Shown here piece by piece: positions 1-64,000 of a stretch of 64,000 nt of DNA. Position 1 is the first letter of the stretch. Each line of letters starts with the position of its first letter. The translations under genes and the position numbers were made by a program. Below the pieces are notes generated by a model, which searched no databases, was not told the DNA's origin, and saw only the letters and a list, made by a program, of their open reading frames with translations. This DNA comes from a virus (lineage: Duplodnaviria > Caudoviricetes), in the IMG/VR virus record IMGVR_UViG_2974513674_000001, positions 1 through 64,000 of that record; one strand, given 5' to 3'.

Positions 1-45
1 GTCGCTGGGTGTGTTGCTTGCCCCGCATCCTACATATGCTTTCAT
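1..45 (-). CDS. 5' end of a gene running off the window (MKAYVGCGASNTPSD...), possibly SLOG/DprA-like
   Basis: ATG at 45 on the minus strand, downstream of a good promoter and an A-rich leader; the N-terminus resembles the YxGIGSRxTP start of phage SLOG proteins; only 15 codons are visible. Confidence 0.45.
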   Translation of the reverse strand, partial: MKAYVGCGASNTPSD

Positions 46-83
46 TCTGTTGTTCTCGTTTGTGTTCGTTGCTGTTGAGACGA

Positions 84-112
84 ACTTTATAGCTGATGTG
101 TAAGGATTGCAA
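84..112 (-). promoter_or_regulatory. sigma70-type promoter TTGCAA-N17-TAAAGT with A-rich UP-like tract
   Basis: On the minus strand, -35 at 112-107, 17-nt spacer, -10 at 89-84, A/T tract at 118-129. Confidence 0.6.
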
Positions 113-252
113 GCGCTTATTTTATTTTTGCCTTGCACCCGCGTGAATTCCCCGCGTCGCAATGGCTTTGAATGAGCGCCGCGCTGCCTAGATAGCTCTG
201 CCTCGAAAAGCTCTAAATAATGCGCGCACAACGCAAATTATAGAGTGCAATC

Positions 253-849
253 ATGCAAGAAGCAGCCGCCCACACGTTTTGTTCAATCGCGCACGAATTG
301 ACAGCATTGCTTGCGCAGCTCAAGTCCAAAGCCCAGGACCAGCTCGAAGAGGGGACTGAGCCGGCAGTGGTCAGCTATCTGTTCAAGGGACGGGTCAGCA
401 AGTGGTACTCGCAGAACCACATGAAGATCATCGCCACCGCCCAGACGATTGCACGTCGGGAATCGAATCTCGCCCACATCGGGAAGATCACCGTGAGCGC
501 CTACACTTCAAGCTCGGGCATGACGGCGCTGACAAAGGGTGCAGCCTTCAAGAGCTATCTTGAGAAGCTGCCCCAGGCAATGGCTGAGATTGCTCAGGGT
601 GAGCTGGGAAGCAAGGTGACCCGACTGTTCGATGACATCGTGACCATGATTGAGAATCACGGGAAAGCTTCTGTAGCGCGCTCTAAGCAACGCAAAGACA
701 AAACGCTAGCGAGTACGCAGCGCGAAGCGGCAAACGCTGCATATGAGCATCTGCTGAGCGCCCAGAGCGATGAAAAGCGACATGAGCTGCGCGAACAAAC
801 AGCACGCGCAGACAACAAGCTGGTTGCGCTGGCGAAATTGTTGGGTTAG
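253..849 (+). CDS. hypothetical protein (helical, accessory)
   Basis: 198-aa ORF, no recognisable motif. Confidence 0.6.
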   Translation: MQEAAAHTFCSIAHELTALLAQLKSKAQDQLEEGTEPAVVSYLFKGRVSKWYSQNHMKIIATAQTIARRESNLAHIGKITVSAYTSSSGMTALTKGAAFKSYLEKLPQAMAEIAQGELGSKVTRLFDDIVTMIENHGKASVARSKQRKDKTLASTQREAANAAYEHLLSAQSDEKRHELREQTARADNKLVALAKLLG

Positions 850-886
850 CCTCAAGCCTCGAATCCCAACTGATGGATATGAGGCT

Positions 887-1276
887 ATGGCGTACAAGAA
901 CAAGGCTGACCAGGCGGCAGCGGCAAAGAGGCACTATGAGGCCAACAAAGACAAGGTGAAAGCGAGAGCGAAAGCCTTCAAGATCGCGAACGGCCGGGTT
1001 CTTCAGGATTATGTCGCCAGCTATCTGGAGAACCATCACTGCGTAGACTGCGGTGAAGGCGACCCAATCGTTCTTGAGTTTGACCATCAGGATGATTTCG
1101 AGAAGGTCTTTCAGATAGGTGAAATGTGCAACAAGGGAGTTTCCTTGAAGAAACTCAAAGACGAGATAGCCAAATGTCACGTTCGCTGCGCCAACTGCCA
1201 CCGGAAGAAGACGTATCACGAAAGGGGCTTGACGCATCGTGGATCAAGCACTAAAGTCAGCGCCATTGCGAAGTAG
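887..1276 (+). CDS. HNH endonuclease
   Basis: CVDCGE...LEFDH...CHVRCANCH motif; ATG 887 follows GAGG; stop codon lies inside tRNA-Met. Confidence 0.85.
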   Translation: MAYKNKADQAAAAKRHYEANKDKVKARAKAFKIANGRVLQDYVASYLENHHCVDCGEGDPIVLEFDHQDDFEKVFQIGEMCNKGVSLKKLKDEIAKCHVRCANCHRKKTYHERGLTHRGSSTKVSAIAK

Positions 1277-1344
1277 TTCAGCCCGGTAGAACAGCAGGCT
1301 CATAACCTGTATTGTCGGTGGTTCAAATCCACCCTTCGCAACCA
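1267..1344 (+). tRNA. tRNA with CAT anticodon (Met or Ile2)
   Basis: Acceptor TGCGAAG/CTTCGCA, anticodon loop CT-CAT-AA, T-arm GGTGG-TTCAAAT-CCACC, encoded ACCA. Confidence 0.9.
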
Positions 1345-1350
1345 GTTTCT

Positions 1351-1428
1351 TGGCGATAAGCAAACAAGGTGTATGCACCGGACTGTTAATCCGGATGGAG
1401 CGGGGTTCGATGCCCTGATCGCCAGCCA
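1351..1428 (+). tRNA. tRNA-Asn(GTT)
   Basis: Acceptor TGGCGAT/ATCGCCA, anticodon arm CCGGA-CTGTTAA-TCCGG, TTCGA loop, GCCA end. Confidence 0.9.
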
Positions 1429-1433
1429 GTTTT

Positions 1434-1519
1434 GGGTGATGTAGAGACAGATGGCTACTGTCAGCGGCCTGTAACCCCGCCGGTGTTCCTAGAGGTTCAA
1501 TTCCTTCCTTCACCCACCA
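1434..1519 (+). tRNA. tRNA-Tyr(GTA), non-canonical
   Basis: GGGTGA/TCACCC acceptor, anticodon loop CT-GTA-AC, GGTTCAATTCC T-arm, ACCA end; several stem mismatches. Confidence 0.7.
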
Positions 1520-1579
1520 CATTCGGTCCCGGCAGCGGGATAACCAAGAGAGGGACTGATCAACCTTCGCCGAAGCCAA

Positions 1580-1611
1580 AAAAAGAAGCCCTCGAAAGAG
1601 GGCTTTTTCTT
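1580..1611. terminator. bidirectional intrinsic terminator between the tRNA unit and the convergent helicase
   Basis: A-tract, AGCCCTC-GAAA-GAGGGCT, then TTTT. Confidence 0.85.
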
Positions 1612-1623
1612 GCCTGCGATTTG

Positions 1624-3303
1624 TCAGAACCCCGCGCCTTTGAAGTCGAACGCCTTCACGATGTTCTCCGCGAAGCCCGGGGTGTCGGTGATGATCCGCA
1701 GACATTCCCGACTGTGGTTGTTCACATGGGTGTTCCAGGTGTCGCTGAACATCACGACCCAGCACACGTTCGGCCCGGACTTCTTCGCCCGCAGACCACG
1801 ACCGATACGCTGGCGCACCGCAACCTCTGCTTTGCCGCCACCGGCGAGAATCACCTGACCCACAGATGGGACGTCAACACCCACGTCGAGAATCGTCGTG
1901 CCGATCAGGACATCGAGCTTGCCAGCGCCCAGCATGTCGAGTGCCGCCTGCCGCTGCTCCTGGGAGTCTTCACCCCTGATGAACTCGGCGCGCAGGCCAG
2001 CGGTCTTCAGCAGGTTCTTCAGCAGATCGCCGTGAGCAGTGTGCTGAACCAGGATCATGGTTGTCAGGTTGTACTTCTTGGCTTCCAGAACGTGCTGCAT
2101 GATCTGAGTGTTCCGGCCGTCGTTCTTGACGATGCCGCGCTCATAGGCGACTGGGAATGCAGAGCCCCGGGTGACGCCCACCGGCGACCGACTCTCCACG
2201 AACTTGAAGAACGGCTTGGCGAGAATGCCCTTGTCGATCAGCTCCTTTTCCGAGACGCGGATACCGATCGTACCTGCGACGGCTGCCAGGCGCATGTTGG
2301 CCTCTTCCGAGTCCTTCATGTTTGGCGTGGCGGTCAGGGCCAGGCGGTAGTGAGCGTTGGTCATCGCGTTGCAGAGGTCGAAGAACCCGGTGCCGGATAC
2401 TTCGTGGGCTTCTTCGAGAGTCAGGAAGCCCACGCTCTCCAGGAACTTGATGGTCTCGGCGCGGGTCTTTTCCTTCTTGTCGGCGATGGCCTGGGCCTTC
2501 GTGCGAACCTCGCGGTCGTTGAGCGCGTGCTTGTCGGTGATCTTCTTCTTGAGGTACTCGATCTTCGCCAGGGTGCCGGCGTCAGCCTTGCGCAGCACGG
2601 CAGGGTTGATCGGCAGGGTGGCCTTCTTCAGCACCCGCTCGATTTCCTTGTCCAAGAACGTGCAGTGCTTGGTGACGATCTTGTCCAGTTCAATCTCGAA
2701 CGAGGACTTCTCCATGCGCGAGACCAGAGTGTCGACGATGGCGAAGTTCACGCCGGTTGGTTCCGGGCTCCAGTGACCGTCACCGAGGAAGCCCACTGGG
2801 CGCGCAGACTTGACCGACTTGTAGCCTTTGGCCATCTGGTACATCAGCGACTTGCGGGTGGTGATGAACAGGGTCGGCAGTTGCAGGCGCTCGCAGCACA
2901 GCTTGAAGATTTCAGACTTGCCGCCACCGGTAGCGACCTGCGCTGTCATCCGCTGGAGCTGCACCAGGCGCTGCATGGTCTTCGTCTGGTAGTCGTAGCG
3001 AGGGTCGGGCGGGAACGCGCTGACGACAGGGAACTCGGGGCCGCCGGGCTCGGGCACAGTTTTGCCCTGAACGATGATCCGGTAGCCGTGCTTCTCAAGG
3101 GTCTTCCGCACCAGGCGGACAAAGCCCGTCGGGAAGAAGTCCTTGTTCATGTCGAACATCGAGCCATGAGCCACGCCCATACCCTTTACGCCGCTCTCGA
3201 TCTTGTAGGAGAGCAGTTCGTTCACAATCAGCCGCGCCTGACGATCAGGCTCCATCAGCCTGGCCCGCACTGCGTTGTGGACAATTTTCAAAGTTTTGGA
3301 CAT
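1624..3303 (-). CDS. SF2 DNA helicase (UvsW/SSL2-like)
   Basis: Walker A ATGGGKS, EEAH (DExH variant), TATP motif III, DVGVDVP, QRIGRGLR motif VI. Confidence 0.85.
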   Translation of the reverse strand: MSKTLKIVHNAVRARLMEPDRQARLIVNELLSYKIESGVKGMGVAHGSMFDMNKDFFPTGFVRLVRKTLEKHGYRIIVQGKTVPEPGGPEFPVVSAFPPDPRYDYQTKTMQRLVQLQRMTAQVATGGGKSEIFKLCCERLQLPTLFITTRKSLMYQMAKGYKSVKSARPVGFLGDGHWSPEPTGVNFAIVDTLVSRMEKSSFEIELDKIVTKHCTFLDKEIERVLKKATLPINPAVLRKADAGTLAKIEYLKKKITDKHALNDREVRTKAQAIADKKEKTRAETIKFLESVGFLTLEEAHEVSGTGFFDLCNAMTNAHYRLALTATPNMKDSEEANMRLAAVAGTIGIRVSEKELIDKGILAKPFFKFVESRSPVGVTRGSAFPVAYERGIVKNDGRNTQIMQHVLEAKKYNLTTMILVQHTAHGDLLKNLLKTAGLRAEFIRGEDSQEQRQAALDMLGAGKLDVLIGTTILDVGVDVPSVGQVILAGGGKAEVAVRQRIGRGLRAKKSGPNVCWVVMFSDTWNTHVNNHSRECLRIITDTPGFAENIVKAFDFKGAGF

Positions 3304-3382
3304 GGATCACTTCCACTATTTGATGTCAACCGCTATTGTACCCAACTGTAAGGTTATTCACCAACCCAGACAAGGCAAACCA

Positions 3383-4171
3383 ATGGCTACTGACAATTTT
3401 TCTGACCTCGACGAACTCGAAATGGACCTCAATGACCTGGCAGCGGTCGACCAGGCCATCGAGTCGGCGACGATCCACCCAACTTTCGCAATGGACGTGG
3501 AGTATGCGAACCCGCATGACCTGCGCCCGAACCCCTGGAACCCGAACGCTGTAGACCCGGTCAACCAGGCCAAGCTGGAAGCCAGCCTGAAGCGCGACGG
3601 CATCAAACGCCCAATCGTGGTCCGGCAGCTCGACAACGGTGATTACCAGATCATCGGCGGCCAGCACCGTACCGAGGCGTCCATCGCCCTGGGCTGGAAA
3701 GAAGTTCCAATCATCAACCGTGGGAAGATCAGCGATGCTGAAGCCAAGCGCGAAACTCTGCTCGACAATTACCGTTATGGGTCTGACAACCTTGACCGCC
3801 TATCTGCTCTGCTTAGTGATCCAGACATCGGCGATGCCGCTTCACTCCTGGACACAATGCCTATCGACGAGGAAGAGCTGGCCGAGTATTTCAGCCACCT
3901 GACCTCTGAGTCGGTCGACCTGGACATCGAAGACGCCCTGGACGACGGCACCAAGGAAAAGGAAGACGAGGAAGACGAGACCGTTGACCTGGCCACCGGC
4001 AAGCCGCTCAAGACTCACACCATCATCCGCTTCCGGGTCTCCGTCGAAGACGAAGCCAAGCTGGCCGCCCTGATGAAGCAGACCAAGATTGATCACGGCT
4101 ACGTCGCCTCTGACGACCTGACCAACGACGGTGACGCCCTGATCCACCTGATCCGGGACCAGTTTGAATGA
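3383..4171 (+). CDS. ParB/Srx N-terminal domain protein 1
   Basis: LRPNPWNPN...SLKRDGIKRPIVV...IIGGQHR motif; acidic C-terminal region. Confidence 0.85.
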   Translation: MATDNFSDLDELEMDLNDLAAVDQAIESATIHPTFAMDVEYANPHDLRPNPWNPNAVDPVNQAKLEASLKRDGIKRPIVVRQLDNGDYQIIGGQHRTEASIALGWKEVPIINRGKISDAEAKRETLLDNYRYGSDNLDRLSALLSDPDIGDAASLLDTMPIDEEELAEYFSHLTSESVDLDIEDALDDGTKEKEDEEDETVDLATGKPLKTHTIIRFRVSVEDEAKLAALMKQTKIDHGYVASDDLTNDGDALIHLIRDQFE

Positions 4172-4329
4172 GCTTCCGCGACGACAAGCCCGACACGCCG
4201 GTGAGCCAGGCTCTTGAGCGCATCAAACAGCGCAAAGAGGCTGAGCGCGCCGAGCAGCGTCGGCCGATGAACCCAGACCGCGATCTGTCCTGGGAAAACA
4301 CCAACTTCAAGGACTATGACAATGACTGA
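4168..4329 (+). CDS. 53-aa hypothetical protein (MSFRDDKPDTPVSQALERIKQRKEAE...), not in the ORF track
   Basis: Starts in an ATGA overlap with ParB1 and overlaps the ParB2 start, filling the gap exactly. Confidence 0.6.
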   Translation: MSFRDDKPDTPVSQALERIKQRKEAERAEQRRPMNPDRDLSWENTNFKDYDND

Positions 4330-5014
4330 GGTCTACCAGAAGAAAGACGAGGTCTGGTCCATCGACCGCCTGGTCCCATACGCCGCGAACTCCAAGCGTC
4401 ACGACCCCAAGCAGGTCGGCAAGATCGCTGCGTCGATCCGCAAGCACGGCTGGACAACCCGGATCGTCGTTGAGCCTGATGGGACCATCATCGCTGGTCA
4501 CGGCCGGCGCCTGGCTGCCATCGAGCTGCTCCAGGAGAAGGTGCCAGTCACCGTTCTTCATGGCATCAGCAAAGAGCAGGCGCGCGCACTGCGTCTGATC
4601 GACAACAAGGTGCAGGAAGGTGGTCACGACACCGGCCTGCTGAGCATGGAGCTGAAGAGCCTGGTGCTGGAAGAAGGCATCGACATGGGCGACTTCTTCG
4701 ACGTGCGCGACCTGAACTTCGCCATCGACGACCTGGGTGAGCTGGACCTGGACAGCCTGTCGGCCGACATCGCGCCGGAGGTTGCTGAACAGACATCCCG
4801 CACCGAGCGCGAGATTGAGACCACCGATGACACCGATGTGTCGTTGACCAAAGCCATTGGTGTAAGCAAAATCACAGGCTCTCAAGCGCGTGAACTGAAG
4901 CGCTTCATTGGCGAAGCTCAAGACTTCTACGGCTGCGACCCGGCCGAAGCCCTTATCCGGGCAATGGAAGACTGGGCAGACCAGAAACAGAAAGACGAGG
5001 ATGACCACAAATGA
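4316..5014 (+). CDS. ParB/Srx N-terminal domain protein 2
   Basis: LVPYAANSKRH...IAASIRKHGW...IIAGHGRRLAA...RLIDNK, typical of ParB domains next to phage terminases and methylases. Confidence 0.85.
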   Translation: MTMTEVYQKKDEVWSIDRLVPYAANSKRHDPKQVGKIAASIRKHGWTTRIVVEPDGTIIAGHGRRLAAIELLQEKVPVTVLHGISKEQARALRLIDNKVQEGGHDTGLLSMELKSLVLEEGIDMGDFFDVRDLNFAIDDLGELDLDSLSADIAPEVAEQTSRTEREIETTDDTDVSLTKAIGVSKITGSQARELKRFIGEAQDFYGCDPAEALIRAMEDWADQKQKDEDDHK

Positions 5015-5649
5015 CCAAGTACGTCGTCAACAAGACGTTCCCCAGCTCGGTGGTTCGCAGCCGCCGGGTGATCGAAGTTGCTGAAGGCTTTGGCCTGGGG
5101 CTGGAAGACAAGGAATTCACTGTCTACAAGGACTTTGAAATTGAAGTCAACCAGGGCGACGTGCTGTACATCACCGGTCAATCCGGCTCGGGTAAGTCGC
5201 TGCTGCTGAAAGAGTTGGCCAAGCAGATTCGCGAGACCCAGTTGGTCGCCGATATTGACGAGGTCGCTCTCGAAGAGAAGCCTCTGATCGACCAACTGGG
5301 TTCGAGCACCGATGAAGCCATCAAGATTCTGTCTCTGGCCGGCCTGAACGACGCCTACCTGATGATCCGCAAGCCGAGCGAGCTGTCTGACGGGCAACGC
5401 TACCGCTTCCGTATCGCGCTCCTGATGCAGTCTGGGGCTGATGTCTGGGTAGCTGACGAGTTCGGCGCCGTGCTGGACCGGGTGACTGCGAAAGTGGTCG
5501 CCTTCAACCTGCGCAAGCAGGCTGCAAAAGTGGGTGCGACGGTGATCGTTGCGACCACGCACAAAGACCTGCGCGAAGAGCTGGCCCCCACCGTCTACGT
5601 GGACAAGCGCTTCAAGGACAAGATCAACGTCGAGGTGGCGCCGCAATGA
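5011..5649 (+). CDS. soluble ABC-type ATPase
   Basis: GQSGSGKS, LSDGQ signature, VWVADEF, ATTH H-loop; no permease nearby. Confidence 0.85.
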   Translation: MTKYVVNKTFPSSVVRSRRVIEVAEGFGLGLEDKEFTVYKDFEIEVNQGDVLYITGQSGSGKSLLLKELAKQIRETQLVADIDEVALEEKPLIDQLGSSTDEAIKILSLAGLNDAYLMIRKPSELSDGQRYRFRIALLMQSGADVWVADEFGAVLDRVTAKVVAFNLRKQAAKVGATVIVATTHKDLREELAPTVYVDKRFKDKINVEVAPQ

Positions 5650-5981
5650 CCGAACTCATCCATGTGGACTTCAAGGCTCGCCAGGTAACTGGTCGTCGCG
5701 ACATCACCCCAGTGCCTGTCGGTGAGTGGAAAGCAGCGAAAGACCCGATCTTTAAGGACTACGTCGCTGGCCTGGCTATGGCCGCGGAAGCCTTTCACGC
5801 TATGGGCGGTGACTGGACCCGGGCAGTGATCGTGATGTCGGACCCGTCCGCTGGTGAAGACGGCGCCACGTTCACCATCTGGGACTCGAACATTCAGACC
5901 AACGAGGAAGTGTCGGACGCCTTGATGATCGCTTGCAGCAAGGTCGACATCGACGGGGAGAGCGGCGATGAGCCAGCCTGA
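5646..5981 (+). CDS. hypothetical protein
   Basis: 111-aa ORF coupled to both neighbours by overlaps. Confidence 0.7.
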   Translation: MTELIHVDFKARQVTGRRDITPVPVGEWKAAKDPIFKDYVAGLAMAAEAFHAMGGDWTRAVIVMSDPSAGEDGATFTIWDSNIQTNEEVSDALMIACSKVDIDGESGDEPA

Positions 5982-6849
5982 ATGGGAAATCGTCGTTGAG
6001 CGGAACGACCAGGCCAAGCCGCGGTTCTCGCTGCTCGACACCATGCGGGTTGAGCCGGGCACCAAAGCTGACTGGGACGAGCTGCACGACCTGCACTACA
6101 AGGCAGAGTCGCTGCCCGCCGGCCCGCGGTACTGGCGCTGCGTGACTGAGGACGGAATTCTGGTAGGCATCGTGGTGTTCTCGACGGTGAGCCTCTTGCT
6201 CGCGCCGCGGCACCAGGTGTTCCCGAAGCTGAAGCCTGGCCAAGATAGCCACTTCACGAACGTACACCGGGCGACCTTCTTGAACGCGAACTTCCGCCGG
6301 GCGGCCCGCATCGTGACGGACACCATGTACCGCGGTGTTGGTGTTTCGTACCGGATGGTCAACCTGGCCATGCGAATGGAGCAGAAGCGGTTCATCGAAA
6401 TCCAGTCGTCGATGTCCAAGTTCAACCCGTTCGACATCAAAGCCGGGTTCAAGCACGCTCACCTGAAGCCCGCGGCGGCCTACGTTCAGGGTCTGAAGTT
6501 CATGCGGAGTCAGTTCAACGCTCACCCCGCTGACCACCAGGCTGTGATGGACGAGCTGAAATCCTTCACTCCGTCCCATCGGGCGCGTGTGATGACCGCG
6601 ATGCAAGAGTTCTACTACCGCCACAGCGCGAGGGAGAAGACTGGGAGCAACTTGAACGTGGGGACGGGGAAAGTCCAAGGGATGAAGCCGGAGCACCTCC
6701 TGCGTGAGCTACAGCAGCTTGTGTTCGCGAGCCCAGTTTACGGAATCTGGACCAACCCTGACCTGGGCCGGCCGATTCCACAATCGTTACCACTCCGGGC
6801 CTTTGACTTGCAGAGCCCGATTGAACCACTGAGGTTGGATTTGCTATGA
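5968..6849 (+). CDS. GNAT-fold (Mom-like) acyltransferase
   Basis: N-terminal LHY, acyl-CoA motif RIVTDTMYRGVGV, SSMSKFNPF..KAGF. Confidence 0.7.
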   Translation: MSQPEWEIVVERNDQAKPRFSLLDTMRVEPGTKADWDELHDLHYKAESLPAGPRYWRCVTEDGILVGIVVFSTVSLLLAPRHQVFPKLKPGQDSHFTNVHRATFLNANFRRAARIVTDTMYRGVGVSYRMVNLAMRMEQKRFIEIQSSMSKFNPFDIKAGFKHAHLKPAAAYVQGLKFMRSQFNAHPADHQAVMDELKSFTPSHRARVMTAMQEFYYRHSAREKTGSNLNVGTGKVQGMKPEHLLRELQQLVFASPVYGIWTNPDLGRPIPQSLPLRAFDLQSPIEPLRLDLL

Positions 6850-7187
6850 AACCACTGACCACGAAACAGCGCCATGTCATGAAGGTGATCGTGATGGGGA
6901 ACCTGGATGCCACTGGTAACCGGGTGTCAGACGTGGACGTCTATCAGTTGCAGAGCCGGCTACCGTATGAGACCTCCCGGGAGTCGCTGATGTGTAGCCT
7001 GGCGATCCTGAAGAAACAGGGCTGGGTGGTTCCGGGTGGTAAGGAGATTCGAGACGGTCGCAGCAAGCAGACCTTGGAACCGACAGCGGTAGCGATCCGG
7101 GTTATGAATCCTCCCAAACCTGTTGCTGCTCCGGTGTATGAAGAGATTGACCTGGATGATGATGTGGTTCTGTTGGAGCTAACCTGA
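6846..7187 (+). CDS. putative winged-helix DNA-binding protein
   Basis: LTTKQRHVM...SRESLMCSLAILKKQGWV...RDGRSKQTL pattern. Confidence 0.55.
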   Translation: MKPLTTKQRHVMKVIVMGNLDATGNRVSDVDVYQLQSRLPYETSRESLMCSLAILKKQGWVVPGGKEIRDGRSKQTLEPTAVAIRVMNPPKPVAAPVYEEIDLDDDVVLLELT

Positions 7188-7292
7188 TCCGGGTGCCTTG
7201 CTTTCCCTTTCTTTTTAACTACTTGTTTTTCTTAGAAGTCTTACAAGTTGTTAAGAGGGACAAGCAGTATAATCGTCGAGCGCAAGCCCGGA
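7188..7292. repeat. long imperfect AT-rich palindrome, copy 1
   Basis: TTAACTACTTGT/ACAAGTTGTTAA, TCCCT/AGGGA and TCCGGG/CCCGGA arms; related copy at 41058-41134. Confidence 0.65.
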
Positions 7293-7342
7293 AGCAAGTG
7301 GCAATACTGAATAGCCTACGAATAGCCTCAAAAAGCGTTTAT

Positions 7343-7371
7343 TTGACATTTTTTGAGCAATCCCGGACCAT
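7343..7371 (+). promoter_or_regulatory. promoter TTGACA-N17-GACCAT upstream of terS
   Basis: Perfect -35 and 17-nt spacer; flanked by a CTCAAAAA/TTTTTGAG inverted repeat. Confidence 0.55.
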
Positions 7372-7399
7372 GATGGCGCTACAGAGTTGAGTCCATAAG

Positions 7400-7428
7400 G
7401 GTGAGAGGACCGCCTCTCACCTATTTTT
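7400..7428 (+). terminator. terminator-like hairpin in the terS leader
   Basis: GGTGAGAGG-ACCG-CCTCTCACC followed by TATTTTT. Confidence 0.6.
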
Positions 7429-7429
7429 C

Positions 7430-8155
7430 GTGACGGATGCCATGACGACCGATACCACTGCCACCCCATCTGTACCGGAAGAAGATGAGAAGGCCAAACG
7501 TCTGACGCCCCGTGAATACGCCCGGGCCAAGCAGATGTGGACTTCCGGCGACTATTCCCTGAAGGAAATCTCCGACACCGTTGGCGTCAGTGCGACTGCA
7601 TTGAGCCGCCGGTTCAAACGCGACACCCTCACCAAAGGCTCTGATGCCAAGAAAGTGAGCGCCGCCGTCAAACGTGCCATCGAAAAAACGTCCGCCGCCC
7701 AGGCTGAAGAGCTTGCTGCCACTGCGCACGACATCAAAATGGTCGCGCTGAAGGCGCTGGAGCTGTTCAACAAGAAGGCATACTCCGACGTTGCCAAGTC
7801 CATCAAGGACAACACGCCACTGGCCGACAAGCTGAATGACCTGAAAGCGCTGAACGAAGCCTCGAAGATCATCCACCTGAACTACAACACCGGTGCCCGC
7901 ATCCTGGGTCTCGACCAGGCGCTGAACCCTGACGAGCAGATGCCGGAACTCCAGATTCACCTGATGACCGAAAACGATGTCGAAGAACTCCGTCAGCAGC
8001 AGCGCCGTGAGGAAGCTGAAGCCAACGGGGAAATCGAGGACGACGATCTTCTGGGAACCGAGCTGAGCCCGGATGACCTGGACGCAGTCGACCAGGCCCT
8101 GGACGCCGAAGAAGATGACATCGTGATCGAAGGTGACGAGCCGGCGGTGACCTGA
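7430..8155 (+). CDS. terS: terminase small subunit (alternative start ATG 7442)
   Basis: N-terminal HTH (YSLKEISDTVGVSATALSRRF), helical middle; directly precedes terL. Confidence 0.75.
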   Translation: MTDAMTTDTTATPSVPEEDEKAKRLTPREYARAKQMWTSGDYSLKEISDTVGVSATALSRRFKRDTLTKGSDAKKVSAAVKRAIEKTSAAQAEELAATAHDIKMVALKALELFNKKAYSDVAKSIKDNTPLADKLNDLKALNEASKIIHLNYNTGARILGLDQALNPDEQMPELQIHLMTENDVEELRQQQRREEAEANGEIEDDDLLGTELSPDDLDAVDQALDAEEDDIVIEGDEPAVT

Positions 8156-9423
8156 TGAAGATCACCAACGCTGCGCCGCAGCTAAGTCCACTCGCTCAAA
8201 AGATCGGCCTGCATCCAAAGCAGGCTGAAGTCTTTCTGGACACAACCCGGTTCCGAGTTGTCGTAGCTGGCCGCCGATGGGGCAAGACCGCCCTGTCGAA
8301 GACGGAAATGATCCAGCGGGCCAAAATCCCGAACCAGAAGATTTGGTACATCGCCCCGACCTATCGGATGGCGAAGCAGATCATGTGGAACGACCTGAAG
8401 GCTTCGATCCCGCGGAAGTGGATTGTCCGCGAGCACGAAACCGAAATGTCGATCACCCTGCGGAACGGGTCGGTCATCGAGTGCAAAGGCGCCGATAACC
8501 CTGACACGCTCCGTGGTGTGGGCCTGAACTTCGTCGTGATGGACGAGTTCCAGGACATCCGCCCAGACACCTGGACCACGATCATTCGACCAACGCTGGC
8601 GAAGGACCGCGGCGAAGCCTTGTTCATCGGCACGCCGAAAGCCTACAACCAGTTGTATGAGGTCTATCAGTTCGGCCAGGACGAAGCCCGCAAAGCCTGG
8701 TCCTCGTATCAGTTCCCGACGATCACTTCGCCGTTCATTCCCGAATCGGAAATCATCGAAGCTCGTCGAGACATGGACCCGCGGACTTTCCGTCAGGAGT
8801 TCGAGGCATCCTTCGAGACCATGAGCGGTCGGGTCTACTACCCGTTCGACCGTCACGTTCACTGCGACCCGGCGATCAAGTTCAACCCGGGCCGGCCGAT
8901 CTACGTTGGCGTCGACTTCAACATCGACCCGATGTCCGCGTGCATCATGCAGCCGCAAACCAACGGTGAGCTGCACGTTGTGGACGAGATTTTCCTGCAC
9001 AACTCGAACACCCTGGAAGTCTGCGAGGAACTGGAGAAGCGGTACTGGCGCTACATGAGCCAGATCACAATCTTCCCTGACCCGGCCGGCGCTGCACGTC
9101 AGCACGCTCGCGGTGAGTCCGACCTTGAAATCTTCCGTCAGAAGGGCTTCAACCGGATCAAGTTCCGCCGGAAGCACCCGCTGATCGCTGACCGTGTGAA
9201 CAGCGTGAACCGTCTGCTGCAAGACGCTTCAGGCAAGATCACGCTCAAGGTTCACCCAGGTTGCACGAACGTGGTTCAATCGCTTGAGCAGACGCTGTAC
9301 AAGGCTGGTAGTCGAGACATCGACAAGGCTGCAAGCATGGAGCACATCACGGACGCAATGGGCTACTGCATCGAATTGGAACACCCGGTCAAGAAAATCG
9401 TCCTGGTTGGGCACTCTCTATAA
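8155..9423 (+). CDS. terL: terminase large subunit
   Basis: AGRRWGKT, LRGVGLNFVVMDE, GTP, nuclease GVDFN and HITDAMGY. Confidence 0.95.
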   Translation: MKITNAAPQLSPLAQKIGLHPKQAEVFLDTTRFRVVVAGRRWGKTALSKTEMIQRAKIPNQKIWYIAPTYRMAKQIMWNDLKASIPRKWIVREHETEMSITLRNGSVIECKGADNPDTLRGVGLNFVVMDEFQDIRPDTWTTIIRPTLAKDRGEALFIGTPKAYNQLYEVYQFGQDEARKAWSSYQFPTITSPFIPESEIIEARRDMDPRTFRQEFEASFETMSGRVYYPFDRHVHCDPAIKFNPGRPIYVGVDFNIDPMSACIMQPQTNGELHVVDEIFLHNSNTLEVCEELEKRYWRYMSQITIFPDPAGAARQHARGESDLEIFRQKGFNRIKFRRKHPLIADRVNSVNRLLQDASGKITLKVHPGCTNVVQSLEQTLYKAGSRDIDKAASMEHITDAMGYCIELEHPVKKIVLVGHSL

Positions 9424-9427
9424 TCGC

Positions 9428-9461
9428 TTGCACTATGGTTTGGACTTCCTTACCATAGTGC
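9428..9461 (+). promoter_or_regulatory. promoter TTGCAC-N17-TACCAT overlapped by a 10-bp inverted repeat
   Basis: GCACTATGGT...ACCATAGTGC spans both hexamers upstream of the portal gene. Confidence 0.5.
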
Positions 9462-9482
9462 CATTCAAAAGTGGACACTAAA

Positions 9483-11081
9483 ATGCCGATTGACAGTAAA
9501 CAGGCAAAAGCCATAGTCGACCGCAAGCACCCCCTCTTCGTGGAGCTGGTGCCGCATTGGTGTTTCATGGAAGCCAGTTACAAGGGCGGCCGTGGTTGGT
9601 TCGAGAAGAACATCTTCCGCTACATCAAGGAAGGTGATCGCGAATACAAGGACCGCGTCGAGCGTGCCTATCGCTTCAACCACACCCGTGAAACCGTCGA
9701 CCTGGTCAACAAGTACCTCTTCCGCGCCCCGATCAACCGCAAGGTCGATGACGCACCGAAGTCCGTCCAGAAGTTCTGGAAGAAAGTGGACAGCACCGGT
9801 CTGGACATCGACGAGTTCATGCGCGTGGTGTCGCTGAAGCAGTCCATCTTCGGTCGTCCCTGGATTGTGATCGACAACCGGGTGACTGCTGCTGCGATCC
9901 CTGAAGACGCATCGGTTGCAGAAGTCCCAGAAGCTGACCTGTACGCTTATCTCGTCCCACCGCAGCAAGTGCCCGACTACGCATTCGACGAGTCTGGTGA
10001 GCTTCTGTGGGTGCTTATCGAAGAGCACGTTCGGGATGACGCTGACCCAATCAACGGTTCCGGCGCTCTGTCGTCTCGCTACCGTCTGTGGACACGCGAA
10101 GAGTGGCTGCTGATCGAGTTCAAGAAGGGCGCAGGCAAGTCCGGCGGTAAGTGGGAGCAGACTGGCTACGGTCGTCATGACCTGGGCCTGGTTCCTGTGA
10201 TCCCGGCGAACAACAGCATCGGTAGCGACAAGTGGGATTGCCCAGCCTTGATCGCTGACGTTGCGTACCTCGACCGCGCAGTCTCGAACTACGCCTCGAA
10301 CCTTGACGCGATCATCCAGGACCAGGCGTTCTCCCAACTGGCAATGCCAGCACAGGGCGTACTGCCAGGCGATGACGCCTACAACAAGGTTCTGGAAATG
10401 GGCACCAAGCGGGTGTTCCTGTACGACGGTGAAGCGGGCAACGCCCCAGTCTTCCTGTCTCCAGACCCGCGCCAAGCAACTCTGATCCTGTCGGCCATTG
10501 GTCAACTGATCAACGAAATCTACCACTCGGTGGGCCTGGCTGGTGAACGCACCAAGCAGGACAACTCGAAGGGTATCGACAACAGCTCCGGTGTTGCGAA
10601 GACCAAGGACTTCGAGCGCGTAGTCGCTCTGCTGTCCGCTAAGGCCGACGCTCTGGAAGTGGTCGAGTACAAGATGATGCAGATTATCGCTGCATGGTCC
10701 GGGGAAACCTTGCCAGAAGGCACAAATCTGGTAACTTACCCAGTAGAGAGCCAATTCGACGTGCGCACCATGTACGACGAACTGGACACCGCGATGAAGC
10801 TGCGCCTGATGGGTCTCCCGCCAGGTGTGATGGAAGAGCAAGTCAACCGCCTGATCGCCAAGCTGTTCCCTGATCTGGCAGAAGACGTGGTCAAGAAACT
10901 TCGCGAGGAAGTGAAAGAGTGGTCCAACGAACCTACGGAGCAAGAGAAAGCTGCGCAGGCTGCCGGGACTGGTTCTGAAACCTCCAAGCGTGTTGTGGAA
11001 GAAGCCAAGCGCGACCGCGCTGGCGCCTCCCAGAAGAAAAGTGATACCCAAAGCCGAGAGACCGGCAAAACCAACGGCTAA
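9483..11081 (+). CDS. portal protein
   Basis: Follows terL; about 530 aa; HDLGLVPVIP and SGVAK motifs typical of SPP1-like portals. Confidence 0.85.
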   Translation: MPIDSKQAKAIVDRKHPLFVELVPHWCFMEASYKGGRGWFEKNIFRYIKEGDREYKDRVERAYRFNHTRETVDLVNKYLFRAPINRKVDDAPKSVQKFWKKVDSTGLDIDEFMRVVSLKQSIFGRPWIVIDNRVTAAAIPEDASVAEVPEADLYAYLVPPQQVPDYAFDESGELLWVLIEEHVRDDADPINGSGALSSRYRLWTREEWLLIEFKKGAGKSGGKWEQTGYGRHDLGLVPVIPANNSIGSDKWDCPALIADVAYLDRAVSNYASNLDAIIQDQAFSQLAMPAQGVLPGDDAYNKVLEMGTKRVFLYDGEAGNAPVFLSPDPRQATLILSAIGQLINEIYHSVGLAGERTKQDNSKGIDNSSGVAKTKDFERVVALLSAKADALEVVEYKMMQIIAAWSGETLPEGTNLVTYPVESQFDVRTMYDELDTAMKLRLMGLPPGVMEEQVNRLIAKLFPDLAEDVVKKLREEVKEWSNEPTEQEKAAQAAGTGSETSKRVVEEAKRDRAGASQKKSDTQSRETGKTNG

Positions 11082-11104
11082 GTGAACAGCCAGGAGATTC
11101 AAAT

Positions 11105-11986
11105 ATGCACCGTAATCTGATCAAGCTCTTGGGCCGCGCTGGCGTCTACCTCGAAGAGAACGATGGCAACGGTAACGATCTTGGCGGTGGTGGTGAAAAC
11201 CAACCAACCGCAGAAGAAATCGCTGCTGCTGAAAAGGCCAAAGCCGACAAGGCTGAAGCTGACCGTCTGGAAGCCGAGAAGAACAAGCAAAACCCGGGTG
11301 ACGGCAAACCCTCCGATGCAGAAGCGAAACTGCTGAAGGAGCTGATGGCACTGAAGGCCAAGCAGAAAGCTGCTGACGACGAGCTGAAGGCGTACAAAGA
11401 CGCTGCCGGTGAATCGAAGCCTGAAGAGCTGAAGGCGTTGATCGAAGCCAAGAAAAGCGCCGAGCGCGAGGCTTTGGAAAAACGTGGCGAGTACGACCGC
11501 ATTCTGGAGCAGGTCAAAACCGAGCACGCGAAGGAAATCGAAACTCTGAAAGACCAGTTGGCCGCCAGTGAGCTGCTGCTGTCTCAGAAGGACGAGAGCC
11601 TTGTGAACCTGACCGTTGGCCGCTCTTTCAGCGAAAGCGCGTTCATCCGTGAGAAGTCCCTGATCCCGGCATCCATCGCCCGGAAAGAGTTCGGCTCTCA
11701 CGTAGACATCGTGGACGGTGCGGCTGTCGTGTACGACAAGCCACGCGGTGCCGCCGAGCGTACCCCGCTGGTTGGTGCTGATGGCAAGCCAAAATCGTTT
11801 GAAGATGGCATTGCGGCGTTGTATGCTGCACACCCGGAAGCCGCCGCGATGATTCGCGCTCAGAGCAAGCCAGGTGCAGGTTCGCAGAACGCTGATTTGG
11901 GCGGCAAGCAACCAGACGACAAGTCGAAAGACGTTGGCTATGGTGCTGCTCGAATTGCTGCGGGTTTGGCCAAGAAAAATCAGTAA
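11105..11986 (+). CDS. capsid scaffolding protein
   Basis: Coiled-coil, charged; lies between portal and capsid genes. Confidence 0.75.
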   Translation: MHRNLIKLLGRAGVYLEENDGNGNDLGGGGENQPTAEEIAAAEKAKADKAEADRLEAEKNKQNPGDGKPSDAEAKLLKELMALKAKQKAADDELKAYKDAAGESKPEELKALIEAKKSAEREALEKRGEYDRILEQVKTEHAKEIETLKDQLAASELLLSQKDESLVNLTVGRSFSESAFIREKSLIPASIARKEFGSHVDIVDGAAVVYDKPRGAAERTPLVGADGKPKSFEDGIAALYAAHPEAAAMIRAQSKPGAGSQNADLGGKQPDDKSKDVGYGAARIAAGLAKKNQ

Positions 11987-12055
11987 GAGCCTGATAGGTT
12001 CGGTGCTGATAGGTAATGAACCCAATTGATTCAAATCTAACGAAGGAGTTAGACA

Positions 12056-12958
12056 ATGCCACTGTTGCGCGAAGTAGCTGAAAAGCTTTCCCAAGAGGAA
12101 ATGCTCCGCGGCGTCATCGAGGAAATCATCGACCGTGATGATCTGCTCGCTCTGCTGCCGTTCGCACGCACCGAGGGTAAAGCCCTGGTGTACATCCGTG
12201 AACTGACCAACAGCGAAGGTAGCTTCCTGGACGTCAACGAAGTTGTGCCAGAAGGCACCAGCGACGTTGAAGAAGTCGTTACCAAGCTGCGTATCCTGGC
12301 TGGCGACGTCGATGTCGATAAATTCATCGACGAGACCATGAGCGACAAGAACAGCCAGTTGGCTCTTCAGATCGCCATGAAGGCTAAGGGCATGGCCCGT
12401 ACCTTCCGCCGCGCAGTTGTCCAGGGCAACAGCGTTACCGATCCGAAGTCGTTCGACGGTATCGAGAAGCTGGTTGCCGACACCGGTAACTTCTTCGAGG
12501 CCGGCCTTAACGGCGCCGCAATCTCCCTGTCGATGCTCGACGAGCTGATCGACAAGCTGGAAGGCCGTCGCCCTGACGCTCTGATGATGCGTACCGGCAC
12601 CCTGCGTGCTCTGAAAGCCCTGTGGCGCCTGGCTGGTGGTAACACCGGTGGTATGCTGCAAATCGAGAACTTCGGCATGATGCCGGCTCACGATGGCATC
12701 CCGATCATCATCAACGACTTCATCCCTGTGAAGGCTCAGGGCACTACCGCCAACACCTGTTCGGTCTACGCTCTGCGCCTGAACGAAGTTGACGGTCTGC
12801 ACGGCCTGTACGGCGGCGCCTCTGCTGGTATCCGTGTCGAAGACATCGGCACCGTGCAGAACAAAGACGCCACCCGTACTCGCCTGAAGTGGTACTGCGG
12901 CCTGGCGCTGAAGTCCACCAAATCGCTGGCTGCCGTCAAAGGCATCACCAACGTGTAA
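12056..12958 (+). CDS. major capsid protein (HK97 fold)
   Basis: Strong RBS; ILAGDVDVDKFI, FDGIEKL, RLKWYCGLAL motifs; followed by a terminator. Confidence 0.9.
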   Translation: MPLLREVAEKLSQEEMLRGVIEEIIDRDDLLALLPFARTEGKALVYIRELTNSEGSFLDVNEVVPEGTSDVEEVVTKLRILAGDVDVDKFIDETMSDKNSQLALQIAMKAKGMARTFRRAVVQGNSVTDPKSFDGIEKLVADTGNFFEAGLNGAAISLSMLDELIDKLEGRRPDALMMRTGTLRALKALWRLAGGNTGGMLQIENFGMMPAHDGIPIIINDFIPVKAQGTTANTCSVYALRLNEVDGLHGLYGGASAGIRVEDIGTVQNKDATRTRLKWYCGLALKSTKSLAAVKGITNV

Positions 12959-12986
12959 GGTGGCAGGTTGCCTCGGCAACTGCTAT

Positions 12987-13017
12987 AAAGGGGGCTTGGG
13001 AAACCAGCCCCCTTTTT
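12987..13017 (+). terminator. intrinsic terminator after the capsid gene
   Basis: GGGGGCTTGG-GAAA-CCAGCCCCC followed by TTTTT. Confidence 0.8.
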
Positions 13018-13042
13018 CATACCCAAAATATGAGGAAACACC

Positions 13043-13684
13043 ATGAAAATTCGTATCATTGATCCAGGCTTCGCAGGCTTCAACGGCCACCTGGGCACCG
13101 CCTTCTTCGTCGATGGCGTCTGCGATGACGTTTCCGCGAGCGAAGCTGAGCGCATGGCTTCCATCGTCGCCATCGAAGAAGTGGACACCGGTCTGAACCC
13201 GTCCGTCACTCAGCGCATGGTTGACCTGGTCAACAAGAACGCCGACGAAATGGGCATCAACTCGAACGAGGTTCTGGTGCGCTCGTCCACCGCTCCTGTC
13301 GTCCAGCCGACCGCCCCGCACGAAGTCACTGCCGAACAAGCGCCGGTGGTCAATGAGCAGCCGAAGGGCCTGAGCTACGACTACACCAAGGAAGACCTGG
13401 CCGCTCTCGCTGACCGCGAAGGCATCGCCGGTATCCGTGCGTTCGCCAGCCAGTACAACATCAACGGCCGCAGCCTGAATGGCATCATTCAAGAGCTGAT
13501 GGACCTGAAGGCAGTCCACAACAAGCCTGCACGGGCCGAAGTCGTGGAGCAGCCGGTGGTTGAAGAGCCGGTGATCGAGCAGCCTGAAGTCGAAGACGAC
13601 CTGGAAGAAGAAGTCGAGCTGGTTGAAGACGAGCCAGTCGTCGAAACTCCGGTTGTTGAAGACGACCTGGAAGACAAGGAGTAA
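13043..13684 (+). CDS. virion-associated hypothetical protein with acidic E/V/P repeats
   Basis: Good RBS; C-terminal VVEQPVVEEP/EDDLE repeats. Confidence 0.7.
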   Translation: MKIRIIDPGFAGFNGHLGTAFFVDGVCDDVSASEAERMASIVAIEEVDTGLNPSVTQRMVDLVNKNADEMGINSNEVLVRSSTAPVVQPTAPHEVTAEQAPVVNEQPKGLSYDYTKEDLAALADREGIAGIRAFASQYNINGRSLNGIIQELMDLKAVHNKPARAEVVEQPVVEEPVIEQPEVEDDLEEEVELVEDEPVVETPVVEDDLEDKE

Positions 13685-13689
13685 GAGCA

Positions 13690-14475
13690 ATGGCGGACGT
13701 TCTCAAGAGCGGTTCCGCCCTGACTCTGCCTTTGGCCGAGAGCGATGCCGATGCGGTGTCGCTTACGGTTGAGATTGCAGGTGCAGTGGTTTGGGGACCA
13801 ACCCAGCTCAATATCCAGGGCAACACCGTCACCTTTCCCGCAGAAGCCTCTGTAATCACCGAGACCAGCGCCTTCGCCTACTTCGTCGTGAAGTACACCA
13901 AGGCCGGCGAAGTGATCAAGGAAGACCGGAACGAGGTCATCATCGAATCCCAGGACTTGCTCCGGGTACTCGACAACTCGTTCGGCACCTGGGCTGATCT
14001 GTCTCTGGCAGCTCGCTACATGGTCAACATCGTTCCGTTCAACCTGAGCGAACCTGACCAGCAGAAGGCGGCGCTGATCCAGGCGTATCACAACATCGGT
14101 GACGTGCATGTGGACTTCTGTCCTCCGCATCGTCGTGCGCGCTACCAGCCGCAGAACCGTATGTGGGACGACACCGGCATCTTCGAGAGCAACCTGGAGC
14201 GAATCTACTCGACCCGGCAACTCAAGCCTGAAACCTGGGCTCGGGTACACCAGGACAAGAAAGACTCGCTGATCAAGGCTCAGATCATCGAAGCCAACTT
14301 CCTCCTGTCGGGCCTGACGCCTGAGAAGCAGCGACTGTCCGGTCTGCTGTCTCACAGCGCCGGCGAATCCGCTCACTTCTACCGCACGACCAAGCCGCTG
14401 GAACTCCCGGTGTGCCGTGCAACTGCTCTCGCCTTGAAAGGGATTATCAGTTATGTCACACGCATCGCGGGATAA
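13690..14475 (+). CDS. putative head-tail adaptor
   Basis: Position; C-terminal half has a KAALIQA...KAQIIEA...GES connector-like pattern. Confidence 0.6.
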   Translation: MADVLKSGSALTLPLAESDADAVSLTVEIAGAVVWGPTQLNIQGNTVTFPAEASVITETSAFAYFVVKYTKAGEVIKEDRNEVIIESQDLLRVLDNSFGTWADLSLAARYMVNIVPFNLSEPDQQKAALIQAYHNIGDVHVDFCPPHRRARYQPQNRMWDDTGIFESNLERIYSTRQLKPETWARVHQDKKDSLIKAQIIEANFLLSGLTPEKQRLSGLLSHSAGESAHFYRTTKPLELPVCRATALALKGIISYVTRIAG

Positions 14476-15157
14476 CGCTGACCTCACCGGCCGCGTGGCT
14501 CGCATTCGTGCGGGCTATGCTCAGTTCGAGACCACTCTTCGTGGCGCTGTCGTCGAGTTGCTGGCCGGCCTGGGCAGCGGCGTCCACACGATGATGTCCA
14601 TGAACCAGGTGATCGAGCGTGTTGGCCAGAACTACATCGCTGCCAGCCGTCAAGACATCCTGGAAGACCTGGGCAAAGTCTCTGAGAGCGCGTTAGAGAC
14701 GAGCCAAGCGCTGAGCAGTGAACTGATCACCCCGAAAGCTCTTTCAGTCGCTGACGCGCTTCACAGGGGCTTTGCCGCTGAGATTGATAGCGTCGTATCG
14801 CGTGCAGTTGCGCGAGACGTAAAGACAGCGCTGGAATTCGTGCGGCATCAGTTGCTAGCCGGCCGATTCACTGCAACTTCCGACCAGCTCACTCATGACC
14901 TGACCTTCAACTTCACGGGCAAGATGACTATCCCAACCGTCGAGTACGTGGGCCGGGAAGTGAACTGGGCATACCGCAGCCAGTACAACACCATCATGGT
15001 GCATACGCTGCTGGCCCGGGAGGTCGATTCAGCAGTAGTCGATGGCGGCAGCAAGGCGGGTGACGTGGTGGACCTGATGAAGTTCGACCAGGTGCAAGGG
15101 AAATATTTCCACCATAACTCGAAATCCCTTCTCCAACCCCTTGACGTAGGCATATAA
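14453..15157 (+). CDS. hypothetical morphogenesis protein
   Basis: 234-aa ORF coupled within the neck cluster. Confidence 0.65.
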   Translation: MSHASRDNADLTGRVARIRAGYAQFETTLRGAVVELLAGLGSGVHTMMSMNQVIERVGQNYIAASRQDILEDLGKVSESALETSQALSSELITPKALSVADALHRGFAAEIDSVVSRAVARDVKTALEFVRHQLLAGRFTATSDQLTHDLTFNFTGKMTIPTVEYVGREVNWAYRSQYNTIMVHTLLAREVDSAVVDGGSKAGDVVDLMKFDQVQGKYFHHNSKSLLQPLDVGI

Positions 15158-15516
15158 TGTCGGGCATGAGCGCATTCATTCCTACGACCATCGGGTTTCT
15201 CAAGCGCGCCGGCGAAGACTTCACTGTCACCGGCGACCGACTCTATGGCGATCCAGTGAAGGTTGGTCTGTCTGTAGTCCGTGTGACGGACAACATGCAG
15301 CATACCTCCGTGCGTGCTGACACCTCCGGCTCGAAGTCCTACGCGGACGAGAACGTGGAGCAAGGTCGGGCACTGGTACACCCGAAGGTGGAACCCAAGA
15401 TTGGCGACCTGCTGATCATCGGGAAAGACACCTACGAGGTCACCGGCGTTCGACCTGTCTACGACATGCACGGCGGCGTCGACCACTACCAGACTGAGCT
15501 GTCTACATGGGTCTGA
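15157..15516 (+). CDS. putative head closure protein
   Basis: Small beta-rich protein with PKIGDLLIIG..YEV motif; position. Confidence 0.6.
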   Translation: MSGMSAFIPTTIGFLKRAGEDFTVTGDRLYGDPVKVGLSVVRVTDNMQHTSVRADTSGSKSYADENVEQGRALVHPKVEPKIGDLLIIGKDTYEVTGVRPVYDMHGGVDHYQTELSTWV

Positions 15517-15959
15517 AGGTGAGCGGTCTGGAACGAGTGAGGAAAAACCTCGCTCGAACCGAGCAGAAGGCCAAAGCTGGATCACTCCAGGGCCTTCGCG
15601 AAGCCGCTCAGATCGTTGTTGAGGAAGCCCGGAAAAACGCGCCAATCGACAAAGGCGACCTTGAGAACGCAATCGTCGCAGTGGAGTCCAGGGAACGGAC
15701 TTCGCTGGGCCGGTTCGGTCAGACGCAGATTCAGGTAGGCGTGGACGTGTCCAAGCTGAACCTGGAGCAGCACGGCGGGTATGACTACTCGATCAAGATG
15801 CACGAAGACCCGAATTACAACCTTGGGCCGTTGTCCCAGGCGAAGCAGAACAATAGCTCGAACACCGTTGGCTACAAGTACCTGGCGCGAGCGCTGAAGG
15901 ACAAGACCAAAGAGGCTCGGGCGGCGATTGAGGCGGCAATCAGGAGAGCAATGAAGTGA
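15507..15959 (+). CDS. HK97 gp10-like tail completion protein
   Basis: KVSGLERV...ARKNAPIDKGDLENAI...KYLARAL. Confidence 0.75.
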   Translation: MGLKVSGLERVRKNLARTEQKAKAGSLQGLREAAQIVVEEARKNAPIDKGDLENAIVAVESRERTSLGRFGQTQIQVGVDVSKLNLEQHGGYDYSIKMHEDPNYNLGPLSQAKQNNSSNTVGYKYLARALKDKTKEARAAIEAAIRRAMK

Positions 15960-16333
15960 AACTTGAAAGCGCCATCGTCGCATTGATCCAACAATCTGGC
16001 CTGGGAATCCCGGGCAAGAACCTGTTTCACACCCACATGCCGGCGGGTAATGCCAAAGGCATCTTGGTGATGGCTCGCGTACCTGTCATGATTGACCCGT
16101 ACACGGACCTGAGAAAAGGCACTTTCCAAGTCATCGTGCGAGCGGCTAACATCCTGGACGCGAGCGGCCTGGCTACGCAGCTTATGCCCGTACTGACGAC
16201 CGAAGGAGCACGGCAGGGTGGAGTGAGATTTCTCTTCATCAAGCCGGAGCATGACCCATTGGTGTTTCCACGCACCGAAGGAGGCCAGTTCGAGGCTTCC
16301 GTGAACTACAATTTTGCAGCTAACTGGGAGTAA
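15956..16333 (+). CDS. tail terminator-like protein
   Basis: Position before the major tail protein; FQVIVRA motif. Confidence 0.6.
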   Translation: MKLESAIVALIQQSGLGIPGKNLFHTHMPAGNAKGILVMARVPVMIDPYTDLRKGTFQVIVRAANILDASGLATQLMPVLTTEGARQGGVRFLFIKPEHDPLVFPRTEGGQFEASVNYNFAANWE

Positions 16334-16340
16334 CCCGAAA

Positions 16341-16883
16341 ATGGCATCGAGTACCGAAAACATCCGCATGGGCACTTGCCGTGTCATCTATGACGGCAAA
16401 GACCTGGGCTTCACCACCGGTGGTGTTGAAGTAGCGGTAGCGACCACTACCCACGAAACCAAGGTGGACCAGTTCGGCGACACCGTCGCGAACGAATACA
16501 TCATGGGTCGTACCATCACCATCACCTGCCCTCTGGTTGAGACCACCCTGGAAAACATGGCGGCCATCATCCCTGGTGCAACCCTGGTGAGCGACAACAC
16601 CGACCCGCTGAACCCGAAGAAGAACGTGATCGTTACTTCCGGTACTGGCCTGTCGCTGCTTGAGCGCGCCAAGACCCTGACCCTGCACCCGATTGCCAAC
16701 CTGCCGACTGACTACTCGGAAGACCTGGTGATCCCTCTGGCAGCTACCGCTGGCGCGATGAACTTCGCGTACAAGTACGACGCCGAGCGGGTGTTCAACT
16801 GCGAGTTCAAGGGCTACCCGGATTCCGAAACCGGCATCCTCTTCACCTACGGCGACAAAGCTGTTACCGTCAACGTACCTTAA
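16341..16883 (+). CDS. major tail tube protein
   Basis: DLGFTTGGVEV...VDQFG motif; precedes the chaperone and tape measure genes. Confidence 0.8.
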   Translation: MASSTENIRMGTCRVIYDGKDLGFTTGGVEVAVATTTHETKVDQFGDTVANEYIMGRTITITCPLVETTLENMAAIIPGATLVSDNTDPLNPKKNVIVTSGTGLSLLERAKTLTLHPIANLPTDYSEDLVIPLAATAGAMNFAYKYDAERVFNCEFKGYPDSETGILFTYGDKAVTVNVP

Positions 16884-16934
16884 TCACCCCTACCAAGCGC
16901 CCCTCCTGTGGGGCGCTGCACTGGAGCTTAAACA

Positions 16935-17312
16935 ATGGATCTTCTGAACCTTGACGAACTGGTTGAACTGGAACGTCGCGTAGCAATCCGCGGTACTGAA
17001 TACGCAATCGTTGAACGCTCTGTCGGCGTAATGCTGGACAGCCTGCGGGTAGCGAAGGCAGCCACTGCCAAAGGCAAGAAGCAAACCGAAGAAGTCTTCT
17101 TCGAGAACATGATCAAGACCATTCAAACCATCATCCCGGAATGCCCGGAAGCGGTGGTACGTGGTCTGTCGATGGCCCAGATGATTGCGGTCTTCGAGTT
17201 CGCCAACCAAGACCCACAGAAGATGGCTGAAGAAGCGCTCGCCAGCCAGGAAGCCCGCCTGAACAACGGCGTCGTAGAAAGCGAAAGCGAAGTCGAAGCC
17301 CCAAAGGCTTAA
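16935..17312 (+). CDS. tail assembly chaperone (gpG-like)
   Basis: Between the tail tube and tape measure genes; ends in a C_CCA_AAG slippery site. Confidence 0.8.
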   Translation: MDLLNLDELVELERRVAIRGTEYAIVERSVGVMLDSLRVAKAATAKGKKQTEEVFFENMIKTIQTIIPECPEAVVRGLSMAQMIAVFEFANQDPQKMAEEALASQEARLNNGVVESESEVEAPKA

Positions 17313-17644
17313 CCGTCGAGGCGCTCGACTTCTCGTTCATCTTTTCCCGCTTCTGTTGGTTTTACGGTTGGACTGATACCCATGTGCTGGCTATGCCAGC
17401 ACGTCGGTTTTGGATGATGGACAGGCAGATCGGACGAATCCAGGCAGAGAACGAAATCCGCCAGATTCAGACGAACATGCTGACCCAGCAACCGCAAAGC
17501 AAAGAGCAACTCCAGCGCGTGACCGAACACATTGGACGGCTCACCCTGGACATCGGCGAGAAAGTGACGATTCGGCGGAACGCAATCGTAGCCCCGGAAC
17601 CAAGTGCTTCCGCCAAATTTATGAAATTAACAGGCGGAGGTTAA
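17300..17644 (+). CDS. gpT-like segment, expressed as a gpGT fusion by -1 frameshift
   Basis: The -1 frame is open from the slippery heptamer (PKGLTVEALDFSFIFSRFCWFYGW...LAMPARRFW) to 17644. Confidence 0.75.
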   Translation, partial: PKGLTVEALDFSFIFSRFCWFYGWTDTHVLAMPARRFWMMDRQIGRIQAENEIRQIQTNMLTQQPQSKEQLQRVTEHIGRLTLDIGEKVTIRRNAIVAPEPSASAKFMKLTGGG

Positions 17645-17646
17645 AG

Positions 17647-20600
17647 ATGTCCCTGGGTACTCTGGTACTAGACCTCACCCTGAATGGCGGCCAGTTCACC
17701 GTTAGCCTTAACTCGGCAACCGGTGCGCTGGCCCGATTCGTTCTGGGTGCAAACAACGCAAACGCTGCGCTCAACCGAACCCAGTCTGGGTTCCGTCAGT
17801 TTGGGCGTCTGCTGCGCGATACTGTCCTCACCCTTGCTCTGGCTCGCGATGCGATCAGAACGGTCGCAGAAGCGACCCTGGGCTGGCAGAAGACCATTGC
17901 TGATACCAACGGTCAGATGCAGCGGTCCATCGCGCTCATGAAGTCCTTCTCCAAGGAAACTGATCCCGTCAAAGCTACCGCTCAGGCGATGGCCGACGTG
18001 AACATGCTCCTGACCAAAGCATCGAACGCACCTTTCTCTCTGAAGGCGATCACCGACTCGTTCGTGAAACTGCGCGTGTCCGGTATCGAGCCGATCAATC
18101 AAGGCTTCGACGCCCTGGTGGACTCGGTTGCACAGTTCGGTGGTAGCGACGAACAACTCAAGCGGGCTTCTGTTGCGATCCAGCAGATGGCCGGTAAGGG
18201 TGTCGTCTCGATGGAAGAGCTGCGTCAGCAACTCGGTGAAGCTGTTCCAACCGCGATCCAGCAGATGGCTGACGGTCTTGGCGTAACCTACTCCAAGCTG
18301 GTGAAAGACATCAGTCTGGGTAAGGTCAAGTCTGAGCCGGCGATCATCGCTATGTTCCGCGAAATGGAGCTTCAGTCGAAGGGCTCCGCAGAGCGGATGA
18401 TGAACACCTGGCAGGGCGCGACCGCTCAGTTGAACACTGAGTTCACCAAGCTCATGCTGACCGTCGGTGGTTTCCAGGAAGGCTACGGTGAAGGCACCTA
18501 CATGCACGGCATCACGTCGGGCATCAAAGAGCTGACCACCATCCTGAAAGACCCGGCAACTCAAGCCAGCGCGAAGGCGTTCGGTGAAGGTCTGACTGCG
18601 ATCATGAAGTCCGCGGTCGAGGGCCTGAAGTGGATCATCCAGTACCGCTCTGAAATCTACGAGCTGGGCAAAGCATTCCTTACCATCTACGCGGCAACCA
18701 AAGCTGTGACGATCATCCGTTCCCTGGGTGGCGCGTTCGCAGGTCTGGTGGGCTCTGTAGCGGGCGCTGGTGGTGCAATCAAGACCCAGATGGCTGCGAT
18801 CAACACCTCGTTCGGTACGTTCACCAGCGGTGTCGCTGCGATGCGTAACGGTTCGACTGCTGCTGCGGGCGCAATGAGCGCGATGCGGGGCATCTTGGGC
18901 ACCATCGGGGGCGCTGCTGCAATCGCTACCGGCCCAATCGGCCTGCTGACCGCTGCTGTCGCTGCCGGTGCTTACTCCTGGTGGGAGTACAAGAAGGCTG
19001 CGCAGGCCGGCATCCAGGCGATGATCGACGCGAAGGGTCAGGGCGCCGGTCTCAAAGAGATTATGGATGCTCAGGCGAAGATCAAGCAGAACAACGACGA
19101 CATCGCGAGCCTGCAACGTGACAACCAGATCGCCACCAAGCCGAATGGCATGTTGGATGAGCTGGCCAAGAACTACATCGACGTGGTTGGCAACAACGCG
19201 AAGATCAAGAAGGCTCAGGAAGAAAACGCCCAGTTGATGGACGCAATCGCCGTTGGCGAAGCGAACGTCATCAAGTCCCGGGCCAACGTCGAGTTCGAGG
19301 CTGCCAAGTCCGCGATCAGCAACGGCATGGTCAAGGTCGAGAAAGAGTACGACGCCGCAATGCAGAAGCAGCGCGACCGTCTTGCTCAGGGTGAGAAGGA
19401 CGGCACCGGCAAGTCTGACGAGTTCATGGCGGAGAGCAAGGCTCAGAAGTACGCCATCGAGCGCACTCGCCTGCAAGCTGAAGCCGAGTTGTACAACCAG
19501 CAGCTCGACAAAATCCAGCAGGAGATTGAGCAGAAGGCGGAGAAGACCAGCAACGGTACTGTGATTGGCCTGGACGAGAAGGCAATCGCCGCTCGCAAGC
19601 TGACCCTGAACCAATTGCGCGTAGCTCTGGGTGAAGTAGGCCAGAAGCAGGAAGAGCTGGTCGCGTCGTCGAAGGAATTCAGCGACACCGTCATGAACCC
19701 GGGTGGTGGCGGCGCTCAAAAGCCGGCCGCTTTCGACATGCTGACCATCTTCGTCGATGGGATGCGCAAGAAGCTGGCCACCCTGGACGCGAAGGTTGAA
19801 GAGACCAACCCGTACCTGGCTCAGTTGGAAGCCACTATCGAGTCCCTGGGCGGCGTACACCTGCCGAACTTCGACAAGATGGTTGCCGACGGCAAAGCGT
19901 TTGCTGAGCAGACCTGGGCACTGGAGAAAGCTCAAAAGGCTGTCACTGCTTCCTCGAAGGAGTACACCGAAGCCCAAGAGCGCGTGGGTCAAATCAGCAG
20001 CCTGATCACCGCCAAGTTGGCCAAAGTAGAAAACCTGAACCCCTGGGAAAAGGCTTCTGCTGATGCAGTCCGGTATCAGGAAGAGCTGGACGACATGCTG
20101 GCCAAGCTCGAAGAGACCAAGCGCGCCGCCTACACCGCCCAGGTGCAAGGTTCGGGCGAAGGTCTGCTGAAGAAGCTGGAAGCCGAAGCTGTCACCACCG
20201 GCGCGGCCGTCGACCAACTGCGAGCGAAGATCGAACAGCTCAAGGTCAGCGACACCGCCAAGAAGATGCAGGAAGACGCCAACTCGATGTCGGACGCTCT
20301 GCTGTCCAACACCGACCGCGTGAAGCAGCAGTACGACCGTCAGACCCAGTGGGCGGATGAGTTCTACGCCAACCACAAGGATCAACTGGCGAACGATGCA
20401 GCGGCGACCGCGAGCTACAACGCCTACCGCGAGCAGTTGAACGAGCAGTACAACCGGGACAGCGAGAGCGGCCTGCAAGAATGGATTCGCACCAACAAGG
20501 ACGCGACTGAGCAGTACAAGTCCCTCTGGGGCAGCGCAATGGACAAGTTCAACGATACCCTCGTTGATGGCTTGATGAACGGCAAGCTGGAACTGGCCGA

Positions 20601-21195
20601 CTTCGTTGAGTACGTCCTGAAGGAGTTCCTGCGCATCCAGATGGCCAAGCAGATGGCGATGGCAGCAGACGCTGTTTCGGGCGCCGGTGGCTTCCTGGGC
20701 ACCATCGCATCCGGTATCGGCAGCTACTTCGGTGGCGCAGGTGCAAACGGGTTCGCAGCGGGTTCGGCCGGCGCAACCTCTTCGTCCCTGGGTGCTTCGC
20801 AAGCCGGCTACTCGTCCCTGTACGGCTTCGCAGATGGCGGCATCATGACTGACCAGGGCGCTGTCGCTCTGCGGAAGTACGCGAAGGGCGGTATCGCTGA
20901 TCGACCACAACTCGCGCTGTACGGCGAAGGGTCGATGAACGAAGCCTTCGTACCGCTGCCAGATGGTCGCACCATCCCTGTAACCGTCTCGGGTACTGGT
21001 GCTGGCAACGGAATGACTAAGCAAGCGACTGGTGCAGTTCCTGTGCAGGTCAACGTGTACAATCAGGGCGGCGAGCAGCAGGAGGCCCAAAGCTCCAGCA
21101 AGTTCGACGGTGAGCAGATGGTGGTCGACATCATCCTCAAGAAAGTATCGCAACCCGGCCCAGTCCGTGATGCGGTTCGTACCGCAGCTCAGTAA
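17647..21195 (+). CDS. tape measure protein
   Basis: About 1180 aa, helical and Ala-rich; tape-measure N-terminal motif AIQQMAGKGVVSMEELRQQLGE; FADGG C-terminus. Confidence 0.92.
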   Translation: MSLGTLVLDLTLNGGQFTVSLNSATGALARFVLGANNANAALNRTQSGFRQFGRLLRDTVLTLALARDAIRTVAEATLGWQKTIADTNGQMQRSIALMKSFSKETDPVKATAQAMADVNMLLTKASNAPFSLKAITDSFVKLRVSGIEPINQGFDALVDSVAQFGGSDEQLKRASVAIQQMAGKGVVSMEELRQQLGEAVPTAIQQMADGLGVTYSKLVKDISLGKVKSEPAIIAMFREMELQSKGSAERMMNTWQGATAQLNTEFTKLMLTVGGFQEGYGEGTYMHGITSGIKELTTILKDPATQASAKAFGEGLTAIMKSAVEGLKWIIQYRSEIYELGKAFLTIYAATKAVTIIRSLGGAFAGLVGSVAGAGGAIKTQMAAINTSFGTFTSGVAAMRNGSTAAAGAMSAMRGILGTIGGAAAIATGPIGLLTAAVAAGAYSWWEYKKAAQAGIQAMIDAKGQGAGLKEIMDAQAKIKQNNDDIASLQRDNQIATKPNGMLDELAKNYIDVVGNNAKIKKAQEENAQLMDAIAVGEANVIKSRANVEFEAAKSAISNGMVKVEKEYDAAMQKQRDRLAQGEKDGTGKSDEFMAESKAQKYAIERTRLQAEAELYNQQLDKIQQEIEQKAEKTSNGTVIGLDEKAIAARKLTLNQLRVALGEVGQKQEELVASSKEFSDTVMNPGGGGAQKPAAFDMLTIFVDGMRKKLATLDAKVEETNPYLAQLEATIESLGGVHLPNFDKMVADGKAFAEQTWALEKAQKAVTASSKEYTEAQERVGQISSLITAKLAKVENLNPWEKASADAVRYQEELDDMLAKLEETKRAAYTAQVQGSGEGLLKKLEAEAVTTGAAVDQLRAKIEQLKVSDTAKKMQEDANSMSDALLSNTDRVKQQYDRQTQWADEFYANHKDQLANDAAATASYNAYREQLNEQYNRDSESGLQEWIRTNKDATEQYKSLWGSAMDKFNDTLVDGLMNGKLELADFVEYVLKEFLRIQMAKQMAMAADAVSGAGGFLGTIASGIGSYFGGAGANGFAAGSAGATSSSLGASQAGYSSLYGFADGGIMTDQGAVALRKYAKGGIADRPQLALYGEGSMNEAFVPLPDGRTIPVTVSGTGAGNGMTKQATGAVPVQVNVYNQGGEQQEAQSSSKFDGEQMVVDIILKKVSQPGPVRDAVRTAAQ

Positions 21196-21207
21196 GGGGA
21201 GTTCAAA

Positions 21208-21573
21208 ATGGCCGACGCAGTTTTTCCTGCCGCTCTGGCGAAGGCTCAAGACAGCAAGTATTTTGCTGTCGAGCAGGAAGACAACGCGATCAAAGGCGAG
21301 ACCGACGGCGGGTATATCAATGCCCGCCCACGTCACACCCGGCGACCGCGCAAGACGTTCACTACCGGCTGGACTGACATCAGCCACGCCGTGTATCTGA
21401 GCGCTCAAGCCTTCTACGATGCAGTGGGCACCTGGAAGGTGTTCACCTGGGTCGACCCTACCACCGGTGTGACTTACCGGTGCCGGTTCGACAAGCCGCC
21501 CAAATGGAGCTACGCCGGTATGGGGGTTGCCAAGATTTGGACCTGCACCGGAGTCTCGTTGAAGGAGGCTTGA
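21208..21573 (+). CDS. distal tail protein (lambda gpM-like)
   Basis: Follows the tape measure gene; VFTWVDP motif. Confidence 0.7.
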   Translation: MADAVFPAALAKAQDSKYFAVEQEDNAIKGETDGGYINARPRHTRRPRKTFTTGWTDISHAVYLSAQAFYDAVGTWKVFTWVDPTTGVTYRCRFDKPPKWSYAGMGVAKIWTCTGVSLKEA

Positions 21574-21588
21574 CACACGCGCTATACT

Positions 21589-21621
21589 GGCGATCCACGA
21601 ATTCTCTTGGATCGCCTTTTT
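21589..21621 (+). terminator. terminator-like hairpin just before the gpL-like start
   Basis: GGCGATCCA...TGGATCGCC followed by TTTTT. Confidence 0.6.
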
Positions 21622-21622
21622 C

Positions 21623-22261
21623 ATGCCAAAGAACCTTTCTCTTTCGACCGTAGCCGAGACGAACAGCTTCTCGTCTGAGAAGGTATGGTTGATTGCGCTT
21701 CAAATCCATGTCGTCAACCATCAGACTGGCGCCGAAGTGGAACGAATTCGGGTTGTGAACAACTCCGAAATCGTCACCATCGAGGGTGAGCCATACGAGC
21801 CGATGGGTTTCGACATCGACATCAACGAGAAGACCAACCAACTGCCAAGCGTCCAGGTAACACTCCAGGACCAGGGCGAGCTGGTAGGCCCGTACATGCA
21901 CCGCTACGGCGGTGGTGTGGGTTTCGAGGTTGACCTTCTGATCGTCGCAGCGGATGTCGGCGACCCGGTTGTCCATGACTACGAGCCTGAGCTGGCTGAG
22001 TTCTTCACCATCACGAAGGGCAGCTACAAGGACTACGTCGCCACCTGGACGATGGGTGCAGAGAACCCGCTCCGCAAAATGTTCCCACTCCGCAAGCAAG
22101 AGCCTGACCAGTGCAGCTTCCGCTACAAGGACGCGCGCACCTGTGGTTATGGTGGCGGCCTTGCATCTTGCGATCTGTCCTTCGACGGCCCCAACGGCTG
22201 CCGGGCGCACAACAACACCAAAAACTATGGCGGGTATCCCGGCATCATTGTGAGGTCGTGA
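21623..22261 (+). CDS. minor tail protein (lambda gpL-like, Cys cluster)
   Basis: C-terminal CSFRYK...CGY...CDLS...GC...NYGGYPGI. Confidence 0.8.
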   Translation: MPKNLSLSTVAETNSFSSEKVWLIALQIHVVNHQTGAEVERIRVVNNSEIVTIEGEPYEPMGFDIDINEKTNQLPSVQVTLQDQGELVGPYMHRYGGGVGFEVDLLIVAADVGDPVVHDYEPELAEFFTITKGSYKDYVATWTMGAENPLRKMFPLRKQEPDQCSFRYKDARTCGYGGGLASCDLSFDGPNGCRAHNNTKNYGGYPGIIVRS

Positions 22262-22641
22262 TGACTGAATATGCAGACCTGATTGGCTTTCCTTTCCGCT
22301 ACGGCGGCCGCAAGCTCTCTGATGGGTTTCTCGACTGCTACGGGCTAGTCATCGTCATGTCAGAGCGTGCGGGCAAGAAGCTCCCCGAACGCTCTGTGAG
22401 CGAAGATCACAGACTGGTTCATGCACTGATGATGTCGCAGATGAACGTCTGGGAGAGAGCACCAGGGCCAGCCGAAGGGCGCATCGTGCTCTTCAAGGTC
22501 AAGCGGGTAGCCTGTCACGTCGGCTACCTGATCAACGAGTTTGAATTTATCCACACCTGGGAAGACTCGGGCGGTGTTGTCGTCGAGAGACTGAGCAACT
22601 GGGAAAGAAAAATTGAGGGGTTCTATGAATACGTCGGTTAA
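22261..22641 (+). CDS. NlpC/P60 tail assembly protein (gpK-like)
   Basis: LIGFPFRYGGR..DCYGLV...HVG..FIH. Confidence 0.85.
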   Translation: MTEYADLIGFPFRYGGRKLSDGFLDCYGLVIVMSERAGKKLPERSVSEDHRLVHALMMSQMNVWERAPGPAEGRIVLFKVKRVACHVGYLINEFEFIHTWEDSGGVVVERLSNWERKIEGFYEYVG

Positions 22642-25600
22642 GACCAAAGAGCAGGTTCTCTTTGTCTATGTGAAGAACCCTCTGCAACCAGCAGAGAGCC
22701 GAGTCTGCGTCTCCAACGATCACGAAAAGAACCGTTCGCTGGCCGACTACCTGGGCGCCATCGAAGGGCGCTGGGCTGTGTCCGTCTCGGGCAAGCTGAT
22801 CGAGCAGGAAGACTGGGAGCAGACCTACCTGCAAGCGAATGACTGCGTGGTCGTCGCGCCCCTGATTGAAGGTGGTGGCGGCGGTGGCGGCAAGACCGTA
22901 CTCCGCCTGGTAGCGATCATCGCCCTGACCGTAGTATCCGCTGGTGCCGGTGCTGCTTTCGGTGCTGCTGCTGGTGGCGCCCTGGGTGTCTCTGCTGCCG
23001 CTGGTACTGCTCTGGTGTCCGCAGGTGTCATGATGGCAGGTACGATGGCGATCAACGCCCTGCTGCCGCCTGCGACCCCGAAAGCACCTGCATCCGGTTC
23101 CGACTACGACTCCAGCCCAACCTACGGCATCGACGGCCCGAAGAACATGAGTTCTCGGGGCATCCCTGTGCCTGTCGTTTACGGTGAGTCCTGGTTCGCA
23201 GGTAACTTCCTTCAGTCCTACGTCGATAACGTGGGCGATGACCAGTACCTGAACCTGCTGATCAACCTTGGTGAAGGCCCTGTTGAGGGCATCACCGAAA
23301 TCATGATCAACAACCAGCCGATGAACAACTTCTCGAACGTCGAGACGTGGTTCCGCAACGGCACCGAACATCAGACGATGATCCCGTACTTCGGCGACAT
23401 CATCGTGCCGGTCAACCGCAACCTCGATCTGCAACCCGGCGTCTACTCGCTGCACACCGTTGCAGACGCTGTTGACCGCCTGCGTGTGGACATCGTTATG
23501 CCAGGCGGTGTGAACCGCGCTGACGACGAAGACGGCTTGGTTCCGTTCACCGCTCTCTTCACGCTTGAGTTGCGTGAGGTAGGTGGCGCATGGGGTCCGT
23601 TCGTTGAGGGCGCAAGCACCGGTCAGGTCGCTATTGGTGGCAAGCAGATGTCTGCCCTGCGCCGCAGCTACTACAGCCGTACCCTGGACCGCAGCAAGCG
23701 CTACGAAGTTCGAGCGATCCACAACCAGTCCACTGACGACACCAACGTCAGCAACCGGGTGAGCCTGACCGACGTCAACTACATCACCTTCGACGACCTG
23801 ACCTACAAGCACACCGCTCTGTTCGGTATGCGGATCAAGCTGTCTGACCAGCTCAGCGGCATTCCATCGGTTCAGTACCGTCTGAAGGGCCGCAAGGTGC
23901 CGGTGTACAGTCCTCTGACTGGCGCATACGACGAGACCTTCACGTCGAACCCGGCGTGGATTGCTCTCGACGTTCTGATGCACAAGCGCTACGGCGGCGG
24001 CATCAGTGCATCCCGCATCAAGATGGAATACTTCCGTCAGTGGGCGACGTTCTGCGACCAGAACAACCTGAAGTTCAACGGCGCAATCGACCAGCGCACC
24101 AACCTGTGGGACGCCCTGGCGCCAATCTGCAAGGTAGGCCGTGCTCAGATCATTCGTGCCGGCACCCGCTTCCAGGTGTCGATGGTCCGCAAGCAGAAGC
24201 CCGTCCAGATGTTCTCGATGGGCAACATCAAGAAGGGCTCCCTGTCGATTGACTGGCTGGCAATGGACGAGCGCGCCAACGAATGTCACGTCAGCTACTA
24301 CGACAAGAACGACGGCGGCAAGCAGAAGACGGTCATCGTGCCGAACATGGCCGCCCGTGAGCGCGGTGAAGAGGCGAAGCCAACCGAGTTGACTCTGTAC
24401 GGCGTGGATAACGTCGAGCAGGCGACCCGTGAAGGCACGCTCGCCATGAACATGCAGCAGTTGCTGAAGACCATCAGCTTCGAGGCTCCAATCTCGGCAA
24501 TCGCCTGTACCCTGGGTGACGTGGTCGCAATCCAGCATGACGTTCCAGACTGGGGTCAGGGCGGCCTGACTGACGCCGGCAGCACCAAGAACGTCCTGGT
24601 GGTCGACAAGCCTGTCACTCAAGACCTGGGCGGCACCTACGTGGTTCGTGTTCGTCACGACAAGGTTCTGCAAGGCACTTGGGAAGTAGACGAGCTGATC
24701 GGCAACATCGTCGTGCCAACTGGCCCGTTCAATATCCAGATGTTCGAGCGCTACCGTCGTCTGTTCGTCCCAGGCACTGGGCAGGACTTCCAGATTCAAG
24801 AGCCGATCATCGACCAGTACGGCCGGCACGGTCTGCGCTTGAACAGCACTGCTGGTCTGAAGAAGGGCGACACCATTCAGCTCTTCGACACCGACGTGCT
24901 TGAGACGCGCTTCGTGGGCGCTGTGAGCCCCGATGGGCTGCGTATCACCCCAACACAAGCATTCAGCGCTATCCCGGGTCGTGAGACGCCCTGGGCGTTC
25001 GGTCTGAACGGCACCGAAGTCATGATGATGACCATCATGGACATCAGCGGTAAGGATGATCTGTGGAAGACCATCGGTGGTATCGAGTACAGCGATGCAG
25101 CCTACGACGACACCGTTGTGGACTACCCGCCTGACCCGACCAACACCAACCCGGTCATGCCGAACATCACGTTCAATGGGTTCAAAGAGCGCCGCTACCT
25201 GGTGGGCGCCGCGTACACCTCCGACGTCGAAATGACCTGGAGCTGCACTGACATTGCCTACGCCTACGCCGAAGTCCACATCAACATCGACGGTGAAGGC
25301 TGGAAGTTCATGGACGCGAACGCGACCTTCTACCAGTTGACCGCGATCAACAGTGGGTCGATTCAGCTCAAGCTGGTGCCGGTGACCATCGAAGGGTTCA
25401 AGCCGAACTTCAACGCTGTGCCGGTTCACACCTACACCGTAGAGGGCGGTGTACCGCGGAACCCTGATCCACCCCTGAACTTCCGGGTTGGGACTGTCAC
25501 CAACGACATCATCGAACTGCTGTGGGGCGACCTGAACGCCTGGTCTGCTGCTCAGAACGTGTACGCCTACGAAATCTGGCATGCTGAAGGTCAGGGCGCT

Positions 25601-26557
25601 GTTCTGGAATCGGCCCAACTGATCGCCGTGACCAAGAACGACCACTACCCTCACGTTGGTCTGCTGAAGAACTCCTGGCACACCTACTGGATTCGGACGA
25701 TCAACGTCACCGCGAAGAACGCGAAGTCTGCATTCATCCCGGCCGCCGGTCTGTCGGTGCAGTGCAAGGACAACGACCCATACGGGCTGATCGACCTCAC
25801 TGACCTGGCCCCGAGCCTGCGTGAGAGCATCAACGCGCCGAAGGTTCTCGAAGACCTGTCGCAGATCATTGCCAACGCCGCGACCAAGCTCGAAGAGACC
25901 GATGACGCTCAGAAGCAGGAGGTGTTCAACCGTAAGCAGGCTGTCGGTGAAGTAGCCGCATCCGTCAACGAGCAGGTAGCAGCAATCGCGGATGAGACCG
26001 AAGCGATGGCAGCCCGGATCACTCAGATGGAAGCGACCACCACGCCGGGCACCCAGGCGAAGATCGACGAGCTGGCTCAGGTGGTAGCAAACGGTGACTC
26101 CACTCTGGCTCAGCGTATCTCGCTGATGCAGGTGAAGTTCGCTGACGACCTGTCTGCCGCAATCGCCCAAGAGCAGACTGTCCGTGCTGACGCAATCAGC
26201 GCGCTGGCCAGTCAGGTGACCACGCTGACCTCGACCGTCGGTGAGAACACTGCAAGCCTGCAAGAGACGATGGAGGTTGTTGACGGTATCTCCGCGCAGT
26301 ACACGCTGCGGGTAGACATCAACGGGATCGTCTCGGGCTTCGGTATCGCAACCGGTGAAGGTGGTGTGTCCGAGTTCGCGATCATGGCCAGCCGGTTCAA
26401 GATTTACGGCCCAGGCCCGGGTGATACGGTGGTGAAGACTGCGGTGTTCAACGTGGATGCTGAGACTGGTGTCGCATACCTCCGCAACGCGGTGGTGGGC
26501 AACCTTCAGTCCGACAACTACATTTCTGGCGTGTCGGGGTGGTGCCTAAAAAAGTAG
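22625..26557 (+). CDS. central tail/host-specificity protein J with fused gpI-like N-terminus (short form)
   Basis: Ubiquitin-like plus hydrophobic N-terminus, IPVPVVYG, SNPAW, FN3 domain, coiled coil, DUF1983-like end NLQSDNYISGVSGW. Confidence 0.9.
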   Translation: MNTSVKTKEQVLFVYVKNPLQPAESRVCVSNDHEKNRSLADYLGAIEGRWAVSVSGKLIEQEDWEQTYLQANDCVVVAPLIEGGGGGGGKTVLRLVAIIALTVVSAGAGAAFGAAAGGALGVSAAAGTALVSAGVMMAGTMAINALLPPATPKAPASGSDYDSSPTYGIDGPKNMSSRGIPVPVVYGESWFAGNFLQSYVDNVGDDQYLNLLINLGEGPVEGITEIMINNQPMNNFSNVETWFRNGTEHQTMIPYFGDIIVPVNRNLDLQPGVYSLHTVADAVDRLRVDIVMPGGVNRADDEDGLVPFTALFTLELREVGGAWGPFVEGASTGQVAIGGKQMSALRRSYYSRTLDRSKRYEVRAIHNQSTDDTNVSNRVSLTDVNYITFDDLTYKHTALFGMRIKLSDQLSGIPSVQYRLKGRKVPVYSPLTGAYDETFTSNPAWIALDVLMHKRYGGGISASRIKMEYFRQWATFCDQNNLKFNGAIDQRTNLWDALAPICKVGRAQIIRAGTRFQVSMVRKQKPVQMFSMGNIKKGSLSIDWLAMDERANECHVSYYDKNDGGKQKTVIVPNMAARERGEEAKPTELTLYGVDNVEQATREGTLAMNMQQLLKTISFEAPISAIACTLGDVVAIQHDVPDWGQGGLTDAGSTKNVLVVDKPVTQDLGGTYVVRVRHDKVLQGTWEVDELIGNIVVPTGPFNIQMFERYRRLFVPGTGQDFQIQEPIIDQYGRHGLRLNSTAGLKKGDTIQLFDTDVLETRFVGAVSPDGLRITPTQAFSAIPGRETPWAFGLNGTEVMMMTIMDISGKDDLWKTIGGIEYSDAAYDDTVVDYPPDPTNTNPVMPNITFNGFKERRYLVGAAYTSDVEMTWSCTDIAYAYAEVHINIDGEGWKFMDANATFYQLTAINSGSIQLKLVPVTIEGFKPNFNAVPVHTYTVEGGVPRNPDPPLNFRVGTVTNDIIELLWGDLNAWSAAQNVYAYEIWHAEGQGAVLESAQLIAVTKNDHYPHVGLLKNSWHTYWIRTINVTAKNAKSAFIPAAGLSVQCKDNDPYGLIDLTDLAPSLRESINAPKVLEDLSQIIANAATKLEETDDAQKQEVFNRKQAVGEVAASVNEQVAAIADETEAMAARITQMEATTTPGTQAKIDELAQVVANGDSTLAQRISLMQVKFADDLSAAIAQEQTVRADAISALASQVTTLTSTVGENTASLQETMEVVDGISAQYTLRVDINGIVSGFGIATGEGGVSEFAIMASRFKIYGPGPGDTVVKTAVFNVDAETGVAYLRNAVVGNLQSDNYISGVSGWCLKK

Positions 26558-26592
26558 GTTCCATCACCCTGGAATACGACCGGGGTGATGGA
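26548..26592 (+). promoter_or_regulatory. programmed -1 ribosomal frameshift signal
   Basis: A_AAA_AAG at 26548-26554, in-frame TAG, 5-nt spacer, 13-bp hairpin TCCATCACCCTGG/CCGGGGTGATGGA. Confidence 0.8.
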
Positions 26593-27153
26593 GTGATCGA
26601 ATCACAAGCCTTCGACGCCGAGTTCCATAACGCCCTGATCACCGGTGACATCAGTGCCCTGACGGGCACTTTCACTGGCAAGCTGGATGCCAACGCAATC
26701 GACGCAGTGAGCCGGCTGAACATCGCCGGCCGCGCTGTAGCGATCACGAAAGCTGGCAAGCGGGCGAGCAGTGACGGTCTTGGTTTCGACGACGACGGTG
26801 TGTACCGCTCGTTGATCGACATCGCTCTGGAAGTTCCTCTTGGGACAACCAGCGGGGTATTCGTCGCGGCAAACCTCTCGTACCAGTGCGTGGATACGAA
26901 GGGCGACGAGAACAGCATGTTCCCATGCCAATACCGAATTATGGTTGACGGCGTGGCCTACTTCACAAGCGCCGTGGAGGCATGGGGCAACTGGTTCCTG
27001 ATGTTCGACTACCACATCCACGAAATGCTGCTGTACATGAAGGCTGGTCAGACCCACACCATCAGCCTTCAATACAGGTGGTTCGACCGTCCGACCAACG
27101 TGTATCCTCTCTTTAGGAACATCACCTATCGAGCCGACATTCTCAGGAAGTAA
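26554..27153 (+). CDS. J C-terminal module 1 (-1 frame continuation of J)
   Basis: AEFHNALITG...GTFTGKLDA...NIAGRAV; no clear RBS of its own. Confidence 0.75.
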   Translation, partial: VGSITLEYDRGDGVIESQAFDAEFHNALITGDISALTGTFTGKLDANAIDAVSRLNIAGRAVAITKAGKRASSDGLGFDDDGVYRSLIDIALEVPLGTTSGVFVAANLSYQCVDTKGDENSMFPCQYRIMVDGVAYFTSAVEAWGNWFLMFDYHIHEMLLYMKAGQTHTISLQYRWFDRPTNVYPLFRNITYRADILRK

Positions 27154-27154
27154 C

Positions 27155-27649
27155 ATGGCATTCGACGATACCAAAAACTATGCCGAGTTCGGCAACGCCT
27201 TCTTCAGAGGGCGTTTGAAGGGGGCCAAAGGAGAGGCTCGCTTCAAGCTGCAAGCCGACATCGTCAGCGCGGTGGATACGATCAACATCGCCGGCCAGGC
27301 TGTGACCTACACGGTCACGTCTCGCTACGGCCCAGGTTCAGGCGTGGGCGCGCAGACCGCAAACTCCGGCGGGGTTCTGTTTTCGACGGCGATCGACATT
27401 GTCGATGAGAACGTGTGGATCGAATTCATCGCCTATGGTGCAGGCGCTCAGTATTTCTACGTCGATGGTGTCCGACGCCCGTTGTACAGCGGCCGACGCC
27501 CAGGTGACAGGTGCATCCCTCATAACGAGGTCATTGAAATGGCGCCTGGCGTTCACACCATGTTCCTTTACGCCCCACCAGGGACTGTCTCTGGTGACGG
27601 CTTCATCATCTGTCGATACATTCGACCTACAGGGAGTGACCAGCTCTAA
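27155..27649 (+). CDS. free-standing J C-terminal-like module 2
   Basis: AEFGNAFFRG...KLQAD...NIAGQAVT; own RBS (AGGA). Confidence 0.75.
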   Translation: MAFDDTKNYAEFGNAFFRGRLKGAKGEARFKLQADIVSAVDTINIAGQAVTYTVTSRYGPGSGVGAQTANSGGVLFSTAIDIVDENVWIEFIAYGAGAQYFYVDGVRRPLYSGRRPGDRCIPHNEVIEMAPGVHTMFLYAPPGTVSGDGFIICRYIRPTGSDQL

Positions 27650-28179
27650 TGGCCGGATTAGCTGAGTGTCAGTTCAACACGAACTGCTGGATTCGAGGGC
27701 GCATGGTCGGCATGACCGGCACGTTCTCGGGTACGTTCAAAGCCGATGAGGTGGACATCATCAGCCATGCGAATATCCGCAACGGCGCGGTGACGTCCTA
27801 CCTTCAGTACAGCCGCAAGAAGCTACCTGGTGAGACAACCATTCGCGAGCTGGAGTGGACTGTGCCGGCCCAACCGATTGAGTCGGTGATCGACATCACC
27901 ATTCCATGCACGCTGCGTTTGAACGGCGGCCCGCCGGCGAACCCGAACGTCGTAGTGGTCATGCGAAACGGGGTGGAGATTGCCAGGTCGAACGTCGCTG
28001 TGGATCGAGGGCAGATTTCCCTGTTCTACTCGATCCGCTATATGGACTTCACCAACCCGGTCGGTGTCGCGTGCGTGTACAAGGTCTACATCATCCCAGC
28101 CAACACCAACGGCCAAGAGTCGCCAGGCGTGCGGTTCTGGATGAAGGGCAAAGCTCTGACTGGTATCCGCAAACGCTGA
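27649..28179 (+). CDS. free-standing J C-terminal-like module 3
   Basis: CQFNTNCWIRG...GTFSGTFKAD...NIRNGAVT; TAATG coupling. Confidence 0.75.
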   Translation: MAGLAECQFNTNCWIRGRMVGMTGTFSGTFKADEVDIISHANIRNGAVTSYLQYSRKKLPGETTIRELEWTVPAQPIESVIDITIPCTLRLNGGPPANPNVVVVMRNGVEIARSNVAVDRGQISLFYSIRYMDFTNPVGVACVYKVYIIPANTNGQESPGVRFWMKGKALTGIRKR

Positions 28180-28219
28180 TGTGTAAGATTCGACCATCAA
28201 CCAATCAACGAGGTCGTCC

Positions 28220-28654
28220 ATGAAGGGTACGATTTACAACAAGATCACTGGTGCGATCAGTAGCATCGTCCAGGGTCCAGATGAGGCTTCCATTCAGCTT
28301 CAGTGCATGTTTGACGAGAACCTGGCCGCATACATCGGCGAAGAGCTGGATGCCGGCAAGTGGTACTTCGTGAATGGTCAGCCTGTTGAGCGCCAGTCTC
28401 TGGGCATGACGTTCGACCCGCCGCGTGAAGACAGCCCCAATGGCTACGAAGACGCCCAGATCACCCTGGCGCCAGGCCAAGTTCTGACCATCACTGGAAT
28501 CCCAGTTGGCATGGAGCTGATGTACCCAGGTGGTCGAGTGGTGGTGAACGACGGCTTCATTGAGTGGAGCTGCGACACACCCGGGACGTATTACTTCCGC
28601 ATGTTCACTGACATCAAATATGAAGGGGTAGCATTCGATGCCGTCGTTAGGTAA
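28220..28654 (+). CDS. tail-tip associated protein
   Basis: GTIYNKITGAI...WYFVNGQPVER pattern seen in fibre-assembly-type proteins; GAGG RBS. Confidence 0.6.
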   Translation: MKGTIYNKITGAISSIVQGPDEASIQLQCMFDENLAAYIGEELDAGKWYFVNGQPVERQSLGMTFDPPREDSPNGYEDAQITLAPGQVLTITGIPVGMELMYPGGRVVVNDGFIEWSCDTPGTYYFRMFTDIKYEGVAFDAVVR

Positions 28655-29018
28655 GCATGACGAACTGAGCGTAACGCGGGTTCACAAGGGTCAGATCGAC
28701 GAAGCGCGCGCCAAGTACGAGTGCCACGTTGAAACCAGCAAGGGCGTTATTCAGTTCGGCACCGACTGTCAGCGCCGGATGAACGCCGTTCTGCTCACGC
28801 TCACGCCTGGTAAGGGTGACACCGTCGAATGGAAGATGGCGGACAACAGCTATGTGACCCTGACGTTTGAAGAGCTGCGCGATCTGATCAACGAGGCGCA
28901 GAACCTCGCTGGCCCTAAGCTCTTGTCAGCGTTCCAGTACGCTCAGACGCTAAAGGGTAAGCTCGAAGCTGGAGGCTTCGTCTCAGAGCGCGACATTGCG
29001 CCCGAGAAGTGGCTGTAA
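28638..29018 (+). CDS. DUF4376-like tail assembly protein
   Basis: WKMADNSYVTLTFEEL motif. Confidence 0.65.
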   Translation: MPSLGKHDELSVTRVHKGQIDEARAKYECHVETSKGVIQFGTDCQRRMNAVLLTLTPGKGDTVEWKMADNSYVTLTFEELRDLINEAQNLAGPKLLSAFQYAQTLKGKLEAGGFVSERDIAPEKWL

Positions 29019-29070
29019 CGGAAAGTCAAGCCTGGTGTACACTGTCCCCCTATTTAGGGGGACTTTTACG

Positions 29071-31137
29071 ATGACCTGGTACACCACTGGCACCATCACT
29101 CTGGTGCAGGGCAGTAACGTAGCAACGGGCACTGGCGTTGAGTGGCTGGAGACTGTCCGCTACGGCGACATCCTCCTGGTCGACGACAAGCTCTACGAGG
29201 TGACTGGCCCGATCAACGAGGTCCAGATTCAGCTTGAGCGCCCATACACCGGCGCAACCATCCAGAATCGGCCATACGCGCTGATCCGCAACATGACCAA
29301 CGCCAGCAACTTCGATCTGATGCGCAAGATCGACGAGCTGCTGGAAGAGCGGTCGAGCAGCCTCACCCAATTCACCAACTGGGCAGCCGGTTCCGCGAAC
29401 GGTGGCCCGAACGGTGACGGTCGTTACCCGCTGACCAACCGGGTTGGTGTCGTCGAGCTGGTCTACAGCCCCGCCAAGATGCAGACGATGGCCGGCATCG
29501 ACCAGTCGGAAGCGATCAACACCCTGAAGCAGCAGGTCACCACCCTCAACACCATGCTGGCCGACTACGCCGACATCAAGCAGAAGGTTGAGGCGTATGC
29601 GAACATCACTCTGGAAAGCCTGGGCGCTCAGCCAGAGAACGCCAAGCTGAACTCCATTGCCAGCCTGACCTTTGCGGGCGGTGAAATCATCGTGTCCATC
29701 AACGACACCGCATTTGCCAAATACCCGATCAGTGACCGCGGCCTGGCGTTCCTTGCAGCAGGAACCCCGAAAGACATGCGAGCTGTTATCGGTGCAGGTA
29801 CGGGCGGTGGTGCAGGAGCAGGCGGTGGTGGCGTCCCTGGGCGCCGTGTAGCGATTATCGGGACTTCTCTGTGTCAGCTTAGCGACTACGGGACAGCGAC
29901 CGAAATCTCGCACACCAGCCGCTCCTGGATTGGCTGGGCGAAGATTCTCACCGGCGGCCGACTGATGACCCCGATCTGGCACGACATGAACCTGTACCCA
30001 GGCTGGGAGCAGGGCAACAACGTGGGCAAGCCACGCGGGTTCCGCGGACTCAATGCCGGCGTGTCGAGCGACAACGCCCCGAACATCATGGATCGAGCCG
30101 CATACCTGGTGAACGAGGTCGAGTGCGACATCGTGGTCATTGATAGCGGCATCAACGACATCGGCAGCGGGCTGACTGCTGACGACATCCATAGCCTGCG
30201 CGTTCAGACAGCCGAGTACCTGATTGCCAACGGTCGCATCGTCGTGCTGCTGACCCTGCCGAGCGCCGGTGAGAACTACTACCCGGCGGGCTCGCCCCAG
30301 CGGAAGAAAGCGCAGCGCGTGAACAACCTGTCTCGTCAGTGGGCTCAAGGCAAGAAGAACCTGTACCTGTTCGACTGGGCCGAGCCGATGATCAACTTCG
30401 ACAACCCGACCGGCATCCCGAAAGACCTGTTCACTGTTGACGGTGTCCACTTCGCCCCGCGTGGTGCGTTCGCTGTGGGCAAGAAGCTCGCTGAGCTGTT
30501 CACGACCCTTCTCCCAATCGCAGAGCGTCGAGTCTGGAGCCCGGAAGACCTCTACGATGCAGCCGCCAACCCGTTCGGCAACCTGTTGCCCAACCCGTTC
30601 TGTCAGGGTGGTGCAGGTATCCTCGACGCCGGCGGCACCGGGGCGGTAGCGAACTTCTATCGCGGTGGCCTGAACAGCGGTGACGGCAACGCCGTCTACT
30701 CGAAGGTTGCAAAGCGTAGTGGTCGTGGCCAGGCCCAGCGTGTCGTCGTCACCCCTGGTACAATCGACACTCAAGCCCTGTTCCGAGTGAGCGACATCAC
30801 CCACACTCTGCCCGAAGGAACCTGGGTCCAGGGTAGCGTCGAGATTGACTGTGACGCCTGGGATGGCTTCAGGGGCATCGACTTGCAGATTCGTGACCTG
30901 GCTGCTGGCGGTCTGACCACCCGAGCTTGCAAGGTGTATGACGGTTTTCCTCACACTGCTGAAGCCTGGAGTGGCACAATCATCACCCCGCCATTCCAGA
31001 TCAAAGCCGGCGGGCAGCTTCGCTGGCGCGTAGAAATCACCGCAATCGGCGGTGCGGCAGGAAGCGGTACGGTTGAAGTAGGTGCCTGTGAGCTGCGCCC
31101 TGTGACCGATCCAAAACTCATTGTGAATGCGGAGTAA
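29071..31137 (+). CDS. tail fibre/spike 1 with SGNH esterase and C-terminal jelly-roll-like domain
   Basis: WYTTGTITL virion anchor; GTSL, NAGVS, SGIND and DGVH catalytic blocks. Confidence 0.8.
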   Translation: MTWYTTGTITLVQGSNVATGTGVEWLETVRYGDILLVDDKLYEVTGPINEVQIQLERPYTGATIQNRPYALIRNMTNASNFDLMRKIDELLEERSSSLTQFTNWAAGSANGGPNGDGRYPLTNRVGVVELVYSPAKMQTMAGIDQSEAINTLKQQVTTLNTMLADYADIKQKVEAYANITLESLGAQPENAKLNSIASLTFAGGEIIVSINDTAFAKYPISDRGLAFLAAGTPKDMRAVIGAGTGGGAGAGGGGVPGRRVAIIGTSLCQLSDYGTATEISHTSRSWIGWAKILTGGRLMTPIWHDMNLYPGWEQGNNVGKPRGFRGLNAGVSSDNAPNIMDRAAYLVNEVECDIVVIDSGINDIGSGLTADDIHSLRVQTAEYLIANGRIVVLLTLPSAGENYYPAGSPQRKKAQRVNNLSRQWAQGKKNLYLFDWAEPMINFDNPTGIPKDLFTVDGVHFAPRGAFAVGKKLAELFTTLLPIAERRVWSPEDLYDAAANPFGNLLPNPFCQGGAGILDAGGTGAVANFYRGGLNSGDGNAVYSKVAKRSGRGQAQRVVVTPGTIDTQALFRVSDITHTLPEGTWVQGSVEIDCDAWDGFRGIDLQIRDLAAGGLTTRACKVYDGFPHTAEAWSGTIITPPFQIKAGGQLRWRVEITAIGGAAGSGTVEVGACELRPVTDPKLIVNAE

Positions 31138-31139
31138 GC

Positions 31140-34001
31140 ATGGCCTGGTATAACGATGGCACTATCACCGTGACGAACGGCAGCAAAATCGTCACGGGCG
31201 TGGACACTCAGTTCCTGAGCAACATTCGCAACGGGGCGATCCTCATGATCGGCCCCAAGTTGCGGGTGATCAACGACATCATCAGCGACACCGAGCTTCA
31301 GCTTGAGGTCGAGTACGATGGCCCTACTCAGACTGGCATCGTCTACGAAATCATCCGCAACTGGCAGGACACCAGCCCGACTGAGCTTGCACGCCGGATC
31401 GACAACTTCCTGACCGACCGCCAGCGCTCGATGGACGAGTTCGTCACCTGGGTGAACGGCACCTACAACGGCGGGAAGAACAGCGACGGCAAGTACCCGC
31501 TGACTGACCGCTACGGCGTCGTTCGCCTGGTGAAGAGCCCTGCCCGGATGGAGTATGAAACCGGTGGCCCGGGTAATGGTGGCGGGACTGGCGATCTGAC
31601 CGGTGCCGGCATCTACCTGGCCAGCGCGTTCGGCGTCATGGGTGGCCTGGGCATCGACGAGACTGACAACATCAACCTGGCTCTCAAAGACCTTGAAGCC
31701 AAGGGTGGCGGCAAGCTGATCGTTCGCAGCCACAACGGTATCGACCCGATCTTCATCGACGGTCTGATCGCCATCGAGAACCACAACATTACCCTGGAGT
31801 TCGCCAGCGACATCGTCTATGGCTCGAAGGGCTGGATGCGTATCTCTGGTGGCCTGGCTGAGATTCGCCGCCCAGGGCAGACTGAGCTGCTGAAGCTCCG
31901 GGTCAAGAGCTACGCCCGCGAAGACGGTCTGATGGTTCTGCCAATGCGGGAGAACAACGGTTCGTTCCTGCAAGTCGGTGATCGAATCACCGTTCGTGGT
32001 GAGAACGACAAGAACGGCAAGGTGATCGAGAAGCAGGTGACCATCGTCAAGGAGATTATCGGAGACGACTGCATCTGCACCGACGAGCCGGACTACACCT
32101 TCGAGCCGACCTACCCTAACTCCGAGTTCCCTGACGACTGGACGACCGGTACGACTATCTCGATCAGCGTCTACTCGGCCATGACTGGCGACATCAAGAA
32201 CACCGACGTGATTCCTGTTGTAGACACAGCCGGCTTCTTCCCGGGTGACCTGGTGTACATCAGCGATGCCCGTACCGAGCGGGACGTAATGAACACCACG
32301 CCGCCGGCGAACCTGCTGTCTGCTGCGGTCATGGAAATCTGCCGTATCGCCGCCATCGAAGGCAACAACATCCGCCTTGAGCGCGCAGTCCGTCGTGAGT
32401 ACCTGACTGCCTGGTCTGCTGGTGTGACCAAGATGGACGCCATCAAGAACAGCCACATCAAGCTGCGCGGTGTGACCTGGAACGCACCACAGCCAGATCG
32501 GAAAGCGCACGGCGCCGCGATCAACTACGGCTGGGGCTGCACCGTCAAGGTCGACGAAATGCAAGGTCGCGGTGGCCGGAAAGGTATCGGTGTGCGTGTT
32601 GCCTACGCCTACGACTGCCACGTTCTGGAGTCCAAGATTTACGACGCCTTCAGCTTTGGTTCGGCCGAAGGCTACGGCATCAGCTTGTACTACTCGACCA
32701 TGTGCTCGATTCGCTTCTGCAACGCCAGCGGCAACCGTCACAACTACCTGCTTCAGACCTCGACTTCGTGTGAAATCCTCGACAACCACTCGAACGATGA
32801 CTACATCAGCGGGATCGACTTGCACGGTGCCGGCTCTGTTGACTGCCGTGTGATGCGCAACCGTTGCTCGCGCTCGAAGTCGTATGCGGACGGTGTGACC
32901 AACGGCGGCGCGATTCGTAACGGCAACACCTCGCACACCATCGGCGACCACCGCACTGTGATTGCGGACAACTACATCGAAGGCTACCTGGACACCAAGT
33001 GTGCAGCCATCGACGTGTCCCCGTCCTCGCAAGACGTGATCGTCCGCAACAACGATGTCGTGGACTGCCGCGTAGGCTTCCGTCACTACAAGATCAACAG
33101 CGGCATCAGCCCTGTTCAGCGAGCCAACCGTGTGACCCTGGAAGGGAACAACTTCACTCGGGTCGAGCAGATTCTGGACGTGAACAACTACGCCAACTCG
33201 GTCTTCGACGAGGTGATCCTGATCGGCAACAAGTCCATCGAGAACAAGCAGCACTTCGTGGTGAAGAACATCCCGAAAGTCCTGGCGATGGAGAACAAGA
33301 TCATCCGCCCAGTACCGACGGCCGGCGCGCACGCATTCGAGTTCGACGGCTGCGGTAACGTGAAGGCTTACAGCAACTACGCCGGTGAAGCTGCGCGTGC
33401 GTTCAAGATCACCGGCACCGCCTATGCGAAGCTGGTCCGCAACATGCTGGATGACTGCACCGAATCGACCGGTATCACTGACGGTGGCGGTAACGGAACT
33501 GTGATCAGCCTTCAGAACACCGACGTGCCAGCAGGTGGCGGTGGTACTGCGGCGCCGGTGAAGATGACTCGCATCGACGGCACCCTGGCTGTTAACGCAA
33601 CCAGCACCGACCCGGTGAACATCAACACCGACGTGCCGAGCATCGCAAACGGCCTGACAGCCGTTCAGGGGCAGGTAAGTGTCGCAGTCGGGAGTTTGAT
33701 CGAGGTCTACGCAATCGCCCCGTATGTGAGCATGGGCGGAACTACAGGCCCGGTGACTGCGCATCTGTGGGCAGATGGGGTTCGGGTAGCAACTTCGGTT
33801 GACCGCATCACTGCATCCGGCGGCGCAGAGAACACCGGTGGTAAAGACTTCGTCCTGGTCGGGGTGTTCTACGCCACTGAGGAAATTCTGGACCTGGTGA
33901 TGAAGATCGGCCCGAACAGCAACGCCAACACCATCATGATGAACAGCAAGTGGGGCGGCGCGAGCCAGCCATACATCATCGTTAAGGAGTACCCGCAATG
34001 A
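31140..34001 (+). CDS. tail spike 2, parallel beta-helix depolymerase
   Basis: Anchor homologous to fibre 1; FGVMGG..DETDNINLAL..GGGKL pectate-lyase-3-like start; Asn-ladder repeats. Confidence 0.8.
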   Translation: MAWYNDGTITVTNGSKIVTGVDTQFLSNIRNGAILMIGPKLRVINDIISDTELQLEVEYDGPTQTGIVYEIIRNWQDTSPTELARRIDNFLTDRQRSMDEFVTWVNGTYNGGKNSDGKYPLTDRYGVVRLVKSPARMEYETGGPGNGGGTGDLTGAGIYLASAFGVMGGLGIDETDNINLALKDLEAKGGGKLIVRSHNGIDPIFIDGLIAIENHNITLEFASDIVYGSKGWMRISGGLAEIRRPGQTELLKLRVKSYAREDGLMVLPMRENNGSFLQVGDRITVRGENDKNGKVIEKQVTIVKEIIGDDCICTDEPDYTFEPTYPNSEFPDDWTTGTTISISVYSAMTGDIKNTDVIPVVDTAGFFPGDLVYISDARTERDVMNTTPPANLLSAAVMEICRIAAIEGNNIRLERAVRREYLTAWSAGVTKMDAIKNSHIKLRGVTWNAPQPDRKAHGAAINYGWGCTVKVDEMQGRGGRKGIGVRVAYAYDCHVLESKIYDAFSFGSAEGYGISLYYSTMCSIRFCNASGNRHNYLLQTSTSCEILDNHSNDDYISGIDLHGAGSVDCRVMRNRCSRSKSYADGVTNGGAIRNGNTSHTIGDHRTVIADNYIEGYLDTKCAAIDVSPSSQDVIVRNNDVVDCRVGFRHYKINSGISPVQRANRVTLEGNNFTRVEQILDVNNYANSVFDEVILIGNKSIENKQHFVVKNIPKVLAMENKIIRPVPTAGAHAFEFDGCGNVKAYSNYAGEAARAFKITGTAYAKLVRNMLDDCTESTGITDGGGNGTVISLQNTDVPAGGGGTAAPVKMTRIDGTLAVNATSTDPVNINTDVPSIANGLTAVQGQVSVAVGSLIEVYAIAPYVSMGGTTGPVTAHLWADGVRVATSVDRITASGGAENTGGKDFVLVGVFYATEEILDLVMKIGPNSNANTIMMNSKWGGASQPYIIVKEYPQ

Positions 34002-34411
34002 GTGGTAGTAAATTTCTGACCAAGTTCACCGCCACTCAGCTTGAGCGGCGGAAGTGGGAGCTGACAGCAAAGCTCCGCCTGGTTGACGAGAAGCATGGCC
34101 CGATCACCGCAAGCCCGGGGTTCATCACGAACCTCGCGTCAATCGACGCGCTGCGCTATGTCGCACCCCTGATCTATGCGCTTCTGGTCGGCTACGGGAA
34201 CGCTAGCTGCACGATTCACGACATGCTGTATCAAGACGGGACTATCACCCGAAAAGAGTCTGACGACGTGCTGTATCGCGCCCTGCGGGCAGAGGGTGTA
34301 GCGCGCTGGCGTGCAGCCCTCTTCTGGGCAGGCGTGCGACTGTTCGGAGGGCGGTTCTACAACGACCAAGGGGCGAAACCTTTGGGTTCAGTTCAGATGG
34401 TTCAGTTGTAG
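33998..34411 (+). CDS. DUF1353 family protein
   Basis: GFITNLASI...IHDMLY...WRAALFWAGVRLFG. Confidence 0.75.
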   Translation: MSGSKFLTKFTATQLERRKWELTAKLRLVDEKHGPITASPGFITNLASIDALRYVAPLIYALLVGYGNASCTIHDMLYQDGTITRKESDDVLYRALRAEGVARWRAALFWAGVRLFGGRFYNDQGAKPLGSVQMVQL

Positions 34412-34465
34412 GCGCCTGCTGTATGATACGACTCTGCCACTTTTAAACGCTGATGGAGCCCCGAA

Positions 34466-34732
34466 ATGGCTGACATGATTGAAGATACGAGTGTTCCTAC
34501 CACCTGGGTTAACGCCCACACTATCAGTGGCATCGCCCCTGGTACGCCTATCACCATGCAGCCGGTCGGGGCATACCCAGTCCGTGCGATGATCAAGAAC
34601 GAGATTCCTGGCGAGGGTGTAGTCGCCGGCAATCGAATGCTGCCGAACACCATCTGGACCAGCTCGCTGGGCGATACGGTTTGGCTCAAAGCAGAAGGCG
34701 GGACCACCACCATCTGCATTCAGGAGGCGTAA
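34466..34732 (+). CDS. 88-aa protein, paralog A
   Basis: Collinear with 37200-37466. Confidence 0.8.
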   Translation: MADMIEDTSVPTTWVNAHTISGIAPGTPITMQPVGAYPVRAMIKNEIPGEGVVAGNRMLPNTIWTSSLGDTVWLKAEGGTTTICIQEA

Positions 34733-34735
34733 AAA

Positions 34736-37099
34736 ATGGGACTGAAACAACTTCTTCCGGGCGGTGGCTCGGGCGGTGGTGGCGGTGGTGAAGGCCCAAC
34801 CGATGAACAACTGGAGCTGATCGGCGGCATTGCCAACGACGCGAAGACTATCGCTCAGGGCGCCAAGACTGAGTCTGCTGCTGCCGCTGCGAAAGCAGAC
34901 GCTGCGAAGACTGCTGCCGACGGCTACTCCGGCCAGATCACCGCGGCGAACACCAAGTCGGACGAAGCGAAGGCTGACGCACTTGCTGCTGCCGGTAAGG
35001 CTGACACTGCTGCTGCCAAAGCTGACGCTGTAACCGCGACCGCTGACGCTGCTGCGCTCGCTGCAAGCCAGGCCGGCACCAAAGCTGATACTGCGAAGTC
35101 GACCGCCGATACCGCCAAAGCTACTGCCGACGGTCTGTCTGCCGCGGTGACTGCTGCTGGCACCAAAGCTGACGAAGCGAAGACCACTGCCGACGGCGCC
35201 GCAACCGCGGTAGCTGGTGCGGTGACCAAAGCTGACGCCGCCAAAGCCGCTGCTGACGCAGCGAGCGCTGCCGCCGGTGATCATGAGGCTCGCCTCGACT
35301 CAATCGAAGGCACCGCTGCGTCCTGGATGGTCACGATTTCCCAGGCCAGCGCTGAAGCTGCCGCGGCAAACCTGGCCGCTCAGAGCGCAAAGGACCAGGT
35401 CACCAACATGGACACCGCTCTCGTTGCGGTGGGGACCAAAGCCGACAACGCGAAGACCAGCGCTGATGCTGCGACCACCGCGGCTGCTACCGCCGGCACC
35501 AAAGCGCAGACTGCTTTGGACGCAACTGACGGCCTGGCTACTGACATCGTCGCCGCACAGGGTGTAGCTGACGCCGCACAGGCCGCTGCCGACAGCGCTC
35601 TGGTTGCTGCGAACGCTGCGAACGCCAACCTGACCGATCTGCAAAACGACGTTGTGGCTGCGCAGGACAGTATCGAGGTGAACACCTTCGACATCACCGC
35701 CCTGACTACCCGCGTGACTACCGCAGAGGCAGACATCGCAGCTCTGGAGGCTGGTGGTGGAGGTGGTGGCGGTACTGCTGGTCCGCGAGCTTTCAAGACC
35801 CTCGCTCTTTACGGCGACTCCCTGTCGGGCAACAACAGCGACCTGTCGAAGCTGTACACCCGCGGCTTCCTGACGTTCGCTCTGCAAATGTCCGATCACC
35901 GCGTCTACTTCGACTCCAGCATGAACTTCGGTGTTGGCGGCGAAGACTCGGCAGCGATCCTGGCCCGTGTGAACACCGTCATCGCCAAGAAGCCTGACAT
36001 CGTTCTGCTGGAGACTGGCGGCAACGACACCAACCGCAGCATCGCGACCGACACCACTATCGCGAACGTGAAGGCGACCGTTGAAGCCCTGGTGAACGCC
36101 GGCATCCGGGTAATCCTCTGCACGATCTACCCAACGGCCGGCACCACCAACCCGGTTCACCTGACCGCGGTAGCAAAACTGAACCAGTGGATTCTGGACG
36201 CCAAGACCCGTTACAACCTGGTCGAAGTGCTGGATGCCTACGACGTGATGTTCAACAACACCACCGGTCTGGTGAAAGTCGGCTACACCTACGACACCAC
36301 TCACCCGGCAGCCTTCGGTAGCTGGCACCTGGGGCGTAAGCTGGCCGAAATCATCAAGCAGATGGTGCCGATCAACCGTCACTTGAAGCTGACCAGCCCA
36401 TATGATGCGTTCCATGCCACTGACTTCAAGCAGGGCAACCACTTCGTCAACCCACGACTGACGGGCACCGGCGGCACCAGTACGGGCACCGGCGCAAGCG
36501 GCACGATCCCAAACAACTGGATCGTTCGGATGGATGAAGCCCGGGGTGCGACCGTATCCTGCGCAGTGGTGGCAGATGACAACGGGTTCAACGTGCTGGA
36601 AATCACCCTGGGTGGCACCATCACTGCGGGCGCGCTGAACAACTGGGCCAACTACGGTCACATCTACATCGGCGAAGTGATGGGCAGCGATGCCAACACC
36701 ACCTGGAACAGCACGCCGCAGGGTTCGTACCTGCGCAACACTGCTACGTTCAAGTCGGTGACTCTGGAAGCAGAGGTCGAGAACCTGGTCGGTGTCGTTG
36801 CGGTAGGTTCGGAGATTTTCCACCTGTCTAACGGTGGCACCAGCAAGCCGATGCACGGTGACGGCCTGCTGACCCAGAACGTGTCCACTCCGAACACCAT
36901 CCCTGGCTCTCTGGCGTACCCAACTGAAGCGACTCCGCAGAAGTTGACCCTGCACAACGAGCCAGAGACTCACACCGGTGTGGCCAACGGCTACCGCTTC
37001 GGTCTGCACATCAGCCTGCTCCCAGGTACTGCTGTCAGCGGCAAGATTCGCATCCAACGGCCTGCCATGCGGGCATACGAAGCGAAGTTGGTCGTATAA
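34736..37099 (+). CDS. fibre-like protein: Ala-rich coiled-coil stalk plus SGNH esterase
   Basis: KADAA heptads; GDSL, NFGVGG, GGND and DTTH blocks. Confidence 0.8.
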   Translation: MGLKQLLPGGGSGGGGGGEGPTDEQLELIGGIANDAKTIAQGAKTESAAAAAKADAAKTAADGYSGQITAANTKSDEAKADALAAAGKADTAAAKADAVTATADAAALAASQAGTKADTAKSTADTAKATADGLSAAVTAAGTKADEAKTTADGAATAVAGAVTKADAAKAAADAASAAAGDHEARLDSIEGTAASWMVTISQASAEAAAANLAAQSAKDQVTNMDTALVAVGTKADNAKTSADAATTAAATAGTKAQTALDATDGLATDIVAAQGVADAAQAAADSALVAANAANANLTDLQNDVVAAQDSIEVNTFDITALTTRVTTAEADIAALEAGGGGGGGTAGPRAFKTLALYGDSLSGNNSDLSKLYTRGFLTFALQMSDHRVYFDSSMNFGVGGEDSAAILARVNTVIAKKPDIVLLETGGNDTNRSIATDTTIANVKATVEALVNAGIRVILCTIYPTAGTTNPVHLTAVAKLNQWILDAKTRYNLVEVLDAYDVMFNNTTGLVKVGYTYDTTHPAAFGSWHLGRKLAEIIKQMVPINRHLKLTSPYDAFHATDFKQGNHFVNPRLTGTGGTSTGTGASGTIPNNWIVRMDEARGATVSCAVVADDNGFNVLEITLGGTITAGALNNWANYGHIYIGEVMGSDANTTWNSTPQGSYLRNTATFKSVTLEAEVENLVGVVAVGSEIFHLSNGGTSKPMHGDGLLTQNVSTPNTIPGSLAYPTEATPQKLTLHNEPETHTGVANGYRFGLHISLLPGTAVSGKIRIQRPAMRAYEAKLVV

Positions 37100-37113
37100 C
37101 CGACGAGAAGTAG

Positions 37114-37141
37114 AGAAAGGGCCAAATGGCCCTTTTTCTTT
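37114..37141 (+). terminator. intrinsic terminator
   Basis: AAAGGGCC-AAAT-GGCCCTTT followed by TTCTTT. Confidence 0.75.
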
Positions 37142-37199
37142 GGCGTCAGCGAATTGCTATACTGAGCCACATATTTCGTAACCCAATTGAGGAACAGAA

Positions 37200-37466
37200 A
37201 TGGCTGACATGATTGACGACACGGTAGTCACTGAAGTTTGGGTTAACGCCCACACCGCCACCGGCATTGCTGCTGGCAAACCATTGCTGCTCCAGAACAA
37301 AGGCCCGTTCAACGCGCTCATGTTCATCGGCGCAGTTCAACCCGGTGCCGGCTCCCTCAAGGGCTTCCGCGTGACCAATGACCGTGAGTGGGTTTCTGAC
37401 GAGGGCGATACCGTCTGGGTCAGGTCTGAGAACGATCAGTCCACCATGTGCATCCAGGAGGCTTAA
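37200..37466 (+). CDS. 88-aa protein, paralog B
   Basis: Collinear with 34466-34732. Confidence 0.8.
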   Translation: MADMIDDTVVTEVWVNAHTATGIAAGKPLLLQNKGPFNALMFIGAVQPGAGSLKGFRVTNDREWVSDEGDTVWVRSENDQSTMCIQEA

Positions 37467-37468
37467 TT

Positions 37469-38836
37469 ATGGGCGCTCGTCCTTTCAACCCAGGTGCAGG
37501 TGCATCTGGAGGCGGTGGCGGAAGCTCTTCGCCAGCCAAGCTCGGGGAATACCTGTCGGTCTGGGGTGACAGCCGTACCGCCCAGAACTGGACCACCAGT
37601 GTGAACCCGACCGTTCCCGGCCCGCTGTCTCGTAGTTGGGCCTGGTGGTCTGAAGCCCTGTCCGGTCGTGTTCGCATGACACACCGCTACAACTTCGGTG
37701 TCTCGGGTGACAGCACTGCTCAGCTCCTGGCGCGCATGACCGGCGACGTAGCGAATGGTGCGGGCGTGAAGCCAAGCGAAGTGCCAGCAGGTCCAGCAGT
37801 TCTGTTCATCGGCACCAACAGCGTCAACGCCGGCGTATCTGTTGCCGATTTGATGACCCAACTGAACGCCTGTATCGACTGGCTCCAGGGCAAGGGTCAC
37901 ATGGTGTTCGTCGTTGCTGAATGGCCACGCGGTACTGGTACGACTGAAGGCAGCAACGGCTTGTTGAGCGCGGCGAACCAGAAAACTCTGTACGCCTACG
38001 CCAGCGAGATTCGCCGCCTGAACGTGACCAAGAAAGGTGTGCATGTGGTCGATCCTTGGCCCTGGCTCGCTGACCCAACCAGCTCGAAAGCGTCGGTGAT
38101 CCCGAAAGCCTACAACGTGGACGGTCTGCACAACGCCCCAGGCAACGCTTTCATCGTGGGCGAGCTGTTGGCAAAAGCCTACGAGAAAGCAGGCTTGCCG
38201 AAGCAGGTGTTCCCCGTTGGCAGCCAAGACCTGTGGGATGTGACCAACCCATACGGCTGTCAGAACAAGAACCCGATGCTGACCCTGGGCGCCGGCGGCA
38301 ACAAGAGCACCAACGCCGACCCAGCCAGTGTCGTGCCCGAGAACTACACTCTGACCGCAACCACCGGTCTGACGGTGCTGGGCAGCTTCGTGACCGTGAC
38401 GATGCCGGACGGCAGCAAGCGCCCTGCATACCGGATGGTCGTGAGCGGTATCGCCGATGGGGCCGTGAACAACCCGAACATGATGCTTCGCCAGTCCTCG
38501 ATGTACGACGCCGAGAAGCAGAAGGTCGGTGACATCCTGGAAGCCGGGTACGAAGTGATCGTCGCCGACGGCCACAAGAACCTGTCGTCTGTGGGTATCT
38601 CGCTCACCAACGGCGTAACTGCGAACACCGCATACGGCGGCCTGCAACTGACTGGCGATCAGACCATGCCGGAAAGCTGCGTGAAGGGCTTCTACGCTAC
38701 TCCACGCACCAACGAGTTCACCGTTACATCGGCTGCTCAGTTGAACTTCGAGCTGCGGTTCTACTGCTCCGAAGCCGGCGCTCAGACCAACGTAACGGTG
38801 GATATTCTCGGGGCCTGGGTTCGCAAGAAGCAGTAA
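37469..38836 (+). CDS. SGNH esterase protein without stalk
   Basis: GDSR, NFGVSG, IGTN and DGLH blocks; Gly linker at the N-terminus. Confidence 0.8.
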   Translation: MGARPFNPGAGASGGGGGSSSPAKLGEYLSVWGDSRTAQNWTTSVNPTVPGPLSRSWAWWSEALSGRVRMTHRYNFGVSGDSTAQLLARMTGDVANGAGVKPSEVPAGPAVLFIGTNSVNAGVSVADLMTQLNACIDWLQGKGHMVFVVAEWPRGTGTTEGSNGLLSAANQKTLYAYASEIRRLNVTKKGVHVVDPWPWLADPTSSKASVIPKAYNVDGLHNAPGNAFIVGELLAKAYEKAGLPKQVFPVGSQDLWDVTNPYGCQNKNPMLTLGAGGNKSTNADPASVVPENYTLTATTGLTVLGSFVTVTMPDGSKRPAYRMVVSGIADGAVNNPNMMLRQSSMYDAEKQKVGDILEAGYEVIVADGHKNLSSVGISLTNGVTANTAYGGLQLTGDQTMPESCVKGFYATPRTNEFTVTSAAQLNFELRFYCSEAGAQTNVTVDILGAWVRKKQ

Positions 38837-38856
38837 CCGTCCGTCGCGCACCAAAG

Positions 38857-38881
38857 AAAGCCACTCATTGAGTGGCTTTTT
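38857..38881 (+). terminator. intrinsic terminator
   Basis: AAAGCCACTC-ATT-GAGTGGCTTT followed by TT. Confidence 0.7.
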
Positions 38882-38985
38882 CTATGTCGTCAATAAGTTC
38901 GCCTGTTAGAATATTGCCAAATTGTCACTTGGACCTGAATGAATAGGTCCAAATCCCTTCAAACGAACAAATTGGGTGCCAAGAA

Positions 38986-39231
38986 TTGGATACTTCCGAC
39001 ATCACTTTGGAGGGATTGGCAGTGAAGATTGCACCGCCCGCAGCAGTAAGCGGCGCCGTGGTCTTGGGAATGACCCCAGCACAGTGGATCACCATCCTGA
39101 CCCTGGTCTATCTTCTGATGTCCATCGGTCTGTTGATCCCCAAGTATTGGGTGCAACTGAGAGAGTGGCGCGAAGCATGGAAAGCCGCTCGCAAAGCGAA
39201 GAAAGAGGGCAATGGGAATGGATCTGAATAA
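38986..39231 (+). CDS. holin
   Basis: Small protein with hydrophobic helix and basic C-tail, overlapping the endolysin start. Confidence 0.7.
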   Translation: MDTSDITLEGLAVKIAPPAAVSGAVVLGMTPAQWITILTLVYLLMSIGLLIPKYWVQLREWREAWKAARKAKKEGNGNGSE

Positions 39232-39721
39232 GAAGCTGGTTGCGACCGGGTTCGCTGGAGCGCTTGCAGCCGCGGCGACCTTCATCGGCCCGGAAGAAGG
39301 GCTTGAACTCAAGCCGTACCAGGACATCGGTAAGGTGTGGACCGTGTGCTACGGTCACACCGGCAAAGACGTTATCCCGAACAAGTATTACACCCAGGCT
39401 GCCTGCGATGCGCTGTTCAAATCAGACTTGTGGGTTTCGATGTCGGGCGTGCTGCGTCATACACAGGGTGTAACGCTCCCTGAGCCCGTTCTGGTTAGTT
39501 TTACGAGCTTCGTCTACAACGTGGGCGAGAACAAGTTCAAAACGTCTACAGCGCGCTCCCTGCTCGTCCAGGGTAAATTCGTGGAAGCGTGTCACCAACT
39601 GCCGCGGTGGAAGTTCGCCGCCGGCTTGGACTGTTCGGTTCGAGCCAACGGGTGCCACGGCGTGTGGTCTCGCCGTCTGCGCGAAGAAGCCTACTGCATG
39701 ACAGGAGCGACCTCGAAATGA
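39212..39721 (+). CDS. endolysin, GH24 lysozyme, probably SAR type
   Basis: Gly/Ala-rich N-terminal anchor then the EG..PYQD..VWT.CYGHT catalytic E-D-T triad. Confidence 0.9.
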   Translation: MGMDLNKKLVATGFAGALAAAATFIGPEEGLELKPYQDIGKVWTVCYGHTGKDVIPNKYYTQAACDALFKSDLWVSMSGVLRHTQGVTLPEPVLVSFTSFVYNVGENKFKTSTARSLLVQGKFVEACHQLPRWKFAAGLDCSVRANGCHGVWSRRLREEAYCMTGATSK

Positions 39722-40167
39722 TGCGAGTCACCGTAGTTCTACTGATCGCAGCAATCGGCCTGGGCAGCGCCTGGCAACTGGAGCGATCCAGAAGCCGGGT
39801 CAAGCTGCAAGACCAGACGATCACCACTCTGCAAGACCAGGTCAAGCGTGACGCGGCCACCATCGAGCAGGAGCGCGCATGGGCCTCCAATCGGGAAGAC
39901 GTCATCAAGGCGCTTTTAGAGATTGGCAAAGACGTCCAAAACATGCAGGATGAAATCAGGCAGCAAGACAGGGCGAGGGCCAAGACCCTCCAGGAGCTGA
40001 TCAAGAATGACAAGGCTATCCGCGACTACATGGCTCTTGCTGTCCCTGTTAATCTCGGGTTGCAGTACGAACGTCGAGCCACAACCGACCCGACCAACTA
40101 CGGGCCAAGTGGAAGCGTGTCCCCTAACGCCGTGCCTGCTGCCGGGAAGGGGAGCGCCGCAAAGTAA
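39718..40167 (+). CDS. i-spanin (Rz-like)
   Basis: N-terminal transmembrane helix plus coiled coil, after the endolysin. Confidence 0.8.
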   Translation: MMRVTVVLLIAAIGLGSAWQLERSRSRVKLQDQTITTLQDQVKRDAATIEQERAWASNREDVIKALLEIGKDVQNMQDEIRQQDRARAKTLQELIKNDKAIRDYMALAVPVNLGLQYERRATTDPTNYGPSGSVSPNAVPAAGKGSAAK

Positions 40168-40270
40168 CGAGGACTGGACCGCCGCGGTAGACGCCCTTGA
40201 AAGCGAACTGAAGGCGTGTGCGATCCAGGTCTTGAGCTGCATCAGGATTCAAAACATCCCCACGAAGTAA
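40007..40270 (+). CDS. o-spanin lipoprotein (Rz1-like)
   Basis: Lipobox LISGC, Pro-rich, overlaps the i-spanin in another frame. Confidence 0.8.
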   Translation: MTRLSATTWLLLSLLISGCSTNVEPQPTRPTTGQVEACPLTPCLLPGRGAPQSNEDWTAAVDALESELKACAIQVLSCIRIQNIPTK

Positions 40271-40280
40271 GGAATAAGCC

Positions 40281-41051
40281 ATGTCTGGGAATCAAAGCCG
40301 TCAAAATCGTCGTGAACGCCGGGCCGAAGCACGCCGCGAGCGTAAACATGGTGAGAAATTCCCCGAGCTGACCGCCTCTCAACGAGAGACGGACGCCAAG
40401 CTCGAACGTGAAGCCAACCGCATTCGTTTTGGCGAGCTGGAACCTCGCAACGAAGCCCAGGCGCGCTGCATCCAAGTGATCGAAGACACCCGTCTCGCCT
40501 TCATCACCGGCCCGGCCGGCACCGGCAAGACCTTCCTGGCCATCAGCATTGCCTGTGAAATGCTGGAGCGCGGTGAAATCGAACGGATCGTCATCACCCG
40601 TCCGATGGTAGGCTGCGACGAAGACATGGGCTTCCTGCCTGGCACCGAGTGGGAGAAGTTCAAAGCCTGGATCGGCCCGGCACTCGAAGTTCTGGAGGGC
40701 AAGCTGGGCTCCAAGAAGGTCGAGAGCTACGTCGCCTACAAGAAGATCGTCGGCGCCCCGCTCATGATGATGCGTGGTTCGACCTTCCGTAACAGCTTCG
40801 TGCTGCTCGACGAGGCGCAGAACTCCACCAAGGGCCAGATGCAGATGTTCCTGACTCGTCTGGGCGAAGGCAGCCAGGTCATCGTAGCCGGCGACCTGCG
40901 TCAATCTGACCGCGCCGGTGACGACAACGGCCTGGCTGACGCAACCCACCGCTTCCGCAACAGCAAGGTGATGGGCCGGTTCGAGTTCGACGAAGACGAC
41001 ATCACCCGCGATCCACTGGTCCGGGAAGTCGTGAAGGCGTACCGGAACTGA
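40281..41051 (+). CDS. phoH: PhoH-like ATPase
   Basis: GPAGTGKT, MGFLPG, MRGSTF, LDEAQN, GDLRQSD. Confidence 0.92.
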   Translation: MSGNQSRQNRRERRAEARRERKHGEKFPELTASQRETDAKLEREANRIRFGELEPRNEAQARCIQVIEDTRLAFITGPAGTGKTFLAISIACEMLERGEIERIVITRPMVGCDEDMGFLPGTEWEKFKAWIGPALEVLEGKLGSKKVESYVAYKKIVGAPLMMMRGSTFRNSFVLLDEAQNSTKGQMQMFLTRLGEGSQVIVAGDLRQSDRAGDDNGLADATHRFRNSKVMGRFEFDEDDITRDPLVREVVKAYRN

Positions 41052-41057
41052 TAAACG

Positions 41058-41134
41058 CCGCGTCCACTCTTTCCCTATTCTTAACTACTGCTTACAAGAA
41101 GAGTTGTTATTAAATAGGGAAGAGTTGGACGCGG
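41058..41134. repeat. long imperfect AT-rich palindrome, copy 2
   Basis: CCGCGTCCA/TGGACGCGG, CCCTATT/AATAGGG and TAACTACT/AGTTGTTA arms. Confidence 0.7.
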
Positions 41135-41159
41135 ACACCTCGCAAGTCCTCGTTGCAAA

Positions 41160-41181
41160 CCCAGCTCGTTTCTCTCATCAT
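41160..41181 (+). promoter_or_regulatory. CCC-class promoter (CCCAG-N11-CATCAT)
   Basis: Same 16-nt CCC to -10 spacing as eight other sites. Confidence 0.5.
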
Positions 41182-41212
41182 CGTCGCTCGAATCACGCAG
41201 AGCACTCCCACG

Positions 41213-41938
41213 ATGAACCCTCAGAATCCCGGTAGCGAATGGTCCAACCTCGAATGTGATGCGCTTGCACTCCGGTTCATTCCGATCAAGCTGCTCGCGG
41301 AAGAGGCTGAGCTGAACGAGACCAAGTTCTGGGACTACCGGTTCATGCACCCTACCCAAGCCACCCAACTGTACGCCCAGTGCTATGCAGCCGCCCTCAA
41401 GCGTGCGGTCAGCCGGCGCACAGACCTGTGGATGGGTCTGAACATGAAGGGGCTCAAGAAGGCGTGTATCTTCGAGCTGGATGCTCGCTCGATCACCGGG
41501 TTCTGGAAGGGTCGTCAAATGGCAGACCGCATCGGGTGCCCTTACGACTTCTATTGTGAGCACGCGATGCTCTTCGCCGACAAAGCTCGCATGACTTTCC
41601 TCCCGAGCAGCTCGCAGATGTACACCAGAACCGTCCCAGAACGTCTTGAGGGGCTTCCAAGCCTGGTTGAGTATGTCGTAGAGCGGTGGGTCGCTCGCAT
41701 CGCTCACAGCACGTTCTACGCGACCCACGAAGCCTACCACTCCGACAACTACCAGGGTGGCCAGGAGCAGAACGCCTATCTGAACTTCCTCTTCACCAAG
41801 ATTCGTCGCTCGAACCTGCCGGAAGGTGTGTTGGCCACGATCATGGAGAAGAATCAGATCACCCGCGAGCAGGTCATGTTCGCGTTCCCCAAGTCCGGTG
41901 AATCTCTGCTTCGCCGGGCGGCAGTTCTGTCCCAGTAG
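41213..41938 (+). CDS. hypothetical protein, candidate replication initiation/helicase-loading factor
   Basis: KFWDYRFMHP motif; position upstream of dnaB; function is a guess. Confidence 0.6.
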   Translation: MNPQNPGSEWSNLECDALALRFIPIKLLAEEAELNETKFWDYRFMHPTQATQLYAQCYAAALKRAVSRRTDLWMGLNMKGLKKACIFELDARSITGFWKGRQMADRIGCPYDFYCEHAMLFADKARMTFLPSSSQMYTRTVPERLEGLPSLVEYVVERWVARIAHSTFYATHEAYHSDNYQGGQEQNAYLNFLFTKIRRSNLPEGVLATIMEKNQITREQVMFAFPKSGESLLRRAAVLSQ

Positions 41939-41944
41939 TTTTTA

Positions 41945-41973
41945 CCCAGCCCACAGCGCGTATACTCGCGCTG
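41945..41973 (+). promoter_or_regulatory. CCC-class promoter, -10 TATACT in the loop of CAGCGCG/CGCGCTG
   Basis: CCC at 41945, -10 at 41961. Confidence 0.7.
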
Positions 41974-42005
41974 CAACATTCAAACACTCACATAGAAGGT
42001 TAACC

Positions 42006-42275
42006 ATGAACGCTGTCGTCGATATTCATTCTCAGAAGAAGCCCCAGGATTTCAAGAACGGGCACCAGACAATTCTCAAGACCTTCATTCGCGACAAGAC
42101 CCTGATCGAACTCGAATTTGAAAACGGCACCACTCAGAAGGGCCGGGTCACTCAGTTCGACAACTACACCATCACCATCATGCGCATTGCCGGCGACATG
42201 CACCTGAAGGAATTCGGCCACCGCACCTACTTCAAGTCCTCCATCAAAGGGTTTGGAGCGGCCAACAATGTCTGA
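42006..42275 (+). CDS. hfq: Hfq-like Sm-fold RNA-binding protein
   Basis: QTILKTFIRDKTLIELEFENGTTQKGRVTQFDNYTITI...YFKSSI aligns with Hfq Sm1 (NG..L.G.I..FD) and Sm2 (YKHAI). Confidence 0.65.
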   Translation: MNAVVDIHSQKKPQDFKNGHQTILKTFIRDKTLIELEFENGTTQKGRVTQFDNYTITIMRIAGDMHLKEFGHRTYFKSSIKGFGAANNV

Positions 42276-43737
42276 AGAAGCCATCAAGGATAGTCTCGCT
42301 GAGCAGATGGCTCGGCAGATGGGTATCGTCGAAGAAGAGGTAGACCTGGACCTGGACGACGAGCTTGAGAACGTCATGCAGGCCGCCAAGCGCATCACCC
42401 CGCTGCCGACCCTTGAAGAAGGGGCCAAAGCGTTCGAGTTCGAGGCTGACTTCCAGCAGAAGATCGCTGCGCTGATGCTGCGCGACGAGGCTTTCTACCG
42501 TCGCACTGACGGCCTGGTGAAAGCCGAATACTTCGAGAGCCGCAGCCTGTCAGCCCTCGTCCACATCTGCTCGACCTATCATGAGAAGTACCGCCGTCTG
42601 CCCGAGCGCAGTGAGTGGGCTGAGCTGATCAAGGACGCGAAGGCAGAGAAAGCGATCCGCGATGATGACGTCCCGGATATGGTCGCTGATCTGAAGAAAA
42701 TCCTGGTCGGCGCCCTGCCAGCCCGGGACTACGCCGTAGACAAGGTTGCTGAGTTCGCCAAGAAACAAGCCATCAGCGCGGCTTATATGATGACAATCCC
42801 GCTGGTAGAAAAGGGCGAACATGCGAAAGCTGAAAAGATCATGCAGAAGGCATTCGCTACAGGCGCGCAGGCTGTGGTTGAGGACAACGACTACTGGAAC
42901 AGTATCGAGTCCCGGACGCAGTATCGTCGCGACGTGGAAGCGGGTCTGATTCAGAAAGACGGCATCACCTCGGGTCTACCAAAACTCGACAAGATGCTCT
43001 ATCACAATGGCTGGGGCCGCAAAGAGCTGTCCGTAGTCATGGGTGGTGCCAAGAAGGGTAAGTCCACTGGCTTGCTTCACTGGGCACTGGCGGGCTCGCA
43101 GAAAGGCTTCAACGTCCTGTACGTGACCCTTGAGGTTGCGGCGAAGATCATCATGGAACGTATGGACGCGAACGTGTCCGGCGTTGATATGGCAGACCTC
43201 AACGCCAGGGGCAACGATGTCGAGAAGGGCGTGAAAGACCGCGCCGGACTCCGCAAGCCGGGTCACCTGAAGGTGGTCGAGTACCCGTCGGGCCAGATGA
43301 CCTGTTCCGATCTGCGCAAGGTGATCGAGTTCTACCGTGCCGAAGGCATCATCTTCGACATGATCGTGGTCGACTACGCCGACATCATGGCAGCCGAAAT
43401 CAAGTCGGGTAACGACATCAACGAGTCCAAGCAGGTCTGGTTGGGTCTGCGTGCAATCGCCCACGAAGAGAACGCCGCAGTTCTGACAGCGACCCAGACG
43501 AACCGGGCGGGCTTCACGGCCGACGTTGCGAAAGCAGAACACGCCGCAGAAGACTTCAACAAAATCCGTATCGCCGACTTGGTGTTGACCATCAACCGCA
43601 CGGACGAAGAGAAGGCCAAAGGAGAAGCCCGGATTTACTTCGCAGCCTCTCGTAACCAGGCCGGTGAGTTCACCCTGAAGATCAGCCAAGAGCTGAGCAA
43701 GATGCGCTTCATGACTGGCATCCTCGAAATCACCTGA
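42268..43737 (+). CDS. dnaB: replicative helicase (DnaB/gp41-like)
   Basis: GGAKKGKS, YVTLE, IVVDYAD, TATQTNR. Confidence 0.9.
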   Translation: MSEEAIKDSLAEQMARQMGIVEEEVDLDLDDELENVMQAAKRITPLPTLEEGAKAFEFEADFQQKIAALMLRDEAFYRRTDGLVKAEYFESRSLSALVHICSTYHEKYRRLPERSEWAELIKDAKAEKAIRDDDVPDMVADLKKILVGALPARDYAVDKVAEFAKKQAISAAYMMTIPLVEKGEHAKAEKIMQKAFATGAQAVVEDNDYWNSIESRTQYRRDVEAGLIQKDGITSGLPKLDKMLYHNGWGRKELSVVMGGAKKGKSTGLLHWALAGSQKGFNVLYVTLEVAAKIIMERMDANVSGVDMADLNARGNDVEKGVKDRAGLRKPGHLKVVEYPSGQMTCSDLRKVIEFYRAEGIIFDMIVVDYADIMAAEIKSGNDINESKQVWLGLRAIAHEENAAVLTATQTNRAGFTADVAKAEHAAEDFNKIRIADLVLTINRTDEEKAKGEARIYFAASRNQAGEFTLKISQELSKMRFMTGILEIT

Positions 43738-43753
43738 TCAAAGCCCGCAACAC

Positions 43754-43799
43754 CCCAGACTCAAGCACGCATAATCGCTGCTTGAGTCTTTTCGTTTTC
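43754..43799 (+). promoter_or_regulatory. CCC-class promoter embedded in a terminator hairpin
   Basis: CCC at 43754, CATAAT at 43770 inside AGACTCAAGCA/TGCTTGAGTCT, followed by a T-tract. Confidence 0.7.
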
Positions 43800-43816
43800 A
43801 AACAGAGGAAATAAAG

Positions 43817-44116
43817 ATGGACGACGCTCCGAAGGTAGAACCAACCGTAGTGAACAACATCACCAACGTGGACAAGCGAGCCTTTGAGGTTGACTGGGAA
43901 CAGGTGACCTGGATCGCAGGCGTGCTGGGCGTATGTGGTGTAATCGTGGCAATCGCCCTGGCAATCGCCCAGTTCAACACCCACCGCAACGACAAGATGG
44001 CTGAAGCCATCAAGAATGGCTCTCACCCGATGGACGCTTACTGCGCATTCGATGGCAGCAGCGAGAACAAGGTGTGCCTGGTTCGTGCAGCGCTGACAGG
44101 GAAGGAAGTCAAGTGA
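43817..44116 (+). CDS. hypothetical membrane protein
   Basis: One transmembrane helix; GAGGA RBS. Confidence 0.7.
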   Translation: MDDAPKVEPTVVNNITNVDKRAFEVDWEQVTWIAGVLGVCGVIVAIALAIAQFNTHRNDKMAEAIKNGSHPMDAYCAFDGSSENKVCLVRAALTGKEVK

Positions 44117-44403
44117 TCAAGCCATTCGCCAAGCTGTTCCAGTTCGACGACATCGGCCAGGTTCTGGTCAAGCTGGACGAGGCCGAAGACCCGGATACCT
44201 CCGGCCCTGAAATCGTAATCTCCTTCAAGCCCGAGAACCTGGGTGTCTGTGCGGTGAAGCTGTCGAAGTTCGGCCCAGATGGTGACGAAGCCTGGGACAA
44301 AGCTGATAAGGCGTTCGAGACCATCGACGAGGCGTTCGCGTACAAGACCGCCAAGAAGGTGATCGACGAGTTCAACGATATGTTCGCGGGAGACAAGGCA
44401 TGA
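44113..44403 (+). CDS. hypothetical protein
   Basis: GTGA overlap with the previous gene; GGAAGGA RBS. Confidence 0.65.
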   Translation: MIKPFAKLFQFDDIGQVLVKLDEAEDPDTSGPEIVISFKPENLGVCAVKLSKFGPDGDEAWDKADKAFETIDEAFAYKTAKKVIDEFNDMFAGDKA

Positions 44404-44741
44404 AGCTGTCACTGGACAAGATGATCAACCGACTGACCGGCCGCCGCTGGCAGTATCAGGTCGAGTTCACCTACACTCTGCAACCCGGCGTTCCGAACAG
44501 CGGCACCGTTTCTCGGGGCATGACGCTTAGCGTCAACGACCGTAACATCCTTGCTGACCATCGCCACATCAAAAAGGCTCTGATCCCTGACTTCGTCAAA
44601 GAGCTGCCGCCGCACCTGCGTACCAACGGCGCCCTGATGATCAGCAAGATCAGCTATATCGGCTGGTTCCGCGACCGCGATGTCAGACCACCACAGACCG
44701 GTAAGCTGGGTCACCGCAAACCTTTCGGCGCGCTGGTATGA
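44400..44741 (+). CDS. hypothetical protein
   Basis: ATGA coupling. Confidence 0.65.
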   Translation: MKLSLDKMINRLTGRRWQYQVEFTYTLQPGVPNSGTVSRGMTLSVNDRNILADHRHIKKALIPDFVKELPPHLRTNGALMISKISYIGWFRDRDVRPPQTGKLGHRKPFGALV

Positions 44742-45154
44742 AGCAGTGCAAGACGCCGTGCGCCGAGTGCGCCTTTCGTCGAGACATCACACCCGGCGCT
44801 CTCGGTGGTAGTCCAGCAGAGGTGTATGTAGGGCAGACCAATGGTCCGTTCTACATCCCCTGTCACTCGCACTACAAGAGCGACACGCCCGATTGGAAGG
44901 ATCGAGCAATGCAGGCGCCCCAGTGCGCAGGCAGTCGAGTGTTCAGGGCTAACCTGGGTGACACCAGGCTGCCCGAGCAACTGAAAGGCATGAACCCGGA
45001 TCACGCGCTGATCTTCAGCTCGCACGCCGAGTTCGTTGCACACCACAGAGGCATCACGCTTGCAGAAGCTGAGGCCGAACTAGCCCGCCGCACGCCAGAT
45101 GAACTGACGTGGGCGGAAATGAACAAGATGGAAGTCAGGAGAAAAGCACTATGA
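44738..45154 (+). CDS. Cys/His-rich hypothetical protein
   Basis: PCAECAFRRD...PCH...CAG metal-binding pattern. Confidence 0.65.
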   Translation: MKQCKTPCAECAFRRDITPGALGGSPAEVYVGQTNGPFYIPCHSHYKSDTPDWKDRAMQAPQCAGSRVFRANLGDTRLPEQLKGMNPDHALIFSSHAEFVAHHRGITLAEAEAELARRTPDELTWAEMNKMEVRRKAL

Positions 45155-45354
45155 GCCAAAAAGTTTATCTGTTCACCGCAGACCTGGGTGACGGCAGCAG
45201 CACCGTTCGTTTCACCCGTGACTACGATCTTCTGGACAAGCTCTGCGAGGAAGACCCGGAGCAGTACGGGATGAACGAAGGCTACTCTCGCACCCTGACC
45301 TTCCCGGATGATGTCAACCTGTCCGAGTGCGGCTTCAACTTCTACGAAGATTAG
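45151..45354 (+). CDS. hypothetical protein
   Basis: ATGA coupling, AGGAG RBS. Confidence 0.6.
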   Translation: MSQKVYLFTADLGDGSSTVRFTRDYDLLDKLCEEDPEQYGMNEGYSRTLTFPDDVNLSECGFNFYED

Positions 45355-45372
45355 TGATACCGCTCGTATTCC

Positions 45373-45402
45373 CATAACAGCCCGCTTCAGGGCTGTTATG
45401 CT
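45373..45402 (+). promoter_or_regulatory. CCC-class promoter overlapping an 11-bp hairpin
   Basis: CCC at 45381, TATGCT at 45397; CATAACAGCCC/GGGCTGTTATG arms. Confidence 0.55.
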
Positions 45403-45432
45403 TTCAACTTCAACAACTTACAGAGGTGCAGC

Positions 45433-45642
45433 ATGAAGAAACTTTGGAGCGGTGACGATTCGACCCTGGAAGCGTGGCGTGAAATCGCCCGCCTGGCTTT
45501 CGGTGAGGACTCTGCCGCAGTCAAGTACATCGACCGCAAGATCGAGGTCGAAGGCCCACAAGCCGAAGTCCTCGATGACATGAGCGGGATGAACCTGCTG
45601 CTTGCGACCATCCACGACCACCCTGAACTGCTGGACAAGTAA
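45433..45642 (+). CDS. hypothetical protein
   Basis: GAGGT RBS; abuts the primase gene. Confidence 0.65.
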   Translation: MKKLWSGDDSTLEAWREIARLAFGEDSAAVKYIDRKIEVEGPQAEVLDDMSGMNLLLATIHDHPELLDK

Positions 45643-46749
45643 ATGGCCGGCGCAAAGGATGACTCCGAGATTGAAGACCTGCTGGACATGGTTGACATGG
45701 AGGACTTCCTGAGCGTCGAAAGCATTGATTACCGGGTCACTCGCGGGCGATCCGGTACTCAGCTCAACCTGAAGGAGTGCCCTCGCTGCGGGGGTCGCGA
45801 CTGGAAGGTCTACCTGAACGCCGATACAGGGCTGGGCAGTTGCTTTCATGGCTCATGCTCAGGAGAGCCTGGCTTCAACAAGTACAGCTTCATCCATCAC
45901 CTCAACGACAAGTCACACCGGGAAACCATCAACGCTCTCAAGCGTTACGCGAAGACCCTGGGCTGGTCGTCAACCCGCAAGCGCGCCCCGCGCCCCGCAG
46001 ACGAGAACCCCGATGAAATCAGCATCCCAGAAAGCTACCCTCTTCCCATTAACGGGAAGACCCTCAAGTATCTGTCGGCTCGCGGATTTGGTAGTGAGCT
46101 TGCCGAATACTTCGGCTGGCGATACAGCAAGCACGGGGTCTACAGCTACACTCTGGGTGGTGAAGAGAAGACCCAGGACTGGGCAAACCGAGTCGTCATT
46201 CCGGTTTATGGAATCGACGGCAATCTTGTAACCTTCCAGGGCCGCTCGACCGAAGCGAACCCGTTTCAGAAGTACCTGTTCCCACCTGGCCTCGCAGGCG
46301 CCGGTCGGTTCATCTACAACGCCCACAATGCACTCGGCAAGAAGGAGGTCGTGTTGGGCGAAGGTGCGTTCGACGTGGCTGCAATCAAGAAGGCGTTCGA
46401 CGAAGACATCACATTCCGGGACGTGGGTATCTGCGGGACTTTCGGTATGCACCTGTCGATGGCTGAGTCCGGCGCAGAGAACGATCAGCTCTCAGACCTC
46501 AAACGCATGAAGGCTGCCGGCCTGGAAGAAATCACGATGATGTGGGACGGATCGCCCAGCGCGATCATCAACGCATGTAAGACGGGCACGAAGCTGCGCA
46601 CATACGGCTTCAAGGTCAAGCTGGCCATCCTTCCAGTGGACTGCGACCCCAACGAAGTAGAGACGGAGGTTGTTCGCCAGGCGTTCGTCAAGGCGAAAGA
46701 ACTGTCGCCGCTCTATGCCGCGTCGATCATGTCAAAATTCACGCTATAG
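45643..46749 (+). CDS. dnaG: DNA primase (Zn-binding plus TOPRIM)
   Basis: CPRC...CFHGSC; RVVIP..FQGR; EGAFD; WDG; DPNE. Confidence 0.85.
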   Translation: MAGAKDDSEIEDLLDMVDMEDFLSVESIDYRVTRGRSGTQLNLKECPRCGGRDWKVYLNADTGLGSCFHGSCSGEPGFNKYSFIHHLNDKSHRETINALKRYAKTLGWSSTRKRAPRPADENPDEISIPESYPLPINGKTLKYLSARGFGSELAEYFGWRYSKHGVYSYTLGGEEKTQDWANRVVIPVYGIDGNLVTFQGRSTEANPFQKYLFPPGLAGAGRFIYNAHNALGKKEVVLGEGAFDVAAIKKAFDEDITFRDVGICGTFGMHLSMAESGAENDQLSDLKRMKAAGLEEITMMWDGSPSAIINACKTGTKLRTYGFKVKLAILPVDCDPNEVETEVVRQAFVKAKELSPLYAASIMSKFTL

Positions 46750-46772
46750 AAAGACATCAGACAGGATCAGCT

Positions 46773-47546
46773 ATGCCACTTATTACCCCATACAGCCCAT
46801 CGGACCTGGGCCAGAAATGTGAAGTCATCAACGTGGCCTGGAAACTCGCAGGCGTTCGTACAGGGACTTCCGAGCAGGTCGCCAGGCATTCGACTGCCAA
46901 TACGCAGAACAATCTTTGGTCAACCTCGATGATCGAGTGCCGCCACCCGGAAGGTAAGCTGTGGCGTTCGATGTTCATCCCGATCACCGCATCAGGTGGG
47001 TCCGGGATGTCCATCACCTGGTGGGGTAAAGACGACCAGGTCAAGGGCCAGGCTCAGTGCAAGATTGTCAGCGAGACGGAATGGTACTCGGTGGTCAAGT
47101 CGAAGGCGGTCGCCAAAGGCTACGATGTCGAGACCTACATTGGCCGGTCAATCCCTCTGCAAGTTGGGCACAACTTCGTCAAGGAGCTGTCTGAGAACTC
47201 TTCTCTGCCGCAGCTACCTCAACTGGCATTCACCCCTGACCAAGCCTCGAACCTGTTCGCCCAGGGTCAGGGTGACAAGATCGGCGCGACCATCGGCAAG
47301 GCTCTATCCAACATCCTGCCAACCAACAACTTCTTCACCAACATCAACGGCAAAGGTCACAGCCTGGGAGCCCTGATGAGCGAAGGGCTGTCCAACGCGA
47401 TGACCACTTCCGAGAAGGATGTGATCGCCGGCCTGATGCGCGAGCTGACCGGTGACTTGAAGCCCATCGAAGGCATCAAGAAGGCCCCTGAGCCGCAGAT
47501 CGACCGCGAAGAGGTCTACGGTAGCGGTTGGGGCGCATTCGGCTGA
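46773..47546 (+). CDS. hypothetical protein with WGR-like segment
   Basis: ITWWGK...GQ...KSKAVAKGY resembles the WGR domain. Confidence 0.5.
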   Translation: MPLITPYSPSDLGQKCEVINVAWKLAGVRTGTSEQVARHSTANTQNNLWSTSMIECRHPEGKLWRSMFIPITASGGSGMSITWWGKDDQVKGQAQCKIVSETEWYSVVKSKAVAKGYDVETYIGRSIPLQVGHNFVKELSENSSLPQLPQLAFTPDQASNLFAQGQGDKIGATIGKALSNILPTNNFFTNINGKGHSLGALMSEGLSNAMTTSEKDVIAGLMRELTGDLKPIEGIKKAPEPQIDREEVYGSGWGAFG

Positions 47547-47563
47547 CAGCAAGCCCGCACGCC

Positions 47564-47594
47564 CCCTCAAGCGCGCTTGTACAATGCAAGCGCG
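47564..47594 (+). promoter_or_regulatory. CCC-class promoter, TACAAT in the loop of CGCGCTTG/CAAGCGCG
   Basis: CCC at 47564, -10 at 47580. Confidence 0.7.
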
Positions 47595-47617
47595 ACAATC
47601 AAACGAGAGAACAACCC

Positions 47618-48313
47618 ATGTCCGAAGTCAAAGAAGACCCGGAGCTGATCGCTCTCATGCCCATCGAAGCGAGCATGAGTGGCCGGAACTCCGTGTACAA
47701 CTTCTGCGAGCGACGCGGTCAGTCCGTCAGCTACGCAGTGTGCCTGCACACCATCCGCCGCATCGAGAACAACGACCTGCCCGCAGAGATTGCGGTCGAG
47801 TGTCAGCGTGGCTACTGCCACAACAACTGCATCGCCAAGAAGCACAAGGCTGAAGAGGTCGCGGCCGGGCACGCTCTGTACTTCAGGCCGCGCCCTCGTC
47901 ACATCACCGACCCGGTTGCAGTCAGCACCGAGAACAAGAGCGCCGGCGCAGTCAGCAGCGGCAAATACGATATGTCCAACGCGAGCTACGCACGCGGATG
48001 GGCAATTGGTGGCGGCGCTGGTGAAGTTCGTGACAAGCCGAAAGCGAAAGCGCGCCCCGCTCCACCACCGCCGAAGAAGAAAGACGGCTTCGTTCAAGAA
48101 GGCATGTCCGACGTCGTGAACGTGCTCATGAAAGAGCACGAAGTGAAGAAGGCAGCGCCCGCCCCGAAACCAGCAGCACCCAAGCCAGCACCCGAAGCAC
48201 CCAAGCCGACGGCAGCAGCACCCGCAGCCGATCTGACATCCACCCGCCCGCTGCCAGGTGAGTCCACTGCGGACTTCATCAAGCGCCGGGCAGCACTGAA
48301 GGTAGCAAAATGA
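47618..48313 (+). CDS. hypothetical protein (4-Cys N-domain, Pro/Ala/Lys-rich tail)
   Basis: Downstream of a promoter; coupled to the ligase gene. Confidence 0.7.
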   Translation: MSEVKEDPELIALMPIEASMSGRNSVYNFCERRGQSVSYAVCLHTIRRIENNDLPAEIAVECQRGYCHNNCIAKKHKAEEVAAGHALYFRPRPRHITDPVAVSTENKSAGAVSSGKYDMSNASYARGWAIGGGAGEVRDKPKAKARPAPPPPKKKDGFVQEGMSDVVNVLMKEHEVKKAAPAPKPAAPKPAPEAPKPTAAAPAADLTSTRPLPGESTADFIKRRAALKVAK

Positions 48314-49701
48314 ACTCGCACAACATCATGCACGCGATCAACGAGATTGCCGGCGCGTCCGGTAAGAACGACAAGATCGAACTGCTCCAGCGTCACATGG
48401 TCAACCCGGAGTTCCTCGAAGTCCTGAACCTGGCCCTGAACCCGTTCATCACGTTCGGTCAGCGCCCTGGTCGTTACACCGGCTTCGCTGGCACGTTCAT
48501 GTGGGACGAGAACACCGTCGCCATGCTGATGTCGATGGCATCCCGTGACCTCACCGGCAACGCTGCGCAAGCTGCAATGCAAGCAGAGTTCAGCCGGCTT
48601 GAAGAGCAGTCGGCCGAGCTGTTGTGGCGCGTGATCAACAAAGACCTGAAAGCAGGCTTCGGTGAGAACAGCGTGAACAAGGTCAAGAAGGACTTCATCC
48701 CGTCCTTCTCCTACATGCGCTGCTCGCTGCCGAAAGACGCGAAGCTCGACACCTGGCCCTGGAACACCGGTGCAATCAGCCAGATCAAGGCCGACGGCAT
48801 GTTCTTCAACGCCGACATCGACGCCTCGTTCGTCAACTTCACCAGCCGCCAGGGTCAACCGTTCCCAGGTGAAGGCTTCGAGGCCCTGGCCCAGAACTTC
48901 AAGGACGCATTTGCGCACCTGCTGGTCGATGATCATCGCGAAGGCATCCAGACTCACGGTGAGCTGCTGGTCGAAGACGAACATGGCCAGGTGCTACCGC
49001 GTGAAGTCGGCAACGGCATGATCAACAAGCTGATCCAGGGTAGCGCGCTGCCACCCGGTCACAACCTCACGGCGCTGCTGTGGGACGTCGTGCCGAAAGA
49101 GAACACCGGCAAGAAGGGCAAGTACGAAGTTCCCTATCTGCAACGTCTGCGCTTGCTCAATAGCGCTGTGGGTATGCTGCAAGCGAAGCGGGAACATCGT
49201 CTGATCAGCGTCATCGAAACTCGCGTGGTTCGCAGCTACGAAGAAGCGATGGCCCACTACATGGATGCCCGCCGCCGCAAGCTCGAAGGCACCATCGTCA
49301 AGAAGCCCACCATGATCTGGAAGGACGGCACGTCCAAAGACCAGGTGAAGCTGAAGCAGGAAGTTCCTGTTGAGCTTGAGGTCTACGGCTTTGAAGAAGG
49401 CAAGCCAGGCGCGAAGACCTGTCTGACGTTTGGCGCTCTGAAGACCCGGACCAAGTGCGGTCTGCTGAAGGTTGACGTGGGCACCGGGTTCAGCGACGAG
49501 CTGCGCCGCGAAATCAACGAGGCTCGCGAAGAGTGGATCGGGGCCATCATCACTGTGAAGGGCAACGAAATCATGGTGAGCAAGGACGGCAAGAAAGAGC
49601 ACAGCATCTTCCTACCAGTCTACGTCGAGCGCCGCCTGGACAAGAACGAAGCCGACACCTATGAGCAGGTCGTCGCCCAATTCGAGGCAGCGGTGAAATG
49701 A
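48310..49701 (+). CDS. lig: ATP-dependent DNA ligase
   Basis: KADG adenylation motif, HGEL, EGTIVK, KLK, VGTGFSD, FLP. Confidence 0.9.
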   Translation: MNSHNIMHAINEIAGASGKNDKIELLQRHMVNPEFLEVLNLALNPFITFGQRPGRYTGFAGTFMWDENTVAMLMSMASRDLTGNAAQAAMQAEFSRLEEQSAELLWRVINKDLKAGFGENSVNKVKKDFIPSFSYMRCSLPKDAKLDTWPWNTGAISQIKADGMFFNADIDASFVNFTSRQGQPFPGEGFEALAQNFKDAFAHLLVDDHREGIQTHGELLVEDEHGQVLPREVGNGMINKLIQGSALPPGHNLTALLWDVVPKENTGKKGKYEVPYLQRLRLLNSAVGMLQAKREHRLISVIETRVVRSYEEAMAHYMDARRRKLEGTIVKKPTMIWKDGTSKDQVKLKQEVPVELEVYGFEEGKPGAKTCLTFGALKTRTKCGLLKVDVGTGFSDELRREINEAREEWIGAIITVKGNEIMVSKDGKKEHSIFLPVYVERRLDKNEADTYEQVVAQFEAAVK

Positions 49702-49883
49702 GCCGATCTAACTTCATGATCGAAATCGCCAACAGCGAGCGCACCGAACCACGATTCATCACGGTGTTCGCCGAAGACGAAGACCACGCCCGCAGCATGG
49801 GTGAAGTCGCCGCCGACTCGATGCGCGAGGACTTCCACAACGGCCGGGAGTTCTATGTGGAGCTGGTGACAGCGCTCGAATAA
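49698..49883 (+). CDS. hypothetical protein
   Basis: ATGA coupling. Confidence 0.6.
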   Translation: MSRSNFMIEIANSERTEPRFITVFAEDEDHARSMGEVAADSMREDFHNGREFYVELVTALE

Positions 49884-49890
49884 CTACCTC

Positions 49891-49929
49891 ACTGGGAGCC
49901 GCGTGCTCCCAGTTCTATTCGCGCATAAT
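49891..49929 (+). promoter_or_regulatory. CCC-class promoter; CCCAG forms the 3' arm of the ACTGGGAGC/GCTCCCAGT hairpin
   Basis: CCC at 49908, CATAAT at 49924. Confidence 0.65.
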
Positions 49930-49980
49930 TCAACTCGTATTCAGACGCAATTAAACGCTAATTCAAACAGGTCGAAATCA

Positions 49981-52065
49981 ATGGATCGCACCCAACGCAT
50001 CGTCATCATGCGAGAGGCAATCACGAAGATTGCCCAAATCTTGACGGACAGCAAAGTCCTCGTCACCCAAGCGGGTGTGAAGGCATTCGTCAAGTACGAC
50101 GACCGCACGCACAAGGCAACTCGGGTGAACATCCCGATGATCCCGGACGACGCCAGCGACGAGCTGATCGAAGGGATTCAGGGCTTCCTTGACAGCGAAA
50201 TCTCCAAAGTCCTGTACGCAGACGGCAAGTCGAACCTGCGCGCAGCTCATGAGAACATGAGCGGCCTGTACAACCCGCTTGAGTCCTTCTTCTGCGAGAA
50301 GGAAATGGTCAAGAACTTCGCGGGTTCGCGCCACAACCTGGCGAACATGCACCAGACCTTCGTGGACAAGTTCATCGAGCCGAAGCTGAAAGAAGCCCTC
50401 GCGAACGGTGCCGAAGAGCAAGAGCTGTTCCAAGTCCTCGCGATCCCAGCACTGCGTGCCTGGGGCGGCCAGAAGTTCTTCATCGACTACATGAGCGACA
50501 AGTGGTCGCTGATCGCCGGCATTCAGAAGCAGCTCGACCCAGTCGCCAAGAAGATGCAGGGTATGACCAAAGCGTCTGACTGCTACGACATGGCGAAAGA
50601 GATTCGCAACGTCGTGATGGGCGAACCCCCTGAAGGCGACGGCGATAACCCGTTCGGTGACGAAGACCCGAGCAAGTCCGGTAAGGGCGGCGGAGGTGGA
50701 GGCGCAGGTGGTCGCGGTGGCAAGTCAGGCGCGAAGGGCAAGCAGCCTCCGAAAGCAAACAAGGGTGCCGGCGCAGGCGAACTCGGTGACGAAGAAGACG
50801 AAGACCCAAGCGCTGCCGGCGGTGGTGGCAAGCCCGAACTCGAAGACGACGAGAAAGAAGAGGGTGAGGACGGCGAAGAGGATGATGATGACCTCGACGA
50901 CGATGAAGAGGACGAAGGCGATGACGAAGGTGATAAGCCTGAGCGTCGTGAAGAAGAGTCCGGTGAGGGTGGTGACGGCATCAGCTCTCAGCAAGAGAAC
51001 CAGGGTCCGAAAGAGGACACTGAGTCCGCTCAGTCTGAATACGGTGGCGCCAACTACCTGAAAGACTTCGACTGGAACAAGACCCAGGACATCGGCACTG
51101 AGTTTGGCCAGTACGTCAGCGACCTGTGCTCCACTGAAATGGCTGAAGAGGACTACACCGTCTTCACCCGTGAGTGGGACCAACTCGAAGCTCCAAAAAT
51201 CCCATCGTCGTACAGCCCAAAATGGCTCGAAGACATGGAGAGCGCAATCGCGGGCATGGTCGGCCCAGTGTCTCGCAACCTTGAGCGTGCGTTTGCAGCC
51301 CGGAACAAGTCGCTCACCCAGCAGGGTCTGCGCAAAGGCAAGATGTCGTCGAACAACCTGTATCGACTCGTCGCCGGCGACGACCATATCTACAAGAGCA
51401 AGATCGAGCACAAGACCCGGGAGATTGCCGTGTCGCTGGTGATCGACTGTTCGGGCTCGATGGGTGGCTCCAAGATCCACACTGCCATGTGCAGCGCCTG
51501 GGTACTTGCTGACGTCCTGGGTCGCCTGGGTGTCGAGTGCGAAATCATGGGCTTCACCACCGGTGACCTGTACGCACAGCGGTCGAAAGACCTCTACAAA
51601 GAAATGTGCGACGAGCACGCCGCCGGCAGGGAATGGGACCGCTGCGAGCCACTGCGACTGCCGATGTTCAAGACCTTCAAAGAGAAGTTCTCCATCGAAG
51701 TCAAGAAGCGGATGGCCAGCTATGCGCACGTCCAGTCTTCGATGGCATCGAACATCGACGGCGAGTCGATCCAGTATGCCTACGAGTCTCTGAACCGACA
51801 CGCCAATCGGGGTAAGAAGAAAGGCAAGATGATGATCGTCTTCAGCGATGGTCAGCCAGCAGGTGGTGTATCCAGTGCCAAGCTGAACGCCCACTTGAAA
51901 GCAGTGGTCAAGCGGATCGAGAAAGACGGTACGAATATCGTCGGCGTCGGCATCATGTCCAACGCTGTGCAGCACTTCTACCGTAAGAACGTGAAACTGG
52001 ACAACGTCGCCGACTTGCCGGGCATCGTCCTGAATCAGTTGCGGGACGCGCTGCTTGCCAGCTAA
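49981..52065 (+). CDS. cobT: CobT-like VWA-domain protein
   Basis: MIDAS motif DCSGSM, GFTT, NIDGE, FSDGQP; long acidic linker. Confidence 0.85.
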   Translation: MDRTQRIVIMREAITKIAQILTDSKVLVTQAGVKAFVKYDDRTHKATRVNIPMIPDDASDELIEGIQGFLDSEISKVLYADGKSNLRAAHENMSGLYNPLESFFCEKEMVKNFAGSRHNLANMHQTFVDKFIEPKLKEALANGAEEQELFQVLAIPALRAWGGQKFFIDYMSDKWSLIAGIQKQLDPVAKKMQGMTKASDCYDMAKEIRNVVMGEPPEGDGDNPFGDEDPSKSGKGGGGGGAGGRGGKSGAKGKQPPKANKGAGAGELGDEEDEDPSAAGGGGKPELEDDEKEEGEDGEEDDDDLDDDEEDEGDDEGDKPERREEESGEGGDGISSQQENQGPKEDTESAQSEYGGANYLKDFDWNKTQDIGTEFGQYVSDLCSTEMAEEDYTVFTREWDQLEAPKIPSSYSPKWLEDMESAIAGMVGPVSRNLERAFAARNKSLTQQGLRKGKMSSNNLYRLVAGDDHIYKSKIEHKTREIAVSLVIDCSGSMGGSKIHTAMCSAWVLADVLGRLGVECEIMGFTTGDLYAQRSKDLYKEMCDEHAAGREWDRCEPLRLPMFKTFKEKFSIEVKKRMASYAHVQSSMASNIDGESIQYAYESLNRHANRGKKKGKMMIVFSDGQPAGGVSSAKLNAHLKAVVKRIEKDGTNIVGVGIMSNAVQHFYRKNVKLDNVADLPGIVLNQLRDALLAS

Positions 52066-52078
52066 ACCCCATAGCTTC

Positions 52079-52108
52079 CCCAAACGTGCGCTCTTACAAT
52101 GAGCGCAC
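52079..52108 (+). promoter_or_regulatory. CCC-class promoter, TACAAT in the loop of GTGCGCTC/GAGCGCAC
   Basis: CCC at 52079, -10 at 52095. Confidence 0.7.
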
Positions 52109-52155
52109 TCAAACGAAACAAGCAATTTCAATTTTAAACAAACGAGGATTCACCA

Positions 52156-53382
52156 GTGAGCGATAAAATCAAGTGCGAAATCTGCGGCGAAGAAGTTCAC
52201 AGCATCGCCAACCACCTGAAGACTGCGCACAACGAGGACTCGGCCAAGCCGATGGACCTCGAAACTTATCGCGCTACCTATCCGGGCGCTGAAATCTTGT
52301 CCGAGCTGGGCAAGAAGAAAATGGCCGAAATGAAAGCCAAGCGTGAAGCTGAAGAAGCCAAGACCGCTGCTGCGAACCCTGAAGCTGGCGCCAAGCCTGC
52401 TGCATCGACCAACCCGGACATCGCGAAGGTCTTCTTCCACGAAGTCTTCAAGTTCCCGAAGAGCCCCAAGTCGGCCTTCACCAAAGCCGGCACCGGCATC
52501 CCTTGCACTGCTGACGCCCGTGATAGCAGCGTCGATGGTCACATGATCCCGGCCTGGTCCGACAACTACATCCTGAACCCAGACCTGACGAAGACCGTCA
52601 TGATGGCGTTCGAGATTCGCACCCCGATCTTCCTGTATGGTCACTCGGGTGTGGGCAAGTCGTCGATCTTCAAGCAAATGTGTGCCGGCCTGAACCGCCG
52701 TCTGTTCCGCTTCCAGCACACCGTTGACACCGAAGAGTCGCACATCGTTGGTCAGTGGGTCGTCAAGCCTCACATCAACCCGGATGGCTCTGCTGTATCG
52801 GTCACTGAGTTCGAGCTGGGTCCATTGCCAATGGCCATGCTCAACGGCTGGACCTACCTGGCTGACGAAATCGACCGTTCGTCTCCGACTGTTCTGTCCG
52901 CGTATCAAGCGATTCTCGAAGGCGAGCCGCTGATCATCAAGAACGCCCCTGCTCACCTTCGTGTGATCAAGCCGCACCCGCTGTTCGCGTTCGCTGCAAC
53001 TGGTAACACCAACGGCACCGGTGACCAATCCGGTCTGTACCAAGCAACTCTGACCCAAGACGCCGCGACCATCGAGCGTTTCGGTGTTGTAGCGATGGTG
53101 GACTACCCACCAGAGAAGCAAGAAATCGCCATGATCGCAGCAGCGACTGGTCTGTCCGAAGCTGACGCGAAGCGTATTCGCCAGTTCGCTGACGAGATTC
53201 GCACCAAGTCGTTCCCGAACATCGTGTCGCTCACCATCGGCCCGCGTGTTGCGATCAACATCGCTCGCATCGGCATGATGAAGGCTGACTTCGTAGAAGG
53301 CGCGCTGTATGCCTACTGCAACCGTCTGCCTGAAGCTGAGAAAGAAGCAGCACTGGGTGTCGCGAAGCGTATCCTGGCGTAA
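52156..53382 (+). CDS. cobS: CobS/MoxR-like AAA+ ATPase with N-terminal C2H2 zinc finger
   Basis: CEIC...HLKTAH; GHSGVGKS; LADEID; ATGNTNG; ERF. Confidence 0.85.
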   Translation: MSDKIKCEICGEEVHSIANHLKTAHNEDSAKPMDLETYRATYPGAEILSELGKKKMAEMKAKREAEEAKTAAANPEAGAKPAASTNPDIAKVFFHEVFKFPKSPKSAFTKAGTGIPCTADARDSSVDGHMIPAWSDNYILNPDLTKTVMMAFEIRTPIFLYGHSGVGKSSIFKQMCAGLNRRLFRFQHTVDTEESHIVGQWVVKPHINPDGSAVSVTEFELGPLPMAMLNGWTYLADEIDRSSPTVLSAYQAILEGEPLIIKNAPAHLRVIKPHPLFAFAATGNTNGTGDQSGLYQATLTQDAATIERFGVVAMVDYPPEKQEIAMIAAATGLSEADAKRIRQFADEIRTKSFPNIVSLTIGPRVAINIARIGMMKADFVEGALYAYCNRLPEAEKEAALGVAKRILA

Positions 53383-53400
53383 CATCGGCAGTAACTGAGA

Positions 53401-53428
53401 AAGCAGGTCTTCGTGACCTGCTTTTTTG
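53401..53428 (+). terminator. intrinsic terminator
   Basis: AAGCAGGTC-TTCGT-GACCTGCTT followed by TTTT. Confidence 0.75.
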
Positions 53429-53451
53429 TCTTCATCGTAGGAGTTCGGCGG

Positions 53452-53994
53452 ATGCAATTCGATAAACCCGGATGTTTCGGGAACGCAATCACCTACAGCG
53501 TCAAGTCCAAGTCATGCCAGGAGTGCGAAGAGAGCCACTCATGCGCTCTGGCAGCCCGTCAGCGGATCGAAGAGCTTCGATCCCTCATCAGCGTAGAGGC
53601 GATCCTCAAAATGTCCCACAAGAGCCCGGAGAAGCCTGTAGAGAAGACCAGGTTCGACGCTGACTTGCCTGAGACAGCCCAGAAACTAATCGCTATGCTT
53701 CCTGACAACGCGCAGCGCACAGCAGCGCAGTTACTCAGGCTGAAGGTGAACTTCAGAAAGCACCTGATCGAAGGCATCAACCCGATCAAGAACCAGAAGC
53801 CGCTCGCGGTAGCCGTTCTGTTCGACCTGCTTCTGAAAGGGCCAGTAGAACGCATCACCTATCTGTTGGAGCTGAAGAATGTTCTCGGACACAGCCCGGC
53901 AGTAGCAGCAAGTCAAGCCGCAATTGGGGTCGCTGTCGTCGTGGGGCTGGGTATTGCCAAACGCGAAGGCGAGAATCTGATTATCAGGAGATAG
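53452..53994 (+). CDS. hypothetical protein with N-terminal Cys cluster
   Basis: PGCFG...CQECEESHSC; AGGAG RBS. Confidence 0.7.
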   Translation: MQFDKPGCFGNAITYSVKSKSCQECEESHSCALAARQRIEELRSLISVEAILKMSHKSPEKPVEKTRFDADLPETAQKLIAMLPDNAQRTAAQLLRLKVNFRKHLIEGINPIKNQKPLAVAVLFDLLLKGPVERITYLLELKNVLGHSPAVAASQAAIGVAVVVGLGIAKREGENLIIRR

Positions 53995-53995
53995 A

Positions 53996-56900
53996 ATGAA
54001 CAACCTCTTAGGGGCCAAGACCCACTTTAGTCTCGGCGAATCCATCTACGACCCGGAAGCCCTCGTCAAAAAGGCAGAGCTTGCCGGGTACGATGGCATT
54101 GTCGTGACCGATGTCGAATCAATCGACTCGATGCCAATCCTGGCGGGCAAGGCGAAGGGCCTGCAAGTAGGACTGGGCGTGCAAATCTCAGTCGTCCAAG
54201 ACCTGACCTGGGTCGCAGCCAAACGGGGCGAGCCCAAGCGCGCGCCAAACCCGTTCTTCATGCCCACTCTGTTTGTTCGGAACGATGCCGGCTTCGCGGA
54301 CTTGTGCGAGCTGTTGACCCTCGCCCAGAGCGAAGATCACTTCTGCACGAAGCCAAGCCGTATGCAGATCGACCTGAGCGAGCTGCTGGCGTTCGTGCAG
54401 CGGGGCAACCTAACGATGACGCTGGGAAGCGCTTATAGCGCGCTACAGCACAAGCAACGCGAAGCGCTGCTAGATGCGTGCTGCGATGTCTTGGACGTCT
54501 CACAGATGCTCTGTGAGCTGATCCCAGTTAGCAGCGCATTCTATGATCGACACAACTTCAACACGCTGAAGCTGATGCAGGAACGGGGCATCGAAGGCAT
54601 CGTTACCAGGCCGACCCTCAATCAGAAAGACGAGGTCAGCTTCCGCAACACGATGAACTCGATCCTGTCGCACGACAAGGTCGACAGCACCTGGCGCCGC
54701 GAGCCGCCCGAAGACCTGCACATCATCGAAGCAACCGAAGTGGTCACACACGTCGGCACCCTGATCGAACGCATGGTCAAAATGGGGTTCGATGATGACG
54801 CGGCAACGGACATGATCAATCAGGCTTGGTGCAAGAACCAGGCGTACTTCACTGACCACCCGTACAAGTGGTCGAAGATGACCCCGAGCCTGCCCGTCAT
54901 GTCTGCCAACCCAATGGCTGACATCGTCGCGATCTGCAAGCAAGGCTGGAAAGAGCGCCTGGGCAAAGAGGTGTTCGGGTACAAGCCTGACGCAAGCCTG
55001 CTGCCCAAGTACCAGGAGCGCCTGAAGTATGAGCTGTCGATTCTCCAGAAGATGGAGTTCGAGCCGTACTTCCAGCTCGTTCACTACATCGTCAACTGGT
55101 CGAAGAACGACGGCATCATGGTTGGCCCGGGTCGGGGTTCGGTAGGTGGTTCGCTCGTTGCGTACCTGATGGGGATCACCGACGTGGACCCGATCCGCTT
55201 CGACCTGATCTTCGAGCGCTTCATCAACCCGGAACGTATCGACTTGCCCGACGTCGACCTCGACTTCATGTCCAGTCGCCGTCAAGACATCGTCGACCAC
55301 CTGGTGAGCAAGTTCGGCGACGAGCGTGTCGTCCAGATCGCCAACTACAACACCATCGCCGGTGCTGGTGCGATCCAAGCGGTGGGCAAGGCTCACGGCC
55401 TGCATGAGAGCCAGTACGAGTGCTCGAAGCTGGTTCCGAAAGAGTCGGGCGTGCCAATCCCTCTTGAGAAAGCGGTCGCGTTCGTGCCCGAACTTGAGAA
55501 GCTGGCTCTGAACCACCCTGAAGTCTGGGCAGCGTCCGTCGGCCTGCAAGGCACCTTCAAGAACTTCGCCAAGCACGCAGCCGGTGTCGTCGTAGCCGGT
55601 ACTGACATCGTGGGTCGCGGCGTAGTGAACCGGCGCCAGGGTGTGGGTATCGTGAACTGGGACAAGCGGGTCGTCGAAGACTTCGGCTTGATCAAGCTCG
55701 ACGTGCTGGGTCTGTCCAACTTGGATATTCTCCGTCTCGCACGGGACTACATCCGCGAAGCGCACGCAATCGAGGTCGACTTCACCACGCTTCCGCTCGA
55801 CGACAAGAAAGTCCTGGACAGCTTCGCAGCGGGCAAGACCTATGGCGTGTTCCAGTTCGAGTCTGGGGGTATGCGCAAGCTGCTCAAGGAACTCGGCAGC
55901 GGGGGCAATCTGACCTTTGAAGACTGTGTCGCCGCAACAGCACTGTTCCGACCCGGCCCAATCCAAGCTGGCCTGATGGACCTGTACGTGTCGATCAAGA
56001 AGGAATTCACCGAGCCGGAGTATCTGCACCCGAACATGAAAGCCGCACTGGAGCCCACGATGTCTGTGATGGTCTACCAGGAGCAGGTCATGCAAATCTC
56101 CCGTGACCTCGCCGGCTACACGTTCCCAGAGGCAGACGGCCTGCGGAAGATCATGGGTAAGAAAGACCCGGTCAAGATGGCCGAGCAGCGCGACAAGTTC
56201 GTCGATGGCTGTATCGCTACGTCTGGATTGGATCACGCAACCGCAACCTTCATCTTTGAGCAGATCGAGAAGTTCGCTGGCTACGGCTTCAACAAATCCC
56301 ACTCCGTCGCGTACACCCTCATTTCCTACATGACCATGTGGGTGAAGGTCTACTACCCAGAGGCGTTCTACGCCGCGTGCTTGTCGATCTTGGACGAGCA
56401 GAAGCTCTCAGGGCTAGCCAAAGACGCGCAAGCGAACGACATCTACATTGTCCCGCCTGACATCAACCACAGCTCAGGGCGGTACGAGGTGGGCTTTGAT
56501 GCGGCACGGGGTCAGAAGATTCTGTACGCACCGTTCCAGTCGATCAAAGGCATGAGCGACAAGTCGGCCGCTGCGATTGTGGCAGCACGTCAGAAGCTGG
56601 GTCGCGGCTTCAAGAATAAAGCGGAGCTGATCCTCGAAGTGGACCGGCGCGCTTGCAACAAGCGTCACCAGGAAATGCTGGACAAGATCGGGGCATTCGC
56701 CAAGATCGAACCTGGCCAACTGGACGCCCGACACCCGGATCGGTTGCGTGACCAGAAGGAGCTGCTGCCGGGCATCGTCGTCAGCAACGTGAAGGCGGAG
56801 AGGGTGATCGAAATCACTGGCGATGTCAGCGCAGAGCTGATCCAGATCGTCGACGACTTCCAAGCACACAAAGGCTGCGACGGCTGTCCGTTCATTGGTC

Positions 56901-57388
56901 GACCGCACCCTATGCCAGTCCTGGGCAAGAAGCCGAAGATCATGATCGTCCTCGATGGCCCATCGTACAAAGAGGAAGAGAAGGGTCAGATGATGGTCGG
57001 TGACACCGGCGCATTCATCAAGGCTGCGATGACGAAGGCTGGGCTCAAGATGTCTGAGGTCTACGTGACCAGCTACATCAAAGCCCGCAAGCTGAAGGAC
57101 GAGGAAATCGAGAACACGACCGCGAACGGCTGCGGCCGCTATCTCAACCGTGAAATCGACCTTCTGAAGCCGCCGGTGATCGTCGCCCTGGGCAGCAAGT
57201 CCGTGCGGCAACTGGTGCCGGACATCAAGGGCGGGTGGGAAGAGAACTGCGGCAAGTCGTTCTTCGATCCAAAGGCCGACTGCACAGTGGTCAGCGGTTT
57301 CAACCCGGCGATGATCTGCTTCGACGGCGCGAAACAGGCTCTGCTCGACCAGGTGTTCCAACAGGTAGCTGACATCTTCAGCGTATAA
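53996..57388 (+). CDS. dnaE: DNA polymerase III alpha (family C) fused to a C-terminal UDG-family-4-like domain
   Basis: GPGRGS, PDVDLDF, KLDVLGL, GVFQFES, FNKSH; C-terminal GP..EE.KG..VG..G...EIDLLKPPVIVALG. Confidence 0.92.
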   Translation: MNNLLGAKTHFSLGESIYDPEALVKKAELAGYDGIVVTDVESIDSMPILAGKAKGLQVGLGVQISVVQDLTWVAAKRGEPKRAPNPFFMPTLFVRNDAGFADLCELLTLAQSEDHFCTKPSRMQIDLSELLAFVQRGNLTMTLGSAYSALQHKQREALLDACCDVLDVSQMLCELIPVSSAFYDRHNFNTLKLMQERGIEGIVTRPTLNQKDEVSFRNTMNSILSHDKVDSTWRREPPEDLHIIEATEVVTHVGTLIERMVKMGFDDDAATDMINQAWCKNQAYFTDHPYKWSKMTPSLPVMSANPMADIVAICKQGWKERLGKEVFGYKPDASLLPKYQERLKYELSILQKMEFEPYFQLVHYIVNWSKNDGIMVGPGRGSVGGSLVAYLMGITDVDPIRFDLIFERFINPERIDLPDVDLDFMSSRRQDIVDHLVSKFGDERVVQIANYNTIAGAGAIQAVGKAHGLHESQYECSKLVPKESGVPIPLEKAVAFVPELEKLALNHPEVWAASVGLQGTFKNFAKHAAGVVVAGTDIVGRGVVNRRQGVGIVNWDKRVVEDFGLIKLDVLGLSNLDILRLARDYIREAHAIEVDFTTLPLDDKKVLDSFAAGKTYGVFQFESGGMRKLLKELGSGGNLTFEDCVAATALFRPGPIQAGLMDLYVSIKKEFTEPEYLHPNMKAALEPTMSVMVYQEQVMQISRDLAGYTFPEADGLRKIMGKKDPVKMAEQRDKFVDGCIATSGLDHATATFIFEQIEKFAGYGFNKSHSVAYTLISYMTMWVKVYYPEAFYAACLSILDEQKLSGLAKDAQANDIYIVPPDINHSSGRYEVGFDAARGQKILYAPFQSIKGMSDKSAAAIVAARQKLGRGFKNKAELILEVDRRACNKRHQEMLDKIGAFAKIEPGQLDARHPDRLRDQKELLPGIVVSNVKAERVIEITGDVSAELIQIVDDFQAHKGCDGCPFIGRPHPMPVLGKKPKIMIVLDGPSYKEEEKGQMMVGDTGAFIKAAMTKAGLKMSEVYVTSYIKARKLKDEEIENTTANGCGRYLNREIDLLKPPVIVALGSKSVRQLVPDIKGGWEENCGKSFFDPKADCTVVSGFNPAMICFDGAKQALLDQVFQQVADIFSV

Positions 57389-57399
57389 CCCATAGAAAC

Positions 57400-57433
57400 C
57401 CCAGCGTCAGCGCGCTTTAATAGCGTCTGACGC
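57400..57433 (+). promoter_or_regulatory. CCC-class promoter, TTTAAT inside GCGTCAG..CGCT/AGCG.CTGACGC
   Basis: CCC at 57400, -10 at 57416. Confidence 0.6.
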
Positions 57434-57460
57434 ATTCACACAAACAGCGAGACTCAACCG

Positions 57461-58741
57461 ATGAAAGAAGCAAACGACATCGACGAGCTGGAAGCCCTGC
57501 TTTCTGGTCTTAACGAAGACGAACTGAACCAGCTCGAAGAGTTGGATACGCCTGTGGCCAAGCCAGCGCCTGTCACCGACGACGATGTCACCGACGCAGA
57601 ACTGATCGGCGAAATCGAAGACGAGCCAGCCGCAGCACCTGCAAAGCCTGTGAAGCGTGTGAAACGTCTCAAGCCTCTGCCGGAAGAAACCCCGAAGCCG
57701 ACTGCTGAAGCGTCTGACGAAGACGCAGAGCTGGCCGCCCTGGCAGAACTCGACACTCAACCTGTGATCGAGAAGGCCCCAGAGCCTGAACCTGAGCCCG
57801 AACCCGAGCCTGAAGTAGAAGCCGGCAACCCAGGCACCGGCGCAAGCGCTGCTGAAATCGTAGCCGAGCAAGTGATCGACCTGCTGACCACCCTGCCGCC
57901 GCAGTACGGCCTGGCTGAAGACGAAGACCTGTCTGAAATCTTCGACCCGATCCTGAACCGCATCACCGAGAACTCGAAGATCCACTTGATCGAGAAGGCG
58001 TTGCGCAAGGCTCTGATCAAGAAGACTGGCCTGGACCCGACCGGCATTGTCACCCCACTCGAAGAACAGCCTGCGAAGACTGTAACCACCGAAGAAGTGA
58101 CCGTGCATGTAGAGCCTGTCGTCGAGAAGACGCCTGAACCCGAACCCGAGCAAGCCGGCGACAGCGATGCTGAACTCGAAGCCTTGCTGGCAGCAGTCCC
58201 TGAAGTAGCCCCAGCTCCGAAGGCAACTGTCACCTCCCCGTCGAAGCCGGTAGCAGTAACCCCGACTCGCAAGGCCGGTGGTCTGAACACCTTCATCGAC
58301 GCTGACCAGTTGCAGAAAGACCTGCACTTCACCGAGTTGACCATCAACGATGGCATGACCCGGCAAGCAGCGCTGTTCGCTCACTACGCCCGGTTGTCTG
58401 CTGACGCCACGTATCAGTCTGACCGTGCGAAGCAGCAAGTGGACCTCCTGGAAGCGCAGCTCAACCAGAAGTTCCGTGATTCGCTGGTCACAGCCGGCAC
58501 CAAGTTCACTGAAAAATCCATCGACTCGATGGTCATCCAGGACAGCAGCTACCAGGCCGCCCAGGAACGCGCTCACGAAGCGAAGGCTATCGCGTCGATG
58601 GTTGCATCTGCGGCGGACAGCTTCCGTCACCGCAAAGACATGCTGATCCAAGTTGGTGCAGACCTGCGCCTGGAGAAGCAGGGTGAACTTCGCATGAAGG
58701 CGCACCCGGGTCAGAGCGCCCTTGATCAACTGGAGAAATAA
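57461..58741 (+). CDS. acidic Pro-rich protein with C-terminal UvsY-like domain
   Basis: C-terminal ~140 aa (LQKDL...ALFAHY...TEKSI...DSFRHRKDML) follows the T4 UvsY pattern; PEPE repeats upstream. Confidence 0.55.
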   Translation: MKEANDIDELEALLSGLNEDELNQLEELDTPVAKPAPVTDDDVTDAELIGEIEDEPAAAPAKPVKRVKRLKPLPEETPKPTAEASDEDAELAALAELDTQPVIEKAPEPEPEPEPEPEVEAGNPGTGASAAEIVAEQVIDLLTTLPPQYGLAEDEDLSEIFDPILNRITENSKIHLIEKALRKALIKKTGLDPTGIVTPLEEQPAKTVTTEEVTVHVEPVVEKTPEPEPEQAGDSDAELEALLAAVPEVAPAPKATVTSPSKPVAVTPTRKAGGLNTFIDADQLQKDLHFTELTINDGMTRQAALFAHYARLSADATYQSDRAKQQVDLLEAQLNQKFRDSLVTAGTKFTEKSIDSMVIQDSSYQAAQERAHEAKAIASMVASAADSFRHRKDMLIQVGADLRLEKQGELRMKAHPGQSALDQLEK

Positions 58742-58744
58742 CGA

Positions 58745-59269
58745 ATGGATCTACTGACTGTTGGCTGCATTGCGACCGTTGTCGCAGTAGCAGCCGGCGT
58801 CACGGTTTATGTGAACCGTAAACGCCGCCGTGCAATCGCTGCAATGGAACGTCGTCGTGCTGAGCGCCGCGATCCACCCATAACCGAGCCGAATCGCTAC
58901 TCCGGTCCTCCAAGTAGCCTGGTTCAAAAGGTCAATGGCAACAAAATTCACGACGCCGGTCCGAAAGACATCGCCCTGATGCCGGATCGTCGCCGAGCAC
59001 CAACGCCGGATCGTCGTGTGACCCCGCGCCCAGCAGCAACCGGTGCAGGTCGTCGTGCAGATGACGAGGCAGAGCGCCGCCGTCGTGACAATGACCGCCG
59101 TGATGACAGCGACTACATCGCTCCGCAATGTTCCCCGTCTTATCACGACACCAGCTCCAGCCATCGTAGCAGCAGCTCCTGCGGTGGTTCTTCCTGGGGT
59201 GGTTCGTCGAGCAGTTCCGACAGCTCGTCGTCCTCCAGTTCTGATTCCGGTTCGTCTTCGTGCGACTGA
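58745..59269 (+). CDS. membrane-anchored protein with Arg-rich middle and Ser-rich tail
   Basis: N-terminal transmembrane helix then RKRRR; C-terminal SSSSDSGSSSCD. Confidence 0.65.
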   Translation: MDLLTVGCIATVVAVAAGVTVYVNRKRRRAIAAMERRRAERRDPPITEPNRYSGPPSSLVQKVNGNKIHDAGPKDIALMPDRRRAPTPDRRVTPRPAATGAGRRADDEAERRRRDNDRRDDSDYIAPQCSPSYHDTSSSHRSSSSCGGSSWGGSSSSSDSSSSSSSDSGSSSCD

Positions 59270-59321
59270 AATCAGCCTCAGATGTACCTGTAGCACAGTG
59301 TCAAAAACAGCAGTAGAATGA

Positions 59322-59433
59322 TCGACATCAGAAGGGCAGCAGCTAAGGTGAAAGCCCAAGTGGTCCGCCCTTCTGATGAAAATCTCGACAGATAAACCTT
59401 CTCGACATATCGACAATTCGACAGATCGACATA
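59322..59433 (+). repeat. structured SSB leader: 12-bp stem and six TCGACA repeats
   Basis: CATCAGAAGGGC (59326) / GCCCTTCTGATG (59367); TCGACA at 59322, 59385, 59402, 59410, 59418, 59426. Confidence 0.75.
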
Positions 59434-59451
59434 AAAACGGAGTAACACAAG

Positions 59452-60291
59452 ATGGGCATGTCCATTCAAGACCTGATCGCTGGCAAACAGAAAGACATGG
59501 CCGCGAAGAAATCGCGCCAAAACACTCTGAAGCCGCTCCCAGGCACTCACACCTACCGTGTTCTGCCGTCCTGGCGTGGTGGTGACGAGAAGCAGTTCTG
59601 GCACGACTTTGCCATGCACTTCATCAAAACCCCTGACAGCGCTGGCAAACCTGCTGCGGTGTATGTCTGCACCGAGAAGACCTTCGGCAAGCCTTGCGAA
59701 GTCTGCGATGCAGCGAAGAAGCTGATGGCTGTATCGACTTCGGACGATCAGACCAAGATGCTGAAAGAAGCTCTGTCCGCTCAGCGCTACCTGCTGAACG
59801 TGCTGCACCTGACTGGCACCGAGCCAGAAAAAGTGCAGATCATGGAAGTCGGCCAGGGTGTGTTTGAAGCAGTGTGCGGTCTGATCGGCGAGTACGGTGA
59901 CATCACCGACCTCAACGAAGGCACCGACCTGAAGATCACTCGTACCGGTACTGGTCTCGACACCAAGTACACCGTCATGCCGGCGGCGAAGTCGAAGCCT
60001 GTTCCTGCGAAGATCGTTGCAAACCTGCCTAACCTCGACGAGTTCGTAGCTCAAGAGAACCCGGCCGGTGAAACGAAGGCTCTGACTTCGGTTGGTGCAA
60101 TCGTCGGCATCCTGCCAAGCAACAGCGCTGCTCCTGCACGACGTGGTAGCCATCCAGCTTTGGCTGACCTGTCCGCGGACGCAGATGACGCAGAGTTTGA
60201 AACGGTCAGTCCGACTGCCAAAGCCTCTGCAACCCCCGCTGGCGATGACCTCGACGGCCTGGATGAACTCGACGATCTTCTCGAAGACTGA
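59452..60291 (+). CDS. single-stranded DNA-binding protein (T4 gp32-like)
   Basis: YRVLP...HF...C.....GKPCEVC, G.DLKITR.G.G..TKY, acidic tail DELDDLLED. Confidence 0.75.
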   Translation: MGMSIQDLIAGKQKDMAAKKSRQNTLKPLPGTHTYRVLPSWRGGDEKQFWHDFAMHFIKTPDSAGKPAAVYVCTEKTFGKPCEVCDAAKKLMAVSTSDDQTKMLKEALSAQRYLLNVLHLTGTEPEKVQIMEVGQGVFEAVCGLIGEYGDITDLNEGTDLKITRTGTGLDTKYTVMPAAKSKPVPAKIVANLPNLDEFVAQENPAGETKALTSVGAIVGILPSNSAAPARRGSHPALADLSADADDAEFETVSPTAKASATPAGDDLDGLDELDDLLED

Positions 60292-60310
60292 TCGAATCCA
60301 TCCGGTTTAG

Positions 60311-60336
60311 AAAAGGGGCTGAAAAGCCCCTTCTCT
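60311..60336 (+). terminator. terminator-like hairpin
   Basis: AAGGGGCT-GAAA-AGCCCCTT followed by CTCT. Confidence 0.6.
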
Positions 60337-60354
60337 CCCTCTGAGGTATCCGCT

Positions 60355-61311
60355 ATGTCCAAAGAATACGATCTGATCCTCATCGACGGTAACAGCCTGG
60401 GTCACGCCGCGCACAACGCCCGCGTACTCAAGCACCGCACCGGTGAGGTTCAAGCCATCTTCTTCGGTTTGAAGATGATGAAGAAGGCAGTTGAAACCTT
60501 CAGCAGCGCCAGCACCCGAGTGATCTGCCTCTGGGACGACAAAGCCCAATGGCGCTACGACATTCACCCGGAGTACAAAGGCAAGCGCGACAACACTCCC
60601 GAAAAAGCAGTCTCGCGCCGTGAGTACAAGCGCCAGGTTCCAATCTTCCGCCAAGCGCTCTCGCTGATCGGTATGGAACAGCGCTTCGCAAAGGGCGACG
60701 AAGCTGACGACCTCGCTTCCGCACTCGTTCACAATCGCACCCCGAACCAGAAGATTATGCTGGTGTCCGGCGATCACGACTGGCTTCAGCTCGTCAGTGA
60801 CGACGTTGACTGGTTCGATCCTCGCACTGAGGGGCTGTTCGTGGACATGAGCAACTTCGAGGAAGTCACCGGCTACCCGAACGTGATCCAGTTCAGCCAG
60901 TCCAAAGCCCTGATCGGTGATGGCAGCGACAACATCAAAGGCGTCGAGGGTATCGGGGACAAAGCCGTCCCGCTGATCTTCAAAGAGTGGGGCAGCATCG
61001 CCAAGATGTTCGCTTGGGCAGATGCACTGCCGAAGCAGGAAGTTCTGAAGTCGGACATCCCGGCTGAGCTGAGCTTCTGGCGCAAGAAGATCGAGACCTT
61101 CATGTTCGGTGGCGGTCGTGACATCTTCAAGCGCAACATGCGGCTGATGAACCTGCTCAGCAAGCGTCACCGCAGCACCGAAATCCTGGCCAACCAGGTC
61201 GTTCTGAAGTCCAAGTTTGACGAGAACGGGTTCATTGATCTGTGCCACGAATACGCTTTCATGAGCATCGTGACCAACATGAACCAATGGCGTAAAACTT
61301 TCGCATCGTAA
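60355..61311 (+). CDS. 5'-3' exonuclease / flap endonuclease (T4 RNase H-like)
   Basis: LIDGNS, YKGKR, EADD, SGDHD, GDGSDNIKGVEGIG. Confidence 0.9.
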   Translation: MSKEYDLILIDGNSLGHAAHNARVLKHRTGEVQAIFFGLKMMKKAVETFSSASTRVICLWDDKAQWRYDIHPEYKGKRDNTPEKAVSRREYKRQVPIFRQALSLIGMEQRFAKGDEADDLASALVHNRTPNQKIMLVSGDHDWLQLVSDDVDWFDPRTEGLFVDMSNFEEVTGYPNVIQFSQSKALIGDGSDNIKGVEGIGDKAVPLIFKEWGSIAKMFAWADALPKQEVLKSDIPAELSFWRKKIETFMFGGGRDIFKRNMRLMNLLSKRHRSTEILANQVVLKSKFDENGFIDLCHEYAFMSIVTNMNQWRKTFAS

Positions 61312-61322
61312 GGATCAAACAA

Positions 61323-62441
61323 ATGGCAGCTTCCGCACTCGCAAAAGCGCTTCAAGGCGCAATCGGTAAGAACGCAACCCGTACTGGCATCAAGAACTGG
61401 ATGACCACTGGTATCCCTGAGCTTGACGCTGCACTGTCCGGTCTGTTCGAGAAGGGCGGTGTTCCGGGCGGCCGCATGATCGAGATTTTCGGCCCAGCGT
61501 CCTCTGGTAAAACCTTCCTGGCCACTATGATCATGGTCGCAGCGCAGCAGATGGGCGGCATCGCCGGCTTCTCTGACCACGAACGCTCGTTCGAGCCTGG
61601 TCTTGCTGAGAGCCTGGGTCTGTGCATCGACGAAGACACCGGCACCTGGGTCTACAAGAAGCCTGAGACCTTTGAAGAGTCGATCCAGACCGCAATGGCG
61701 TTCTGTGAATTCGTCCGCAAGAACAAGCTGATCCCTGAAGAAGCGCCGCTGGTTTGGGTGTTCGACTCCGTAGCGTCGATGGTGCCTTACGACAAGCTGT
61801 ACGACGACAAGGGCAAGCGTCGGGTCGACCGCATCAACATGAAGGACAAGCTGGCTCTGGCAACTGCGACCTCGCAGAACTACCCGCAGCTCGCTCAGTT
61901 CGCCGAAGACTACAACATGACCGTGATCCTGCTGAACCAGGTTCGCATGAAGCCGGGTGTCATGTACGGCGACCCGACCACTACCCCAGGTGGCCAGGCA
62001 GCCGAGTTCTACGCTTCGATCCGCATCAGCCTGGGTCGCAAGATGATCACCAACGGCAAGGCCGGCGACGACAAAGAGACGCTGGGTCAGGAAATCACTG
62101 CCAACGTGATCAAGAACAAGGTCACTCGACCGTTCCAGAAAGCGAAGTGGCGCGTCATGTACAACATGACCGGCAAAGGCGCAACTGTTGACGTCGTCGG
62201 CTCGACCATTGATTATCTGGTTCGCAAGTCGCTGCTCCCACGCGACGGCAACTACCTTGTCTGGGAAGGCAAGAAGTTGTACCAGTCGGCGCTTGAGAAG
62301 AAGCTGGCCGATGATCCAGATGCAATGAAGAAACTCCGTGCCTTCCTGCCTGACAGCGTGGAATCACTGAGCAAAGAGGACGCCCCGTCCGAAACCCTGC
62401 CGACCGAAGGCGGCGAAACTGAAGTAGGTGAAGCAGAATGA
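61323..62441 (+). CDS. recA: RecA/UvsX recombinase
   Basis: GRMIEIFGPASSGKT, FDSVA, LNQVR, TTPGG, KNKV. Confidence 0.92.
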   Translation: MAASALAKALQGAIGKNATRTGIKNWMTTGIPELDAALSGLFEKGGVPGGRMIEIFGPASSGKTFLATMIMVAAQQMGGIAGFSDHERSFEPGLAESLGLCIDEDTGTWVYKKPETFEESIQTAMAFCEFVRKNKLIPEEAPLVWVFDSVASMVPYDKLYDDKGKRRVDRINMKDKLALATATSQNYPQLAQFAEDYNMTVILLNQVRMKPGVMYGDPTTTPGGQAAEFYASIRISLGRKMITNGKAGDDKETLGQEITANVIKNKVTRPFQKAKWRVMYNMTGKGATVDVVGSTIDYLVRKSLLPRDGNYLVWEGKKLYQSALEKKLADDPDAMKKLRAFLPDSVESLSKEDAPSETLPTEGGETEVGEAE

Positions 62442-62821
62442 AAGAGTTCCTGAAAAGCAAGTGGCAGATCATCGAGGCGCTGTTCAAGAAGCACGTCGCC
62501 CCGCGCATCGAGAAGGCAGGCCCAGTCGTATCGTTCCTGCTGGTCGCCCTGACCGTCGTTGTTGGTCTCGCCATCGCAGTAGCGTTCGTCGCCGGTGTGA
62601 TCACTGTGACCATCCTGGCGCCGGGCATGATCGTCGGGTTCTTCGCATGGACCTACCTGGAACTTGGTGCGACCTACTTCCCGACGCTGTCGCCGGTCTA
62701 CTTGACCATCCCGTACTGGCACTTCGCGTGGGGCTTCGCAGCACTGATCCTGATCTGGCGCTGCTTTCGCAAGGGTGTCTACGGTAAGAGCGCGACGGCC
62801 GGCGTGAAGACGACCAAGTAA
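62438..62821 (+). CDS. hypothetical membrane protein
   Basis: Two to three hydrophobic segments; ATGA coupling. Confidence 0.65.
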   Translation: MKEFLKSKWQIIEALFKKHVAPRIEKAGPVVSFLLVALTVVVGLAIAVAFVAGVITVTILAPGMIVGFFAWTYLELGATYFPTLSPVYLTIPYWHFAWGFAALILIWRCFRKGVYGKSATAGVKTTK

Positions 62822-62838
62822 GTCGAGCAGCAAACAAG

Positions 62839-62863
62839 AGGACAGCTTAGGCTGTCCTTTTTT
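62839..62863 (+). terminator. intrinsic terminator
   Basis: AGGACAGC-TTAG-GCTGTCCT followed by TTTTT. Confidence 0.8.
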
Positions 62864-62876
62864 ATTGGAGGCGAAA

Positions 62877-63353
62877 ATGATCGACGCAAACCTGCGAACG
62901 CTAAAGGTTCACGAAGAGCACGGCTACACGATGAAGAACGGCATGTGCAGCCGGTGTGGCTACAACGAGCTGTGCCGCTCTCAGAGCGACGAAGTCAGCG
63001 CGTGCAAGGCGTATGAGCCCGTACTGGCGTTTCAATCTCTGGCGGGCTGTGAGCTGTCTTTCAACACGGTTCGGCTGGGCAGCGCATGGAGCAAACGTGT
63101 GAAACCCGGATCGACCGTTGCACTGGTCAACAAAGCAGGTGAGAAACTGGCATCAGCCATTGTCGAAGCAGTGCGAGTGGGTCCGCGGATCGAAATGATC
63201 GCAGAGCACGCCGCAGCCAATCACCTGATGGTCGCTCGCAAGGCTCAGCAGCCGAACGCAGAGTTGACCAGGGTATTGCGCAATCTCTACGGCCCCAACT
63301 ATCTAGCGCGGGCAGAAACGATGACTGTGATCTACCTGCGAATAAACGAGTAA
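62877..63353 (+). CDS. Cys-cluster plus ASCH/PUA-like protein
   Basis: CSRC...C...C then NTVRLG...VKPGSTVALV. Confidence 0.5.
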   Translation: MIDANLRTLKVHEEHGYTMKNGMCSRCGYNELCRSQSDEVSACKAYEPVLAFQSLAGCELSFNTVRLGSAWSKRVKPGSTVALVNKAGEKLASAIVEAVRVGPRIEMIAEHAAANHLMVARKAQQPNAELTRVLRNLYGPNYLARAETMTVIYLRINE

Positions 63354-63357
63354 TGCC

Positions 63358-63399
63358 ACTGGGGATAACATTTCAACCCCAGTCTTTAGCGCTCATAAT
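63358..63399 (+). promoter_or_regulatory. CCC-class promoter; ACTGGGG/CCCCAGT hairpin
   Basis: CCC at 63378, CATAAT at 63394. Confidence 0.65.
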
Positions 63400-63428
63400 C
63401 AACGCTCAATCAAACAGCGAGTAGCCCA

Positions 63429-64000
63429 ATGAAACCATATGGAGTTATCTCTGATGTCCACTGTCATTCGTGGTCTCAGTTCAGCCGCCCTCTGCCAAGC
63501 GGTGTCAACAGCCGACTGCAAGACATCCTCGACGCCTTTGAAATGGCAGCGAAGCACGTCCTGAACTCTGACGGCGACACCCTGTTCATCACCGGCGATC
63601 TGTTCCATGTTCGCGGTTCTGTCAGCCCGAAGGTTCTGAACCCGGTCAAAGACGCCTTCGCCAAGCAGACGAAGAAGGGCCTGAAGATCGTTGTCCTCAC
63701 CGGCAACCACGACCTCGAAAGCCGTGACAGCGAAGCCCTGAGCAACGCCTGTGAAGCTCTGAGCCCAATCGAAGGCGTGACCATCGTCAGCAAGCCTCGC
63801 ATCTTCCACGATGACTTCGTGGTGATGATCCCCTGGTACGACAGCCTGGACACCGTGCGCAAGCACATCGCCGACTGCATCGAAGAAATCGAAGACCTGG
63901 GTGACGAAGCAGCCAACTACACGCTGATGCTGCACGTACCTGTGAACGGCGTTCTGTTCGGCATCCCTGATCACGGCTTCTACGCCAAAGAGCTTGAGAA
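63429..64000 (+). CDS. Mre11/SbcD (gp47-like) metallophosphoesterase nuclease, 3'-truncated by the window
   Basis: Translated by hand: MKPYGVISDVH...ITGDLFH...LTGNHD. Confidence 0.85.
   Translation, partial: MKPYGVISDVHCHSWSQFSRPLPSGVNSRLQDILDAFEMAAKHVLNSDGDTLFITGDLFHVRGSVSPKVLNPVKDAFAKQTKKGLKIVVLTGNHDLESRDSEALSNACEALSPIEGVTIVSKPRIFHDDFVVMIPWYDSLDTVRKHIADCIEEIEDLGDEAANYTLMLHVPVNGVLFGIPDHGFYAKELE

Follow-up and report, generated by a model that had tools for sequence, protein, structure and literature searches.

A candidate programmed -1 frameshift in the central tail fibre gene of a Nickievirus-like Pseudomonas phage and the conserved module cassette that follows it

The central tail fibre gene J of a Nickievirus-like Pseudomonas siphophage stops abruptly on a slippery sequence, and its coding continues in the -1 frame into the first of three related modules, the other two being free genes. 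This raises the question of whether J is a damaged gene or a recoded one, and of what the two free modules add to the fibre. The window analysed is the first 64 kb (64,000 bases) of a 112,225-base virus record. Here J follows the tape measure gene in the tail-tip operon, and its short form (22625..26557, plus strand) is a protein of 1310 aa with GAGGGG preceding the ATG at 22625. It matches PF24801, PF13550 and PF09327 as well as phrog_31 (E-value 9e-183), and these domains identify it as a central fibre of the lambda J type. Of 50,697 phage records, the only ones to match the region are those of the nickieviruses hairong, phiK7B1, ZY21 and Nican01. These infect Pseudomonas syringae, and in all four the annotation here gives a 'putative tail protein' and then hypothetical genes.

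The slippery heptamer A_AAA_AAG (26548..26554, plus strand) consists of six A and a G, with the pattern X_XXY_YYZ in the J frame, and is directly adjoined by the TAG stop codon of short J (26555..26557, plus strand). A spacer of 5 nt separates it from a candidate stimulatory hairpin (26560..26592, plus strand) of 13 bp with a 7-nt loop. The first-pass annotation had described both elements at these positions, and both were found there, with one of the pairs being G-U. The hairpin has a z-score of -4.75 against shuffles. In folding stability the 50 nt past the site exceed 99.7% of the 50-nt windows of the genome, and also those past any other A6-purine run in it. Of the heptamers tested in Escherichia coli, A_AAA_AAG, the site used in dnaX, is the one most prone to shifting (PMC5009743). 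As first proposed, a -1 slip here adds 199 codons to J, extending it from 1310 to 1509 aa. These codons constitute module 1 (26554..27153, plus strand), the putative C-terminal extension of long J, with a stalk at about 26617-26739 and a head at 26740-27150.

Short J is not a complete fibre by the measure of its relatives. Its C-terminus falls inside the central straight fibre, at Gly-Trp-x-Leu-Lys-Lys, and the PF09327 match breaks off at position 117 of 139; the straight fibre and head are completed in the -1 frame and not in the zero frame, unlike in gpJ-like fibres. In the unsplit J proteins P0149 and P0150, the Gly-Trp motif, a module-type stalk and the terminal beta domain or head all lie in one frame, and thus the -1 frame restores what is the normal end of J. 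A conserved Glu is found nine residues past the Trp in unsplit J, while short J terminates four residues past it. Read in the -1 frame, spacer plus hairpin account for most of an insertion of about 16 residues which the unsplit J proteins lack; in the structural model of module 1 this region forms a beta-hairpin at residues 8-26 (pLDDT 60-70).

The same arrangement was recovered from 14 loci, these being the window, the four GenBank phages, eight IMG/VR or metagenome loci and one Endozoicomonas element. The heptamer is identical in all of them, and each has a hairpin 4-6 nt 3' of it (z-scores from -2.1 to -4.8). In 13 of the 14 the stop codon follows the heptamer directly; in locus L042 it lies 5 codons further on, with the heptamer retained. 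The stem persists despite a different sequence in L035 and L038 and again in L036, while in L012 and L014 its 3' arm is drawn from 7 nt further downstream. Among six close relatives, whose pairs are not independent, synonymous differences in the last six J codons number 0 of 75, and over the spacer and hairpin they amount to 0.16 versus 0.37 and 0.46 in the flanks. This comparison indicates that the signal is under purifying selection beyond the needs of the protein. Lys-Lys-Val/Ile-Gly, the -1 reading of the heptamer and stop codon, is kept in 34 of 34 homologs of module 1, the residues before it being variable. Sites of the dnaX type have an internal Shine-Dalgarno-like stimulator about 10 nt upstream; here a GGGG run 8 nt upstream of the heptamer is present in most loci and absent in L016, L035 and L038, and is dictated by the Gly-Trp codons.

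A break that falls within a homopolymer is what would be expected of an assembly error, or of a single J gene recently inactivated by the loss of one A. The chance that either accounts for the split is negligible, as the same six A recur in the four GenBank phages and in nine other loci, and no indel is seen at this position across independent contigs. The stems rebuilt from new sequence, the suppression of synonymous change and two loci without an upstream start codon likewise argue for a programmed frameshift and not an assembly error. Transcriptional slippage in place of ribosomal frameshifting is a less likely explanation: the run comprises only six A, and both spacer and stem are conserved.

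Separate initiation of module 1 has more to be said for it. It could start by translational coupling at GTG 26539 or 26542, the two GTG codons that lie upstream of the site in the -1 frame, with three free modules then capping a homotrimer of short J. A GTG is found upstream in 11 of the 13 loci tested and in L042 in addition, L035 has a Met immediately ahead of the stalk, and the GenBank annotators of the four nickieviruses treated module 1 as a gene of its own. These GTGs are, however, by-products of the Gly-Trp codons of J, and L035 and L038 have no ATG, GTG or TTG at all upstream in the -1 frame. No Shine-Dalgarno sequence was found for a separate start of module 1, in line with the absence of a clear ribosome binding site remarked on at first, and separate initiation leaves the invariant heptamer, the conserved spacer and the rebuilt stems without explanation. 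It is regarded as highly improbable. Comparison across the loci thus strongly supports the short and long forms of J that were initially suggested, and J very probably carries a programmed -1 frameshift of the dnaX type. Due to the two upstream GTG codons, the tryptic peptide proposed at first, which begins after Lys-Lys, could not separate frameshifting from separate initiation.

Module 2 (27155..27649, plus strand, 164 aa) and module 3 (27649..28179, plus strand, 176 aa) are free paralogs that are tightly coupled to what precedes them, each starting within a few bases of the preceding stop: the ATG of module 2 is one base past the module 1 stop, and the start of module 3 overlaps the stop of module 2. 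An N-terminal stretch common to the three was noted at the outset and is borne out by pairwise hhalign comparison (E-values 1.6e-11, 7e-14 and 3e-7). The three distal domains had been described as different; they have indeed diverged, but they are homologous, being diverged paralogs of one jelly-roll fold. Module 1 aligns with module 2 over 125 columns and with module 3 over 110, heads included, while the alignment of module 2 with module 3 covers the stalk only.

The models of modules 1 and 2 each show a confident beta-sandwich head on a low-confidence stalk, as may be expected of a segment which folds only with partner chains. The best Foldseek matches of module 1 are to lambda gpJ (8xcj/8xck, E-value 6e-6, TMq 0.39), while module 2 gave no Foldseek match at E<=0.001 and searching solved structures with a module 1 profile gave none. 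With VIA-align, trimeric TNF/C1q-like heads rank first (Pgp3, BC2L-C, PLTL and a cyanophage tail-fibre domain), at Z of about 9 for module 1 (9.4) and 7-8 for module 2 (best 7.9-8.0), with lambda gpJ absent among the best 50 rows for either. No module matches PF12421, the gpJ C-terminal receptor-binding domain, in Pfam, and the nearest clusters to module 3 in the ESM Atlas are of this same domain (0.95). The modules are best read as diverged J-type heads with a putative receptor-binding function.

Exactly three modules in a fixed order are present in all 14 loci, and searches with module 1 or module 3 brought up no array of one, two or four. In a tree built from ten loci the modules fall into three clades by position (support 100/99, 100/99 and 98/96). 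Position-specific conservation sits in the stalk and the last strand, and the heads are variable (conservation 0.73-0.87 in the stalk versus 0.50-0.56 in the heads). In five divergent loci and in L042, module 2 has exactly 4 residues before the conserved Glu, which is the gap left by short J; module 2 of the Nickie-like phages has 10-12 leading residues, and module 3 has 6-9, neither being exactly 4. As the start points of modules 2 and 3 complement the end of short J, the free modules would appear to be the piece that the short chains lack.

The modules are accompanied by two further genes. The first (28220..28654, plus strand) encodes a 144-aa protein, is found 3' of module 3 in every locus inspected and resembles a DUF4376 protein with a TM of 0.43, a weak indication of a tail-fibre assembly chaperone split in two, of which it may be the N-terminal half. 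The second (28638..29018, plus strand) encodes a 126-aa DUF4376 protein (PF14301, E-value 2e-8) conserved with the cassette. The cassette and both companions occur unchanged on siphophage J proteins of 1300-1670 aa. In L035 they sit, again unchanged, on a 388-aa fibre that is 45% identical to a Litunavirus gp56 orthologue, and elsewhere on fibres of 265 and 338 aa beside a phrog_511 gene. The carriers include fibres of N4-like and other probable podophage type. Judged by its genomic settings, the five-gene cassette behaves as one portable unit. No modules are present beside the unsplit J-like genes of SSU5, PMBT3, Bas01, YH30, L007/L008 and L040.

These features suggest the following scheme for the assembly of the tip. 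Ribosomes translating J would either stop at 26555 and yield short J, which ends within the beta-sheet shaft, or slip by -1 on A_AAA_AAG with the aid of the hairpin and yield long J, whose module 1 part completes the shaft with its final strands and bears a receptor-binding head. The assembled J would be a trimer. Modules 2 and 3, as free copies of the part absent from short J, would dock onto the ends of two short J chains. They would also join the module 1 part of one long chain, the three together making up a stalk of three chains and a C1q-like tip with three heads. Such a tip would be covalently anchored through one chain only and would offer three binding faces that differ from one another.

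Sequence comparison makes it likely that the tip contains modules 2 and 3, and we also favour, with less assurance, a strict 1:1:1 composition formed by one long J, two short J, module 2 and module 3. Such an asymmetric tip had been put forward in the first-pass annotation. The 1:1:1 heterotrimer is the best reading of the fixed number and order of the modules, their three clades and the start points that complement the truncated chain, and it stays a deduction from these. With a little less assurance again, we are inclined to a joint proposal in which a five-gene cassette, itself portable and transferred between the fibres of siphophages and podophages, breaks the threefold symmetry of the trimer by frameshifting, one chain in three being extended and nucleating an obligate 1:1:1 head with the two free paralogs, and in which recoding thereby fixes the subunit make-up of one receptor-binding device. 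Random trimerization yields at most 44% of trimers with one long chain, and so assembly must either select or waste chains. Fixed clades point to distinct roles and not necessarily to one complex.

With the frameshift accepted, modules 2 and 3 might also cap short J without a fixed composition, giving virions with homotrimeric or variably mixed tips and a population of several receptor specificities. The variable heads fit this, the fold normally forms homotrimers (PMC11101478), and all combinations of long and short J would be put to use; on the other hand, number and order are invariant in the 14 loci, each position is an old clade of its own with private stalk and last-strand signatures, and no array of another size turned up. 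This explanation is accorded a minor share of the probability, and the first suggestion of interchangeable receptor-binding tips is disfavoured. Rather less probable is a tip made of a long J homotrimer, with modules 2 and 3 serving elsewhere as assembly helpers, in another fibre or as soluble decoys. The companion genes of possible chaperone type lie downstream, and the virion placement of modules 2 and 3 is predicted from sequence; yet such a tip gives no reason for the conserved stop codon after the shift site or for short J itself, and modules 2 and 3, which retain a stalk that needs three chains, start where J is broken off.

Parts of the proposed 1:1:1 tip have parallels in known systems. 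The lambda gpJ head is a trimer (PDB 8XCJ, 8XCK; PMC11101478), and gpJ is homologous to the J protein described here, with hub, FNIII and straight-fibre domains and a trimeric C-terminal head, the structures best matched by module 1 in Foldseek. It differs in being a homotrimer encoded in one reading frame, whereas the end of J in the present phage is linked by a frameshift and has three paralogs, two of them free. The dnaX gene of E. coli shares A_AAA_AAG and a downstream stem-loop, and shifts by -1 at about 50% (PMC5009743); its products are clamp-loader subunits and not a virion fibre. Candidates in which a zero-frame stop codon follows the site and the long product needs the shift are also on record (PMC5009743). 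Frameshifts in phages T3, A2, A118 and PSA extend capsid or tail-tube proteins by Ig-like domains, and that of lambda G/GT sets a chaperone ratio (PMC5009743). These too yield long and short forms of a morphogenesis protein; they differ in serving an optional domain on a many-copy protein or a chaperone ratio, whereas in J the shift would restore the fibre's own end in a three-copy protein, with free paralogs filling the gap.

The receptor-binding fibre gp56-gp55-gp54 of Pseudomonas phage DEV is a J-like trimer tipped by two coupled downstream products, with one copy of each in an AlphaFold3 model (PMC12892993). Together with the Drexlerviridae RBP loci (PMC12892993, PMC8594841) it resembles the present system in that two additional single chains sit on a J-like trimer and that the module is portable, and the fibre of L035 is the one related to the gp56 orthologue. 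In DEV, however, gp56 is complete and unshifted, and gp55 and gp54 are not copies of the fibre's own end; comparison of modules 2 and 3 with the single YH30 orthologues of gp55 and gp54, a search of limited sensitivity, showed no similarity (hhalign probability 0.3%). The tripartite tail proteins of virophage DSLV2 are a heterotrimer of paralogs (PMC12724248). These and the C1q globular head share with the modules three adjacent paralogs that form clades by gene position, and are 1:1:1 heterotrimers, the composition deduced here from the genes. DSLV2 is unlike the present system in its gp37 collar/needle fold, in having all three chains free and no frameshift, and in not being the central fibre of a tailed phage. 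As a whole, the system is a member of none of the gpJ, dnaX, DEV and DSLV2 types. No description of a J frameshift or of the cassette was found in a literature search with little coverage of subscription journals, and the system, real and conserved, is apparently an undescribed one built from known parts.

Should the 1:1:1 tip hold, frameshifting would determine which of the three copies of a virion protein is made complete, a use for which no report was found. The tip would also illustrate a way for a fibre of symmetric build to offer an asymmetric surface for binding a monomeric receptor or a complex glycan. The findings also imply that J is mis-annotated in all sequenced nickieviruses, which are candidate biocontrol phages of P. 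syringae, and that a host-range determinant of these phages may be spread over three 'hypothetical' genes. A DNA pattern scan of viral contigs gave nine unrelated matches and one known locus, and a scan of genome contigs gave no relative. About 55 distant module-3-like proteins were found.

The tail operon appears to have a second frameshift candidate in addition to that proposed for the central tail fibre gene J. Within the region 16935-17644, a 125-aa gene has the heptamer C_CCA_AAG (17300-17306) one codon ahead of its stop, while the -1 frame beyond it stays open and ends just short of the tape measure gene. This is a probable G/GT-type tail-assembly-chaperone frameshift and, if real, the tail operon of this genome would carry two -1 shifts. 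The window has genes for tRNA-Met and tRNA-Asn (1267-1428), and no tRNA-Lys gene was found in the whole virus record, so the shift in J would rely on the lysine tRNA of the host.

Downstream of the three modules lie two companion genes (28220-29018), encoding a 144-aa protein and a 126-aa DUF4376 protein, which follow the modules in all loci inspected and may represent a split tail-fibre assembly chaperone. At one other locus (L014), an ORF of approximately 316 codons (6410-7360), methyltransferase-like as judged by eye, is interposed between module 3 and these genes. Next in the window (28996-34001) are genes for two proteins with similar N-terminal regions, one of 713 aa with a GDSL domain and the other a NosD-like beta-helix protein of 953 aa. 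Both are probably side fibres or spikes whose domains act on carbohydrates.

A complete cassette borne on a 265-aa fibre, with virion genes adjoining, is present on a 54-kb 'plasmid' of Endozoicomonas gorgoniicola (L042, 3611-6886; NZ_CP103299.1). This element is probably a phage or phage-plasmid of a cultured host, making it a useful second test system. The module family may also be much wider, as suggested by about 55 distant free module-3-like proteins (P0090-P0147, P0152; <50% identity), some of which possess N-terminal extensions.
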